Assembly: GCA_965645245.1 (NCBI GenBank) | Contig: OZ287074.1 | Span: forward strand, 620,001 to 684,000 | Length of the DNA: 64,000 nucleotides | Source of the DNA: Massalongia carnosa | Taxonomy: Eukaryota | Direction of reading: 5' to 3' | Part shown: positions 1-64,000 of the stretch, piece by piece | How the letters are laid out: each line of letters starts with the position of its first letter | Position numbering within the stretch: position 1 is the stretch's first letter | Notes under the pieces: generated by a model | The model's input: the letters and a program-made list of their open reading frames with translations, nothing else | Told to the model about the DNA's origin: nothing | The model's database searches: none | Made by a program: the position numbers and the translations under genes

Positions 1-1420
1 GACAGGTCGAAAGAGGATATTAAAACCAAGCAAGCCTCCGAATAACAAAAACTACCAGGGCTTTCCCAAAATATTCCCTTTCTTTTTCTCCTCCAAGTTC
101 TTCTCTTGGGCCAACGCTAGCCAGTAAACGCCTCAGAGAAAGCACCAATGCCAAAAACCGAAGTCCAGCAACCTGGGCCTTGCTTGCTCGAGCCCAATGA
201 TAAATCCTTCGAAGATATCATTGGGCCAGTGACCCTTAACTACCAGATCGGCGCCTTTGAGCGACGTGGCCAAGGAAGTGGTCAAAAAGCCGGTTATCGG
301 TGCTCGCGCTGAAAATCACTAGCCCTGAAAGGAGGGAGGATGCTCTCCATTGGTGTACGCTGGTTGAGGGAGGAAGGGAGTGATAAAAAGGCTCTCGTGC
401 TAGTGATGGAAGCTTGTGGTGGCGATTTAGGTATCATATAATGAATGGAGACAATTGTGACTGGAGAAAATAGAGACCGTTATCGGGTCAGGAGAAAAAT
501 GGTCAATTTATAAAATTTGCTTATCGCAGGAAAAACTGGGAGGACTTTGTCGTTCAAGCGCAGGCAAACATAATACTGGGAGAAGATCGCAGGCCAGCAA
601 GAGGGGCGATTTGGAATCACAGATTGAAAGATTTGTGCAGTTTCAAGGCCGTAGTTTATATGAAGGAATGAAATTGACGAAGGGGTCGATGTTTTAAGGG
701 GCTCTTCAACCCCTATCTGTCGGTTTATATCATGCTATTTGATGTCCGAGAGCAGGTACTCTCATCCCGCCACGATTGATTCCGTATATCATATCTAGCT
801 TTACAGTTCTTCATCTATAGAAATAAACAGCACATTACGTATGCATCATCCAGTCCATCTTCCATTTCCCCAACACCACTCATATCTTCTTCCCCGCTTC
901 CTCCAACCTCTGGTGTACAGGACTTGAGATAAGCACATTCCGGAATAGGGGTCATGTATTTATATATGTGTGGGATGGGTAGTTGGCGAACGGGCGAAGC
1001 TCGAACCTGTTAGTTAGGGTGGTGTTCGTCATTGGTAGGTAGGTAGCTTCTATCGAGGACCTGATGGGAGGGGGTTTTTTGGGGGTTCGGGGGGATAGTT
1101 TGTGAAAGGGGGGATGAGTGTTTGGTTCAGGAAGGGGGAGATCGAATTGGGGACAGAACGGGTAGAGTTGTGGAGTGTGTGGATTTGACAGATTGTAAAT
1201 GTAACTAATTAAGAGGAAGGGGGAGAGGAGGGAAACCGAATAATGAAAAGCCATTTTTCAGGTGCCGAGCACTTCATAAGTTCCCCGCATCAAGTGCCCA
1301 TAAAAGAAAAGAGAAGTCCTGCTCTCACCAGCAGCGCTGGGTTATTTAGGGGTGGCACACGAAAGTTGCATACGAAAAAGCTGCTAGCCATCCCTCGGTT
1401 CTTCGGGTTCAAACCAGTGT

Positions 1421-1472
1421 CTGCCTGCCTTCCTGCCTGCCTGCCTGCCTGCCTGCCTGCTTGCCTGCTTGC
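1421..1472. repeat. (CTGC)n tetranucleotide microsatellite just 3' of DBR1
   Basis: Run ctgcctgccttcctgcctgcctgcc...ttgcctgcttgc read directly. Confidence 0.9.
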
Positions 1473-1589
1473 ATGACAGCTTCCTTTCACGTGCCTCCGA
1501 ATGGTCTGAGATCTTTTCAAGACACAGCCTTGTTTAAGCACGTTGGCGCTTAAGTTGCTAAGGGATGACTGAACGGGAATAAACCGAGA

Positions 1590-3419
1590 TCACCGATAAC
1601 CCCGACCTCTCCCTCCTCCCCTCCCTCTGTCAAATCCGCGCGGTGCCCCCCGGCCTCTGCCCCTCCCGTTTCCTCTGCCTCGGCCACTTCCCCAGCCTCC
1701 TCCACCTCCACCACCACCAGCCCCTCCTTCCTCCTGCTTCGGCCCAATCCTCATCCTTTCTTCCCTCTCTTCCTCGCTGGCATGGAACTTGTTTTCGATC
1801 CCCAAAAGCGTGCAGAACGCCTCTGTTTGCGGATTCGTGTATTCGTGCGGCTGCTCCCTCGAGTTGACGCCTTCTGCAGGATCATGGACTGGTGCTGTGA
1901 GTTCGAAGTTCTCGGGGATAGTTAGCAGCCCTGGGTTGACAATGTTTTCTTGCACCCATTGCTCCTCGGCAGCGATCAGGGGCGCGTAGTGCGCTTGGCC
2001 TTTGTTGGGTGGAACGGTGGCGGTTGGAGCGCCGAGAGTGAGGTCGTTGGCGAAGACGCGGGTTATGGCTAGCCATTCTTTGTCGTACGACAGCTTCGAG
2101 GGTTGCTCGGTGGTGGCACTGGATGGGGATAGAGGGTTTAAAGGGTCTATCTCGAGGATTTGGAGGAATTGGCGGTGGGGAAGACATTTGTCAAGAGCGA
2201 GGAAGCGGGTGTTACGGTTGGTGATTGCTTCCGGGTGGGGAGCAGAGCTGGAAGAATGCGAAGAGCGAGTGAAAGGAGGGGCAAACGAGGCTGGTAGCTG
2301 GGCGCGAAGGGCGGCAGAAATGGCCAATGGTGCGGCGGCTTGATGGGAAAGAATTTGTGGGGTTCTTGTGGGTGCTGCCGGTTGGGGAGCACGGGAGTTT
2401 GAAGTGTCATCATCCATGTCAAGATCAATTTCGTCCTTGTTTCGAGCAGGCAACGGGATTCCCAATAATGTGGTGTCGTCAAGCTCAAGATCAATCTCAT
2501 CGGCGTTCGCTTTACCGCCTAGATTTTCAGGGGTTTCAAGCTTAGGGTTTTGTCCACGCTCTTCCTGGGCCGGTGCCTCCGGTCCTTCCCCATGATTTAC
2601 CACGGCGGCAAACTTGCAGTGCAAATGTGCAGCAAACCAATATGGTGGTCGAAGCCGATCCATCACATACTTCGCCGCAGAGCTGCCCAAGGTTCCAGCT
2701 CGGGCATCAGCCTCGAAAAGATCCTTCTTAGCGAACAAAACCTTCCAGTTACCCATCCACTCGATGCCTCTGGGCCAGTCGTGGCTGATGCCAACATCGA
2801 CTTGAGTTCTGATTTGAAGAAACTTCCTCACGTCTAGTTCTCTGACATGATAGACGCTTTTCACATCGCTCTGGCTGTAAGGGAGGCGCTCATGATGGGG
2901 TTTGTTGTAATTATAACCCTTCCAGATTCCAGATAGTCCAGCTATTCGAAGAGACCCGATGCGAACTACATTTGCAGCCCCCAAGTAGTAAATTCTGGGG
3001 GCTACCCATCCCCCATAGTAGAGTTCCCATAAATGATTACTCGCTTCATGGTTTCCACCGACAAAAATAGTCAAGTAGGGAGCTTCTCGCACTCCACTAT
3101 AGTATTCATGAAAGTCGCCTATCTCACGATACTTTTGAGGTACTGACATGCAGTTTAAGTCTTTGGAGTTGCGGACTGCCTAAAAATGTTAATAACAAGG
3201 AACCAAACAAGTATTAAAAGGAGATAATATTTTATTACCTGAAAGTCGCCACCGATGATCAAAAGATCAATGCCAGGCCAGTTCTGAATCTCGCATGACC
3301 TTTTGATAGAGGCATATATTGCATGAAGGGTCCCATGTCCCTAAGATTTTGTTTTTAGAAAGTGTGTAGTTATCAGGAAGTAAAGCAAGACTCACGCATC
3401 CTTCGATAGCAATTCGCAT
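1590..3419 (-). CDS. DBR1: RNA lariat debranching enzyme (metallophosphoesterase), 3 exons, RGG-rich C-terminal tail
   Basis: Exon 1 (3419-3396) MRIAIEGC; exon 2 GHGTLHAIY...IGGDFQ; exon 3 AVRN...GGNHEASN...SHDWP...AHLHCKF...FLALDKCLP. GT-AG introns at about 3395-3341 and 3238-3180. Confidence 0.95.
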
Positions 3420-3563
3420 TTTCCCTTTTCCTTAGCAAAGCCTTTCATGAAAGTATTGACTTATGAAAATCAGAAGATCTTGGGCGTCTGAGAGGACGAA
3501 GTGAAATAGAGATGAACAGCCTTTACTATAGAAGTGTCTAAGAAAAGTGTAAGAACAGCTAGA

Positions 3564-3573
3564 CACGTGATAA
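3564..3573. promoter_or_regulatory. CACGTG E-box (RTCACGTG, Cbf1/bHLH-type) in the short divergent DBR1 / Rpr2-Snm1 promoter
   Basis: gacacgtgat (reverse ATCACGTGT) midway in a ~295-bp divergent intergenic gap; function inferred only. Confidence 0.35.
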
Positions 3574-3713
3574 ATAAAGCCCTCAAGTGCTCTAGGCATA
3601 GGTTTTATTTCGACACTGTTATTCTAGTATTTCGACTAAAGTTAATCGGAACCTGCTTTATGCCCTCACTACCGAAAACCACGTTCATCAAGCCCATCAA
3701 CTAAGGGAATGAG

Positions 3714-4325
3714 ATGATGGCGCATCATGCCGTCAAAGCTAGGCTAAGTTTTCTGGCTACCTCAGCACAACTTTACTCATCAATAGCCCCGGCAACTTCG
3801 GCGCACCTAATGCTAGAATGCAAGACTATCGCTACAGACAACGACCTGTTATTCAAAGAAAACTCATCACAGCGATCATGCAATGCATGTGGCACTATTT
3901 TGTTTCCTGGACTAACTTTGCAGACATTCATTACGGACTCCGGTAGATCAACGAAGCCTCCATCAAAACCGAGGCGGGAGGGCCATCCTGTCCGGAAGGA
4001 AGCACAGAAGCTCATTATTTCAAAATGCCTTGTCTGTCACCGCTCGGTCAAGACCGCATTGGGGGCACGAACAAGACCAAATTTTCAGGAAGTGAAAAGC
4101 GGAACTGCAACCTCAGAGTCATTCTGTCATGCCCAAGCGGAGGTTAAAACCGATGCTCCACGCCAGGAACCTCAATCACGTCCCACAGCAAACTTCCACA
4201 GCAAAAAGAGAGCCAAAGCACGGCGGCAGGGTGGACTACAAGCCATGTTGGAGGGTTCTAAAGCGAAGCAGATACCATCATCAGACTTTGGGCTGGACTT
4301 AATGGACCTTATGAAGAAGATATGA
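3714..4325 (+). CDS. RNase P/MRP Rpr2/Rpp21/Snm1-domain zinc-binding protein (probably the Snm1-like type)
   Basis: RLSFL...APATSAHL helix, CNACGTILFPG and CLVC zinc pairs, basic KKRAKARRQGGLQAML tail; intronless 203 aa. Confidence 0.75.
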   Translation: MMAHHAVKARLSFLATSAQLYSSIAPATSAHLMLECKTIATDNDLLFKENSSQRSCNACGTILFPGLTLQTFITDSGRSTKPPSKPRREGHPVRKEAQKLIISKCLVCHRSVKTALGARTRPNFQEVKSGTATSESFCHAQAEVKTDAPRQEPQSRPTANFHSKKRAKARRQGGLQAMLEGSKAKQIPSSDFGLDLMDLMKKI

Positions 4326-4877
4326 TCCACTTGGATCTTATCCCAACCATATGCATTATCTTTAGCCCTTTTCACTCGAAACTAAGGCCCATTCCCCAAA
4401 ATTTTTTTAGGTTCTTATAAGTAGTACCCTCATTCTGAACCAGAGCAAGCCAGTCCGTTGGGTGCAATATTCCTGGACAGAGCAGCTATGTTTTCTTGAA
4501 ATCCGTCTGAGATTACCCAAAAAACAGATTAAAACGAGCCACATATTTAAGACAACGCTTCCAGATCGCCTTTAGCCTCAATCATATACCTTGCTTTGCA
4601 AGAAGACTTGTCCGTCCACTAAATCTTACTGCCTCTTTAGACAAAGATCAAAGTGAATTAGCGTTGAGTTCAGCTGAAATACGAGCGCCCTCTCTATGGA
4701 TTCCAATCACTCACACCTTGGATGAAATGCAAAAAGCCCACGTGAAGCAGCTGATGATAATCTAATTCGCGGTGTATAATGTTTCTAGTTAAGAAGAGCT
4801 TATTGGATTTGATAAAGCAGCATTCTGGCGGCAACATCTCCGCAAAAAAACTAAACTACTCCAGCCTGAATGTGCAA

Positions 4878-4905
4878 GGATTATCGGAATCGGATTATCG
4901 GAATC
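4878..4905. repeat. 14-bp tandem duplication (GGATTATCGGAATC x2)
   Basis: Exact repeat at 4878-4891 and 4892-4905. Confidence 0.85.
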
Positions 4906-5190
4906 TAACAAAGTTTGACTTGTAGGAGTCTTAAACTTCTGTCGCTCTTTTGATATTATTCCTGTTTATTGGAACGGGAACAGCCATCAAGAACCAAATA
5001 TTATGGAAGCTTATTACTGCAAATTCCAAAGATGACTAGTTATGAAATTGCTACTTCCAACATCAGCTATTCATCTCAATCCACCTTGCTAAATCTCTCG
5101 GCAACTTCATCTCATGTTTACTAGCCTCAACTCAAGCCGTTCGAGCCCTCAAATATATTCAAGTGAGCTATTTTATGGCACCAGCAACTA

Positions 5191-5380
5191 CAACCTATCC
5201 GGCGATTTAGTTGTTAGTACGATACATACCTCGATCTACATTAACTATACTCGATATGGCTTAGACGTTTGGAACAACTTTCATCTTCACTTTTCATTTT
5301 TCATCAGCATCATGGAGTCCGTATAGTTAATGTAGATCGAGGTATGTATCGTACTAACAACTAAATCGCCGGATAGGTTG
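5191..5380. mobile_element. 190-bp MITE-like fold-back unit with perfect 60-bp TIRs, flanked by TA on both sides
   Basis: 5189-5250 is the exact reverse complement of 5321-5382; 5246-5322 is directly repeated at 5381-5458 (one extra T). Confidence 0.8.
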
Positions 5381-5447
5381 TATACTCGATATGGCTTAGA
5401 CGTTTGGAACAACTTTCATCTTCACTTTTTCATTTTTCATCAGCATC

Positions 5448-6500
5448 ATGGAGTCCGTTCAGCCTGCACCCGTCATACCCATTAAACAAAAGGAATTATC
5501 TCGTGATACGCGTCTTCAAATCCAAACTCTGAAAGATGTAGCTGGATGGAGCTATTCTCGAATTGCCAATGAATTGAGAATCACAGCTCGTCAGGTTCAG
5601 TATGCTTGCACTACCGATCGACTCACTCCGCAGAAGAAACGATGCGGACGAAAACCCTTGATTGATGCTCAGTCTCAAGAGGTATTAGTTGAATTTGTAT
5701 GCGCATCAATGAGAAATCGTCAAATGCCTTACTGTCAAATTCCCTTGACACTGGGGTGGAATGTTTCTGAAGATGCCATACGAAGAGCACTAAAATCGCA
5801 AGGTTTTTCGAGACATGTCGCTCGTCGAAAGCCTCCTATCTCCGAATTCAATCGAGTTCGACGTTTGAATTGGGCGATGGAGCATTTGGATTGGACCAGG
5901 GAATAATGGGAGAGAATTATATGGAGCGACGAGACATGGGTCACAGGCTCTAGACATCGAAAGATATTCGTGACCAGAAGAGCTCATGAAGAATATGACC
6001 CCACCTTCGTTGTTTCCAAGCCTCCTCGTCGAGGTGGATGGATGTTTTGGGGATGCTTTTTTGGTACTACGAAAGGACCTTGTTTATTTTGGGAAAAGGA
6101 CTGGGGTAGCATCAATAAAGTCTCTTATTGTCAGCGAATTGTTCCCATTGTTCATGGCTGGATGAGAATGAACTCGGGACTGCTTTTCATGCAAGATAAT
6201 GCCCCAGGTCATGCAGCTGAATTAACCCTTCAGGAATTTCGCGATAGAGGAGTTTCAGTCATCGAATGGCCTCCCTTCTCACCCGACTTGAATCCTATTG
6301 AAACTGTTTGGCGAATAATGAAGGACTGGATACAAAATGTTTATGGAGACGAGGATAAACTCTCGTATGATGCTCTACGAAAGGCAGTGAGGGAGTCCTG
6401 GGATGCTATATCTTCAGAACAATTGGGAGGGTTAATTGACTCCATGCATGATCGATGTGTAGCTGTTCAAATGGCAAACGGGATGTACACTAAATATTAA
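5448..6500 (+). pseudogene. Tc1-like transposase (350 codons) broken by a single in-frame TAA at 5904-5906
   Basis: ORFs 5448-5906 and 5970-6500 are in one frame and joined by open codons; HTH region, GRKP, WTRE*WERIIWSDET, QDNAPGH-x-SPDLNPIE with D-34-E spacing. Confidence 0.92.
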
Positions 6501-6753
6501 TGAGAATTGATTGGACGAAGCAGATTAAGTCATCAACCCTTTTTGGTATGGTGAAGTGGGTAAAAATCGCTGCACGTACCTTACTAACAACTAAATCGCT
6601 GGATACCATAGTATATAAGCTTACAGCCGACAACTAATAGCGTACTTACTACGCAATTACTAAGACATCAACGGGAAGAGTACAACTAAAAGCTTACTAA
6701 CTCTATTTCCTGCCTCGCCAAAGTGTTCTCGGTTCAAGCTTACGCGGTAGTAG

Positions 6754-6788
6754 AGTAGCGGTTAAAGTAGCGGTTAAAGTAGCGGTTA
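6754..6788. repeat. 12-bp tandem repeat (AGTAGCGGTTAA x ~3) in a TA-rich flank of the transposon
   Basis: agtagcggttaa agtagcggttaa agtagcggtta. Confidence 0.8.
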
Positions 6789-7587
6789 CTAGCTTTTAAA
6801 TGCTTCTGGAGCTTTGATCTGCCCGCCTCAAAACTTTCCCTGCATATGTGGCAATCTTCTTACTATCTGTCGAAAGAGCTTGATCATCTTGCACTAGATT
6901 CTCTTACTAATCTTACCAAATGTCTCTCCTATGTCGAAACGACGTACTCTAGTGCTGAGATGACAGAAGACCCAAGTCCCCAGAGAGTTTCCAACTGTAT
7001 AGTCAAGTCTTATGTCTTTCGCCTCAAAATTTGTCATGTTTAGGCTTCACAATGACTTCAGTCTCACGTCAGCGGAGGTGTACAAACTGAATTCAAATTT
7101 TACTTTCCCTTGTGTCGCTCTCTGGATATGCTGGGAACATATAGAATCTTTCTCAAAACGGCAAATGCTGAAGACAGAAATTGTATGGGAAACCCCGCTA
7201 TCCATGGGTTTGGCCCCAAACTTCCAAAATTGGAACTGGTCTCGCCTCATGTGAGAATGCATGGAATGGAATTAGGCCATTTGGGATATAGGATAGTCTA
7301 CTAAAGAGAAGATATCATTTAACTTAACTAGAGAAGGTCTTAAGTTTACAGGGCCATCTGAATTTTCGCTGGGTATAAAGAAGCTGGGTTTCCCTCCAAG
7401 CAAATATTTAAACCTCCACCACCTACTAAAGCAGCAGAATTCACAGCTAGAGTATATTCCACAGCAACGTATTCACACCCGATAATAGTAATACTTCTAT
7501 TTGTCAAAAACGCACGTTTTTTGCTCACTGAATGGCAGACCTTGCTTCGACCCTTTTCAGCCAAAAGACCGCTTTCCATCAACCAAA

Positions 7588-7998
7588 ATGCAGATTTTAA
7601 CCGCCGCCAGCATTTTTCTGGCCACCATCGCCTTGACAACTCAGGCCCTCGCAAAAGGCATCAACTGCGAAGGTAGCGGCGCGTGCGGCGATTCCGGGGC
7701 TCGCCTCGGTAACCTCAAAACCCTCGTCGACCCAATCGATCCGAATCGCGTCTACCAAAATGGTGAACATATTGCATGTGACGGCCATCAGGTCTGCTGC
7801 TTTCTGCAAGGAACCGGCGGCATCCGTGGCGCAGACATCCCGGGCTTGGTAGGCGCCTTACTCGACCATGGGTGCGGCATTTGTGGGAGTGTTCCGGTAT
7901 TCTTCTTTGCAGGTGACAATGATATTAGCACTCATGGGCAGTTGACATGCAACTTTGTGTCGAGCTTGGATGGATGTAGGCCTTATTCTTTATGTTAG
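7588..7998 (+). CDS. Secreted KP4 killer-toxin-like protein (136 aa)
   Basis: Signal peptide MQILTAASIFLATIALTTQALA then KGINCEGSGAC...HIAC...LLDHGCGICGSVP...NDISTHGQLTCNFV, matching KP4 hallmarks LGINCRGS...HGCxxCGS...NDVSxGQLTVNYV; ATG at 7588 in CAAAATG context. Confidence 0.9.
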   Translation: MQILTAASIFLATIALTTQALAKGINCEGSGACGDSGARLGNLKTLVDPIDPNRVYQNGEHIACDGHQVCCFLQGTGGIRGADIPGLVGALLDHGCGICGSVPVFFFAGDNDISTHGQLTCNFVSSLDGCRPYSLC

Positions 7999-8890
7999 GC
8001 ATTAGATGGCAGCGATGTCGGCAGAATTGTGGATGAATGCGAGGAGAAAATGATGCTTGTTTTTTTCGGGATGCCTGTATCCAGTCCGCTCGTTGAATGT
8101 TTTGGGCTTTATCTGCTTTGTTGGCTCTTCTGGTCCGTTCAATATTTCATGAATGTCTCCTCTTAGCACTCCTAATAGCTGCGTTATCACACGACTATCT
8201 TACCCCGCGAATGCGCCTATCTCAACGCCTTCTCAGCCTTCCTGTTTTCCTAGATTATTATAGTGCCACTCAACGTGCTGTTCCGAGACCGCGACAACTA
8301 AGTATTTCCCGCCCGTGGTCACCCCCTCTTTTTCCGCCTGTGGGATCTTAGCATATACCTTACAGTTATTTTGCCACTTATGTGCTGGCCCAGAGTATCG
8401 CTACTGCGGCCAAAGAAATTCCAAAGGATATTTAGGGTGCAGGTTTCTTCGTGCTTTCGATTCTGCGCTGAGCTTGGGTTAGGAAGGTCTCTCAGTTCCG
8501 TGATGCCTGGGAGATGCGCAAACTGATTAGCGCCTCGGAGAAACGATTGTCTGAAACAGAAACATCCGGAGAAACGCCAGCGATAAACGGGATGCAAACG
8601 TGCAATAGGACTCGGGCAACTTTCTTGCGCTCATGTTCCGAACGTAGTTTAAGCAGATTTTCTACTTTTTTTGCGAATACGTTCTTTTTATCAACATGGA
8701 AAAGCAAACAAGCATGCCAGTTCTCCATTCTTCCCCTCAGTTAATACCCAGCTTCTTTCCTATCATCTTTACCAATTGTAGGATGCTAAACTCGCATATC
8801 GCTCAGCTTCACGGATTCACTTCGATTACTCCTACCTCCAAAACTTTCTCATCCTCCCTCTTCTAGTATCCAAAACGAAATATACTAACC

Positions 8891-9754
8891 ATGCATCGCA
8901 ACTTCCTTCTCCCAGCTCTGTTGTACGTGTCAGCGCAAGCCGCACCCATTGTCAAAGGGTTTGGAGCTAGGGACTACGACACCAACTCGTTCGATTCCTC
9001 TGCGGCCACCGATGACTTCACCGTTGCCGCCGCTCCAGCCACCAAAGCCAACCAGCCTGTCATCGGTGACACTCCCATCAACGGCGTCAACACCCCCATA
9101 ACCATGCCAAACCCTCAAAACAGCAACCCCACGCCAGCAGACGATACCAGCACCGTACCCAGCGAAAACAATATTCCCCTCCAACTTTCTGACACCACCG
9201 CCCCGCAGCCCCCATTCCAGCTTGCGCAAACCAACCCCACCACCGAAAAGCCCCCACCCATCCCGCAACCTCCATCTTACTCCACCCGCTCCACCTACTG
9301 CTTCGATGGCATGTGTTTCCTGTGCGACTCCACGGGATGCCACGATTCAACCCTCACGTGGGTCGAGGGGGCCGGGTATCAACTTTGCCCTAGCAGCGTT
9401 AAAGTTGCCCTGACAGTGCCTTGCAGGGGGTATGATCCGACACCCGATGTAAAGTATTGGAACCAGGGGTATCAGTATTGGTGGTGGTCGAAGCATGGGC
9501 GGGAGAAGAATGGCGGAGAAGCGGAAACGGAAACGGGATCTAGAACGGGAACTGGATCTGGATCTGGATCTGGAATTGGCATCGGAACTGGCACTGGCAC
9601 TGGCACTGGAGCTGGGGCTGGAGCTGGAGCTGGAGCTGGAGCTGGAGCTGGAGCTGGAGCTGGGGCTGGAGCTGGGGCTGGAGCTGGGGCTGGAGCTGGG
9701 GCTGGAGCTGGGGCTGGAGCTGGAACTGGCGCTGGCGACAACAGTGGCGGATAG
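8891..9754 (+). CDS. Secreted protein: signal peptide, P/T/N-rich linker, 6-Cys domain, (Gly-Ala)n tail
   Basis: 287-aa ORF MHRNFLLPALLYVSAQAAP...; YCFDGMCFLC...C...YQLC...CRGYDPTPDVKYW; paralogous motif in the 11621 gene. Confidence 0.75.
   Translation: MHRNFLLPALLYVSAQAAPIVKGFGARDYDTNSFDSSAATDDFTVAAAPATKANQPVIGDTPINGVNTPITMPNPQNSNPTPADDTSTVPSENNIPLQLSDTTAPQPPFQLAQTNPTTEKPPPIPQPPSYSTRSTYCFDGMCFLCDSTGCHDSTLTWVEGAGYQLCPSSVKVALTVPCRGYDPTPDVKYWNQGYQYWWWSKHGREKNGGEAETETGSRTGTGSGSGSGIGIGTGTGTGTGAGAGAGAGAGAGAGAGAGAGAGAGAGAGAGAGAGAGAGTGAGDNSGG
9584..9735 (+). repeat. Coding hexanucleotide repeat (GGCACT then GCTGGA/GCTGGG)n encoding GT/GA dipeptides
   Basis: About 20 GA units read directly; it produces the spurious poly-PA/LQ/LE/S ORFs in other frames. 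Confidence 0.9.
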
Positions 9755-11620
9755 ACTGCTCCGGAAGGAATTGGGAGACGGAAGGGAGCAAGGAAAAGGA
9801 ACGGACGGGGATAAGAAAGGGTGGATAAACAGAAAGGCGAGCGTGATCCGAAACATGGAGTTAGTTAGGCATAGCAGAAAAATGACGAAGCTCTAGACGT
9901 GAAGATTATCATCCCAAGTCTACCTAGTCCATTTGGCGGAAGAAGATCCATTGCCCGCCCTCTCTTACGTCTCTGGTAAAACTTGGTGGGGGATCTTTGA
10001 AGTTCACCGGGGTATATATGTAGAATGCGGTCCTTTTTTGCCTCCCCCCCCCACAGCCAGTTTCTCGCCAAGGTTTTCCGCCGGCAAGTCGCGCACCCGA
10101 TACAGCTACATACGTTATGTATGAAGGGGGCTGCGGTTGAGGGAGGAGCGAAAAAAAAAATTACGGAAACCAAGTGGGGGGGGGGGGGGGGGGCTGCTCT
10201 GCGGGGAGTCTCAAGCTGCTGGAATCGGCAGTGGCTCGAATCTTGCGATGGGTTATCAAGACCTGTTTTTGTTTTTGGGTTGGTTCCCGGATCGAGTAGA
10301 CGAATCATTCATTCATTCATATCTGATCTGGAGCGACGGAGTGGGGCTGTCGAAGAGGGCTCGGGTGAGGATCGAACCATCTAGGTAGTTGTTTTATGTG
10401 CAGCGCCTGGGGTACCTGGATTCTGCTTGCTTGTTTATTTGTTTGCTTGAGCTGCTGGGTCTAAAGAAGAAGAAGAAGAAGTCTGTCCAATGAGGAGAGA
10501 GAGCTCGGGTGGGAACAGATAGATAGCAGGGCTCTTTGCGGCATAGAGGGGAAGGTGAAAAGGGTAGGGGGGTTGGAGCGCGGAAGGAGAAACGGTATAA
10601 TTCGGTGAAGCTGGAGGAGGATTAGGTGGTGTTTCATGTCGAGCACCGCTCTGTTTCACGGAAGTTGGATAGCTCTTTGATAAAACCTCTGTTTCGAGGA
10701 TTTTTGCTCAACATAGTGAGTTGTTTTGTGTACAATTAATGTATGAATGCCTTAGCAGTTTTTATCATCTTGGAGAATGGAGCCTTAAAGCTCAGTTGCC
10801 CATTCGATGTAAGAAAATATCACTGCTTTCCTTGCACCAAGATTTATTTCCAAATCCCTGCGGTGCCCATAATAAAAACGGTTAAGTAGAAATGGAGAGG
10901 GAAAGGCGAGGGTAAGACGACGAGGACGACGAGGAGTGGAGAAAAATAGCTTTATCGTAGTTAGTTGTTTGAACTGGCGTGGGTGAGGGATTTTGAAATA
11001 CCTCTTATGGGATTCGCACGGACTTAGCGGGATGATTTTTAGGGTGTTTCTACTTCCTTTTCGCACGCCAAACGCTCCCGCCTCTCCTCTCACATCCCGC
11101 TTCTCACGTGAAGACTTTGAAGCTATGGTGTAAGCATCAATCTATTCTCTCTGTAAGGCAACGCACGGCATGCAATATGGCACGGCACGACACGACAGTT
11201 AGAAACGTGAAACATGAATGATGCAGAAATCAAGCCGCCGCCGGTCGATGATCGTGCTTTTTCTGAGAAATGGTATTCTTATGATGTTGAGAAGAGGCAG
11301 ACTGGCGAAGACAACCATATGCCGGGGTTTGATTTGTTACAACTTCTAGCGCATTGAGAGCTAGGTTTGTTGTGTAGTTGCCCTTTCCCACTTCCCACTT
11401 GCCTTCATCACGAGTCCTGCCGATAGTGCTGTCCCCGTGGTGGAAAGGCAAAGTAGTGCAGGGCAACGAATATAAAATCAGGGCATGCCCATCGTCTTTT
11501 TCTATTTTGGGGATTCGTTCTCATGACTTGTTTGTGCATACCTTGGTCCTCCATTTCCATCATCGTCTCAGAAAGCTTTCTACAGTCCTTTGACTTTCGG
11601 ATCCTCGATCCATCGCGCCT

Positions 11621-12401
11621 ATGCGTTCTTTCAAGCTCCTCCCCGTATTATTTGCCGCTACGACTTACGCCACGCCAGTAGACCTTTTGAGAGTAAGAAC
11701 AGACTGTAACGATCTCTCCGGCGATTGTTCCAGTACCTCAACCGGCACTGACCCAAATGCTCCCTCCAATATGCTGGGTGACTATAGCGTCGGGTTAAAC
11801 CATTTTATCACCGGCTCCAATCCTGACACATCCCTCACCCCCGAGCAATCTGGAAATGATGGATATTTGCAGGTAGGTGGAGTTAAATAGAAGCCAATAT
11901 GCATGTGCATCCTGACAGGTAACTTAGACACCCCCCGTCCCGAACGCCATTGACGAAAACAGTGATTCTTTTTGGAATAAACCGCTCACAGACAAGTCAC
12001 TGAATAATGTCGCACAAGTACCTACTTTGGCTATCGCATCAGCTGTGGATTCACCGACTCTGCCGGACACAATAGTCGCAGATACACCCCAGCCGGAGGA
12101 ACCCTCTGGGCTGCTCACAGGGACTATAGATTCGCCCCCGCGCCCAGCGATTCCGCTCGAGTCCGAAAGCAACCTTGTAGAGGAACCACAAGGATACTGT
12201 AGTGCCCAGTGCTGGATCTGTGGCGTTGACAAACCCGGCCATTGCTTACCTGCTCGAAAAACCACAGTCACGCAAAGCGGGGGGAAGAATGCATACAATC
12301 TTTGCGGTGTCAAGGAGCCTTACAAGGCCCGATGCCTGAAGTATATCCCTTCTCGTGATCCAGATCTAAAGGCCTGGTATGAACCGACGTCTTACAGGTG
12401 A
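11621..12401 (+). CDS. Secreted protein with C-terminal 6-Cys domain (2 exons, ~241 aa)
   Basis: Signal peptide MRSFKLLPVLFAATTYATP; phase-0 intron 11873-11927 (GTAGGT...CTGAC...TTAG) joins to the 12027 ORF frame; YCSAQCWIC...C...YNLC...CLKYIPSRDPDLKAW. Confidence 0.8.
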
Positions 12402-12846
12402 GGGGGCATCAGGGACTTGGGTTACCAACTGTGAATAAGACCCGGAGGCGACGTTGGGGGAAGACTTTATCTTGCCTTTCGTATCCTATGATCTTTGGCA
12501 TCACCTTGTTTTCATGTTGGCAGTCAGCAATCGCAAGTAACGTAAATGGTTAAGGAGAAGACAAAGCAGATGGTCGAGTAGATGGTTGCGTGGAAGCCAA
12601 TTGATGGTGAGATCGAATCATGATATCCATCCATGCCTATATATGATATTTAAGATTTTATGGGGGGGTAAATCCCTATATCCATCTCTCATCTCTCGGA
12701 CGTCATGTTAATTTGTAGTAACAAGTGATTACGCTGTAAGTACCCAAATATAGTTAGCTTGGTTTTGTCAAGCGGGAAAGGCCCGAAACGCATGCAATGA
12801 TGGCTTAAACGGGGTGCGTCCATTTGCTTTCACGACAACCAGAGGG

Positions 12847-14033
12847 ATGGACAAATCAGCCGCCCATGTGTTAAACAGTCTCGTTCCCGGTTTGAACGAA
12901 CCTTTTCCGGCGGAACTGGTTGAGCTCGCTCGTGCTCTTCTTGTCGAGTCGCGCGGCAAGGCGAGCTCGTTGAAGGCGGATGAGGAGATCGCAAGATCCT
13001 ATGCTTGCTCGAATCTTGCATGTGAGAGGTGTGTAGCCTTTGTTGCAGATAATCGGCTCAATAATTGTGCTAACTACCTGCAAGGCTTAAGAAATCCCTC
13101 GCACTGCCAAAAATCCAGCCACGCCCTCCATGTCCGCCCAGAGTTTATCAGAAGCTCTACCGATTCCTTGATGCAACGCTTTTAGCTGGGACGAGACGAA
13201 GCAATCGAGTCCCTGCGCTTAACAAACCCGCGCTGACACCTAAGAAATCACCTCTGAAACCAACGACACCAGTCAAAGTCACTCTCAAGCAGGGAACACT
13301 TCGAAACCGAGCGCCGCGCCAGATAGAGACCGTGGCTGAGGTACCGGAATGGGTAATGCCTGCTGTTCGCCTCTTATGTCAGAAGCTAGGTGCACCTGCA
13401 GCTCCTCACCATATTTTTGCCGGCGTTTCATCAATCCTAACTCTTTCATCCTATGAGTCAAATAACAAGGAGAAGTCGGCAGACTCCTTGAAAAACATCC
13501 CGGCACTCATCATGGTTGTTCTTCTCACTGTTTATATTCGATTGGCAGCCGTGGAGATTACTGCAGACGAATGTTCAAAGCTGAAAAAGGCTGGATTCGC
13601 AATATTGCAAGACTACTTAGGACAAGAAATGGCGCAGCAGGACATCAATGATGCTGATTTCGGTAACCTAATTTTGAAGACTAAGGAGAGCGGCTGGAGG
13701 GAAATGGATTGGTTCGAAAATATAATACCCGGAGCGGGCTTGAGCCTTGGAAGTGCGGCAGAAGAAGCTAATGAGGAGGGTTCAAAAAATGAAGAAATTA
13801 TGCTAGAAGAGGATCTATTGAGTTTTCATAATAAAACCAGCCCTTCTAAGGGCTTTCTCCAAGCGGGCTTGGGCACAATGGTAATTGCATGCCGCATGAG
13901 TTCAATATGTTCTAAAGCGTGTTAGATGCAAGATAAAGTCGACTACCTGAGCGAGACGCGGCGGCTTCGTTACCAAGCTTGGGAGAAGGGTATCCTCATT
14001 AAAATTAGGTCCTTGGAGCAGGTCGAACATTAG
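12847..14033 (+). CDS. ORC6: Origin recognition complex subunit 6 (3 exons)
   Basis: SLKADEEIARSYACSNLACER|LKKSLALPKIQPRPPCPPRVYQKLY and C-terminal GLGTM|MQDKVDYLSE...YQAW; introns 13029-13084 and about 13881-13925. Confidence 0.9.
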
Positions 14034-15834
14034 AACCTCAGAGTCAAATGAAGGCGCTCATACTCGGCCTAAAACCTCTGTTTAATTCAGAAGGGCGCCA
14101 CTTACGCAGAGGTCGAGTTAATAGGCCCACGTGACGCAGCGCGTTCCACCGAAAATATCCCTCCTAAGTTTGAAATGGTTACTACGCATACCTTAGGAGC
14201 CCTCGAGGACCCCATTTCGCATGCCTTGCGTGCAGAATGCGGAGATTTAGTCTTGGTCCTCTAGGAGCATATTTATACATGTAAGCCACCCGCCAAGGTG
14301 AGGTGGAAGAGGTATGCATTCTCTTGATATATTGAAATCTTAATGCTTGGAAAAGCGGAACGAGCTGTTCGTGACAGTATTTCAAGGAACTGAAAGAAAT
14401 GACCGAGAACGCAGCACTGAGCTGCTGGTCCTGGAGAACATGGTCACTCATCGCTGTCATCTACGTTGATGTCTTGACGAAGAATTCCCACTCTTGCATC
14501 GCAGAAACCTCAGGGGCCTAAGTTCTTCCTCTTTTCTTTCCAAATTTGTTCGAGACAACTTCTCATCTGTGGCGTTTTCCTTGAAGCTGCAAGTACTTCA
14601 CCCCTCACTACTCATATAATTCTGCTCCACGTCTAGCCGAATAACTCTCGCAAGTATTTTGTTTGAGGGATAAAAAGCTGTTATTGTCTTAAGAGCCTGT
14701 TTTATTTGTCTAGGCAACTCACCGGCCATTGTTTATGCATGAATTGATAGGGCCGCACGGTTTGCTCAATTCGCCTATGACATTCATGACAGTGAACTGA
14801 ATGGATTTGCTAAATTGTTACTTTTTGAGGATAATGACGACTTCGAGGACAAGGAAAACCTATGCTTTATAGTTCAGTGCCAATTGCGCTTTCATTCCAG
14901 CAAAGAAATCACTTAAAGGGGGCTGAGAGTAACATTGCGCTTTAATGTTCTTTGCCTCATGATTTTGTTGCTCAATCTAACATATGGGTGCCTTACACAC
15001 TAGAGCATCGTGTGTATGGATACCCTCTCTTGAATAGGATGGGATCCTTTCAGAGATACGGACCAAGCTTGGAGGATGGGCTTCCTCCTGCGACCGCCAA
15101 TTATTCCGTCAAAGAATGCATTGCTCTCTTGATACAATTTTATTCTAAGTGATAAAACCTCATAAGAACTAGAAAGATCCAGCGGTTTCTTCGCATTGGG
15201 GACTTGCGGTTAGATCAAACCAAATCTAATTATATCGGTGAATTGAATTGAGCTACAGATCTTATACTACGCCAAACCAGATTAAAGATCTAATGAGATA
15301 CTAGGAGGTTAAATGGGAGGTCACCTGAGAGGTCCGATTAAGGATTAGAGGAAAAAAGAAGAAATCGTTGGCTCGATAGTACAAAGTAGACCTTTTGGAG
15401 GCTAGCTTAGTCAGGTGACGCACGGGTGGCTTCCGTTACTTTTTTTTTAAACATCTGGGCATCGCCTCTATAGTTTTATTTTCATCCATACATAGTCTTA
15501 AAGTCTTGCTTGTATAGTTTGCTTGATTTCAATCTACCTATTTGAATTCTCTTTGACTTTCATATGAATGGAGGAATCTTTTGCTCTTTCGTCGCACTGT
15601 TCAATGACCGCACATGAGCTCTCAAGTTGAAAACAGAATTGGAAGACTTCACCTCTGACAGTGGATGACCCTGACCTGACGCACATTTGTATCCTGCTCT
15701 ACACTACAGCATAAATTTTCAATCAAGTATCTTTGACTGCAGTCACCCGCATTGATATAATCATATGTTAATTTTTCATATGTTGCTTTCCTGGCTTCGG
15801 TGAAAAACTGTCTCTTGTCAATTAGCAAGCCATC

Positions 15835-18800
15835 ATGCCTACATTTTTGCTACCAAAAGATGATCAATCGGCTAAAATCCTTTCATCTTCTTTGCCGATT
15901 CAGAATGGTGTTTCTCACACGCTCGCTCAGGAAATTACGGTTGCTGCAGCAGCAGGTGGAATGCCTGACGGAGAATTTGTTGACATGAGACGATCTTCCA
16001 TAGTAGCCCATGATGGGCAAAGAGGTACTTTGCAGCGCGTGCTGTCTTCGGGATCTGTGCGGCTAGGAGCGGAGACGGAGGAGAGGAAGATGTATCTGGA
16101 GCTAGAAGATGGTACAGCCTACCAAGGATACAATTTCGGCGCCGAGAAGAGCATTGCGGGTGAATTGGTCTTTCAGACTGGAATGGTGGGTTATCCGGAG
16201 TTCATCACTGATCCATCATACCGAGGACAAATCCTAGTGATCACATTTCCTCTCGTCGGAAATTATGGAGTTCCTTCGCGAATCATCATGGATGAGATTC
16301 TTCAGGGTTTCCCTGCGTACTTCGAGGCTTCTCAAATCCATATTGCCGGGCTTGTGGTTGCATCTTACTCCGGGGAAGATTTCTCTCATTTCTTGGCCGA
16401 TTCATCCCTGTCAACCTGGCTACGGGAGCAAGACATTCCTGCAATGCATGGTGTAGACACCCGTGCATTGACAAAACGAATTCGGGAGGAAGGCAGCATG
16501 CTTGGTAGAATGCTTATTGAGACTGTCGATAACAGCAATAGGGTTGCTGGAAATCACATTTCTCTAAATGCATCGTCTTCCTCGCCGTCTCCCCAAGATT
16601 GGAGAACACATGCCAAGCCTATCGACTGGCTCAATCCCAATGCCATTAATCTTGTGGCAGAAGGTGGGTTTATCCGACCAAAATAATAGAGTTTAGCTTA
16701 TTTAATGTTATCAGTCTCGATCCGCGAGCCACGACTCCATAAACCAAGTGAGAGCAATATTTTAAAACATTTTTCTGGAAAAGCCATTCGAATACTTTGC
16801 GTCGATGTTGGGCTAAAAGCAAATCAGCTCAGATGCTTGGTCTCCAGGGGATTGGAGGTACTGGTAGTTCCTTGGGATTACAATTTTCCTAGGCTTGTTG
16901 GTAAGGAATACGATGGATTATTCATATCAAATGGTCCAGGAGATCCCGCAATTCTTACTTCAACTGTACAGCATATCTCCACCGCACTTGACGAGGGTAG
17001 AACACCAATATTTGCTATCTGCTTGGGCCATCAGCTTCTGGCGCGTGCTGCTGGAGCGCAGACTACGAAGATGAAGTTCGGTAATCGCGGTCATAATATT
17101 CCATGTACCCATTCTATATCTGGGAAGTGCTACATTACCTCACAAAATCATGGTTATGCTGTTGATACTAAAACCCTTCCGGCTGGATGGGAAGAGCTTT
17201 TCATCAATGCTAACGATGGTAGTAATGAGGGAATCAGACATACCAGTCGGCCCTACTTCAGCGTCCAATTTCACCCAGAAAGCACACCCGGACCCCGTGA
17301 CACCGAGTTTCTTTTCGATGTCTTTGTAGATGCTGTCAAAAAAAGTCTGATCTCTGGAAATGGGCTTTCGCAGCCCGTAGCATTTCCTGGCGGGATAGCC
17401 AAAGACAACGAAATCCTGTATCCTCGTATTGATGTCAAGAAAGTCTTATTGCTTGGAAGTGGAGGGCTAAGCATTGGGCAGGCAGGAGAGTTCGATTACT
17501 CTGGAAGTCAAGCTATCAAAGCATTGAAGCAAGAAGGTATCTACACCATACTAATCAACCCGAATATCGCTACGATTCAAACCTCAAAAGGGCTAGCTGA
17601 CAAGGTTTACTTCTTGGCCGTGACTTCCGACACCGTCCGCAAAGTAATCCAGCACGAACGCCCTGACGCAATTTACGTGACATTTGGGGGCCAAACTGCG
17701 TTACAGGTCGGTATTGAAATGAAAGACGAGTTTGCAAAATTAGGAGTCCGGGTACTGGGTACTCAGATTGACACTATTATCACCACCGAGGATCGAGAAC
17801 TGTTCGCTCGCAGCATGGAGTCCATTGGGGAGAAATGTGCGAGATCGGCATCTGCAAGTTCAGTCCAGGAAGCCTCTCAGGCTGTCAAAGACATTGGCTA
17901 TCCAGTAATTGTTCGAGCCGCTTATGCTTTGGGAGGCCTAGGAAGCGGGTTCGCGGAGGATGAGCAGCAGCTATTAGAACTTTGCGACAAGGCTTTTGCT
18001 GTCAGTCCACAGGTTTTAATCGAGCGTAGCATGAAAGGCTGGAAAGAAATTGAATATGAAGTGGTTCGTGATGCGAGGGACAATTGTATCACGGTCTGCA
18101 ACATGGAGAACTTTGATCCCCTCGGAATCCACACAGGAGACTCAATTGTAGTTGCTCCTTCTCAAACTCTTTCCGACGAAGATTATAACATGCTACGAAC
18201 GACAGCTGTGAATGTCATTCGCCATCTTGGTGTCATTGGCGAATGCAACATACAATACGCATTGAACCCGTTTTCGCGCGAGTATTGTATTATCGAAGTC
18301 AACGCGCGACTATCCAGATCTTCCGCCTTAGCTTCCAAAGCAACGGGTTATCCCTTAGCTTTTGTCGCAGCAAAGCTGGGACTAGGGATTCCGCTGAACG
18401 AGATCTCGAATTCTGTGACAAAAGTCACATGTGCTTGTTTTGAGCCGTCTCTAGACTATGTTGTTGTCAAGATACCAAGATGGGACCTCAAAAAGTTCAC
18501 CCGCGTCTCTACAGAGTTAAACTCGTCTATGAAGAGCGTGGGAGAGGTAATGAGTATTGGGAGAACGTTTGAAGAGGCCATACAAAAGGCTATACGGTCC
18601 ATAGACTTCCACAACCTTGGATTCAACGATACCAGTGCGCTGATGTCTATTGATAACGAACTTCAAACCCCCTCAGACCAACGACTCTTCGCTATCGCTA
18701 ACGCCATGCATGCTGGATACACTGTTGATAAGATCTGGGAGATGACTAAAATTGATAAGTGGTTCCTGAGAAAGCTGGAAGGGCTCAGCAACTTCGGAAA

Positions 18801-21800
18801 ACAAATGGGCTCTTTCACAGCTACAAGCGTTCCTCGGAGCCTTTTCCGTCAAGCGAAGCAGATGGGTTTCTCCGATAGACAGCTCGCTAGGTTTTGGAGC
18901 TCCAACGAATTGGCTGTTCGTCGGTTAAGAGTGGAGGCGGGTATAACGCCTGTTGTCAAACAAATTGATACAGTGGCTGCCGAATTTCCAGCTTTCACCA
19001 ATTATCTCTACCTTACGTATAACGGATCTGAACACGATGTAAGTTTTGACGATCACGGCGTCATGGTTCTTGGGTCTGGAGTATATCGTATTGGATCCTC
19101 AGTCGAATTTGACTGGTGCTCAGTCACGGCAATACGTACATTGAGGGATCAAGGCTTCAAGACTGTGATGGTAAATTACAACCCAGAGACTGTAAGCACC
19201 GATTATGACGAGGCGGATCGCCTCTATTTCGAAACCATCAACCTCGAGGCAGTGCTGGACATTTATCAGCTAGAGTCTTCGAGTGGCGTCATCATATCTA
19301 TGGGAGGCCAAACTCCAAACAACATTGCTCTGCCTCTTCATCGGCTCAATGTTAAAGTGCTCGGGACATCACCAGAGATGATTGATATGGCAGAGAACCG
19401 GTATAAGTTCTCTCGCATGCTTGACCGTATTCTTGTGGACCAGCCAGCTTGGAAAGAATTGACTAGTATCGAAGAAGCAACAGAGTTTTGCGGAAAGGTG
19501 ACTTATCCTGTTCTTGTTAGGCCTTCATATGTACTCTCTGGTGCCGCTATGAATACCGTCTACTCCCAGGACGATCTTGCAAGCTATCTGAAGCAGGCCG
19601 TCGAGGTGTCTAGGGATCACCCGGTAGTAATCACCAAATACATAGAAAACGCAAAAGAAATCGAGATGGATGCAGTTGCCCGGGACGGCACAATGGTAGG
19701 CCACTTTATTTCAGAACATGTAGAAAACGCTGGCGTGCACTCGGGCGATGCTACTCTTATACTACCGCCACAAGATCTAGAGCCGGAAACAGTAAGGAGA
19801 ATCGAAGACGCCACTCGGAAGATTGGCGCTGCATTGAACGTTTCCGGGCCTTTCAATATACAATTTATTGCAAAAGACAATGAGATAAAAGTGATTGAGT
19901 GCAACGTCCGAGCCTCCAGATCCTTTCCTTTCGTGTCCAAGGTCATGGGATTGAATTTGATAGAGTTAGCCACGAAAGCTATAATGGGCGTTCCTCTTGT
20001 TGAGTATGCTCCAACCGATATACCGAAAGATTATGTAGGTGTAAAAGTACCTCAATTTTCATTTTCGAGGCTTTCGGGTGCAGACCCAGTTCTTGGGGTG
20101 GAGATGGCGTCAACAGGGGAAGTTGCTTGCTTTGGGCGAGACAAGTACGAGGCGTATATCAAGGCCCTCATTTCCACCGGTTTTCGACTACCAAAGAAAA
20201 AAATCTTGCTCTCTATAGGGTCTTACAAAGACAAACTGGAACTTCTGCCCTCGATCAAGAAGCTACATCGACTAGGATATAATCTCTTCGCCACTGCTGG
20301 GACAGCCGATTATTTGCGAGAACACGACATACCCGTTCAGTATCTAGAGATATTGTCCAGTGAGCAGGAGAACCAAAAGTCTGAATACTCTCTGACACAG
20401 CACCTGGCCAACAATCTCATTGATTTATATATCAACCTGCCGTCCAACAATCGATTCCGGCGGCCAGCCAACTATGTCAGTCAAGGGTATAGAACCCGAA
20501 GGATGGCGGTAGATTACCAAACCCCATTAGTGACCAATGTCAAAAACGCCAAGATCCTGATCGAGGCAATTGCCAGACATTACGACCTAGAGATATTAAG
20601 TATCGACTATCAAACGGGTCATCAGACTATAACCTTGCCTGGCCTGATAAATGTTTCAGCCTTTGTACCAGGTCTATTAGTTGTTGGAAACGAGGATTTC
20701 CACCAAGTGACCAAGGCCTCGATTGGTGCAGGCTTCAGCATGATCCGAATCATGCCTTTGGGACTAGATGGGTCTATAATAGATGCGAGGTCACTCAAAA
20801 TAGCCCAGAGAAATAGCCGCCTTGGAGCGTATTGTGACTTCAATTTTTCTGTCGCTGCGACCTCAACAAACGCAGATCAAGTCAGCCAGGTTGTTGGCGA
20901 GCTTGGTTCTCTCTTCATTCCTTTCAATCAACTCTCTGGCAATATCAGCAAGGTTGCTGCAATCACCTCTCATTTTGCTGTATGGCCCCTAAATAAGACT
21001 ATAATCACCGATGCTACGACGACTGATCTTGCTTCGGTTCTTTTGCTCGCAAGTCTTCACAATCGAAAACTCCATGTGACTTGCATTATCAGGGAGGAAG
21101 ATATCAAACTTATTGCGCTGAGTAAATCCAAAGGCTTAAAAGTAACTTGCGATGTATCAGTCTATTCGCTTTTTCTTTCTCAGAATGACTATTCCAAGTG
21201 TTCTTTCTTACCAACGTTGAAAGATCAAAGGGCACTTTGGGACCACATGAATATCATTGATATTTTCTCAGTTGGTAGCTTGCCGTATCAAATCGCGCTC
21301 GCGCTCGACAAGGACACATTCCCAGCGGTTGGAATTGCTGACACCCTTCCTCTTCTACTCACTGCTGTGTCCGATGGAAAATTAACCCTAGACGACATCA
21401 AATCCAAACTTCATGACAACCCTAAAGAAATTTTCGAGCTCCATGAGCAGACGGGGACGTCAGTCGAGATTGAACTTGATAGACCCTATATATTGCAAGC
21501 TTCATCTACCTGGTCACCTTTCGTCGGCAAGCCCATGGGGGGATCCGTTCAGAGGGTTGTCTTTCAAGAAAAAGTAGCCTGTCTTGATGGCGGATTAATG
21601 GCGGATGCAGTGCAAGGAAAAGACATGTCAGGACATTCAATCGCAGCTCAGCCTCCAGCGCCCAAAGATAAACTATCTCCGATCCTTTCCCCAAGGTCAG
21701 ACAATGGGCAAAGCCGTCAGCAATCACTGCTCTCGTCACGCCTAGTCAACGGGCTACGTGAACTCGAGGGCCATATCATTCATCCTCCGAACGCGACGAT

Positions 21801-22902
21801 TCCTGGCATAGCCGACGCCTCAGGATCTTCATTGCATCATCCAATGCCGTCAATGTCCCTTTCTCTACCCGATCTTCTTAGTCGCTCGCCATTCAAGCAG
21901 AGACACATCATTTCCGTTACCCAGTTCAGTCGACAAGATCTACATCTACTCTTTACGGTAGCCCAAGAAATGCGCCTTGGGGTACAACGACAAGGCGTCC
22001 TCGACATTTTAAAGGGACGTCTTCTATGCACAATGTTCTACGAACCCTCAACTCGCACCTCCGCATCCTTCGATGCAGCCATGCAACGGCTCGGTGGCCG
22101 AACCGTCGCAATTGCTACCTCCCTCTCCAGCACGCAAAAGGGTGAAACCTTGCAAGACACAATCCGCACTCTGGCCTGCTACGGCGACGCCATTGTGCTT
22201 CGGCACCCCAGCGAATCTAGCGCTGCCGTCGCCGCCAAGTTCTCTCCTGTGCCCATCATAAATGGCGGCAACGGTAGCGTCGAACATCCCACCCAGGCTT
22301 TCCTAGACCTTTACACTATCCGAGAGGAGCTTGGTACTGTAACTGGCCTCACCATTACGTTCACTGGCGACCTCCGCTACGGTCGTACCGTGCACTCGCT
22401 CGTCAAACTCCTGCAGCACTACGACGTGCAGATCCAGCTCGTCTCCCCCTCCTCTCTGCGCCTCCCCGCAGAAGTGCGTCAATCTCTCCTCGCCTCTGGT
22501 CAGTTGGCGCTGGAGACCCATGAATTGACGCCCGAAGTGATTGCGCGGAGCGACGTGCTGTATTGCACGCGCGTACAGATGGAGCGGTTTGAGGATCTGG
22601 CCGAGTACGATCGACTAAAAGATAGCCTTGTGGTAGACAATTCTGTGCTCAAACACGCAAAAACCCACATGATTGTCATGCATCCTCTGCCAAGGAATCA
22701 CGAGGTGGGGGAGGAAGTAGATTTCGATCAGCGTGCCGCGTATTTCCGACAGGTATGTGGCATTATTTCTTAGTTTGATTCTCAGCAGTATGGGAGCCAA
22801 TGGTTTGGATGGTAGCGGATTGCTGACCTCGTGGGTGCGGAGTAGATGCGTTATGGGCTTTATTGCCGAATGGCACTTCTCGCCTTGGTGATGGCACCCT
22901 GA
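15835..22902 (+). CDS. URA2: Multifunctional pyrimidine enzyme: glutamine amidotransferase + carbamoyl-phosphate synthetase + pseudo-dihydroorotase + aspartate transcarbamylase (pyrABCN)
   Basis: [34 protein letters not shown], two ATP-grasp halves, [19 protein letters not shown]; introns 16664-16714 and 22753-22845; last exon [18 protein letters not shown]. Start codon less certain. Confidence 0.96.
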
Positions 22903-24449
22903 AATGCTCTCTGTTGCTCTGCAACTCGGATTCTGCGGCCTGGTTTAGAGAGAAACGAGAAGATAAGTAAGCAAGGTGATGCTTAAAAAATGACGAAAAG
23001 TGTTGTATTCTTTGTTCATTCTATATTTACTTGTTTCCGTCTCACCAAGCCTTTTCTATGCAGAGAGAAATCTATCGCGAGATGTTTGCATGAACCCCAC
23101 AGCCCTCCGCTTTCCCTTCCTACCTCGTGAAGCCAACGAAAACAAAGGGTTTGCGTTTTCTCGAAGCCCTCACATCGAGAACACCGACCGAGCTGGTGTA
23201 GCTCCAAAGCCCCTTTTTCTGCCACCAATCCCCTTTGGCTTCTGCCACACTCTTTTCTTCCTACCCTCGGAAGACCTCGTAATCAAAGGAACTCTTATAT
23301 GACACGCACAGGTCGAGCATACCCGCCGAGTGAGGGGGTAGTTCTTGGATTTGCGGAGAGTTGATTTCTCTAGAATAGAAACAATAGAAATTCAATCATG
23401 CCTCACTCAACGCATTTCTTGGTTCACCTTCAGACCCCATTCCAAGTGAATACCCATTCCCTTTCGCATAAACAAAGTCCCATCCAGATACTCAGTGGTG
23501 AATAGCAGTTGAAAAAGGTAAGCAAGTGATAATTGCTGCTTCTATGATTACGCGATCAGTCTAACCATATTAACTAAAGCAAACTAATTAGCTAGCTAGT
23601 AGCGGCGGCCGTAACCACTCACGTGCTACTTGAAGCTTGACGACAGATCCTCAACTTCTACCGCAACGGACGACTTGCCCCACCGACTTCCCCTACCTCT
23701 ACCTACCTACAGGTACCTACTTTAGCACCGCTCACGAGTTAATCCATCATTCCTTCCACGAGTGAAGCCTCTCCCGGTATGTTACATGGAGGAGCTACAT
23801 AGCTAGAACACGTCGCTTCGTGCCGTTTTTGGCGAACGCAGGGCCGCAGGCATGCTGGGAATAGCAAGGTTCTCCGAAGGCTGAGGCCGTTCGTTCACTC
23901 GCTCGTTTCCTTGCCGGACCTACTTACGTACCTTGTACCCTGTCCACGCCCGTTGTCAAAGGCGCGACGCTATTGTATTCGCGGGAGCAGTTCATGGATA
24001 GGGTAGGTGGTGGATTTATGAACCGAATGAATCGTTGTTACGTGGTGCTTTCCGCTCTGTTTAGCCTTGAACAATATCTTTCAGGCCCTGCCGAAACATA
24101 GTTAACATGGTTAACATACTCACTCGCAACCACCGAACGCCGACCCACCAGCCCTGCCGCATCTCCTAATGTTAGCAGAGGCAGGGCAAATTCTCGGTTG
24201 GTATTGGCGAAAATCTCGAAAGTGGAGCTTTTAGGCGTCAAGACGAGTTGTCACCATGGCGGAAGGTGTTCACGAGAAAATTGGCGGTTTTACAATGAAT
24301 TCGTGTCCTTCCTTCATATTTTGGCGTGTAGAGGCTGAAGAATTGCTTGTAAGCTTCTCTCTTTACTACCATAAATCATAGAATAATGAAAAACTAGCGA
24401 TATATCTAAGACTTCTTTTCCTACGGTCTAGTCATCTCTCGTACCCATT

Positions 24450-25242
24450 ATGCAGACCCTTCTTTTTCTTTTGCTCGCAGTCGTTCCTATGGCCATAGCC
24501 AGTCCTCTTGCCAAGAATGCAAACGGACTTGATTCCCTTATTGCAGCCAGAGCGGACTTCAACCTCTTACCCGACGCAAGTTTAGATGCAGATCCCGTCT
24601 TCCCTCTGGACTTCAGTACAAACCCCGGCCAAATTCTGTCAGATGGTTCCAACATAACTTCCGACCAAGAAACTATCCCGGTCGACTCCAACATTAATTC
24701 CGGTCAACTTCTTCACAAGCCTCATAGTCAGGACGGAATCACTCTCGCCAGCTTGAACACTCCAACGGATATCTTGGCTTTCGCCGAGTCTAACCAGCCT
24801 TTTGGATCGACTTTCCCTGGCGAAATTCTCGTCGCCGGGATCTCGAGTCAGTTTAGTTGTAACGACCACAGCGCCGTATGCTGCAGCATCAGCAGCAATG
24901 GGAGAGTGCAGGGCTGCGGCACACGTGGGTGTCCTTTTCCCTCCTTTGAAAGCTTTCCCAAAAGGCAGAAGCTCACGCAGTCACGCGTCGCAGTCCCAAG
25001 CTCCTGCCCAGGAGCCCAAACGTTCTCCTCCTGTTGTAGTTTTTGGAAGAACAAAGATGTACGTTGATTTCTTCGCTGGGTCACCCCCTCCCCACCCTAC
25101 AGCGCCAATCAAAGCAATGGCTAGACGAACCTTTTTCGTCAGGGACTGATCCGGGACTGACGAGGTTTAGGATGATTCGACCTCGAACCAAGATACCTGC
25201 TATTCAGATTGTAGCCTCGTTACCGATGGATGTTCTAGATGA
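24450..25242 (+). CDS. Secreted Cys-rich protein with hydrophobin-like C-CC-C-C-CC-C pattern after a long acidic pro-region
   Basis: Signal peptide MQTLLFLLLAVVPMAIASP; predicted introns 24925-24993 and 25059-25170 give CNDHSAVCC...C...CPGAQTFSSCC...CYSDCSLVTDGCSR*. Confidence 0.65.
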
Positions 25243-25680
25243 TCCCTCCTCGAGAAGAGGGCAAAACGCGCCTGGGTCACGCCTCGTGCGGTAGGCCAGG
25301 ACTGGAGAGACGCGAAGGAGGAGTAATTGGGCCGTTGGCTGAAAAGTAGGTAGATAATCGGTTCGGTTAAACTGCAACGACGCAGAATATGAACCTTTGA
25401 AGCGCTGGCCTACGGTAAAGGTTTGTCGTAGGGATCTTTGTATATATTGTAAAGTATGGTCTGGAAAAAAAACACTGTTTTAATTTCTTGCTTATTCATG
25501 TCATAAAAGGGGGGGGAGATTGACTCATAAGACCATATACAGAGATACACCTATATCCTCTCCGATCATGATTCCTGTAGCATATACCATAAACTTGCTT
25601 GTATATACAACCCTTCAACTCATCAAAGCTCGCGTAGGCACTTCTATACACACTTACTCCTGAAAAGGTTCGGCCCACCA

Positions 25681-26048
25681 CCTACCTACCTACCTATCTA
25701 CCTATCTAGGTAAGTGTAAAATGCTCTCCCATCCGCATCCCCATCCCGCATTCAAGTTTTCCCCCATCATCGTCACTAAATACTTTTGCCACGTTCCCCT
25801 GACCGTCCAGTTTGTCTCGGCCATTTGCTATTTTGTGCACGAAATTGCATTCAGGGGGCAAGGCGATGGGTTTTGTTTTTTTTAAAAGTAGGTATATATG
25901 GTGTTTTGGCATTTTGGTACATGATTAGTAATAACTACATTCCGGTGTTTTGCTTTAGGGGTTTTTGGAGGGGTTCTAGGGAGTAGATATTTATCTCTAT
26001 CTAGGTAGGTAGGTAGGTAGGTAGGTAGGTAGGTAGGTAGATAGATTA
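25681..26048. repeat. (CCTA)n at 25681-25709 and (TAGG)n at 26002-26040: complementary microsatellites in inverted orientation
   Basis: Read directly; a (GAAAAG)n run follows at about 26300-26350. Confidence 0.85.
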
Positions 26049-26633
26049 GATGGTTATATAGATAGCTGATGAATGGATGGGAGGAGGGAGAGAGGGAGAT
26101 AGGATAGAACAGGATGGAACGAGATGAGATATATAGCTATCAAGACATCGATCGAAAGCCTCGCCGAAACGGGGGCTTTTCTTCCTGTTTCGCAATACCT
26201 GTTTTGTCTGTATAGTTTGCTTGCATGTTCGCTTAGTTGCAGGTGTACAAGGTATGTATCATTAGTTAATGTAAGTTAGTAGTAGAGTAAGTTTTAAGTG
26301 GAAAAGGGAAAAGGAAAAGGAAAAGGAAAAAGAAAAAGAAAAAGAAGAAAGAGGGGAGTGAAATGATGAAATGACGAAATGATTAATCGATTATCGGATT
26401 AGATAATTAAGTAACTTTATACATATGAAGTGTATTGTAAGTGTTTGATAAGAAAATTCCAGACAAGTAAACTCCCAAAAACCAGAACCCCCTTCCCATT
26501 TCCCCCTTTCCCTAAACCCCGTTTCCGTAAGTAAACCCCGTTCCCTCCAAAATTTGAGCGATATCCCGCGATCTTCGATTTTTTAAAAAAAAGAACGAAA
26601 AAAGAAATTTGGTCGTCACCTAAGATCGGCTCG

Positions 26634-28637
26634 TTAACCGGTGGTGATCCTAACAGTTTTTGCCACGCTCGGCACGCCGACCGAGTCGAGAGCGAAGAGC
26701 ATCCAGTAGCCCGGGGTGGCGATGCCGGGGTCGTTGGGCACCTTGAAGGTGTAGGTTTGGCCGGCGGCGGTGGAAGCGAGGGCGATGCGTCGCTGGTCGG
26801 TGTTGACGGTGTGGGTGACGGAGGCGTAGCGGATTAGCGCCCAGCTGGCGACGGCGGTGTTGGTGGTGGCGGTGAATGTGTCACCGACGGCGATGCTAGT
26901 ATCGGACACGGAGTTGATGACCGGGCGGGCGGCGCGCTGCTGATCGTTGGTGAATAGGTAGGGGGGGCTGAAGATCTGGCCGTCGTAGTGGTTGAAAGTG
27001 CAGCCTTCACCGCAGAGTCCGCCGCCGCCGTTGAACACGGTTCCGTCAGGAAGCAGCAGGGCGACGCTATGGTAGTTGCGGGGCGATACCATCGGGGCCA
27101 GCTCGGTGAACCTTAACGTGACCGGGTCGAACAGCTCTGGGGTCAAGTTGGAGTTGTAGTCGGTAAAGGATTCAGCGTAGGTTTGACCACCTGTGATGAA
27201 GACCTTGCCGTCGGGCAAAACCACGCTGTTCGCGAAAGAGCGGGCGTATTTCATGGAACCGATGGTGGCGACGGTGGGGATGGTGTTGGGGTTTCCGATG
27301 GTGATGATATGCGCGTTGTTGGTGGCGGGGGACTGCGTATAATCAGGCGCGCCGCCGACGGCGAGAATTTTCCCGTTGAGAGCATCATACATGACAGCAT
27401 TTGCGTTCATCGCGTCCGGATCGTTCGCTCGAAGTCCGGCTGTCTTCTGGCTGCCGGTTCCAGAAGTCCCATACCAGTTCATCGCTCTGCTCGGGCCAGC
27501 TTGAAATACGCTTCCCTGTTTCCATGCAAAAAGCCATGCATGATTGTCTTGCTTGTAAACGCCTTCCTTGTCATGATCAAGCATCGGTCCCACTTTACAG
27601 CCATGCAGCCACGTCCATTTATCTGCAACAGGGTCATAAACCTCACCATCCTTGCCACCCCGGCCACCGGACCAAGAGCCTCCAATGGTGAATATACGTC
27701 CGTCTGATAAGGTCGCCTGAGACTGGTAGCCGCGACCAACATTCATTTGGGCACCCGTAATCCAAGCATCTTTAGCTGGGTCATAAATACTTGTTTGGGG
27801 GGCGTCGTTGCCGCCAGTCACAACGACGCGACCAGAACCATCGACGGAAATGCCTGGGCAGAACATATCGTGCCCGGTATTTGTCACGATGCGCTGCGAC
27901 ACTGCGCCAGATTTCGGGTCGTATGTGGCGGTCACCGTCTTACCGCCTCTGAGTGGTCCGTTAAAGGCAGATGGCGAGTAGGATGACCACACCAGCAATT
28001 TCCCAGAATCATGCTCCACGGCGGCCGCGGCAGGCACCAGGGGGAAATCTATGGTGGGGCTCCATTGGCCTAAACCACCTCCAGGAGGAGCAACGGTTGT
28101 AGCATAAACCTTGATGTCGGAGGCTATTGCCAAATCCCCATCAGTGGCACTGAGCCGCACAAATCTTGCATTTCTGGCAGCAAAGTTTGTTGTCTTGATA
28201 GCGTTGTTATCCCGGTACGTCCCACTCGCAACAGGTGAGCCCCAGTTTGCTCCGTCCAGGCTAAGGTGAATCATGTGCGCTCCGATGTTGCCGCTACTCG
28301 TTTCAGCATTCTGGGGCCTATAAGCAAAACTGTTCACCAAATACGTGGACTTCATATCAATCGTGATGAAGTGAGGCAGAGGCTTGGAGGAAGTGGGCTG
28401 TGATTGCCAGTATGTATCAGCATTGCCGTCAAGAACTTTGGCTGGCTCAAAACCATCCACAAAGCTGTCAGCAGTAGCAGTCCAGCCCTTCTTGTCGATT
28501 GCCGCCGTACCGACAACCGGTGTAGCTAGGCCCACGGGTACATCGGCGGCGACAACAAGCCTTGGTGAAGATGCAATAGTAATCGTGCATAGCTGCAATA
28601 ACCTGAATTTCCATGTTGAATTAAAGGAGGTGAACAT
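26634..28637 (-). CDS. Galactose-oxidase-family copper radical oxidase (CAZy AA5_2) with N-terminal CBM32/F5-8 domain, intronless
   Basis: HDMFCPG (Cys), RGYQS (Tyr), GGSWSG (Trp), RNYHS (Tyr/His), THTVNTDQRR (His), PGYWMLF; kelch repeats; N-terminal signal-like segment. Confidence 0.95.
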   Translation of the reverse strand: MFTSFNSTWKFRLLQLCTITIASSPRLVVAADVPVGLATPVVGTAAIDKKGWTATADSFVDGFEPAKVLDGNADTYWQSQPTSSKPLPHFITIDMKSTYLVNSFAYRPQNAETSSGNIGAHMIHLSLDGANWGSPVASGTYRDNNAIKTTNFAARNARFVRLSATDGDLAIASDIKVYATTVAPPGGGLGQWSPTIDFPLVPAAAAVEHDSGKLLVWSSYSPSAFNGPLRGGKTVTATYDPKSGAVSQRIVTNTGHDMFCPGISVDGSGRVVVTGGNDAPQTSIYDPAKDAWITGAQMNVGRGYQSQATLSDGRIFTIGGSWSGGRGGKDGEVYDPVADKWTWLHGCKVGPMLDHDKEGVYKQDNHAWLFAWKQGSVFQAGPSRAMNWYGTSGTGSQKTAGLRANDPDAMNANAVMYDALNGKILAVGGAPDYTQSPATNNAHIITIGNPNTIPTVATIGSMKYARSFANSVVLPDGKVFITGGQTYAESFTDYNSNLTPELFDPVTLRFTELAPMVSPRNYHSVALLLPDGTVFNGGGGLCGEGCTFNHYDGQIFSPPYLFTNDQQRAARPVINSVSDTSIAVGDTFTATTNTAVASWALIRYASVTHTVNTDQRRIALASTAAGQTYTFKVPNDPGIATPGYWMLFALDSVGVPSVAKTVRITTG

Positions 28638-31600
28638 GATTCTTTAAGCAAGTATTGAATAGTTAGATAGACCAAAGCTATGGACGTCACCGAAGAAGAA
28701 CCGGTGTACTGAGGATAAGGAGCGTTGCTACTACTAGTTGTTGATTGTAAATGGAAGCAGACAGAGATATCATGGAGATGATCAAGCCTTTACTTATAAG
28801 AAGCATTCAGAAGGGATATAAACGCACTCATTGGTGCCAAGCAGAAATTTGAGAACGAAAAGAACGGAGCATCAAGCAGGAACCAGTCAATGCAACTGTG
28901 ACCACAAGCTATACAGAACTAAATAGGAAGCTCAAAAAGAACCTAACTGCCCGTATCTGCAAAGCTATTGAAATCATAAAATTCCTTAGAAACTAGCACA
29001 AGGGAAGCTCTGCTGGAGCTGATGGAGCCGCTGGTGCTGGTGTAACTGCTCCAGCAATCCAGATATCTCAACCGAGCGACCATTTCTTGCCGATGCGGTG
29101 TTACATTTGTCTCCCTCTTGCTGAGAGTTGATGCTCCCCGGAGATTGGTGAGGTCTGGTGATGTGTTTTTGCCACCTCAACCTGCGAAAGTCACGATGGC
29201 AACAGCTGCAAACCTTGACCACCCTGGCGCCACATACCCTGTTACGGTAAGAGGACAATCTGGAGCAAACAGACGAGCCAGTTGCCGATGATACCAGCGA
29301 GGACAATTTGCCGCGAGCCATTACGCCGTCAACGCGACAAATCTCCGTAGTCTTTGTTCCCATTGTACCGTTCCCGAGATCACACGAGTCACCCTAGGTA
29401 GTAGCCGGTGAGATCTATTATTTAGTCATCAACGAACGTTGTAGCAAACTATTATAATGCATGGCACAGAACCGCGAGCTTCCTGATCGAGCCAGGGATC
29501 ATGGTCGTTCTGGGAGGATTTGGGCATGGCCAATTTCGGGGTTCGTTGGTTGCATGGAATCGTCAAGGTCATCACTCATTGGCCTGGTGGACCCTGCAGA
29601 CGGGATAGGCACAGAGAAAAAATTGAGATCAGAGAAGCGAAATTCAAGCCAAGAAGGAGGCCGCCCTATCCCTTCCAAACCCTGAGAAAAGGTGAATGTC
29701 GACCGCCGCCACCAAAACCACCCTGATGGGCGTAGAGGCTCGCTAGCCATCTTGGGAAGGTGTTTACCAGGTGTGCGCGGTCGTGAGCCGTTTGATAGAT
29801 TTTATTCTACTCTAGACGATCTCATAGCTGTTCAGCATCGGAAGAATAGGATGACTTGGCGATTGCAGTCAGTCTGCTGCTGTGCCAGGAGCGCGCTTTC
29901 GTTTATGTTGAATCCTTTCTAGACTGCAGAAAATGCTCACTGAGGTGACACCATCATCTGTAAAACATGTCAGAAAGCCTGAACATCAAGAGCTGGCTAT
30001 CCTGCTCGGAGTCGGTGAAGCTCACGATTTTTCGGATCCCACGCGTCTTTCTCGACTGGTAACTATTCGTGCCTCTCAAGCTCATGAACGCATCCCACTC
30101 TTCCCCGAACCGAAAAGTGCCCTTGCAGCATCATCAGCATGCGGGGGGGAATGGCCACGAGCAACACCAATAGCTAAGTGTGGCCTGTTGTCGAAAGGGC
30201 GTTGAGCTTACGACGGAGTCGACGCCTTCCCGTACTCGTCCGGCATCAAGATGGATGGGATGATTAGTGGCATTGATACTTTTCTTCCTGCATTTATGGG
30301 TCCTTTAGCAAGTCATGTGGAGAAACAATCTCGCCCTGTTCGGCAATCCTTCAGTACCCTTGCCAACACCACTTGATGCTAATCCATTGAGCCCCCAATC
30401 GAAAACTTTCTTCTGGACCTTATGTATGATACTTTGCCATTTTGCTCCAATCGCGTAACTATCGAGCCACCAAAGCCACTCTTCCCCGCAATCAAAAAAT
30501 AGACCTCGCCGGCGCAAGCCTACTTGCTAGGCTCGGTGTCTAATCTCATCAGAGGCTCTTCGATAGCTTTCAACAAAAAAAACCCCCCTACAGGGAACGA
30601 TATCGCCATTGCGTGATCGAAAAACACCTTTACTCTAGCATCTTACTCTCAAAAGCCCCCAAAAAGCCTCGAATCCATCTGAAGAGATCATGCATGTACA
30701 TATGCATGATGCATAATCAGGTTATTCTCCTATTGTTTCCTTGCAAGGATTTCTTCTCTCCGCTATTCTTTCTACACACCTCTCATCTTCTATCCAAGTG
30801 CCTACTTTTCTCTTCTACTACGTCCGTGCCAGGTTGTGACCAACACATTTGATCTTCGGATCTAGTCAGTCCGGAGGAAGAAATCCCTGAGTTATCCGCT
30901 TGGCTATGTAGCCCCAGAACCGGTGTAGAACGCGTTTGGTACGAAAGGTGCTCACATCAAGAGGGGGAAGGCACCTTACGTAGGCAAATTTACAAGCTTT
31001 AGGAAGCGATTTAACCATTCCAGTTCATCAAGTATTTCACAGCTCCCGGTCCGTCCACCTGCATTGCGCATGGGATCCGATGACCGTCGACTCCAGTAAG
31101 ACTCGGGCCGCCCGCAAGGCACAGCAATGCCGCCTGCACGTCGAAGCAAAACAACCATCCCTATGGCCTCCATCTCCACTCATTCGGCCAATCTTCAACT
31201 TTCTAATACTCGAACCAGAAATTGACCGAGCATTGACTAAGAGTTTATGGAGATGAAGGCAAACACCACCAAATATCCTATTCCCTCCTTGTTACCATAC
31301 CTCTTCCCCGGTATCGCCTCGCCCAAGAGCAGAAATCCTGCAGAAAAGATCGGGTAATAGATATGGAGAGCGTTGTAGGAAAGTAGACAGACGGAAGGCG
31401 GGAAGGTAAAAGATAGATGATGGTAGAGGAGTAAAGAGGAGTAATGTTACATGCTAACATGAAAACCTCGATGAATGAAAGTCATTGGAATAATAGACAA
31501 CTCTGTACTCACTTGAAGTAAAAATTTCATGCGTAGGCTTATGGTCAAAACAAAAACAGCAGTACCCAATCGCTTTCTAACAACGTTCCCTTCCTTCATC

Positions 31601-31867
31601 ATCTTTCGAATAAATGAGCAAGAAATCAATCCTTTGATGGCTCTCGACGAATAACGTTACTTGCCTAATCGCTTAGTGAAAGCAACTCCTTAATTCAACC
31701 AACGGGCGAACAGAGGAACGCGAAGAACCGCAGCCGGGAATTCCGGTCCTAGTTACCGGACTTTATTTTAAAAAAAAAACAACTCACCTCATGAACTTAA
31801 ATGGCCCCAAAACTCCTGTGTCTATTTGCGACCTTTCATCATCTATCTTAATACGCGCAGTTGGGTA

Positions 31868-34800
31868 TCATATCGCACTTCCTCCTTCCCCTCCTAGCCC
31901 CACTTCCCCACTCGCTCCCTCATCCCCAAGACCCTCGCAATCACAACCGAACCGCCGCCGAAACTCAAACGGTAGCAAGCCCTCTAACAAGCGAACCGCC
32001 TTCTCGCTTGCCTTGACCTTGGCGTTTTTCCCTGACGAGGCGCTGGCGTCGGTAATAATTTCGTCGTGAATCATGACCACGGCGACGATAGGGGCCGGGA
32101 GACCGGCAGAGGCGGGTAGCAGGGAAGGGAGCTTGTTGGCCATGAGGCGGTAATTAGAGCAGCCGAAAGTATTTGTAAGGCGGTTGTGGAGGAGGGTCTG
32201 CGCCGGGAATGTGATTAGTGATTAGGTTCACGTGCTCGAGGGATGGTTGCCCAGGCAGGAATGAACTCACGGTGGGATGGCTGTTAGCGAAGGTGTCGTA
32301 AATGCTCATGTCTTCAAAGAACCAGCGGATGTGAACGTCAAAGAAGCGTTCTACTTCTGCAAAGTTGAACTCGGAATCTACGAAGATGGCACCGATGTAG
32401 GCTTCGATTACGTCGGAGAGGCACTAGGAGTATATTTAGACGGAAGAATTCAAGCGAGAGTTCGATTATATGCTTACCTTTGGGGGATTTTTCGTAGCCA
32501 ACCAGTAATCACGAGAGCCGTTTGAGTCCGCTTCGGCTTCTTGGATCTCTGCAACGTATTCTCGGTTTTGCCTTTCGACCACTTTGCCGCCAAATCTGAC
32601 ATGCTTATTAAATCCCAGTTTGGCCGACAAGGCTGCCAAGAACTTATTGGAGACCATTGCCATCTAAATACGTCAAAAACCAAAGAGGCAGCAAATTATT
32701 TATCACAAAAACGTACCTTGTGCTCTGTCAACCACTGTGGATCTTGAGCAGGATGGCGATGGAATAAAAAGTTGATGGAAGCCATGTCGAGAAGGGAATC
32801 TCCTAAGAACTCCAACCGCTGGTAGCAGGGTATCTTATCGGACCATGAAGATGGAAGGGAAGGATGAATGAAGGCGGATTGTAGTAAGCGGGGATACTTA
32901 AAGTGATAGTTGTGCTTCAGCTCGATTTTTGCTGCCAGATCAAGATGAGCGGCCGAGCACTCAGCAGTTTGATATCGTGGTTTTTTGTACAGCCGGTAGT
33001 AGTCTGCCCATTCGGAAATGTCGTGATCTGGGCTTGATACTAGCGCTGTGACTGCTTTCACCGCCATATCCATGTTATTCGTATCCCTGTATGAGAGCAA
33101 AGCGGCGCCAATCAGTGCTTCACACACATCTGCAATACTTTTGTCGCCAAGAGCATGTTTTTGAATATCGACGCCTGTTTTGGTGTGCCCCTTGCCTTTG
33201 AGAAGTTTGATACCTTGCGGATACCAATTACGTCTATACGTGTCAGAAGAACCTTTCAAGACCACAAATGCGAATTACCTTGAAAATCCAATACTTCGAA
33301 TGTACTGGTATAGCTCTTTCTTGATTGCAGTTCCGAACAGGTTTTTATTGCAGATTAGCAACATTCTTTTGACATGATATTCATACTCGTTGTTATCTGG
33401 ATTTTGAGCAAAAAGAGAGATAGAAGTTGCCATCTTCAAGAAGCAATCGCCGATGAATTCAAGTCTTTCGTAATTCTTGCCCATCCCTCGCTGAACATGG
33501 ATTTGTTGTTCCCGATGCTCCTCTGTATTGTCCGAGTCTTTCGTTATTGCCTCGAGAGCAAGAGATGGATGCAATTTTAGGCCGAACAGGCCACATACCT
33601 CTAGTGAAATGAGGTAGGATTCAACTCTAGTCAATACAGCGGGAAACAAGTAAGCCATGGAAGCTACAGTGGTAGGCAACTAGAAAACCGTTATCAGAAC
33701 CGGTTATTAGGCGGATATGGTTGTTTTTCAAGTTTTGCTTACTGCTGATATTAATAGCGGCTCTGGACAGATATAGCTGATAGTGTTCTGTCCTTTTTCT
33801 TTTTCGGAGTAGTCGTCCAGCCAGTTAAGACGATGAGATACAGTGTGAGCTAAGACCACTGGCTGGTCTTGGGACCAATGAGCCCTTTCTCTAGACTTTT
33901 TGAAGAGGGTGACACTATATTCAAGTATGCTTTGCATGTATTTATGAGTTACAGCATCAGCAGGCACAGGGTCGTCGGGTCGAAGTTCGGGTACTACACG
34001 GACGGAGAAAAATCGTCTTCCACCACTCCATTTATCGACAAGATAACGGTTGGCAAGATAGCTATGCGGTTTAGCCTGATCCCATCCAAGCTGCTCTTGT
34101 GTATAGACATCTTTTACAGTCCGCCAATCAATGAACGTTTCAGGCGACTGCTCTTCCTGGCGAATATTTTGATATTCGAGAATAGGGGCAAGCCAATATG
34201 ACATGTTCGGTATATTTTCTTCGAATTCCTTATTGAAAACATCTTTGTAGATCCGAAGAGTGAAACCATTTAACTCTGCGAGAGTGGAGCCTACCAGGTT
34301 TATGCTCTTTAAAATAGACGTGCAAAGCATCTGCGAGGTTTTCCCGACCTGTAGATAAAGCGGAATGGCTGGGAGCTCTGGTAAAGGCGTCCTTGTCAAG
34401 AGCGCAAGCGGTTGATATGGTCTTCCGAGATCGTTGGCAGTTTCCAGATGAAAGACAGTCATGAACAGTTCTGTAGGTAAAGAACCTCTTGTCTGTTCCC
34501 ACAAGCTGGGTTTGATTTTCAAGAGGTATGAGTTGCTCTGTTTCATGTTAAGAGCTAAATGGGCATTTCTCATTGCAGGTAATTGTTTATGGTACGTCGG
34601 AATAAGATTACTGTCCAAATGCCCACCCTTCCGAAGTAGTAAACATGCTTCAAAAGCAGCTGATCTTTTCGCAATCGACTTCCTCGACGCCGGACGTCCG
34701 GTAGCAGATAACACAGGCGAATTCTCAGGAAGTATGACTTCACAAACATACTCTTTGTTTTCGACCGTCATGACGAAGTTTGCTTGAAATGCTGCGTCGC

Positions 34801-37369
34801 TTTGATGTGGCTTTACAACGTTAGTAGAAACCCGGTCGTGGTTTCTAGGAGACTTTACCAAGCAACCCAAGAAATGAGCTAGAACAACGAGACTTGACCC
34901 GTAGGTTAGCGTAGCGCCCGTGATGGGGTCAACATATTTCCTCATCGAACGCTCTTTCGCCAGAGCAGTATTGATGTCGTAGTCATTGCCCTGTAATAAT
35001 CGATCCGCTGGGAGGGCTTCGCAAAAACGCCGCATTACGTCCTATTAAGACTCAGTGCTGGTCGCAGGTGATACTTTGAAAACCTACTTCGCCCGTACGG
35101 ACGTCAGTGATGGCTTGCAGATGTAGCCTATTATCTTTTTCCATCATGTGTATATACTATACTCTATTAGCTCTTGCCATGTTCCGGGTGTTGTGACAAT
35201 ACCCTAGAATTTGCATGCCGTGCTCGACCCCTGCTTTGGATATATTGAATCAAGGTAGCATAGAGATCAAATCTGGCACGTGAAGATGAAAATCTATGGC
35301 TATATATAGAATAATCTCTTCTCACCTAATCACCAGGTTACAGTCTGGAATATCAAGCCCCTCTTCTGCTATAGATGTAGCCACCTGCTACTCGTTAGAT
35401 CCAAGGCGTCACCGAGGCCCCAAGACTCACAAGACAGTTGATCTCTCCTTTTCTGAACTTGTTGAGAGCAAGTACTTGCTGTCGGAAACTGATCTTCAAA
35501 TCTCCTGGTTCTCCATATCGAGTACCGATGAGCAGACCAATTCGAAGACTTGCTGTCCCGATTTGAGCGAAAAGCTCCCCTAGAAGCCTTGCTGTATATC
35601 GCTTTTTGACAAAGATTATGCATTTTGCATCAGAAGGCTTTTCAAAGATGAGCGCCAAGTACCTCTGTAATAGCGAAACCTTAGGACTAAGACTATTACC
35701 CGCAGATGTGGGCGGAGGGAATGTCCAGCCAGCGACAAATCGTTTCGCCTCCCGTAACCGAGCTAATTCTGCATCCAGTTGTTGAATAGGGCGAGTATCT
35801 CTGGCAGAATCGAAAATCCGCTCCACCTTCCTTTCAACTTTAATCACTTCTTCCTCTGCAAGTGCTAAGGCCCAGACGCGATCAGCACACCAATCTCCAA
35901 GATGGGATGTGGCTTCCCGGGAGAATTCGAATAATTTCGATAAGGCCTCTATCTTGCCAAACTTAGCCTCCAAGGCAGCACCGAGGAGAGTTCGATACGG
36001 GTGGCAGAGTTTCTCATATACTGCAATACTTTCATTCGGGCGACTAATCGACATGCGCAGGAGCGACAAATCTGAGGCGGTGGCAATCTGGCAGTGTAGC
36101 ATGGCTTCTAGTTCTCTTCAAGATCGTCAACGAAGGTACAGGCACGGTCTAGGTATGTGTTACCAACTTTGCTGCCTTAACTACGTCTTCTCTTGCATCC
36201 ACAGGAGAAGCGGTCATGCCAAAAACTTTCGGACGTCTTGAGAGGTCGTTTTCTGTAATATAAAAGTCCTTAATAATCCTATTAAAGTTTAGTCTAGATA
36301 ACGGAAGGAAGGTGATGTTTCTAAAGACCTGGCATATGCATGATTTTTCTTTGCATGGTGCGCCTCGTCAAAAATCAGCAGATTTATTTGGTCGATGGTG
36401 ATGAAGGAATGCATCAGACATTGGTGTAGTATTTCAGCGGTGCAGACAATAACCATATTTTCAGCAAAATGCTTTTCCCAGGTCTTCTTCTCCCAGAGAT
36501 CACATCCCATCGCACCACAAAAACGTTCTACTTTATGGCTCAGGTTGCTTTCTAGTACAGCGAACTGTTGAAAAACAAGAGTCACGCAGTCAACCTGCGA
36601 GAGTGTCAGCACCACAAGCGACGAGGTCGGAATCAATTAAGCTGACAAGGAAAAAAGCAATCCGAGGTTTATTGCCGCTCATTCGATGCTCCAACTCCTT
36701 GTCAAGCATATACCTTAGCAACAAAACCGCTATCAGAGTTTTTCCAGACCCTAGAGAAAAGTCAGTATATATAAGAGAACCCAAAACCGTGTCTAGGTGG
36801 TAAACCGGTGTCAAGGACCGCTATTATATTCTGTTGCTTGGCTTTCTCGAAAAGCTCCATTTGATACTCCCTTGCATCGTTGATGAGCACTGTTGATTCT
36901 TGCTTGGACATGAGGGTCCGAATGGAAAGCGCCTCATCATCCGCCGTCTGAACGGCCGCCTGCACTTCCTCGTTGGTAACCTTCTCTGCATGCTTGGATA
37001 GCCTATCATAATATTAAAAGCCTGAAGATGGGATATAATGACCTGGGCCACTGACCAGGACGAGAATGTCTTGTCCTGAGTTTTCTTTCGGTCTGACGCT
37101 AGCGGTTGCCGTATTGTATCATCGTCATCAGGTTCGGAGTCTGTGTCTGTAACATTTTCCTCGGCCTCCTCGTCCACAGGACTTGATTCTACAGTAGCTA
37201 GTTTGATTGGCCCTCGGAGGGACAATTTATTCACCGCATCGATGCTCATGAGCATATCAGGTTCACTTTCGGAGACTGTTAGTGTATTCGTTGGATGTTG
37301 GGAGATTTTTTTGAAGTCCAAGAGGCCAGATCCCAAACAGGTCATGTCGTCTCCTAGCAAAGGATCCAT
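31868..37369 (-). CDS. DCL1: Dicer-like protein 1 (multi-exon)
   Basis: [28 protein letters not shown], helicase C ([18 protein letters not shown]), dimerisation domain, RNase IIIa [10 protein letters not shown], RNase IIIb YQRLEFLGD, dsRBD with GCS/H/CDC zinc ligands; more than 10 short GT-AG introns. Confidence 0.93.
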
Positions 37370-37922
37370 GGAAATGACTGCCAGCTGCGCTTAGTCTTTG
37401 GAACTGGATAATACTTCAGGATAGCTAAGTTGAAAATGCGAGATGAACGACTATATCAGCTCATAATATGAAAGAGGTTACCAAGTAAAGCAAGTAGCTG
37501 AAATCACAGCGTTTGCACAGAAAGAGAAAGACAATTCAAGCTTAAGAGAGTCTATTATGAGTCAAAGTAGAGCGTGGCAACGCCACTATATGCGTAATCA
37601 ATTCTAGGAGGTCCTGAGGGCGGCCATGGGGCTGATAGATTCATTGCAGAGTTGAGGTTGTGAAGGGAATGCTGCAGACTGAATGTCAATATTTATTTTA
37701 CAGCTTACATGAAGATCCTCGTCTGTATGAGGAGGTTTATGTCTATTGTGTTCAAGAAGGCGAGATAAGTTATTATGTTCGATTCGATGTTGTGAACGAT
37801 GAAGTTACCGTGAAAAACGGAAAGAATATCTAGATGTCCCTCACATATCATATATCAATAACCACTTCAGCCAGCTATAAGTAGTTGGCCACCCCCCCCC
37901 AAATATCTCATTCACAGGCGAC

Positions 37923-39132
37923 ATGGAATTCCAATCCAACATCCGGACTCTATTTGCAACCTCAAAAGCCCAACGAAAGGCCGTGGAATTAAGTCTCGAA
38001 TCCAACAGCCCCCTCTACCAAGAAACCCTCCAAGCCAGCATCGCAACCCTTGACGAATGCCGCAGACTCTCCGATCGCCTCTCCCTCTTCAGCCCGAATG
38101 AGACAGAAGATGACATCTCCTCCAGCGACCTCGAGTGAGAGTGCCTTCCACCCCACTTCCCCGCTTGTTATGGGCCTAATGGAAGGGCCGCCGTATTAGA
38201 TACCTGTCGATAAACTACCACATAGCGGAGCTCCTCCTCAAAACAAGCGCCTCTGATCGCAGAAAAGCTCTGAAAGAAGCGCAAGACGCCTACGAGAAAT
38301 TCCTCGCCTTGCTGGACACCTACGGCATGCTCTCCGCCGCCGACCGAAAGCTGCACGAGCGCTATCTCGACAATCGAGACGAGTTCACCCTGATGTCAAG
38401 CTCCGACGTAGCAACGCGACGAGACACGAAAATCAAGCGGTTCAAGCAAGAATCGCAACTGAAGTCTAAACTCGAGGTACGACCTACACATCCCTATTTC
38501 CCACCCTCCCCTCCCCAACCAAAAAAGCTAATTCTTCCCCCTCTCCCCTATAGCACCTTTCCCATGACCCCTCCGCGCTAAAAAATGACGACGCTACACT
38601 CCGCGCCCTCCACCTCGCCGAGCTATCCCTACAAACCCACCACACCTTCCATGCGCTAGACCTCATAGCCCAAGAACTACAAATCCTCTCTCTCGCCCCC
38701 CCTTCCCCCCCCAACGACCCTTCTCCCCCGCTCGACCCCCGCCACCGCACGCCCTCCCGCCAAACCGACACCTACTCCCACCGCCTGGACCCTTCCCTCG
38801 CCCACCTCCTGCGCAACGCAAAGGCCGGCCCCATCCTCAGCAAATCGGGGAAACCGCTCCAGCCATTCACCCTCCTCGACTCGCGGCAACGGCTGCAAAA
38901 CGGCGTCTTCAGGCTCGACCATAGCCTGCCCACGATGACGATTGACGAGTATCTCGCGGAGGAGAAGCGCCGGGGGGGCGTCGTCGAGGGCGGGGGCGAG
39001 CAGGCCGGTGTGGCGGAGCCGGACGAGGATGATATCCGCCGGGCGGACGCGGAGACGATGAAGGCGAGAGAGTGGGACGAGTTTGTGGAGGCGAATCCAA
39101 AAGGAAGTGGGAATATACTGAATAGGGGGTGA
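37923..39132 (+). CDS. TAP42: PP2A-associated protein Tap42/alpha4 (3 exons)
   Basis: SLFSPNETEDDISSSDL, RRDTKIKRFKQE, GKPLQPFTLL, LPTMTIDEYL, KAREWDEFVEANPKGSGNILNRG*. Confidence 0.93.
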
Positions 39133-39515
39133 TTTTTTTCGTTGTGGGAGTTTGTCATAACGCATCCGGTGACAACAACGTAAGTAATAGAGGAACGACA
39201 ATGTTTAAGTATGACAGGTCTATATAGCGACGAAAAATCTATCTCCATCCCTTTTCTTCAGTTCCCCCAAAACACCGCCATCTCTACAACAAGAACTCAA
39301 GGGCTCCCCCTCAAGTTCCCTCCAATTCCCGAACTCGGCGGAGAGTTGCCGCTCCGACTCCCAGACAAAGTAGTTGCCTCCCTAGAGAATTCTATAATCT
39401 TTCGCGCCTCCCGCTGGACTCTATCATATCTCCCCTTCTCTTGTCCCTTCCACTTCCTCCTTCCGTTCTTCCCTTTTCCCCTCCCCACCACTTGGCTCTT
39501 CGCACCACCGCGTCC

Positions 39516-40648
39516 TCACCGATCCCTGCCCAGCCTCTCCAGCTCATCGTCCTCCAGCTCAAACGCAGGCCGGTGCCGCACCGGCCGCCCCGCCTCGTCC
39601 AAGACGCTTAGCGCCGGGTTCGGATGCGTGTCGGTAGTGCCGCCCAGGCTCGTGTAGCCTTGGTCGTAAAGCTCGCAGTAGGGGATGTCGAGATGTTTGA
39701 GGAACTGCGGTTTCTCGCGCGAGAGGGGACGGGAAGGGGTTAGCGAATGTATTTGTAGCACTTGGTGTGCTCACAGTGTTCTTCCGCTTTCGGCGCTTCG
39801 GCGGAAAACAGCAGCAGGAAAGGAGAGAGAGAGAACTCACAGCCCACACCTCCCCGTACCGCCATTCAATCACCGGATGCACCCGCATGAACCCAGGCCA
39901 ACCGCCATCTGTCCGTTGAAACGTACCCAATTTCCCCCCGTGCGGATCGGTCCGGCGCGTACCCACGAAGATAGCCTCGACGGCCGGGTTCGCGAGCAGG
40001 TAATCGGTGAAGGCATCGCGCATGGTGAGGTGCTTGTAGCGGGCTAGGGCGAGGTGGTAGTGCACGGAAGAGGTGACGACGAAATTTTCGACAGTGAGGA
40101 AGGGGTGTAGCGGGGGGATGTAGATGGCTGAGAGGAGGGAGGGAAGGGCGGGGTGGGTGGAGAGGAGGGAGAGGAGGAGGACGAGGAGGACAAGGCAGTC
40201 TTTTCCGCCGTTGTAGGAGAGGGAGAGGGCGCGGAGTCTGTGGAAACGGGAGTCAACACGGGTTTAGGAAAGGGAAAGAGGGAAGATAGGATGGGAGGGG
40301 CAGAGCGTACGGGTACTTATCGAGAGCTTCCTGGATGATTTGGAGGGAGATTCGGGTTTGCGCTTGCGCAGATTTCAGGCGCTCCGTCTTGACATCTTCG
40401 TGAAGGAAGGTGGTAATTTGCACATTAAGGCGGGTGCAGAGGGTGCGGAGAGGGGTCGCGTCTCCGTTCGCGAAGGAGCGCTGGGCCGTGTCGCCATTGG
40501 CGAGAGCATAGCATGTGGGTTCGCCGCGTGCAAGGATGGAATGAGAGGGATTAGTCGGGTTGTCGCAAGTTGTGATAGTGGTGGTGGTGGCGGTAGTGGA
40601 AGTTGAAGGGTAAGGCAGATGGCCGGGGACGGGAGCGGTCTGGGGCAT
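39516..40648 (-). CDS. FAD1: FAD synthetase (PAPS-reductase family), 3 exons
   Basis: SLSYNGGKDCLVLL, IFVGTRRTDPHG, TDGGWPGFMRVHPVIEW, YCELYDQGYTSLGGTTDTHPNP, ERLGR. Confidence 0.92.
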
Positions 40649-41053
40649 TGCGGAGAATGCGGGGAGTAGGGGGATTTTAATCCATTAGGCGGGGGATGAG
40701 AGTCGACAGCCTGACCACGAAGACTGAAGAAGTGGCAAGGCGCTGAATGGAGTTGAAAGGAAGAAAGTTAAACAAATACTCGGTGACCTGGGATGGTAAA
40801 GGCGCATATGCAGATCGAGACGATAAGATTAGGGCTTACAAGATCAGGCCTTCTCAGGGGAGGAGGCTAGTGCTGACCAGCCGTATTTACAACCAACCTT
40901 TGCGCGAGTCGAAACAGCGATTGCATGAGAGGGGGAAAACATATACCTGCTACTACAATAAAATCACTTCAAGACACACAAAGTTTATGGATAAGTATTG
41001 TGCTCAATACGTCGAGCTAATCACCCAATCTATCCGAACCGCACTGTTGCTGC

Positions 41054-43450
41054 TTAATTCAATAACCCAGCAGCCACAGCTTCCAAGCTTTCAAGAGTTT
41101 CCGGTTCTGCTTTCCTATTCCCGGGCCGCTTCATTCGTCTTAAAACCCTCTCCTCACCAGTATCATCCTCAAACCATTTCTTCGGGTGCTTTGCCTCCAG
41201 CTCAGGGGACTCATCGAGAGGATCCCCACCTCCATCATCTCCAGGTTCCTCGTAAGGAATCAGGACAGCCTGGATGCCTTGATCCTCCTCTTCCTCCTCG
41301 ATTTCTGCAGCCTCCCGGGCCTTCCTCTTCTCTCTCTTCTCCTTCTTCTTCTCCTTCGCGGTTTGCTTATCGACCAGATCAGCAGCTTGCAGTCTCTCCT
41401 GTTCTACCTCCAGGAACTTGGATTTTTGCACATCGGCCGTCCCGTGCTGTTTGAATTGGCTCTCATCTTCAAGCTCATAGATCTGGTGAGAGTTGCCTTC
41501 CTCATCAAAGACTAATTTGGTGCCTTTGCCTTTGAGCTTCAAAAGCCTTTTCTTGGATTTTAGAAGCTTCTCTCTGCGTTTCGAATCGATTATGATGGGT
41601 TCTTTTCCTATTCCGGGAATGATTTTCCTTATGCCCGAGTCTTGAGATAGTGCATGGAAATCGACATCATTTTCTGAACTTGCGTCATTATTGATTCGAT
41701 CCTTCACTGTAAGAAACTCGTTATCCTCATCTGCATCAACGGTGTTGTTGTACTCGTGACCTTTATTGCCGTCAACAAGCTTCGTGTAGTGATCCGCAAA
41801 AACATCTTGGTTCCTCCGCTCAAACATTCGATCGTATTTCGTTCTTGCCACAGACTTTCCGGCCTTGGATTGCTCCTCACCAAGCCCGGCTTCATCATCC
41901 TCGTCCTCGGACAAAGACACCGCAGCTCTAGGCGCATTCTTCAGAGTTTTCGCACTATCACCTTTCACAAACTTGATCTTGGGAGCGCCAGGGAGACCAA
42001 GACTGGCTGAAAATTCCTCTAACGGGAGTTCACTCAATTTGAAAATCTCCTTGTCCCTCTGTATATGAATTGACCGTATGTAAGATACGAAAGCTTTTTG
42101 CCCCAGATATTTCAGTTCAGGGTCCTTAAAGCACAGATTCTGCAATTGATGCTTGATACTCTGCTGCTTCTTTTGTCGAACATTGATACGCTCAATCGGC
42201 ACTTTTTGGTGCTTGAGTCGTGCCAGCATGCCGTCTTCTTCGCTAGGTTCCAAGAAAAGCACTGCTCGGCCATCACGTTCGTACCGCGCAGTCCTGCCTA
42301 CTCTATGTATATATGTATCGGCATCTTCCGGGCAATCCAGTTGAATCACCCAGTCTACAGCCGGAAAATCCAGACCGCGCGCAACGACATCAGTGGCAAA
42401 CAAGCAAGAGTTCTTTGTAGCAGAATACTTCGTCGTAATTTCCAGCCTCGCCGTTTGCTTTTGCCTTCCGTGCAGATGCAGAAGCGGTATGCCAGGTTGC
42501 AAATGCCGAAAGCTCTCATACACAAAGCGAACCTGCTTGCCCGAGGAGAGGAAAACGAGTATCTTGCATTTCAAGTTGGCTCTGATAAAACTCCACAACG
42601 TGTCTAGCTTTTCAGGCAAACGGGTGACTATATAATGCTGCTTCAGCGATGAAGGCGTTGCGCTACTGGCCGCCTCATGAACCGACACGTATTCCGGATT
42701 CCTCAAACTCAGTCTAGCTAGATCGGAGACCTTTTTGGTCTGTGTCGCGCTGAAGAGCAATGTCTGCCTCTGTTTTGGTAAATGCTCCACAATGGCATCC
42801 ACCGTGCCCTGAAAACCCATATCCAAAATCCGATCCGCCTCGTCAAGCACCAGCATCTGCAGATTGTCAATCTCCAACGCGGCAGTCTGATCCATATGCT
42901 GGAGTATTCTTCCAGGCGTACAAACAAGTATATTCATCCGGCCCAGCCGGTCCCTTTCTTCCTGTAAGCTCTTACCCCCAATGACCAACCCAGCTGAGAA
43001 AGTATGATACCGGCCTATCTTCCGCAGCACCTCGAAAATCTGAATTGCCAACTCCCGAGTTGGCGATAAGATCAGCGCTCCTAGTCCGTCTAGTTCCGCC
43101 CATTTTCTTCGATAGAGGTTTTCGAGAACCGGGACTAGAAAGGCGAGGGTCTTCCCGCTGCCGGTCTTGGCTGCGCCCAGGATATCAGAGCCTTTCAGCG
43201 CAAGGGGCACAGCTTGTTTTTGGATGTCGGTCAAGGACTTGAAGTGCGATGCTTCCAGCCCAGAGGCCGTAGGTTTCGACAAGGGCAATTCGGCAAACGA
43301 TTCGATCTTATCTTCCTTTGGGTTCAAGGCATGAACTCGTTGGTCAAGAGACCCCAACTCATCCTCGTCACGCTTTCTTTTGAGTGACAGAGGATGAGAG
43401 CTTGGGCTCGGTTTCGGAGGTCGCCTTAGTGCCGCCAATGATGGAGCCAT
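41054..43450 (-). CDS. DBP4: ATP-dependent DEAD-box RNA helicase Dbp4/DDX10
   Basis: [59 protein letters not shown]; first ATG at 43450. Confidence 0.93.
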
Positions 43451-43644
43451 TCTTTTTTCTCTTAAAAAAAATATGACCGAAGTTGAAAACTGAGTTCCAA
43501 AGCTGCACATATCGGGGAATCCGGGCCGAGCCTCATAAATCTAAGCCTTATTTGGGTCTATCATCCCTGATGTAGATCACAACTGCCTCAACCGTCAGGT
43601 CCAACCGTTATCGTTACACCATCTACATTCCTCCTGCAGGCAAG

Positions 43645-44530
43645 ATGGCTGTGCCCGAGAATGAAGACAAGAAAGAAGTAGATGAACTCGAAGCTCTCGA
43701 CGCCCTCGACAAGGAAGCCTCGGAATACAAAAAGGTCCGTGACCCCCTCCCCACCAAACCTCCCCGCAATTAACCATCAATGCCAGGACGCCGAAATCGA
43801 CCGTATACTCAAAGCCTTCCAACTCGATGCGTAAGCGCTAAATCTTCTTTAGTCATCTCCTCTCTATTAAACCCTCTCAAACCCTCTTCCCAATACATAT
43901 AAAAACATATACATCGCCCAAAACTTACCCCGCTCTCCTATCAGCTACGCGGTCCTCAACCTCCAACCCGGCGTTCCCGACCCCCAAATAAAAGCCCAAT
44001 ACCGCACGCTCTCCCTCCTCATCCACCCGGACAAATCCGCCAATCCCCTTGCCCCGAGCGCCTTCGACCGCTTGAAAAAAGCCCAAGTCGCGCTCCTGGA
44101 CCCCTCCTCTCGCACGCACCTGGACGAATGCATCGCCGACGCGCGCACGCTGCTGCTGCGAGAGCGCAAGCTCACCGTCGACGCGGCCGAGGCGAAACTG
44201 CTGTACGAAGAGGGCGAGATGAAGGAGGCGTGGCGGCGGAAGACGGTCGAGGTGCTGGTGGAGGGGGAGCAGCGGCGCCGGAAGCAGGTCAAGGCGCAGA
44301 TGCAGGAGGAAGGGAGGGAGATGCGGAGAGTGGAGGAGGAGGTCGAGGGGAGGAAGCGGAGGAGAGAGCACGAGGCTGCGTGGGAGGAGAGCAGGGAGGG
44401 GAGGATTGGAAGCTGGAGGGATTTTAAGGGGGGGAAGGCAGGCGGAGCGACGAAGTCGAGTGGGGGGGATGGCGCGAAGGCTAGCGGCGAAAACCCGAAG
44501 AAGAAGAAGAAGATCAAAGTCCTGGGCTGA
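43645..44530 (+). CDS. SPF31: J-domain protein Spf31/DNAJC8-like (3 exons)
   Basis: MAVPENEDK...EYKK|DAEIDRILKAFQLDA|YAVLNLQPG...LIHPDK; WEESREGRIGSWRDF; KKKKKIKVLG*. Confidence 0.85.
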
Positions 44531-45109
44531 AAATCCCGCTGGCCCTCTCACGACCCAATGATATCCTTTTTACCCCTGAACCGGGGAGGCGTGAAAACCT
44601 ACAACCTTTACGAGCAAGCATCACCCTAGAAACCTCTAAAAATTTTCACAGCCTCTTATGTTTTCCGAGCTACCCAAACCACCAACTCCCAGCCTCGTAC
44701 CCTGCATTGCCTTAATATTTCCCTCTACAGCGTTTCTATTTTATCAAAATTGCATTTACCCCCAAAAAAGAAAAAGGAAACGGGCATCGAAGCAAGGCCT
44801 GTGCATCGTACTAGTACATAGGTGCCTTTTTTCGTTCTCTTTCACAAAATGATTCATAAGGAGTTCGGATTCGTTATGGTTCGTTATATACTATAGACAT
44901 TAAATCTAAAAGAAGTACTCATTATAAAGCATGATGCTCAGCCACCCACCCTCTCGTTTACCTGGCGCCTCATCCAAGACCCCTTCAGGTTCTCCATTCT
45001 AAATAAACAAACAAAAAAAAAGCTAGCGTGGATGCTTGCTTGCTGCAGCGAGGGGAAAAGAAACCGGGATAGCAGGAACTCCCAAGTAATCCATCAACAC
45101 CGGTCAATA

Positions 45110-46846
45110 TCAACGAAGCATTTCTTCAATATCTACCCGTTGGCGCTTTTTCTTCCTGCCGCTTTGCGGGCTCCCCTTTGCGGGGCTTTGCTTGTTATGA
45201 TGATTTTCCCGGCGGCTCTCGTGAGAGGTTGAGGATTCGGTGATGCCGGTGCCGCTGGTACGAATGGGCGGTAGGTGGAGATGACTCGGATGTGCGCCGT
45301 CATGTTGACTTGGCCCACTTCGAGGAGCCTTCGGGCTCGACGGGGACCTGACGATGCTGTATGGTAGCACGGTTGTACTGGACGGAGAGCGCTGTTGGTA
45401 CTGCAATAGGCCTACGCTGGGAGATGGCTGCATCAACAGCTTCCGAGATTCAGGGCCATCAGACCTTTGAGGAGACAGCTGGGTAGTATAGACGGTATTT
45501 GCCTGTTGGTGACCGTTACCATAATGTGGCTGATGAGATTGCGACGGTGAACGGGGGCTTTGAGTAGAGGAAGGGGAGGGTAGTTGCTGGCTTCGAAGAG
45601 CTGGGTTGAGACGCGGTGAAGGGAGCATCATTGCACTCTGGACTAGTGTTAAAATAATGAAATTTGCACCCGTTCTAGCCAACGAAATTGTAATTGGAAA
45701 TCCTCTCGATTGCCCCTTGGGTAGGCGGAACGTCCAATATTCAGACCGACGATGAAATCCCATAGTCGTATGTCCAAGATCGAGATTTTCAATGGCAGGC
45801 ATACCGTCCGAGCCGTCGAATTTGCCATGCATAGGTGGTAGATGGGAAGTATCGATCAACTCGGCGCGCAAAGCAGCTTGCAATCTCTGGATTTTCTCTC
45901 GTTCCGCCGGAATAACGAGATCCGTAAAAGACTGCCCTTTCACCTGATAGGATAAGGAAAGTGCTTCCGCGAAGGCAGCGTTATGCTCGGCGACTACAAA
46001 ATCCGGTGTTAACAGCGCAGTGGGGGTGCTTTCAGCCAAATAGGATGCCGCAGGTGAAATTGGGAGCTGTGGTGTACCCGAAATGTGGGGTTGAATGGCG
46101 TATCCGGGGTCAGATGTTACGGGTCGTTGATCGCTATAGTAAGTGCCTGGCTGAGATCGTAATTCTCGATACGATTTTGAGGTCCGACGGTCAACCGGTG
46201 GAACTGGCAGTACACTGTTTCGGGTTGGGTAAACCTCCCTTAGAGGATACTCGCCGCCGAAGTCCACTTCTCGAGAGTTTTCCTCCTCCCGTAATCGAGG
46301 CCTCCCACGTTTCTTATGTTGCACATCGATGCAAGTCACCTAGAGTCTGTTAGAGAACAAAAACTGAACAATCCGTTATTTTCGGACGATACTTGCCTCC
46401 TTGCCAGTTTGAACACATCGATTACATGGACGTCTGGTTTCGCACGCCAAATGCTTCCGCTTGCAATTCACACATGCTGATGGCACGTGCGCTTTTGCTC
46501 TTCGTGCAACGCCTGAGGTTCCTGCTGCCAAATGGTGGTTTTCAGGTGAGTCCTGGGTCGTTGAAGAAAGTTCGTCATTTGATTCTTCCCGCAACAAATG
46601 TGCATCGCTGCCAGGCTGCAATGAACACCTTAGAGTATCGATGTCAGTGCTACTCGTCGGAGTACTCAATTCATGTTGTAGGTGCTGGGGCCTTGGCTTG
46701 GAGTTTGAGGCCTTTCGTGTTTGCGCGGCGGTAGTTTTGATAGACGTGGGCCGGCTAGGCTCTGGGGAAATAGAGTATTGACGATGGTATGATAGATGGT
46801 GCGAAGGCGAGTTGACAAATTTCGAATGTTTGGGAGACGCTGACAT
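45110..46846 (-). CDS. Zn2Cys6 binuclear-cluster transcription factor with AT-hook-like KRGRPR and a PAS-like segment
   Basis: ACVNCKRKHLACETRRPCNRCVQTGKE|VTCIDVQHKKRGRPRL via a 57-nt GC-AG intron (46396-46340); start could alternatively be 46999. Confidence 0.85.
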
Positions 46847-49800
46847 AGGCGGAGAGAGATACTTGCCCCGTGACGAACTATCTCGAGTCTCGGAAAGTGG
46901 TGGAAGATGAATTGACAATGCCTGACAATTTAATATGCACCTAGGGGATGGCACCAGCGTCTGGTGACCACTAAGTCTGGAGTCGTGTACAGGTTGCATT
47001 TGGGAGAATTGTTAATCTCTCAACCTTTACTTCAAACCCTTTTGGGCTGGACGTTGACTTGCTAGAGTTCTTCGTGCGAGACGTATCTTGCTGGGGCATA
47101 CCAAGACCGATCTTCCACGATCGATGATAACTTGAGAGAAATGTGGAGCTGAGAGTATTTTGTTTAAGAAGTTTTGCAGCAGACACGCGTACACCGACAA
47201 CTCATGTAGTTTAAGACTTCTCTGGTAGAATGCTTTATAAGGAAATTTCTGGAAACTCAACAACAAAAGCAAACTGGAAAGGTTTCGGCTGCTGCTAGGG
47301 CTCATGATATATCCCTAGCATTCTTCCCTGATGGCATCCATTGAAAGCTACGCCCGGCTAGATATAAAGTCGGGATCCTGGACCCCGCAATAGTCACTGT
47401 CAAAGCACAGGCAATTTAAAATCACCGTGAGCACAACCGGATCATCGATGAAAGTGGCATTAATGAACCAGAACCAATGCTGGTGGAGAAACGGAGTTTG
47501 CCGCAGCGCTTGAGAAGCTTCAGGGACAAAGGGTGGTTGGAATTTGGCGCAAGCAAAACCAGGTATTTGCGCTGTTTTCAAGAAAGTTGATGAGTGCAAA
47601 TGAGAGCATGCTGCCTATCATCTGCTCCAGCGAGCAGATCAACCTCCTCGAGCACAGCAGCTTAAGGCTGAAGCTTGTTTCATAAGGCGTATCGATATCC
47701 GACGCATTGGCTTCGGAAGATTTGTTGCTGGGCATGTCGAGGTCAAAGCCTTAACCTAGAGTCCCATGACTTGGGAATCAAGCAACACATGTCCTAGACT
47801 GAAAGATATTCTAACCGTGTACCCTAGGGACTTCACCCGCTCAGTTTTCAAAGACGGTTGATTAATCATATTTGTGAACAAATGGGTTACATGATAGAAA
47901 TCAAAAAGCCCATCCCTCGATTGCGACCAAGACTAAACAAAGTAGGAACTCACATGGGGCTGATACCCGATCAATACAATATGTCATTGTAGATACGCAC
48001 AAATGCCAGCAACATTGGCGTGCGACCCTCATCCCAAGGTGAGCGATTTGTGTATTTTTCAGTACCTGTTTGCAGTTTGGCCAATTGTCAAATATGCCCG
48101 TTCGGGACGAACAGGAAGCGTCAACTCTAATAACAAAAAACGGACAACAGCGCAACTCTCCACGAAAATGCCTTTACTCTATACACAACATGAAACGAAC
48201 CAATACTTTGCGCTGTAGAGTGGTCGCTAAGTTGGATCCAATTCATGACAAAAACAATATTGATGAGCGCGCTACAAGGCTGGTTCGACCCTTGGTGAAA
48301 CAGGCTGGCGCGGGAAAATTACATGGTGCGCATATTAAGCACTGCTGGTGAGCGGCGCTGGAACCTCGTATGGGCTTCATGTTGACACCTGAAGAATGTC
48401 GATGTGCTTCAGTACTAGGTAAAATAGATGACTGAGATTGTACTCTGTATACCTCACGACACCAAGAAGCCAAGAAGCCAGATAACCACGCAAGTATCTC
48501 TCGTCCTATCGGTGGGAAGTTCGGGATGAAATCGCCGGAGATTTGCTGGTTGGCGATGGTTTTTCGGCGCGTTTGTTCCCACTCAGGTGACACTGACTGT
48601 TTGACTTTCTCGTGATACTTTCTCCGTCTCGGTTGAACATTAGAGCCTCGTTGGAAAGTCAGATCTCTTCTTCGATCGGAGATTGCAGATTCTTTCCGCT
48701 TGACAAAAGAACAAACGCGCTGAGGAACTGAACGAAATCCCCCGCCTTTACTAGCGTGGGGTCCCGCATCTCCACTTGTATTTTAGAAGTCGGACTTGCT
48801 GCCGTTGGAGTCTATGGCCGGCAACAATGACGATGTTGCGCAATGAGGATTGGGGCATACCGAGGCGCTGCAGTGCGTGCTTGGAGGTACTCCGTACTTC
48901 TGTAGATGTGTGCTCCTCGCAGTTACACTCTGCAAATACGGCCCGCTGCAGTAGGCACGCGTTAATGCTACCCAGTACCGCTAACGTCGTCTCTTTATGT
49001 CGAAAGTGGCACCAAGGAGCGATATTACTCTGTCTCCTCTGTAGAGCACAAGTCGGTAACGTGATGTACTCTGTAACATGGAGATGATGCCATGCCTTAA
49101 TCGCTCCGCTGTTGTGACACTTGACCTTAAGCGTTCCTGAAGACACGCGTCGCATGATAGATAAGAGAGCGCTGGCCAAGGATTGATCAGAAAATCGCTT
49201 TGTAAGCCTTGGGAAAAGCACAAAGTCTGTGAGCCAGCAAGATGAGAGATTCTCTTCAACGGGTTGCATGGTTTCAGGTATGGAGCGCAAATACCAGGGG
49301 CAGAAGCGTTTGCGTTAGTGGCGATGAGATGGAGTTCAATGATAGGAAGGATACCAAAAATTAGGTATTGTGCCCCGGTGCAGAGAACGAACGATGGAGC
49401 AAGAAGATTGGGCCCGAAATAAATACCAAGTGCGTTTGAACAGGGTAGATGGTAGGTCAAGGCATAAGCACGAGGTCATGAATGAAGAACGAAGGATTAA
49501 GGGTGGCGGGAAGGAACAGTAAGTATCTAGAAGATCGACAGATCTGCATCATCCACCTTACGCCAACTCAATGGCAGTGGAGCATGCGCTCACGCTCACA
49601 CTCAAGGTTACGCTTGTGGCGTAAATTTAAGTCAGATCATCGCCATTGCCGTTCTTCGGATCATGGGCAGGTATGGGAAAGCCGTGAGATGAGGTCCGTG
49701 GTAGTTTCAGACTTCATAAGCACTACAGAGTACATTCTTTCTTACCTTCATCATATTGCTCAATCGGTTCATCACACCCCAACCACCTCCTACCCCTACT

Positions 49801-50166
49801 CTGTACATCCGTCCTCTTCTTTGCAATGCGCTGACGCAAGCGAGAGCCAACCGGCCAAATTATCAGGGTATTTTTTTTATGAAGGGGCAATAGTCTAGAA
49901 TGAACTCCTTTATTTGACCTCCCGCATCAGTGTGTGACAGCGTAAAACACTTCCTAGTAGTGAGCTATTGCCACCTCAAAGGTGCCGACATTGTAGCGGC
50001 CCTGGTGGACACCATATGACAAGCGACAACCCCCATGGAACGGCATGGTTGTTAGTGTCTATGAAAGATAATTCGGAGATGTGTCCGACCGTTCACTCGA
50101 AGTTAAGCTGAGGGATTGCATAAACGTTGACAATCTTCATGTCATATGATCCATTTACTTGGGTTG

Positions 50167-51649
50167 TCAGACCCTTCTTGCCCTTCCCATACCACCGCCA
50201 GACTCCCCGAGCATTACCTCCTGTACCTTTTCCCTCACACCACCGACTTTTCCTGCAACTCCAAGAATACCATGTTCGAATTCTCTCAATACATTTGCTA
50301 GCTCCCTCACCTGATCCTCGGCATTTTTGGTTTTGCCATCACGTCCATGAGTGAATGCCATATGCTGCATTTGGTGGAACGTGTTTACCTCGATACCTTT
50401 CAAGTAGACTTCAACCTCCGCTAAATTTTTCTTATAGCCTTCCAAAGTCCTAGACATGTTATCGGATTCGTTGGAAAAGTAGGAAACCAGATCACTACTT
50501 GAGCTCAGGCCATCTTCGGCAAGCGTTGGCGTAGCAGTTTGGGACACAGGGGGGATATTCCATAATCCAGAATGTTGATAAGGTTGAGGCAATCTAAGGT
50601 TCTGGATGATTTTGAAGCTAAGCTTCGCATTTGCAGCGTCCGATTTGATCAGCACTTTAGTATGTGCAATAGTCTCCGCATCGTTTTCAAGAGCGTTCTG
50701 CATAGTATCAAGTGTCGTGGTGCAATAACCAACGTCATTAGGAATGGACGCTGCGGAACTTTCAACTTTGCCCATAATTTGTTCACAAGTTTCTTGTTCT
50801 CTTATTTGATCTTGAATGAAATTATCAACATTTTCGATGACTTTCTGAAGATCTTCATGCAAATCATTGAAGCGGGTAGTAGGACGAAGCTCATTGATGC
50901 TGATTCGAACGCCTGGTATCGTCTGTTGCTGCTGACTGTATTGGCCGATACTGGCCGAGAAGATGGAGGAGTGCTGCGTTGGTTGTTGGAGCTGTTGATG
51001 GTGACTCTGACTCTGTAGAGCTGGATTCTGGCTTTACTCTTGATATTAGCCAAGTTATAAAAGTAAGAGGCGCACTGAGGGTTTTCTGAGAGATAGACTG
51101 ACAATGGCAAGGAGGTTGTATTTTGCCCAGAGTCCCCAAATAAACCGCTAGATTGGGTATTCTGGCCTTGGCCTTGTATATGGCTCGGGCCTATGGCCTC
51201 TTGAGATTGCCCCGCCCCCATGCGACTTAGCCCAAATATACCTCCGCTTTGCTGCTGGGTTGCCTGAGGATTGAAACTGCCTACGCCTGGTGAAGGAGCT
51301 TGTTGCCCACCAAAAAGACTTCCCCTAGTCTGTTGTTGACTGTTGGTTTCTTGAAAGCCCAATAGCCCCCCTCTCTGGTTCGACGTTGATGAGCCAAAGA
51401 GACTGCTGGTCTGCTGCGGTGGAGGATTACTCGTGGAGGAGCCGAACAACCCACCAGCGGGCTTCTCCTGCTGTGAATTGGCACCGAATAACCCACTAGA
51501 TGGCTGAGGTTGATTTGAAGCCCTATTAACGAATTAATGGGGTCAGGGTTTTGCCGTTAAGTTGTTCGAGTTACTCACGATAGAGAGTTTGCTGAGGTGG
51601 TATTGATGCTTAAGCCTGATCCATTCTGTGGGCGCGATAGTCCAAACAT
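50167..51649 (-). CDS. NUP49: FG-repeat central-channel nucleoporin (Nup49/Nup58-like)
   Basis: ATG 51649 MFGLSRPQNGSGLSINT; GLFG/SLFG repeats; ELRPTTRFNDLHEDLQK; coiled-coil C-terminus FEHGILGVAGKVG; two introns. Confidence 0.75.
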
Positions 51650-52028
51650 TGTGAAATGAAATATGGGTTTGCTACTGTCTTAGATAGACAGAGTGTACGA
51701 GGTCGGCAAGGGAAGTTAAAGAGTGAAACCAAAAATTCAGCCGCAATGTTTCACATTGCCATTTTATTGTGGCGCGACCTTGCTTCCAAGATAATTGAAC
51801 CAAAAATGTCCTTAAAGTGCTGCAATTTTTTTATATTCACAAAAGTATCACATACATAATTTGTAAATTGCGACTTTAATAGGCGTAAATCGTTGCATAA
51901 TCAATTTGTTTTTGGGTTTCGCAGCCAAGGCCAGAATTGGCTTGAAATCTAGCTCAAACACGCCCTTGCCGGCGCTGATGATAAGGTGACAATCTCCAAA
52001 TCATCTACCATTACATACATCTCTCGTC

Positions 52029-53222
52029 ATGGAAGTCGAAGAGGATGATGATATTTATGCTCCAGATGATGCTGTTGAACCTTTAGGCCCGGAAATTCCC
52101 CCTTCCACTAGTGCTAAGAAGGGAGGAGATGACTTAGAGGAAGGCGAAGAGGAAGGAGAGGAGGTGGAAGAAGAGTTTAGTGATTCGGTATAACAGATCT
52201 GATGGATTTTTTGTAGCATATGTGTTCTAACGTTTCTTTCATAGGACATAGATATCATCACTGACCGGAAAGAAGATGCTTCCAAGGCCGATAATTTGTA
52301 AGCCTTTAATATCCGCTAGAGATAAATTTGCACTAAGTATTTCATGCAGACCGTCTCAACCTGTCAACTTCTCCAAAAGGTCTCCTGTGCAAATAGTATC
52401 TTCAGAGACGATCGAGAAACGTCATCCATCTCCCGTGCCGAAAACCGATGAAACTGCAAACCAAACGCCTCCTAGTATTGTTGTATCGTACCCGGCCATC
52501 AAAACCTCAGCTATCGACGTGGACGCAAGGCCTATCTATGAGCCAAATGGCAAGCCAATCACAGAGGTTGATCTGGATCAAGGTATATACTTCATAAGCC
52601 AGCGCAATATGTAAGTAAAACTGCTAACGGAAGCACTATCAAAGATTTTTCAGAGGATGATAAACCTTGGCGGCGTCCGGGTACAGATATGACCGACTAC
52701 TTTAATTATGGATTTGATGAGTTTACCTGGGCTAGCTATTGTCTGAAGCAAGATAGCCTACGAAAAGAAGTCTCAGACTCAAAGAAGCAAATGGAGGAGA
52801 TGCAGAGCTTTCTGAGCATGCCCGGATCCATGCCAGTACTCCCTGGTATGCCAGGCCAGCCGGGGGGTGCGCAAGCAGGTTTGGCAGCAATGGGAGCTCC
52901 GGGCGATCTTCCGCAAGAGATGCAGCAGATGTTGGCACAGATGATGTCTCAGGGCGTGGACATATCGCAGGTAGATCCAACCTTGTTTATGCAACAAATG
53001 ATGCAAGGGGTTCAAGCTGGGGCGAATGGTGCTCAGGGGCAGAATTTTGGAGGAGGTCAGTCCTTCGGCCAACAAGGACAAAATCAACAGCAACCAGGGT
53101 TCGGTTACGGTGGCGGAGCTGGGGGTAGCAGTGGTGTAGGGGCTGCTGGAGCTGGAGCTGGAGCTGGAGCTGGAGGAGCCCGAAATCAAAGTGGAAGAGG
53201 TCAGGGTCGAAGAAACTGGTAG
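52029..53222 (+). CDS. FIP1: Pre-mRNA 3'-end processing factor Fip1 (4 exons)
   Basis: Acidic N-terminus, [47 protein letters not shown]. Confidence 0.93.
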
Positions 53223-55702
53223 CTGTTATGGTGGGGTAGATAATTTACCGATATCGTTCTCAAAACCATCAGTGTCACCAGAAGTGGACTTGAGGAAGAA
53301 GTCAGCTGTTGTAATACTCGTACGGGGCTTCAACCAGGTCGCCGGATTATTTTGTTTGGCAGCCCTTTCAGATCAGGTGACCACAGCTAACAAGGGTTTA
53401 ACGAGATGAGATATACCCGTAGAGTGCATATTGGGGTATGACATGGAAAATCCTTCCAGCATCGTCTCTACAGCTCCTTTCCAAAACCCTCATCATTGCA
53501 AATCCTTTGTCATCCAGTATGCCCCTCGTAAGCAATCAGAAGCTTTGCCATTGTATTGGTTTAGTTCGTTCTGTCTCATCCGTTTCCAAGCACGTGAATG
53601 AGGAACTCAGCGACGTCAACAGTTATGATTATGTAACCCTCCCTCTTGGATATTCGCTGGATGAGCTTCCTCTTCCACGATTTGCCTCTTTAAGAAATTT
53701 GTTAAGTGAACCGACATATGGTAGTGCTGTGCTTGTGAGGGAGAATCCTTGACCCTAGGTATAGGACGAAGGATCAAAGTTTTTGATCTTAAGGAGCTCA
53801 ACGTTTGTTTCGAATTGATGGCATTTATTTATTTGGTATAGTAAGAATGCTGTTGGAAATTATAGGATTCTCTTTCTCTACTCGAACGGTCAAACGATTG
53901 CCTGCAAGTAGTATGGCAGTAAGAGATTCAAGAGCGCGATCCAAAGTTCTCTCCTGGAGCACGCAATCTCTCAAAGGCTTGACCCTTTCATGTTGTAACA
54001 GATGCCTTGTTAATTGTTGGTTTCTTACTGATATTGTTGACAACCTATAATATCATCCTGCAATCAGAGACCAGGACTATCGGATGGAAAAGCGATTCTT
54101 TAATGACAACTTACTAAACCATCGGGACGACCGTTCTTTAATGGAGTCATTTAGTGCTTCTCAAGTCGATGCTTTCAAAGCCTTGGTAGGATTGCTGATC
54201 TCAGGTATGGGTTTATTCGTGACTAACACTTCAAGCTTTCCGAAACATCCTTACAACAATCTTGCATGACAGCGTATTAGACCGCTTGGTCAATGCGTGA
54301 CTTGCTAGTTCTTGACGCTGTGATCTCTTTCGGTGTCTCTTTTAAAACTGATCTCTTAGGCTCAAAATTCTTAGTGTGGTAGCTCTAGTTTAAAATGATC
54401 ATCATCGTGGGACTAACGGAGAACTTTACTGCAACGTCAAAAGAGTACAACAACTCGTTTTCTCTCTCTTCTGCTTTATTACCACAACTGTGCTTGGCTC
54501 AAGTTGCGATCATGGGGATTCACAGATACTGCCAGTTCACAAGGCGGTCAGTTCCCATCCTATTCACCACCGGAACAATAGGGTTGGTAATGCCACAATG
54601 TGAATGGCGTTCTTCTCCTCTTCATGTTCAAAATCCATGTTGCCTCACCTTTGTACTTTTCCCACAATTCGCTTCTGCCGGCTTAGTCTTTTTTCTCCTT
54701 TGCATAGCATCTGTTCCCATTATTCAATACCCATTCATCAACAAGAAACATCACAGCTTTGTGAAAACCTCCTGCATTTGGCTTCTGCAAAGCTCCTTGA
54801 TATCGGAGAGCTCGGCGATCCTCTTCACTCTTACGATCACACAGAACCATCTAGTAAGTCTCCAAACTCATCCTCAAGTCCTTTCATACCCATGGAGTCC
54901 TGATACTCGCTATCTGCCATGGTTTTATACGGGTATGGTTCAAGGCGGCTGTGTGATCTATGGTCTCATAGCCCCTTTCCCATTCTAAAACGTTTCTCCG
55001 CATTAAGTTTGCACTCTACTCTCAAGAAACTCTTGACAGTGGCCAGAATACCCCGGCTCCCTATAACAAAGCTCTAGTTTACTAACAAAAAGGTGTGGTA
55101 ATTAGAACAGATATCTGCAATCTAGGATAACCAAATTGTCCTCAAGGTAAGCATCCAAGGTGTTTTCAGTGACAATCACCACTTTAGCACAGGCTTTCAC
55201 TTGTCTATCTTATTCTCTGTCGGTAAGAAACAACTGCTCACTTTTAGAAATTCTGTAGGCTGTGGGGCAACTTGACTTGCTGGGAGTGAGTCGGGGAAGC
55301 GTTATCGATTGCACTCTGCTCCTGTACGTTCTAGGTCACCTGAAAGACGAGATATTTAATGGTTCTGATATTATCTCCGATGTGGCCAACATGCTTACAG
55401 TATGCTTAGTTTCTCATTACCAACATCTCCCCTAGCGCCCTCCCCTTTCGACACATTTTGCGAAACCTCGTGATCCTGGAATTTGCCGTACCACAAAACA
55501 CACTGACTGGAATTGAAGCACAAACATACAATAGCATTGTTTGTACACTCTCCTTTCTTGGCGCCAAGCTACATTTTGCTATATGCAACGGACTTGACGG
55601 CTCATGACAACAGAAGACCAAGTAGCTACACCGGAAAACCAGGAGCCCTTTGGACCAAAAATCCTCGAAGTCGAGTGGTGAAAAAAGAAAACGTTGGCCT
55701 CG

Positions 55703-58112
55703 ATGAGTCTCCCTTCGGATGTGGTCGGGCAGGAGGATGAGTACAGTATTACTGCTATTGGAGGCATCTCTAATATAATTGAGAGTGAGAAAAATCTATT
55801 CGAAGGGGCTTTTCTTAACGGCAACACTTCCTTTGACTCTGAGCTAGAGGCGCTTAAAATGGGGATGCCGAAGGTAGAAAATCCTCGCCGTAGCCAAGAG
55901 GATATCATGGCTGTAAATGCCATTGCACGAGACCTTGACGAGCAATTCGGCATACCTCAATTCTGTCCGAATGACATATCCGGGAATTTCAACTTTACGA
56001 CCCTTCCTGCCCCCCCGATTTCACATAGCAATCCAGAAACTCCGATTGAACTAAAGGAGTTTACCTTCGATACAAAACCAACAGAGATGACCCGTAACCT
56101 AAGCGAGCAAAGTCCCCTTGCTCCACGGACGATGCGGCATCTAAATTCAGCGTTCGAGGTGAAGCCAATAAACCAACATCAGGTTCAATCTTTTTTTCCA
56201 GCCTCTACCAATTCGTCCAGAGTCCGCGATGGGCCTTCCGGACTGCACTCTCGCGCAAATTCCATATCGAGCCTTGCTCCATCTACACCTCTCGCACGTC
56301 CCCTTCAGGCTGGTCCTGATCTTGGCGCTCGATATGAGCCGGCGGCTCGGCAGTCACACATGCGAACTCAAATTGGACCATCAAACCTAAGGAACAGTTA
56401 TTCTGCTTTGTCAGATGGATCCAGTCTACCCCAAACAGGATCGAATAATCAACCTGTTCAGGCTGTTGCTGGGAATAACTCTATTCGCGAGCCATTGATG
56501 GGATATCAGAACCATTATTCCTATGAGTTTGGTAGCTATTCCCCTCTATCGCGGACTCGAGGTGGGTCTGCAACACCGTATCATAATCAAGTGCATGGAA
56601 ACGAGAGAACCAATGACTTTGGTCAATTCACGCCTCCAATTTCATATAATGACCCTTTCAATGCAAATTCACAACATACCATGCATCCGTCACGATATAG
56701 TGACCAAGGTCTTCACGGTTTGGCTACTGAGGGGAATATCAATCTCCACCGACGTTCAGTGGATCTTTCAGTACACAATCAACCATTTTATCCTACCCCG
56801 CCTTCTAATCATCGACCATCTTTACCCTACGACCAACAAGTTTATCACACAATGAAGCGCGCAGGATCTTTATTCGACTCGGCCTCGAAGCACATTAAAT
56901 ACCGGTCATTGGAGGATGCTAGAAAGGAGAAGACAGTTAGCACTCACAACCCGAGCAACGATATCACAGCCCCTACGAACGATTCAGAAGACTGTCATTA
57001 TGTGGACTTGTTGATGGAAGCGATGCTCGACATGTCAGCGGCAGAGGATAACGATGGCATGAAACGTACATGGCAAACCATGATGCGTGACCAAGACAAG
57101 GTTGAGAAGGCAGCCTGGGAGATTTTGGTAAGTCTATTCAGTAAGGAAGGTAGATTTTCTTTATAGATGCTGATCAGAAGCTACCAGAGCCTTTGCAAAG
57201 AGCGACATTTACGCAACGGTCCCTTTGAAATGAGCCCCAAAGTCTCTCGTCAGTTTGAAAAATTTGAGGATCGTGTCCGATCCATTTGCGATGCAGTGAA
57301 GGTATATGATACTCTCAACATTGGATGCTTTATGGAGTACTAACTAGTTCAAACAGACCCAAAAGACGATGTGTAAACATCTGTTACGTCAACCATTCAT
57401 TGAAGAGGTCGTTGAAGACCCTGTTGCAGCTGTCTCAGTAAGTGTCCGCTTGAATAAGGGCAACCACCATGCTTCTTTCCAAGCGACATTGCTGATAACT
57501 CCCCCCCCCCCCCCCCAGCGCATCAAAAACAACCGTAAGGTGAACCATGGAAAGAAGGAAGCCATTGACAAGGGCCGCGAAGCTCTTGGGGAAAAGGGCC
57601 ACGGCAAGGGCCGCCGAACTACCAAAGTCGCCAATATCGATAGCGACGAGGAGTTCGACGGCGAGTATGAGGAACTAGGCAGCCATGCCAACGTCAATGC
57701 CCTCGTCGTTGGCTTGAAACAACCCTCCGCATCGCGTTCTCGTGTCCGTCGCCGCGCAGGCAGCTCCGACAACGGCAGCCTCGACCAGAGCTATCGCGAA
57801 GGCTCCGTCTCCAAGAAACCTAAGCGCGCCAACCGCTCGGTATACCAACTCAACGAACGCAACGAAATGGTCGACACGTCCCTTTTGGTAGCACCGAATC
57901 CTCAACCCGGCCTCGCGCTGCAGTCTTCGCAGCAATTCGCTGTGCAGCAGAGCCAACAGAATAACCCACACGACTCTTACGGATGGGCTAATATTGGGAG
58001 CGTGACGGAGCTACGCGTCAGCGATCCACTATTCGCGTCGAGTGCTAATATCGAATTCGGTGGACATCAGCAGACCCATGTTGAGGGACGTCGCAAGGTG
58101 GCTCATCGTTGA
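55703..58112 (+). CDS. Hypothetical protein: long low-complexity N-terminus, helical central domain, basic tail
   Basis: 490-codon ORF joined by in-frame GT-AG introns 57128-57187, 57302-57356 and 57438-57518 to the 57369-58112 ORF; 5' end may extend upstream. Confidence 0.75.
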
Positions 58113-59527
58113 GTCGACTTTGTTGCACTTCCATCGTGCCTTTCATCCCTGCCAAAATTTCTCTTCTCAACGATAAAATAATTTCTTTCAATCCTACTAC
58201 TAGCATTGATACTAAAACTCGCTTCTCTTTGATATCTTGGGAACCCACAGGCTCATTGGTCAAATCTTGCACTCATCCGCCAGCCTTGTCCCCTCACCAA
58301 TTTCTCTCTTTCCACGGCAAACATCTCACTCGGCAGGAGAAGCGCGCTGGCCGCCCCCCCCCTCGGTTGGATAGACAAGAATACGTACATACATGTACGA
58401 TCGACGATCCCATCATTTTTTTTCTCATTGCCAAGAAAGCACGATCCATGGCTAGGGGTATTTGCAGTCACCACACGTACGTTCGGAACATCTGTACTTT
58501 GCACAAAAGACTCAATGCATGTGGCTTTTTGCTAGTTATCCTCCACCCCCAACCAGCGAAAAGAAACACGGAATAGGGCGTAGGGTTTTGCAATCAACAG
58601 CCACCAATGCTTACAAAATTGGCGGGTCTGATCAGGCATGCCATCTGTTGTTTCATTTTGCGGTGAAACAACGGCGTACAGGGAAAACGGAGTTTTTTGT
58701 TGAAGCAACCGATGGAACCGATTTTTCCAGTTTTTTTAGATTTCCCCCCTCCCTTCCTATTTGAGCGAATCGAGCGAGCGAGCGAGTCACTTACCCAGCA
58801 AGCGAAGCGAGCGAGCGTGCCATGTTCCCAATCTTGTATCTTTTCCCCCCTTTTCCAGTTTTCCCCTTGTCCCCTGTGTCTTTGTCCTCTGTGCTCTGTT
58901 GTCTATCTCTCTCTCTGATGGGATTACTCTTAATGGTTAGATGATGAAAAAAGCGAGGGGGCCTCTTTCCGGAAGTGTGTTGCTAGATACCCTCCTCTCT
59001 CCGATTATTCTCCGCTTCACCTTCCCCTCCCCTCCCCAAAAAACCCTTTATTTTCGCTTTCTTCTCCCCCCTGTGCCCGTTGCTGCTGCGTGGTGGATGG
59101 TGGGTGGGTTGTTGCAGCTAGCAGACAGGTAGGGGAGAAGAAGGGGGGGTTTTTTGTTAGGGGGAAGAGGGGGGGGAAGGAAAGGGGTTGAGAGATTAGT
59201 AATTCTGAATTTAGTTTTTGATCTTTGATGATCTCATTTACTTTTGTAGTGATGATGATGATTGATAGATGGGGGTGTGTGACTGTGTGTTTGCTGGAGC
59301 TATGGTACAAGCCTATGAAAATGCCCTGATCATCATCTCCCGACCCAGTGAATAGATAGGGAACTCTATCATCATCCCTTTCCAACATCACCCACGGCAC
59401 CGATGTACCAGCCTTATCTATTTATCTCCTCCCTCCTCCCTCCTCCCTCCTCCCAGGTTCTCTCCCCAGACGCAATTCCAAACACCGATCCATCCCTCCC
59501 TCCCTCCCTCCCTCCCTCCCAACAACC

Positions 59528-60732
59528 TCATTTCCCCTGGTTAAATTGCATGCTGTATCCCCCCTTCTCATCCTTCGTCATTTGGAAATTGTCGGTGGAG
59601 AGCCCAAAGGGCTTGAGAATACCATTGCCTAACTGTTTTTGTATTCATGAGCAGAAATTCTCGAATCTCCCCATGTAGGTGCTCGCATGGGAATTGGGTA
59701 AAAAGAAAAAAAGATGAAATGGCGGTGAGCAATGGGAATGTGAATTGACTGAAGAAGGGAGGGAACTCACTTCTTTCAGCTTACCCATCATATCTCCCAT
59801 TTCCTTTTCCTTGGCAGCGGCAATTTGAGCGGGGAGGGTGGCGAGGGCTTTATGCACGATCTTGCGATCGGCGGGCGGGAGGGCGGGAAGTTGGGAAAGA
59901 TTTTGGTAATCTAGCACGGTAGCAGTTAGGAACACGTTCATTCTACCGTCTGTATACACTGATTCACGCCACGAAAGGGGAGAAGTGAGAGGAAATAGAT
60001 TGTCTTACCTCCCTCCGCGCCTTGCAGATTACCCCAACCGCCCAGTTCGGATTTCGCCTTCGCCCGCCTCATCAGCGCCTTGGCACGGATCCGAAGGATG
60101 TCGTCCCGCCGCTGATCGCTCATCTTTAGCCTTGCCAGCTCCTGCTCTGCTTCCTCGCCATCCCCTACGATTTCCACCACCGCCCCGTCAGCGTCACCAT
60201 CCTGATCAGCATTCTTTCCTCCCTCCTCCTTGGCAAGTTGGTTGGATCCGGCTTTTTTTGGCGGGGGAAGTAGGCGGTCCAGCGCGTCCAAAGCGGTGGT
60301 AGCGCTGTCGACGGCGGCCTTCCAGTCCTCGAGCTTAAGATGGCAGGCCGCAATGTTGCTTTTTAGCACGGCGACTTCGAAGTCGAGGTAGTTAGGGCAT
60401 GAGGCGAGGGCGGTGTCATATTGCCCGATGGCTTGCGAGTATTGGGCACTGCTGAAGAGCCGGTTCGCTTCTGATTTTTGTGCATTTGATTCGGATAGGA
60501 GGGTCTAATGGAGGTTGAGAGAAGGGAGATGGTTTAGTCAAGGTTTCGTGGTGCTTCGAATCGATATGTTTGTGTAGAGGGAAGGAAGAGGGAAAATTTG
60601 GCATCTGCTCACCGCTTCTTCTTCGGCGTTGAAGTGGACGGGGGGGCGCGTATCGTTGATTTGTGGAGGTGATGTCGCTGGGGACGGGGATTCCGTGAGA
60701 CGAGGATCGATGGGGATATGATTTGAAGACAT
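59528..60732 (-). CDS. Tetratricopeptide repeat protein 1 (TTC1-like), 4 exons
   Basis: [82 protein letters not shown]. Confidence 0.88.
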
Positions 60733-60996
60733 TATCACATTGGGGTTAAGATGGGGGAGAAGGGGGAAAGATGGATCGGGGGCTATTTCGTAGCGAGCAG
60801 AGCAGGAACGTGTGCAGCCTTCTTGCAGGTTAATGTGCAGTCCATGGAAACACCTGCCGTTGTGGATAATGTGTGTTCTAGAGGCGTAGATGCGTGGAGA
60901 CTATGTCCATACAGAGTATAGACGATTGAGAGGAGCAGAGGGAGATGGGTTCGATGAGCCCATTTGCTTAAGCGATAGCCGCGGCTAACTACTTGC

Positions 60997-62283
60997 CACG
61001 CGCGTGACAAAAATGGCCGAACACCAAAATTTAGCCGAAATTTCTTTGATTGTACAATCACATTAAACCCCCAATATGGAGCCCAATTTAGAGCTACGAT
61101 TGACTGAAAAACAGCCGCATACTACTCCTACTAAGGCTAAGGTTCAGGGAGCCATTGAATATGCACAGGCGAAAGGAATTTTGCATAGCAAACAGGACGT
61201 TTTCGATTTTTTCGGAGTGGGAAGAACTCAGGGTTATGCAATGCTGAACGACATCAGCACCAATCGTCGTTTACATAATTCTTACATAGCAGAGCCTCGA
61301 GGTCGACCTTATAAGCTGCTTAAAGAGCTTATTGATCGTATGCTTGAAATTTGGAGACATGGGGCTTGGAGGGACGATCGATGACCTGGACTCAATTGGC
61401 TGCAGCTGCGGAGGCTCCCGTCGTTTCATGGCGTACGATTCAACGAGCTCTGAAAGAACGAAACTATCATAAATGCACTGCTTGCACGAAGACCTTCTTG
61501 CCAGAAAATCTGATGAAAACACGAAGAGATTGGGCTTGGGAGAAAAGACACACCTGGTCTTTGAATGATTGGAAAAAGGTACGATTTTCTGACGAGGTTC
61601 ACTTCGGGCGAGGTTCACTTCGGGCGAGGTCCACAACGAAACCTTCAAATCATTCGAAAGCCTGGTCAACGTACGTGTGAGGACTGCATTCAAGAACAAC
61701 GTCAGCCAGAAGAGAAGGATAAAAAGCAGAAACGATATCATTGTTGGACCGCGGTGGGCTGGAATTTCAAGTCGCAGTTGATATTTTATGAGGTTCCCAG
61801 CAATTCGAATGGAAAGATGAGTCAACGAGTGTATATTGACTCCATTCTGGAGCCGGTTGTCAAATCATGGATGGAAGGTCATGAATTCGTATTGGAAGAG
61901 GATGGAGACTCCGGGCATGGTTCAGGAAAGGATAATATCGTACGACGATGGAAGGGGGCAAATGGGCTACGATATTACTTCAATTGTCCTCATTCTCCTG
62001 ATCTTTCTCCCATCGAGAATTGTTGGCAGGTTCCAAAACAAACGGTTGGACGTCAACCTCATTGGGATGATGATACCACAATTGCTGCAATTAAGGAGGG
62101 TTGGGCCAAACTTTCTCAGGCAAAAATCAATCAACGGATCGATTCAATGCCCAAAAGAATTGATGACGTGTTAGACATGCAGGGTAAGCTTACTGGATGG
62201 TAAAATAGCTGTAGTTGTGGATGTAAATGTAAATCCAACAAATCGCTAAATTTTGGTGTTCGGCCATTTTTGTCACGCGCGTG
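60997..62283 (+). mobile_element. 1287-bp IS630/Tc1/mariner-type DNA transposon with perfect 39-bp TIRs and a 5-bp flanking direct repeat (CTTGC)
   Basis: CACGCGCGTGACAAAAATGGCCGAACACCAAAATTTAGC at 60997-61035 and its exact reverse complement at 62245-62283; CTTGC at 60992-60996 and 62284-62288. Confidence 0.95.
61076..62203 (+). pseudogene. DD37E transposase (~370 aa reconstructed) with two frameshifts
   Basis: RGRP, WKKVRFSDEVHF, EEDGDSGH...SPDLSPIE (37 residues between D and E); 1-nt loss near 61350 and a 16-bp tandem duplication at 61593-61624. Confidence 0.92.
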
Positions 62284-63150
62284 CTTGCTTCCGCTTCTGT
62301 TCTCCTTTTCTCCCCTTCCCCCTCCCCCCTTTCACCTTCGCCCTTCTTCACGCACGAACCCCCCGGCGTTTTGACTTGCTGAAAAGGTACTTTGATTATC
62401 CAATTTCCACCACATCTTCCCCCTACCTTACTGTATCTCATCCCATTTGCCCACCGTGCAAATATCGTGTTACACATCACATCACATCGAACAGACCCCA
62501 GGTACACATATCTAAGTTATCTAACCATTTACTATGCTTGGAGGCGCATCGCTGAAGATCAAGATCCAGCCACATGATTCACGATACGTCAATGGATCGA
62601 ATCGTGAAAACCACCAACCAGAAGACCATAACCAAAACCAAGACCAAGACCAAAATAAAAACAAAGCCTGTGCTCTTCCACGCTCTGACACATCAATTGT
62701 GGACACTAATGCAGCATTCCATGAAATTCCCCGAGACTATAAGATGATCGATAATAGTTCAGATCCATGGCTCTCATCCCTCCCTCTTCTCGTTTTTTGT
62801 TGTCGTGACTATAGATGCTATTTATCTGGAATCGGAAGCCACTGTGCGCGATTCTCGAATAATATCAATCTGTGCGCCAAAGCTTGGTTTTGGAATATTC
62901 ACATAACTCAAACTTTTCTTCTCATATGCGCGGGTCATGCTCCTAGGCATGTTTCATATTTGAAGTCTCCATGGTGGAAAATTTTACCAATTACCTACAC
63001 CTGAAGAATCTATAAAAGACCAAGTTTCCCTCATGTCCTGGAGCAACGTCCGCTGGGTTGAACATACGACCGTTCATTGAACCTTTGCCACTCCACTCCC
63101 CTCCACTCTCCTAAAACACCCGTGCACTCTCCTCCTTTTGCGATCTGACG

Positions 63151-64000
63151 ATGACAGCACGTAGAACCAAGTAAGTGCGGGCCAATTGCGCGGCATTCCA
63201 CGAATCTCGTCCCGGCAGATAGAAGCTAACCCGGGACTCCTCAAGCTTTCCCAACGTCCGGGCCTGTCTCTTCGACATGGACGGCCTACTTATCGACTCC
63301 GAGGATATCTACACGCACTGCAACAACATCATCCTCCACCAATATGGCAGGCCTTCTCTTCCCTGGAAAGTCAAAGCTCAACTCCAAGGCCGGCCCGGCC
63401 CCGAAGTAAGCGTCCCCTTCCCTCAATACATAGCCTTCCCAAAGTAACCCTCTCTCCCTAGGCTGGCGAAATCTTCCACGCCTGGGCCCAACTCCCACTC
63501 TCCCGCGCGGATTTCCTTAGCCGCCAAGCCGCGCTCCAGCGAAAAAACTTCCCCACTACCCAGCCCCTCCCCGGTGTGCTCTCCCTCTTATCCCACCTCG
63601 CCGCGGCCAACATCCGTCTGGCCCTCGCCACCTCGTCGCACGCGGCCAACTTCCGCCTGAAATCCGGCCATCTGCCTTCCCTCTTTAGCTTCTTCCCCCC
63701 GCACAACCGCGTACTCGGCGACGACCCGCGCATCCCGCCCGGCAAGGGTAAGCCCGCGCCCGACATCTACCTACTCGCGCTCGAGACGCTCAACGCCGAG
63801 ATCCGCGCCCACGGCGGCGGCGAGCGCGAGATCGCCCCGGAGGAATGCATCGTGTTTGAGGACTCGGTGTCTGGGGTCGAGGCCGGGAGGAGAGCAGGCA
63901 TGCGCGTGGTGTGGTGCCCGCATCCGGAGCTATTGAAGGAGTATGCGGGCCGCGAGCGGGAGGTGTTGGCCGGTTTGACAGGGAAGTTGCAGGACGAGGC
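63151..64000 (+). CDS. HAD-superfamily hydrolase (HDHD1/GS1, pseudouridine-5'-phosphatase-like); 3' end lies outside the window
   Basis: MTARRTN|FPNVRACLFDMDGLLIDSED, LATSS, GKGKPAPDIYL, ECIVFEDSVSGVEAGRRAGM; two introns. Confidence 0.9.

Follow-up and report, generated by a model that had tools for sequence, protein, structure and literature searches.

Can a transposon with a Tc1-type transposase insert with a 5-bp target-site duplication (TSD) instead of the TA that defines its relatives? Canonical IS630/Tc1/mariner (ITm) elements cut their target 2 bp apart at TA, and TA duplication is both a textbook hallmark and a software rule for spotting Tc1/mariner elements. ITm surveys, in the portions accessible, likewise treat it as the rule (PMC7325037, PMC2817418). 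The window analyzed here, a 64,000-nt stretch of contig OZ287074.1 from Massalongia carnosa, contains an element that raises this question, as a first-pass annotation made from the sequence had already proposed.

The element measures 1,287 bp (60997-62283), has perfect 39-nt terminal inverted repeats (TIRs) and is flanked by CTTGC on each side, with no TA at either end. Its terminal features are as follows.

60992..60996, no strand: left TSD copy, CTTGC, identical to 62284-62288 and abutting the left end
60997..61035, + strand: left TIR, 39 nt, starting CACGCGCGTGACAAAAA, one arm of an inverted-repeat pair that is 100% complementary
62245..62283, - strand: right TIR, 39 nt, the partner arm of 60997..61035, 100% complementary
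62284..62288, no strand: right TSD copy, CTTGC, identical to 60992-60996 and abutting the right end

The first-pass annotation had claimed both the perfect TIRs and an exact CTTGC repeat abutting the ends without TA, and both hold. The insertion site of this copy is CTTGC within an intergenic stretch. A search of the 64-kb window with a 29-nt end pattern, allowing up to 3 mismatches, returned no match beyond the two arms, with 0 expected by chance. Both arms start CACGCGCGTG, and the left TIR lines up in register with the termini of 21 related elements. The 10-bp palindrome described at the start of the TIRs is present in the window copy but is not a general feature: it is specific to this copy or subfamily, and the ends of relatives start CACGCGGGTG or CAAGCGG, neither of which is palindromic. 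A functional importance of this terminal palindrome was considered and rejected because the relatives lack it.

The gene between these ends encodes a Tc1-type transposase (DDE_3 domain, DD37E) and is broken by two frameshifts into the following pieces.

61076..61384, + strand: transposase piece 1, the N-terminal 102 aa with the first helix-turn-helix region; the frame is lost near 61350
61351..61680, + strand: transposase piece 2, the second helix-turn-helix (HTH_Tnp_Tc3_2) and the first catalytic Asp, from ORF and Pfam evidence
61565..62203, + strand: transposase piece 3, carrying the catalytic core (DDE_3), the second Asp, the Glu and the stop codon, from ORF, Pfam and SB100X alignment
61587..61634, + strand: three tandem 16-bp units (a direct-repeat family), one of them extra and causing the second frameshift

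As assembled, the window copy is broken by a 1-nt loss beside a T run and by the extra 16-bp tandem unit, although misassembly, instead of a true lesion, could account for the frameshift beside the T run. All three Tc1-type motifs named in the first pass were recovered, namely FSDE (D codon 61591-61593), EEDGDSGH (first D codon 61901-61903) and SPDLSPIE (E codon 62015-62017), and the D-37-E spacing was confirmed, with 37 residues separating the second D from the E.

We compared four read sets (X1, X2, X4 and X5) from the host, probably a lichen fungus, with window positions 59500-63800. In three of them, the word depth of the element was about 3-5 times that of the flanks, indicating a multicopy element. 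Its multicopy contigs have one more T after 61349, beside the T run, and contigs omitting 16 nt at 61593 were present in all four read sets; once the extra T is added and the 16 nt are removed, the frame is open for 371 aa. In the read sets, the commoner host copies have neither frameshift and encode this open 371-aa protein, and such undamaged copies may still be active. Two joints, from 60206 to 61375 (X5, with a 29-nt side) and from 62003 to 62137 (X4), look like cross-matches between family copies and were not used.

Contigs of X2 and X4 span one or both junctions of the window copy (X4 record 18 extends to 61026, and X2 record 16 and X4 record 24 begin at 62255), and the insertion is therefore present there. 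In X1, the flank contigs end at 60955 and resume at 62319, and a 227-nt contig of single-copy depth covers 60993-61046 before continuing into unlike sequence. Of the sampled words, a fraction of 0.70 occurs in X1, the same as the part of the stretch lying outside the element, yet its contigs show no empty site. The left-flank contig of X5 stops at 60970. The contigs of X1 and X5 thus do not weigh on the reading either way. None of the four read sets contained a contig joining 60996 to 62284; an empty site for the window copy was not recovered from them, and we infer the single pre-insertion CTTGC.

The family of related elements provides a broader view of the duplication. Out of 80 metagenome loci encoding relatives of the transposase, 51 were retained along with the window as having a usable inverted repeat around the gene, yielding 48 distinct flank pairs; the relatives all come from metagenome contigs, and visual judgement played a part in the choice of loci (L078, with a 12-of-13 repeat, was retained, and L050, an 18-of-19 match in a homopolymer run, was dropped). 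The ends are homologous throughout the family, with the consensus CACGCGGGTGnCAAAAAAA among relatives and CACGCGGGTGnCAAAAAAAnCnGGACnCCAAAA across the family alignment, and the related elements range from 1,268 to 1,506 bp.

An exact 5-nt direct repeat abutted the element in 22 of the 48 distinct insertions, compared with 61 of 2,256 mismatched flank pairs (2.7%), and TA occurred on both sides in none of the 48. When repeat lengths of 2-9 were tried on the 22 matches, only 5 fitted, except for one match that also fitted 2. After curation, in which L042 was removed (its element would not start with CA) and L006 and L007 were merged as one site, 20 independent sites remained, including the window, and 4 further sites fit when the two ends may differ by 1-3 nt. 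The duplicated 5-mers vary from site to site and are therefore not part of the element. Sites with the 5-bp duplication are found in each major clade of a 55-row transposase tree, in which the window groups with P0002. These counts support the fungal ITm lineage with a 5-bp TSD in place of TA that the first-pass annotation had proposed; TA-flanked copies or a constant CTTGC, which it had named as evidence against itself, were looked for among the relatives and neither was found.

The same counts bear on the reading that the CTTGC pair is a coincidence, produced by an ordinary Tc1/mariner insertion that lost its TA or made no duplication. Any one 5-mer match has a chance of about 1 in 1,024, and the read sets revealed no empty site; however, 19 more independent related insertions are likewise flanked by exact 5-bp repeats, of differing sequence, against the control frequency given above, and TA pairs were found at none of the 48. 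We consider coincidence highly improbable.

No exact 5-mer was present at the symmetric boundary in the remaining 26 of 48 insertions. Four of these are the sites rescued by unequal ends, three are located at the end of a contig (L017, L018, L035), the ends of another three are decayed (L008, L022, L047), two adjoin another element (L034, L061), and L020 matches at 4 of 5 positions. The other 13 are unexplained, or 14 when L042 is included, whose exact repeat looks like chance. We attribute these 14, short of proof, to chimeric assembly of multicopy elements, an idea supported by L060 and L061, which have a common left flank but different right flanks.

The 24 sites with a duplication also reveal a target preference, a loose palindrome W-S-[CCWGG]-S-W whose center is the third of the five duplicated bases. 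Within the duplication, C occupies position 1 in 16/24 and position 2 in 16/24, G occupies position 4 in 15/24, and position 5 is G in 11/24 or C in 10/24; A/T is found two positions outside the duplication in 22/24 on the left and 21/24 on the right. A palindrome centered in this way is expected of a dimeric transposase with cuts 5 bp apart. A palindromic, CCWGG-like consensus would also suit flanking 5-mers that are merely the halves of a preferred palindrome cut without stagger, with no true duplication. This reading is disfavored because a blunt cut at such a site yields inverted, not direct, flanks, whereas the duplicated 5-mers are mostly non-palindromic direct repeats (CTTAT, ACCCC, GTGGT, ACAAG, CCGAC, CTTGC), and we judge it very improbable.

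We further examined to which superfamily the transposase belongs. An alignment of 10 relatives matched the Sleeping Beauty catalytic domain 5cr4 (E=3.4e-14), pairing SDE, the DxDxxH motif and SPDLxPIE, with three extra residues past the second Asp in the family. Across an alignment of 56 relatives, the first catalytic column is D in 48 rows, the second is D in 50 and the third is E in 53; 27 rows have 37 residues from the second D to the E, and 17 rows have 38. The Pfam profile DDE_3 scored above its cut-off in the window piece (34.5 bits against 28.6) and in 5/5 relatives. For HTH_Tnp_Tc3_2, whose cut-off is 31.5, the window piece came slightly short at 29.3 bits; P0005 exceeded the cut-off (40.6 bits), P0007 and P0076 fell below it, and P0034 and P0002 gave no match. 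The AlphaFold model of relative P0007 (mean pLDDT 84.8) has two helical bundles before the core, and Foldseek matched it to the full-length Mos1 transposase 4u7b (E=4e-13) and to 5cr4 (target-normalised TM 0.74-0.76).

The family thus has the ITm core homology (DDE_3, the 5cr4 sequence match and the Mos1 fold match), the two-part helix-turn-helix N-terminus (the P0005 profile score and the P0007 model aligned to Mos1), and the ITm architecture of short TIRs around a single transposase gene at a size within about 1.3-2.4 kb. Because the hallmark TA target with its 2-bp duplication is missing, we regard it as a deviant ITm lineage, not a typical member. It also falls outside Tc1 in the strict sense (DD34E), with 37 residues in the window and 37 or 38 in most relatives.

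Transib and RAG-like transposons make 5-bp duplications and have ends starting with CAC. The family shares both features, raising the alternative that the element belongs to another superfamily that normally duplicates 5 bp and has CAC...GTG ends, such as Transib. The transposases are unrelated, however: a RAG1-core-like enzyme characterizes Transib, while the protein here is DDE_3/Tc1-like, matching DDE_3, HTH_Tnp_Tc3_2, Sleeping Beauty in sequence, and Mos1 and Sleeping Beauty in fold, and the profile, sequence and fold searches gave no RAG1-like or Transib-like match. This homology refutes a Transib-type origin, whose probability we put close to nil.

Other ITm members depart from TA, with TNA for Tc4 and Tc5, ANT for the ciliate TBE elements, and 3 bp for Zator. 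As in the present family, these cases indicate that no single distance between target cuts holds for the wider ITm group, but theirs is a 3-bp, T/A-containing core, whereas that of the family is 5 bp, GC-rich and CCWGG-like. Tc1 and Sleeping Beauty resemble the family in their homologous catalytic domain (sequence and fold), two-part helix-turn-helix N-terminus, ends starting with CA, and size of about 1.3-1.6 kb; they differ in a second-Asp-to-Glu spacing of 34 residues, against 37-38, and in TA in place of the 5-bp duplication. The DD37E families TRT, Mosquito and L18 have this spacing and a Tc1-like transposase in common with it. TRT-like fungal elements are set apart by their description, which, in the text accessible, gives them long ends and places them only in Mucoromycotina, with none detected in Dikarya (PMC5630946).

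On the basis of DD37E spacing and terminal sequence, the element seems most to resemble impala of Fusarium. In the accessible portions of the literature, impala is reported as DD37E (PMC7325037) with the end motif CAGTRRG..GCAAWAA (PMC5579170), and impala and the associated MITE, mimp, both of Fusarium oxysporum, require TA, with end-motif matches followed by TA in 150/158 (PMC3599309). Like the family, impala and mimp are small and have short TIRs. Relative L012 has the end CACGCGGGTGCAATAA, which agrees with the impala motif at 13/16 positions in the same register and has the CA terminus in common with it, and the window element's end is further from the motif than that of L012. The difference lies in the target: TA is obligate for impala and mimp, whereas the family makes variable 5-bp duplications without TA. 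We also considered the three extra DD37E residues as the sole cause of the 5-bp stagger and rejected this, since impala is DD37E and yet requires TA. The names of ten more distant relatives read only “hypothetical” or “Tc1-like,” with no link to impala. Homologues were found in the named fungi Pyrenophora, Clonostachys and Ophiobolus, and named relatives are annotated “HMG box protein” or “hypothetical.”

With its ends, duplication, family-wide 5-bp rule, target preference, fold and catalytic motifs all borne out by the analysis, the window element is very probably a cut-and-paste transposon of a large ascomycete family that combines a Tc1-like ITm DDE transposase (DD37E) and impala-like ends with a variable 5-bp duplication. 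In such a system, a transposase dimer would bind the conserved 30-40-bp ends through its two-part helix-turn-helix domain and excise the element, and its two exposed 3' ends would join to the target strands at positions 5 bp apart within the loosely palindromic W-S-[C-C-W-G-G]-S-W. Gap repair would then leave a 5-bp duplication of variable sequence. We infer both the dimeric 5-bp stagger and present-day activity.

A more specific proposal is that an impala-related, Tc1-like clade, widespread among ascomycetes, exchanged the 2-bp TA stagger of its strand transfer for one of 5 bp at a palindrome that is GC-rich and CCWGG-like, and that this clade is undescribed; we hold this to be about evenly balanced. 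The 5-bp lineage could instead be real but already described, either as relatives of hupfer from Beauveria bassiana or among curated Repbase families, so that the finding would be a new member. Hupfer, as mentioned in the first-pass annotation, is reportedly an element with an ITm-like transposase and a 5-bp TSD, and one named homologue of the family comes from Clonostachys rosea; Clonostachys and Beauveria belong to one order. On the other side, hupfer is said to be a larger element, and a literature search on it returned only author-name matches and no text on the element. Within a search that lay outside older subscription journals and Repbase, we found no description of a fungal mariner/Tc1/impala/DD37E lineage with a 5-bp duplication, and the surveys, as far as their accessible portions go, hold TA as the rule (PMC7325037, PMC2817418). 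We therefore consider an earlier description fairly unlikely.

That a large fungal family departs from TA duplication yet retains a Tc1-type transposase and ends like those of impala indicates that ITm elements can change the distance between their target cuts. Pipelines that demand TA when annotating may misfile, miss or mislabel such fungal elements. The family may also serve as an integrating tool that prefers targets other than AT-rich DNA and, if the proposal is true, as a source of non-TA vectors. With putatively related transposases and similar ends, impala (TA) and the 5-bp family offer a tractable comparison for the determinants of the stagger and, if the proposal is true, would be a natural pair with near-identical ends for finding what sets the cut spacing of a DDE transpososome.

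The Tc1-like transposon in the window is 1,287 bp long, and its two 39-nt ends, both of which start CACGCGCGTG, are perfectly complementary. CTTGC abuts the element on each side and TA is absent at both ends, which confirmed the termini and flanks described in the first-pass annotation. A 29-nt end pattern, searched with up to three mismatches, had no further occurrence across the 64-kb window beyond the element ends. The element contains one transposase gene, broken across three reading frames:

60992-60996 and 62284-62288: CTTGC, abutting the left and right ends
60997-62283: transposon, 1,287 bp
61076-61384: transposase gene, piece 1
61351-61680: transposase gene, piece 2
61565-62203: transposase gene, piece 3
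61591-61593: codon of the catalytic D of FSDE
61901-61903: codon of the catalytic first D of EEDGDSGH
62015-62017: codon of the catalytic E of SPDLSPIE

By codon positions, 37 residues lead from the second D to the E, in agreement with the D-37-E spacing noted previously. Piece 2 scored 29.3 bits against HTH_Tnp_Tc3_2, slightly below the curated 31.5, and piece 3 scored 34.5 bits against DDE_3, exceeding the cut-off of 28.6. The first frameshift adjoins a T run at 61350, and the second is a surplus unit of a 16-bp tandem repeat (61587-61634). Because the flanks contained no long reading frame and a C/T-rich tract makes up the right one, the insertion looks intergenic. This low-complexity tract starts immediately after the right duplication (62289-62350); contigs from public read sets break and vary there, with loose ends at 62310-62344 in one of these sets, X5.

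To sample related insertions, we scanned metagenomes by protein alignment, which matched 365 stretches, 207 of them encoding a relative, and took the best 80 as loci. Inverted repeats around the gene were sought by script in each locus, and those with at least 17 matched positions were retained, with two exceptions made by eye: L050, a homopolymer run, was removed, and L078, with a 12/13 match but a clear family-type end, was kept. The analyzed set thus comprised 51 loci and the window; the remaining 29 loci lacked a usable repeat, in most cases owing to a contig end inside or beside the element. Across the 51 loci, element ends were plainly homologous to those in the window, with the in-register consensus CACGCGGGTGnCAAAAAAAnCnGGACnCCAAAA. 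Since a partly palindromic flank can extend the apparent inverted repeat, the boundary could be shifted symmetrically by as much as 6 nt.

The 52 entries yielded 48 distinct flank pairs, 22 of which carried an exact abutting 5-nt direct repeat, compared with 61 of 2,256 mismatched left/right pairs (2.7%). One of the 22, L042, looks like a chance match, since the element would then start AG, and L006 and L007 represent one site in two assemblies, leaving 20 independent exact sites, the window included. At these sites the element starts with CACG, CAAG, CACA or CTCG, and among repeat lengths of 2 to 9 only 5 fits, one site also fitting 2. The duplicated 5-mers (CCTGC, CTTAT, ACCCC, CGTGG, CCAGC, GCTGG, CCTGG, GTGGT, ACAAG, CCGAG, GCAAG, ACTGG, CCCGG, CCGAC, CTCGC, CCAGG, CCAAG and CTTGC) vary among sites and are therefore not element sequence. 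TA flanked both ends in none of the 48 insertions. A repeat starting with TA at L053 proved to be internal, the real right end lying farther out. The earlier proposal of a fungal IS630/Tc1/mariner (ITm) lineage with a 5-bp duplication is thus supported and extended.

An exact 5-mer at a symmetric boundary was missing in 26 of the 48 insertions. Four of these (L013, L025, L038 and L044) also fit 5 bp once the ends may differ by 1-3 nt. Others lie at contig ends (L017, L018 and L035), have decayed outer ends (L008, L022 and L047) or adjoin another element (L034 and L061), and at L020 the repeat agrees at four of five positions. The other 13, together with L042, have no specific explanation, and chimeric assembly of multicopy elements is a likely cause. 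In L060 and L061, the left flank and the element (2241-3652 in both) are identical and the right flanks differ, and in L061 an end of a further family element follows on that side. The difference would be explained by a chimeric assembly or by copies having recombined, and it calls for caution with duplication counts from metagenome contigs. Among the unmatched insertions, left flanks ending in GG and right flanks starting with CC are common, resembling half-sites of the target consensus.

This consensus was derived from 24 reconstructed pre-insertion sites. Within the duplication, C occurred at the first and at the second base in 16 of 24 sites each, A or T at the third in 17, G at the fourth in 15, and G or C at the fifth in 11 and 10, respectively. 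Two places outside the duplication, A or T was found in 22 of 24 sites on the left, with no C, and in 21 on the right, with no G. Across the single positions, binomial p-values ranged from 3e-6 to 3e-4. These preferences form a palindrome whose centre is the third base of the duplication, as expected if a transposase complex with two-fold symmetry staggers its cuts by 5 bp. The window site, cta|CTTGC|ttc, fits it loosely. At L026 (1683-1715) and L034 (1640-1677), two family elements stand back to back with exactly 5 bp between them: the right end of one, CCTGG, then the left end of a second, sequence-different element. This arrangement suggests that the duplicated 5-mer of the first element served as the insertion site of the second; the 5-mer and the element end together recreate the preferred palindromic site.

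We further characterized the transposase. Its 212-aa catalytic piece had 243 relatives at E<=0.001 in a word-indexed search, and an exhaustive search returned 2,609 cluster representatives, of which 132 reached E<=1e-30; at full length, relatives measure about 360-370 aa. Named relatives come from Clathrospora, Ophiobolus, Pyrenophora, Macroventuria, Setomelanomma, Rutstroemia, Acephala, Clonostachys and Parathielavia, all of them ascomycete genera. They are annotated as "hypothetical" or "Tc1-like transposase DDE domain", and in some cases incorrectly as "HMG box protein". The last name is carried by P0073 and P0076 (Rutstroemia and Pyrenophora tritici-repentis) and looks like a misannotation, since a Pfam scan of P0076 found transposase domains only.

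A profile of ten relatives, compared by sequence with solved structures, had the Sleeping Beauty catalytic domain (5cr4) as its sole match (E=3.4e-14). SDE, DGDSGH and SPDLxPIE align with their Sleeping Beauty counterparts, and the family has a three-residue insertion immediately after the second Asp motif. An AlphaFold model of the relative P0007, built from 56 sequences (mean pLDDT 84.8), matched the full-length Mos1 transposase 4u7b (E=4e-13) and 5cr4 (target-normalised TM 0.74-0.76). In the 56-row alignment, the three catalytic positions are occupied by D, D and E in 48, 50 and 53 rows, respectively; from the second D to the E, 27 rows have a spacing of 37 and 17 rows a spacing of 38. Judged by its enzyme, the family is a Tc1-like member of the ITm group. 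A Y-x-K-C-x-x-C motif at the end of the second helix-turn-helix (residues 96-102 of the relative P0002) is invariant in all ten aligned full-length relatives and could bind metal or contact DNA.

In a quick maximum-likelihood tree of 55 catalytic-domain rows, the window paired with P0002 (support 100). The tree does not include several of the loci with 5-bp duplications, as a stop-free stretch of at least 170 aa was available from only 45 of the 80. Loci with such duplications were present in every major clade, including that of Pyrenophora P0076 and that with CAAG-starting ends, which suggests that the trait was ancestral in the family as sampled.

Of seven public runs listed for 59500-63800, five contain at least part of it, and one is labelled a lichen metagenome. 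We compared the contigs of four runs with this interval. The element is multicopy in host read sets: in X1, X2 and X4 its word depth exceeds the flanking depth by a factor of about 3-5, a ratio that is not a copy number. Relative to the window, the multicopy contigs have an extra T behind 61349, lack 16 nt at 61593, add GAA behind 61873 and differ by about nine substitutions. When the extra T was added to the window gene and the 16 nt removed by script, the frame opened for 371 aa, with 75% identity to P0002 across 336 aligned positions. As these changes open the frame, copies that appear intact exist in the same organism, and the T-run difference in the window could be an assembly error. Contigs span the element junctions in X2 and X4, so the insertion is present there, and none in any of the four runs joined both flanks without the element. 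Contigs of X1 and X2 match the element end over its first 33 nt (60997-61029) and continue with unrelated sequence, leaving loose ends behind 61029; these may represent a deletion derivative or a MITE using the same ends. A second, divergent family member, P0070 (54% identical, 217 aa), comes from a contig of 2,436,195 bp, a length also recorded for the contig with the window's protein, so that the host genome probably holds more than one subfamily.

Other ITm members, namely Tc4/Tc5, TBE and Zator, make 3-bp duplications. Judged by ends and catalytic spacing, impala of Fusarium oxysporum, with its MITE mimp, appears to be the closest element described. Aligned in register, the end of L012 agrees with the impala end motif at 13 of 16 positions and shares its terminal CA, and impala is listed as DD37E (PMC7325037). 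However, impala and mimp need TA, which followed 150 of 158 end-motif matches (PMC3599309). The ends are thus similar and the catalytic spacing equal, but the cut spacing differs, and since impala shares the spacing yet needs TA, the three extra DD37E residues alone do not explain a 5-bp stagger. TRT-type DD37E fungal elements are reported from Mucoromycotina only (PMC5630946).

It is unlikely, with a chance nonetheless worth weighing, that such a 5-bp lineage was described earlier: a search of the accessible literature returned no description of a fungal ITm lineage with a 5-bp duplication and no text on hupfer, the element named in the first-pass annotation as a possible precedent. We consider it highly probable that the window element, a copy in slight decay, belongs to a multicopy family of Tc1-type transposons resembling impala that is widespread in ascomycetes and makes 5-bp duplications at CCWGG-like sites rather than at TA.
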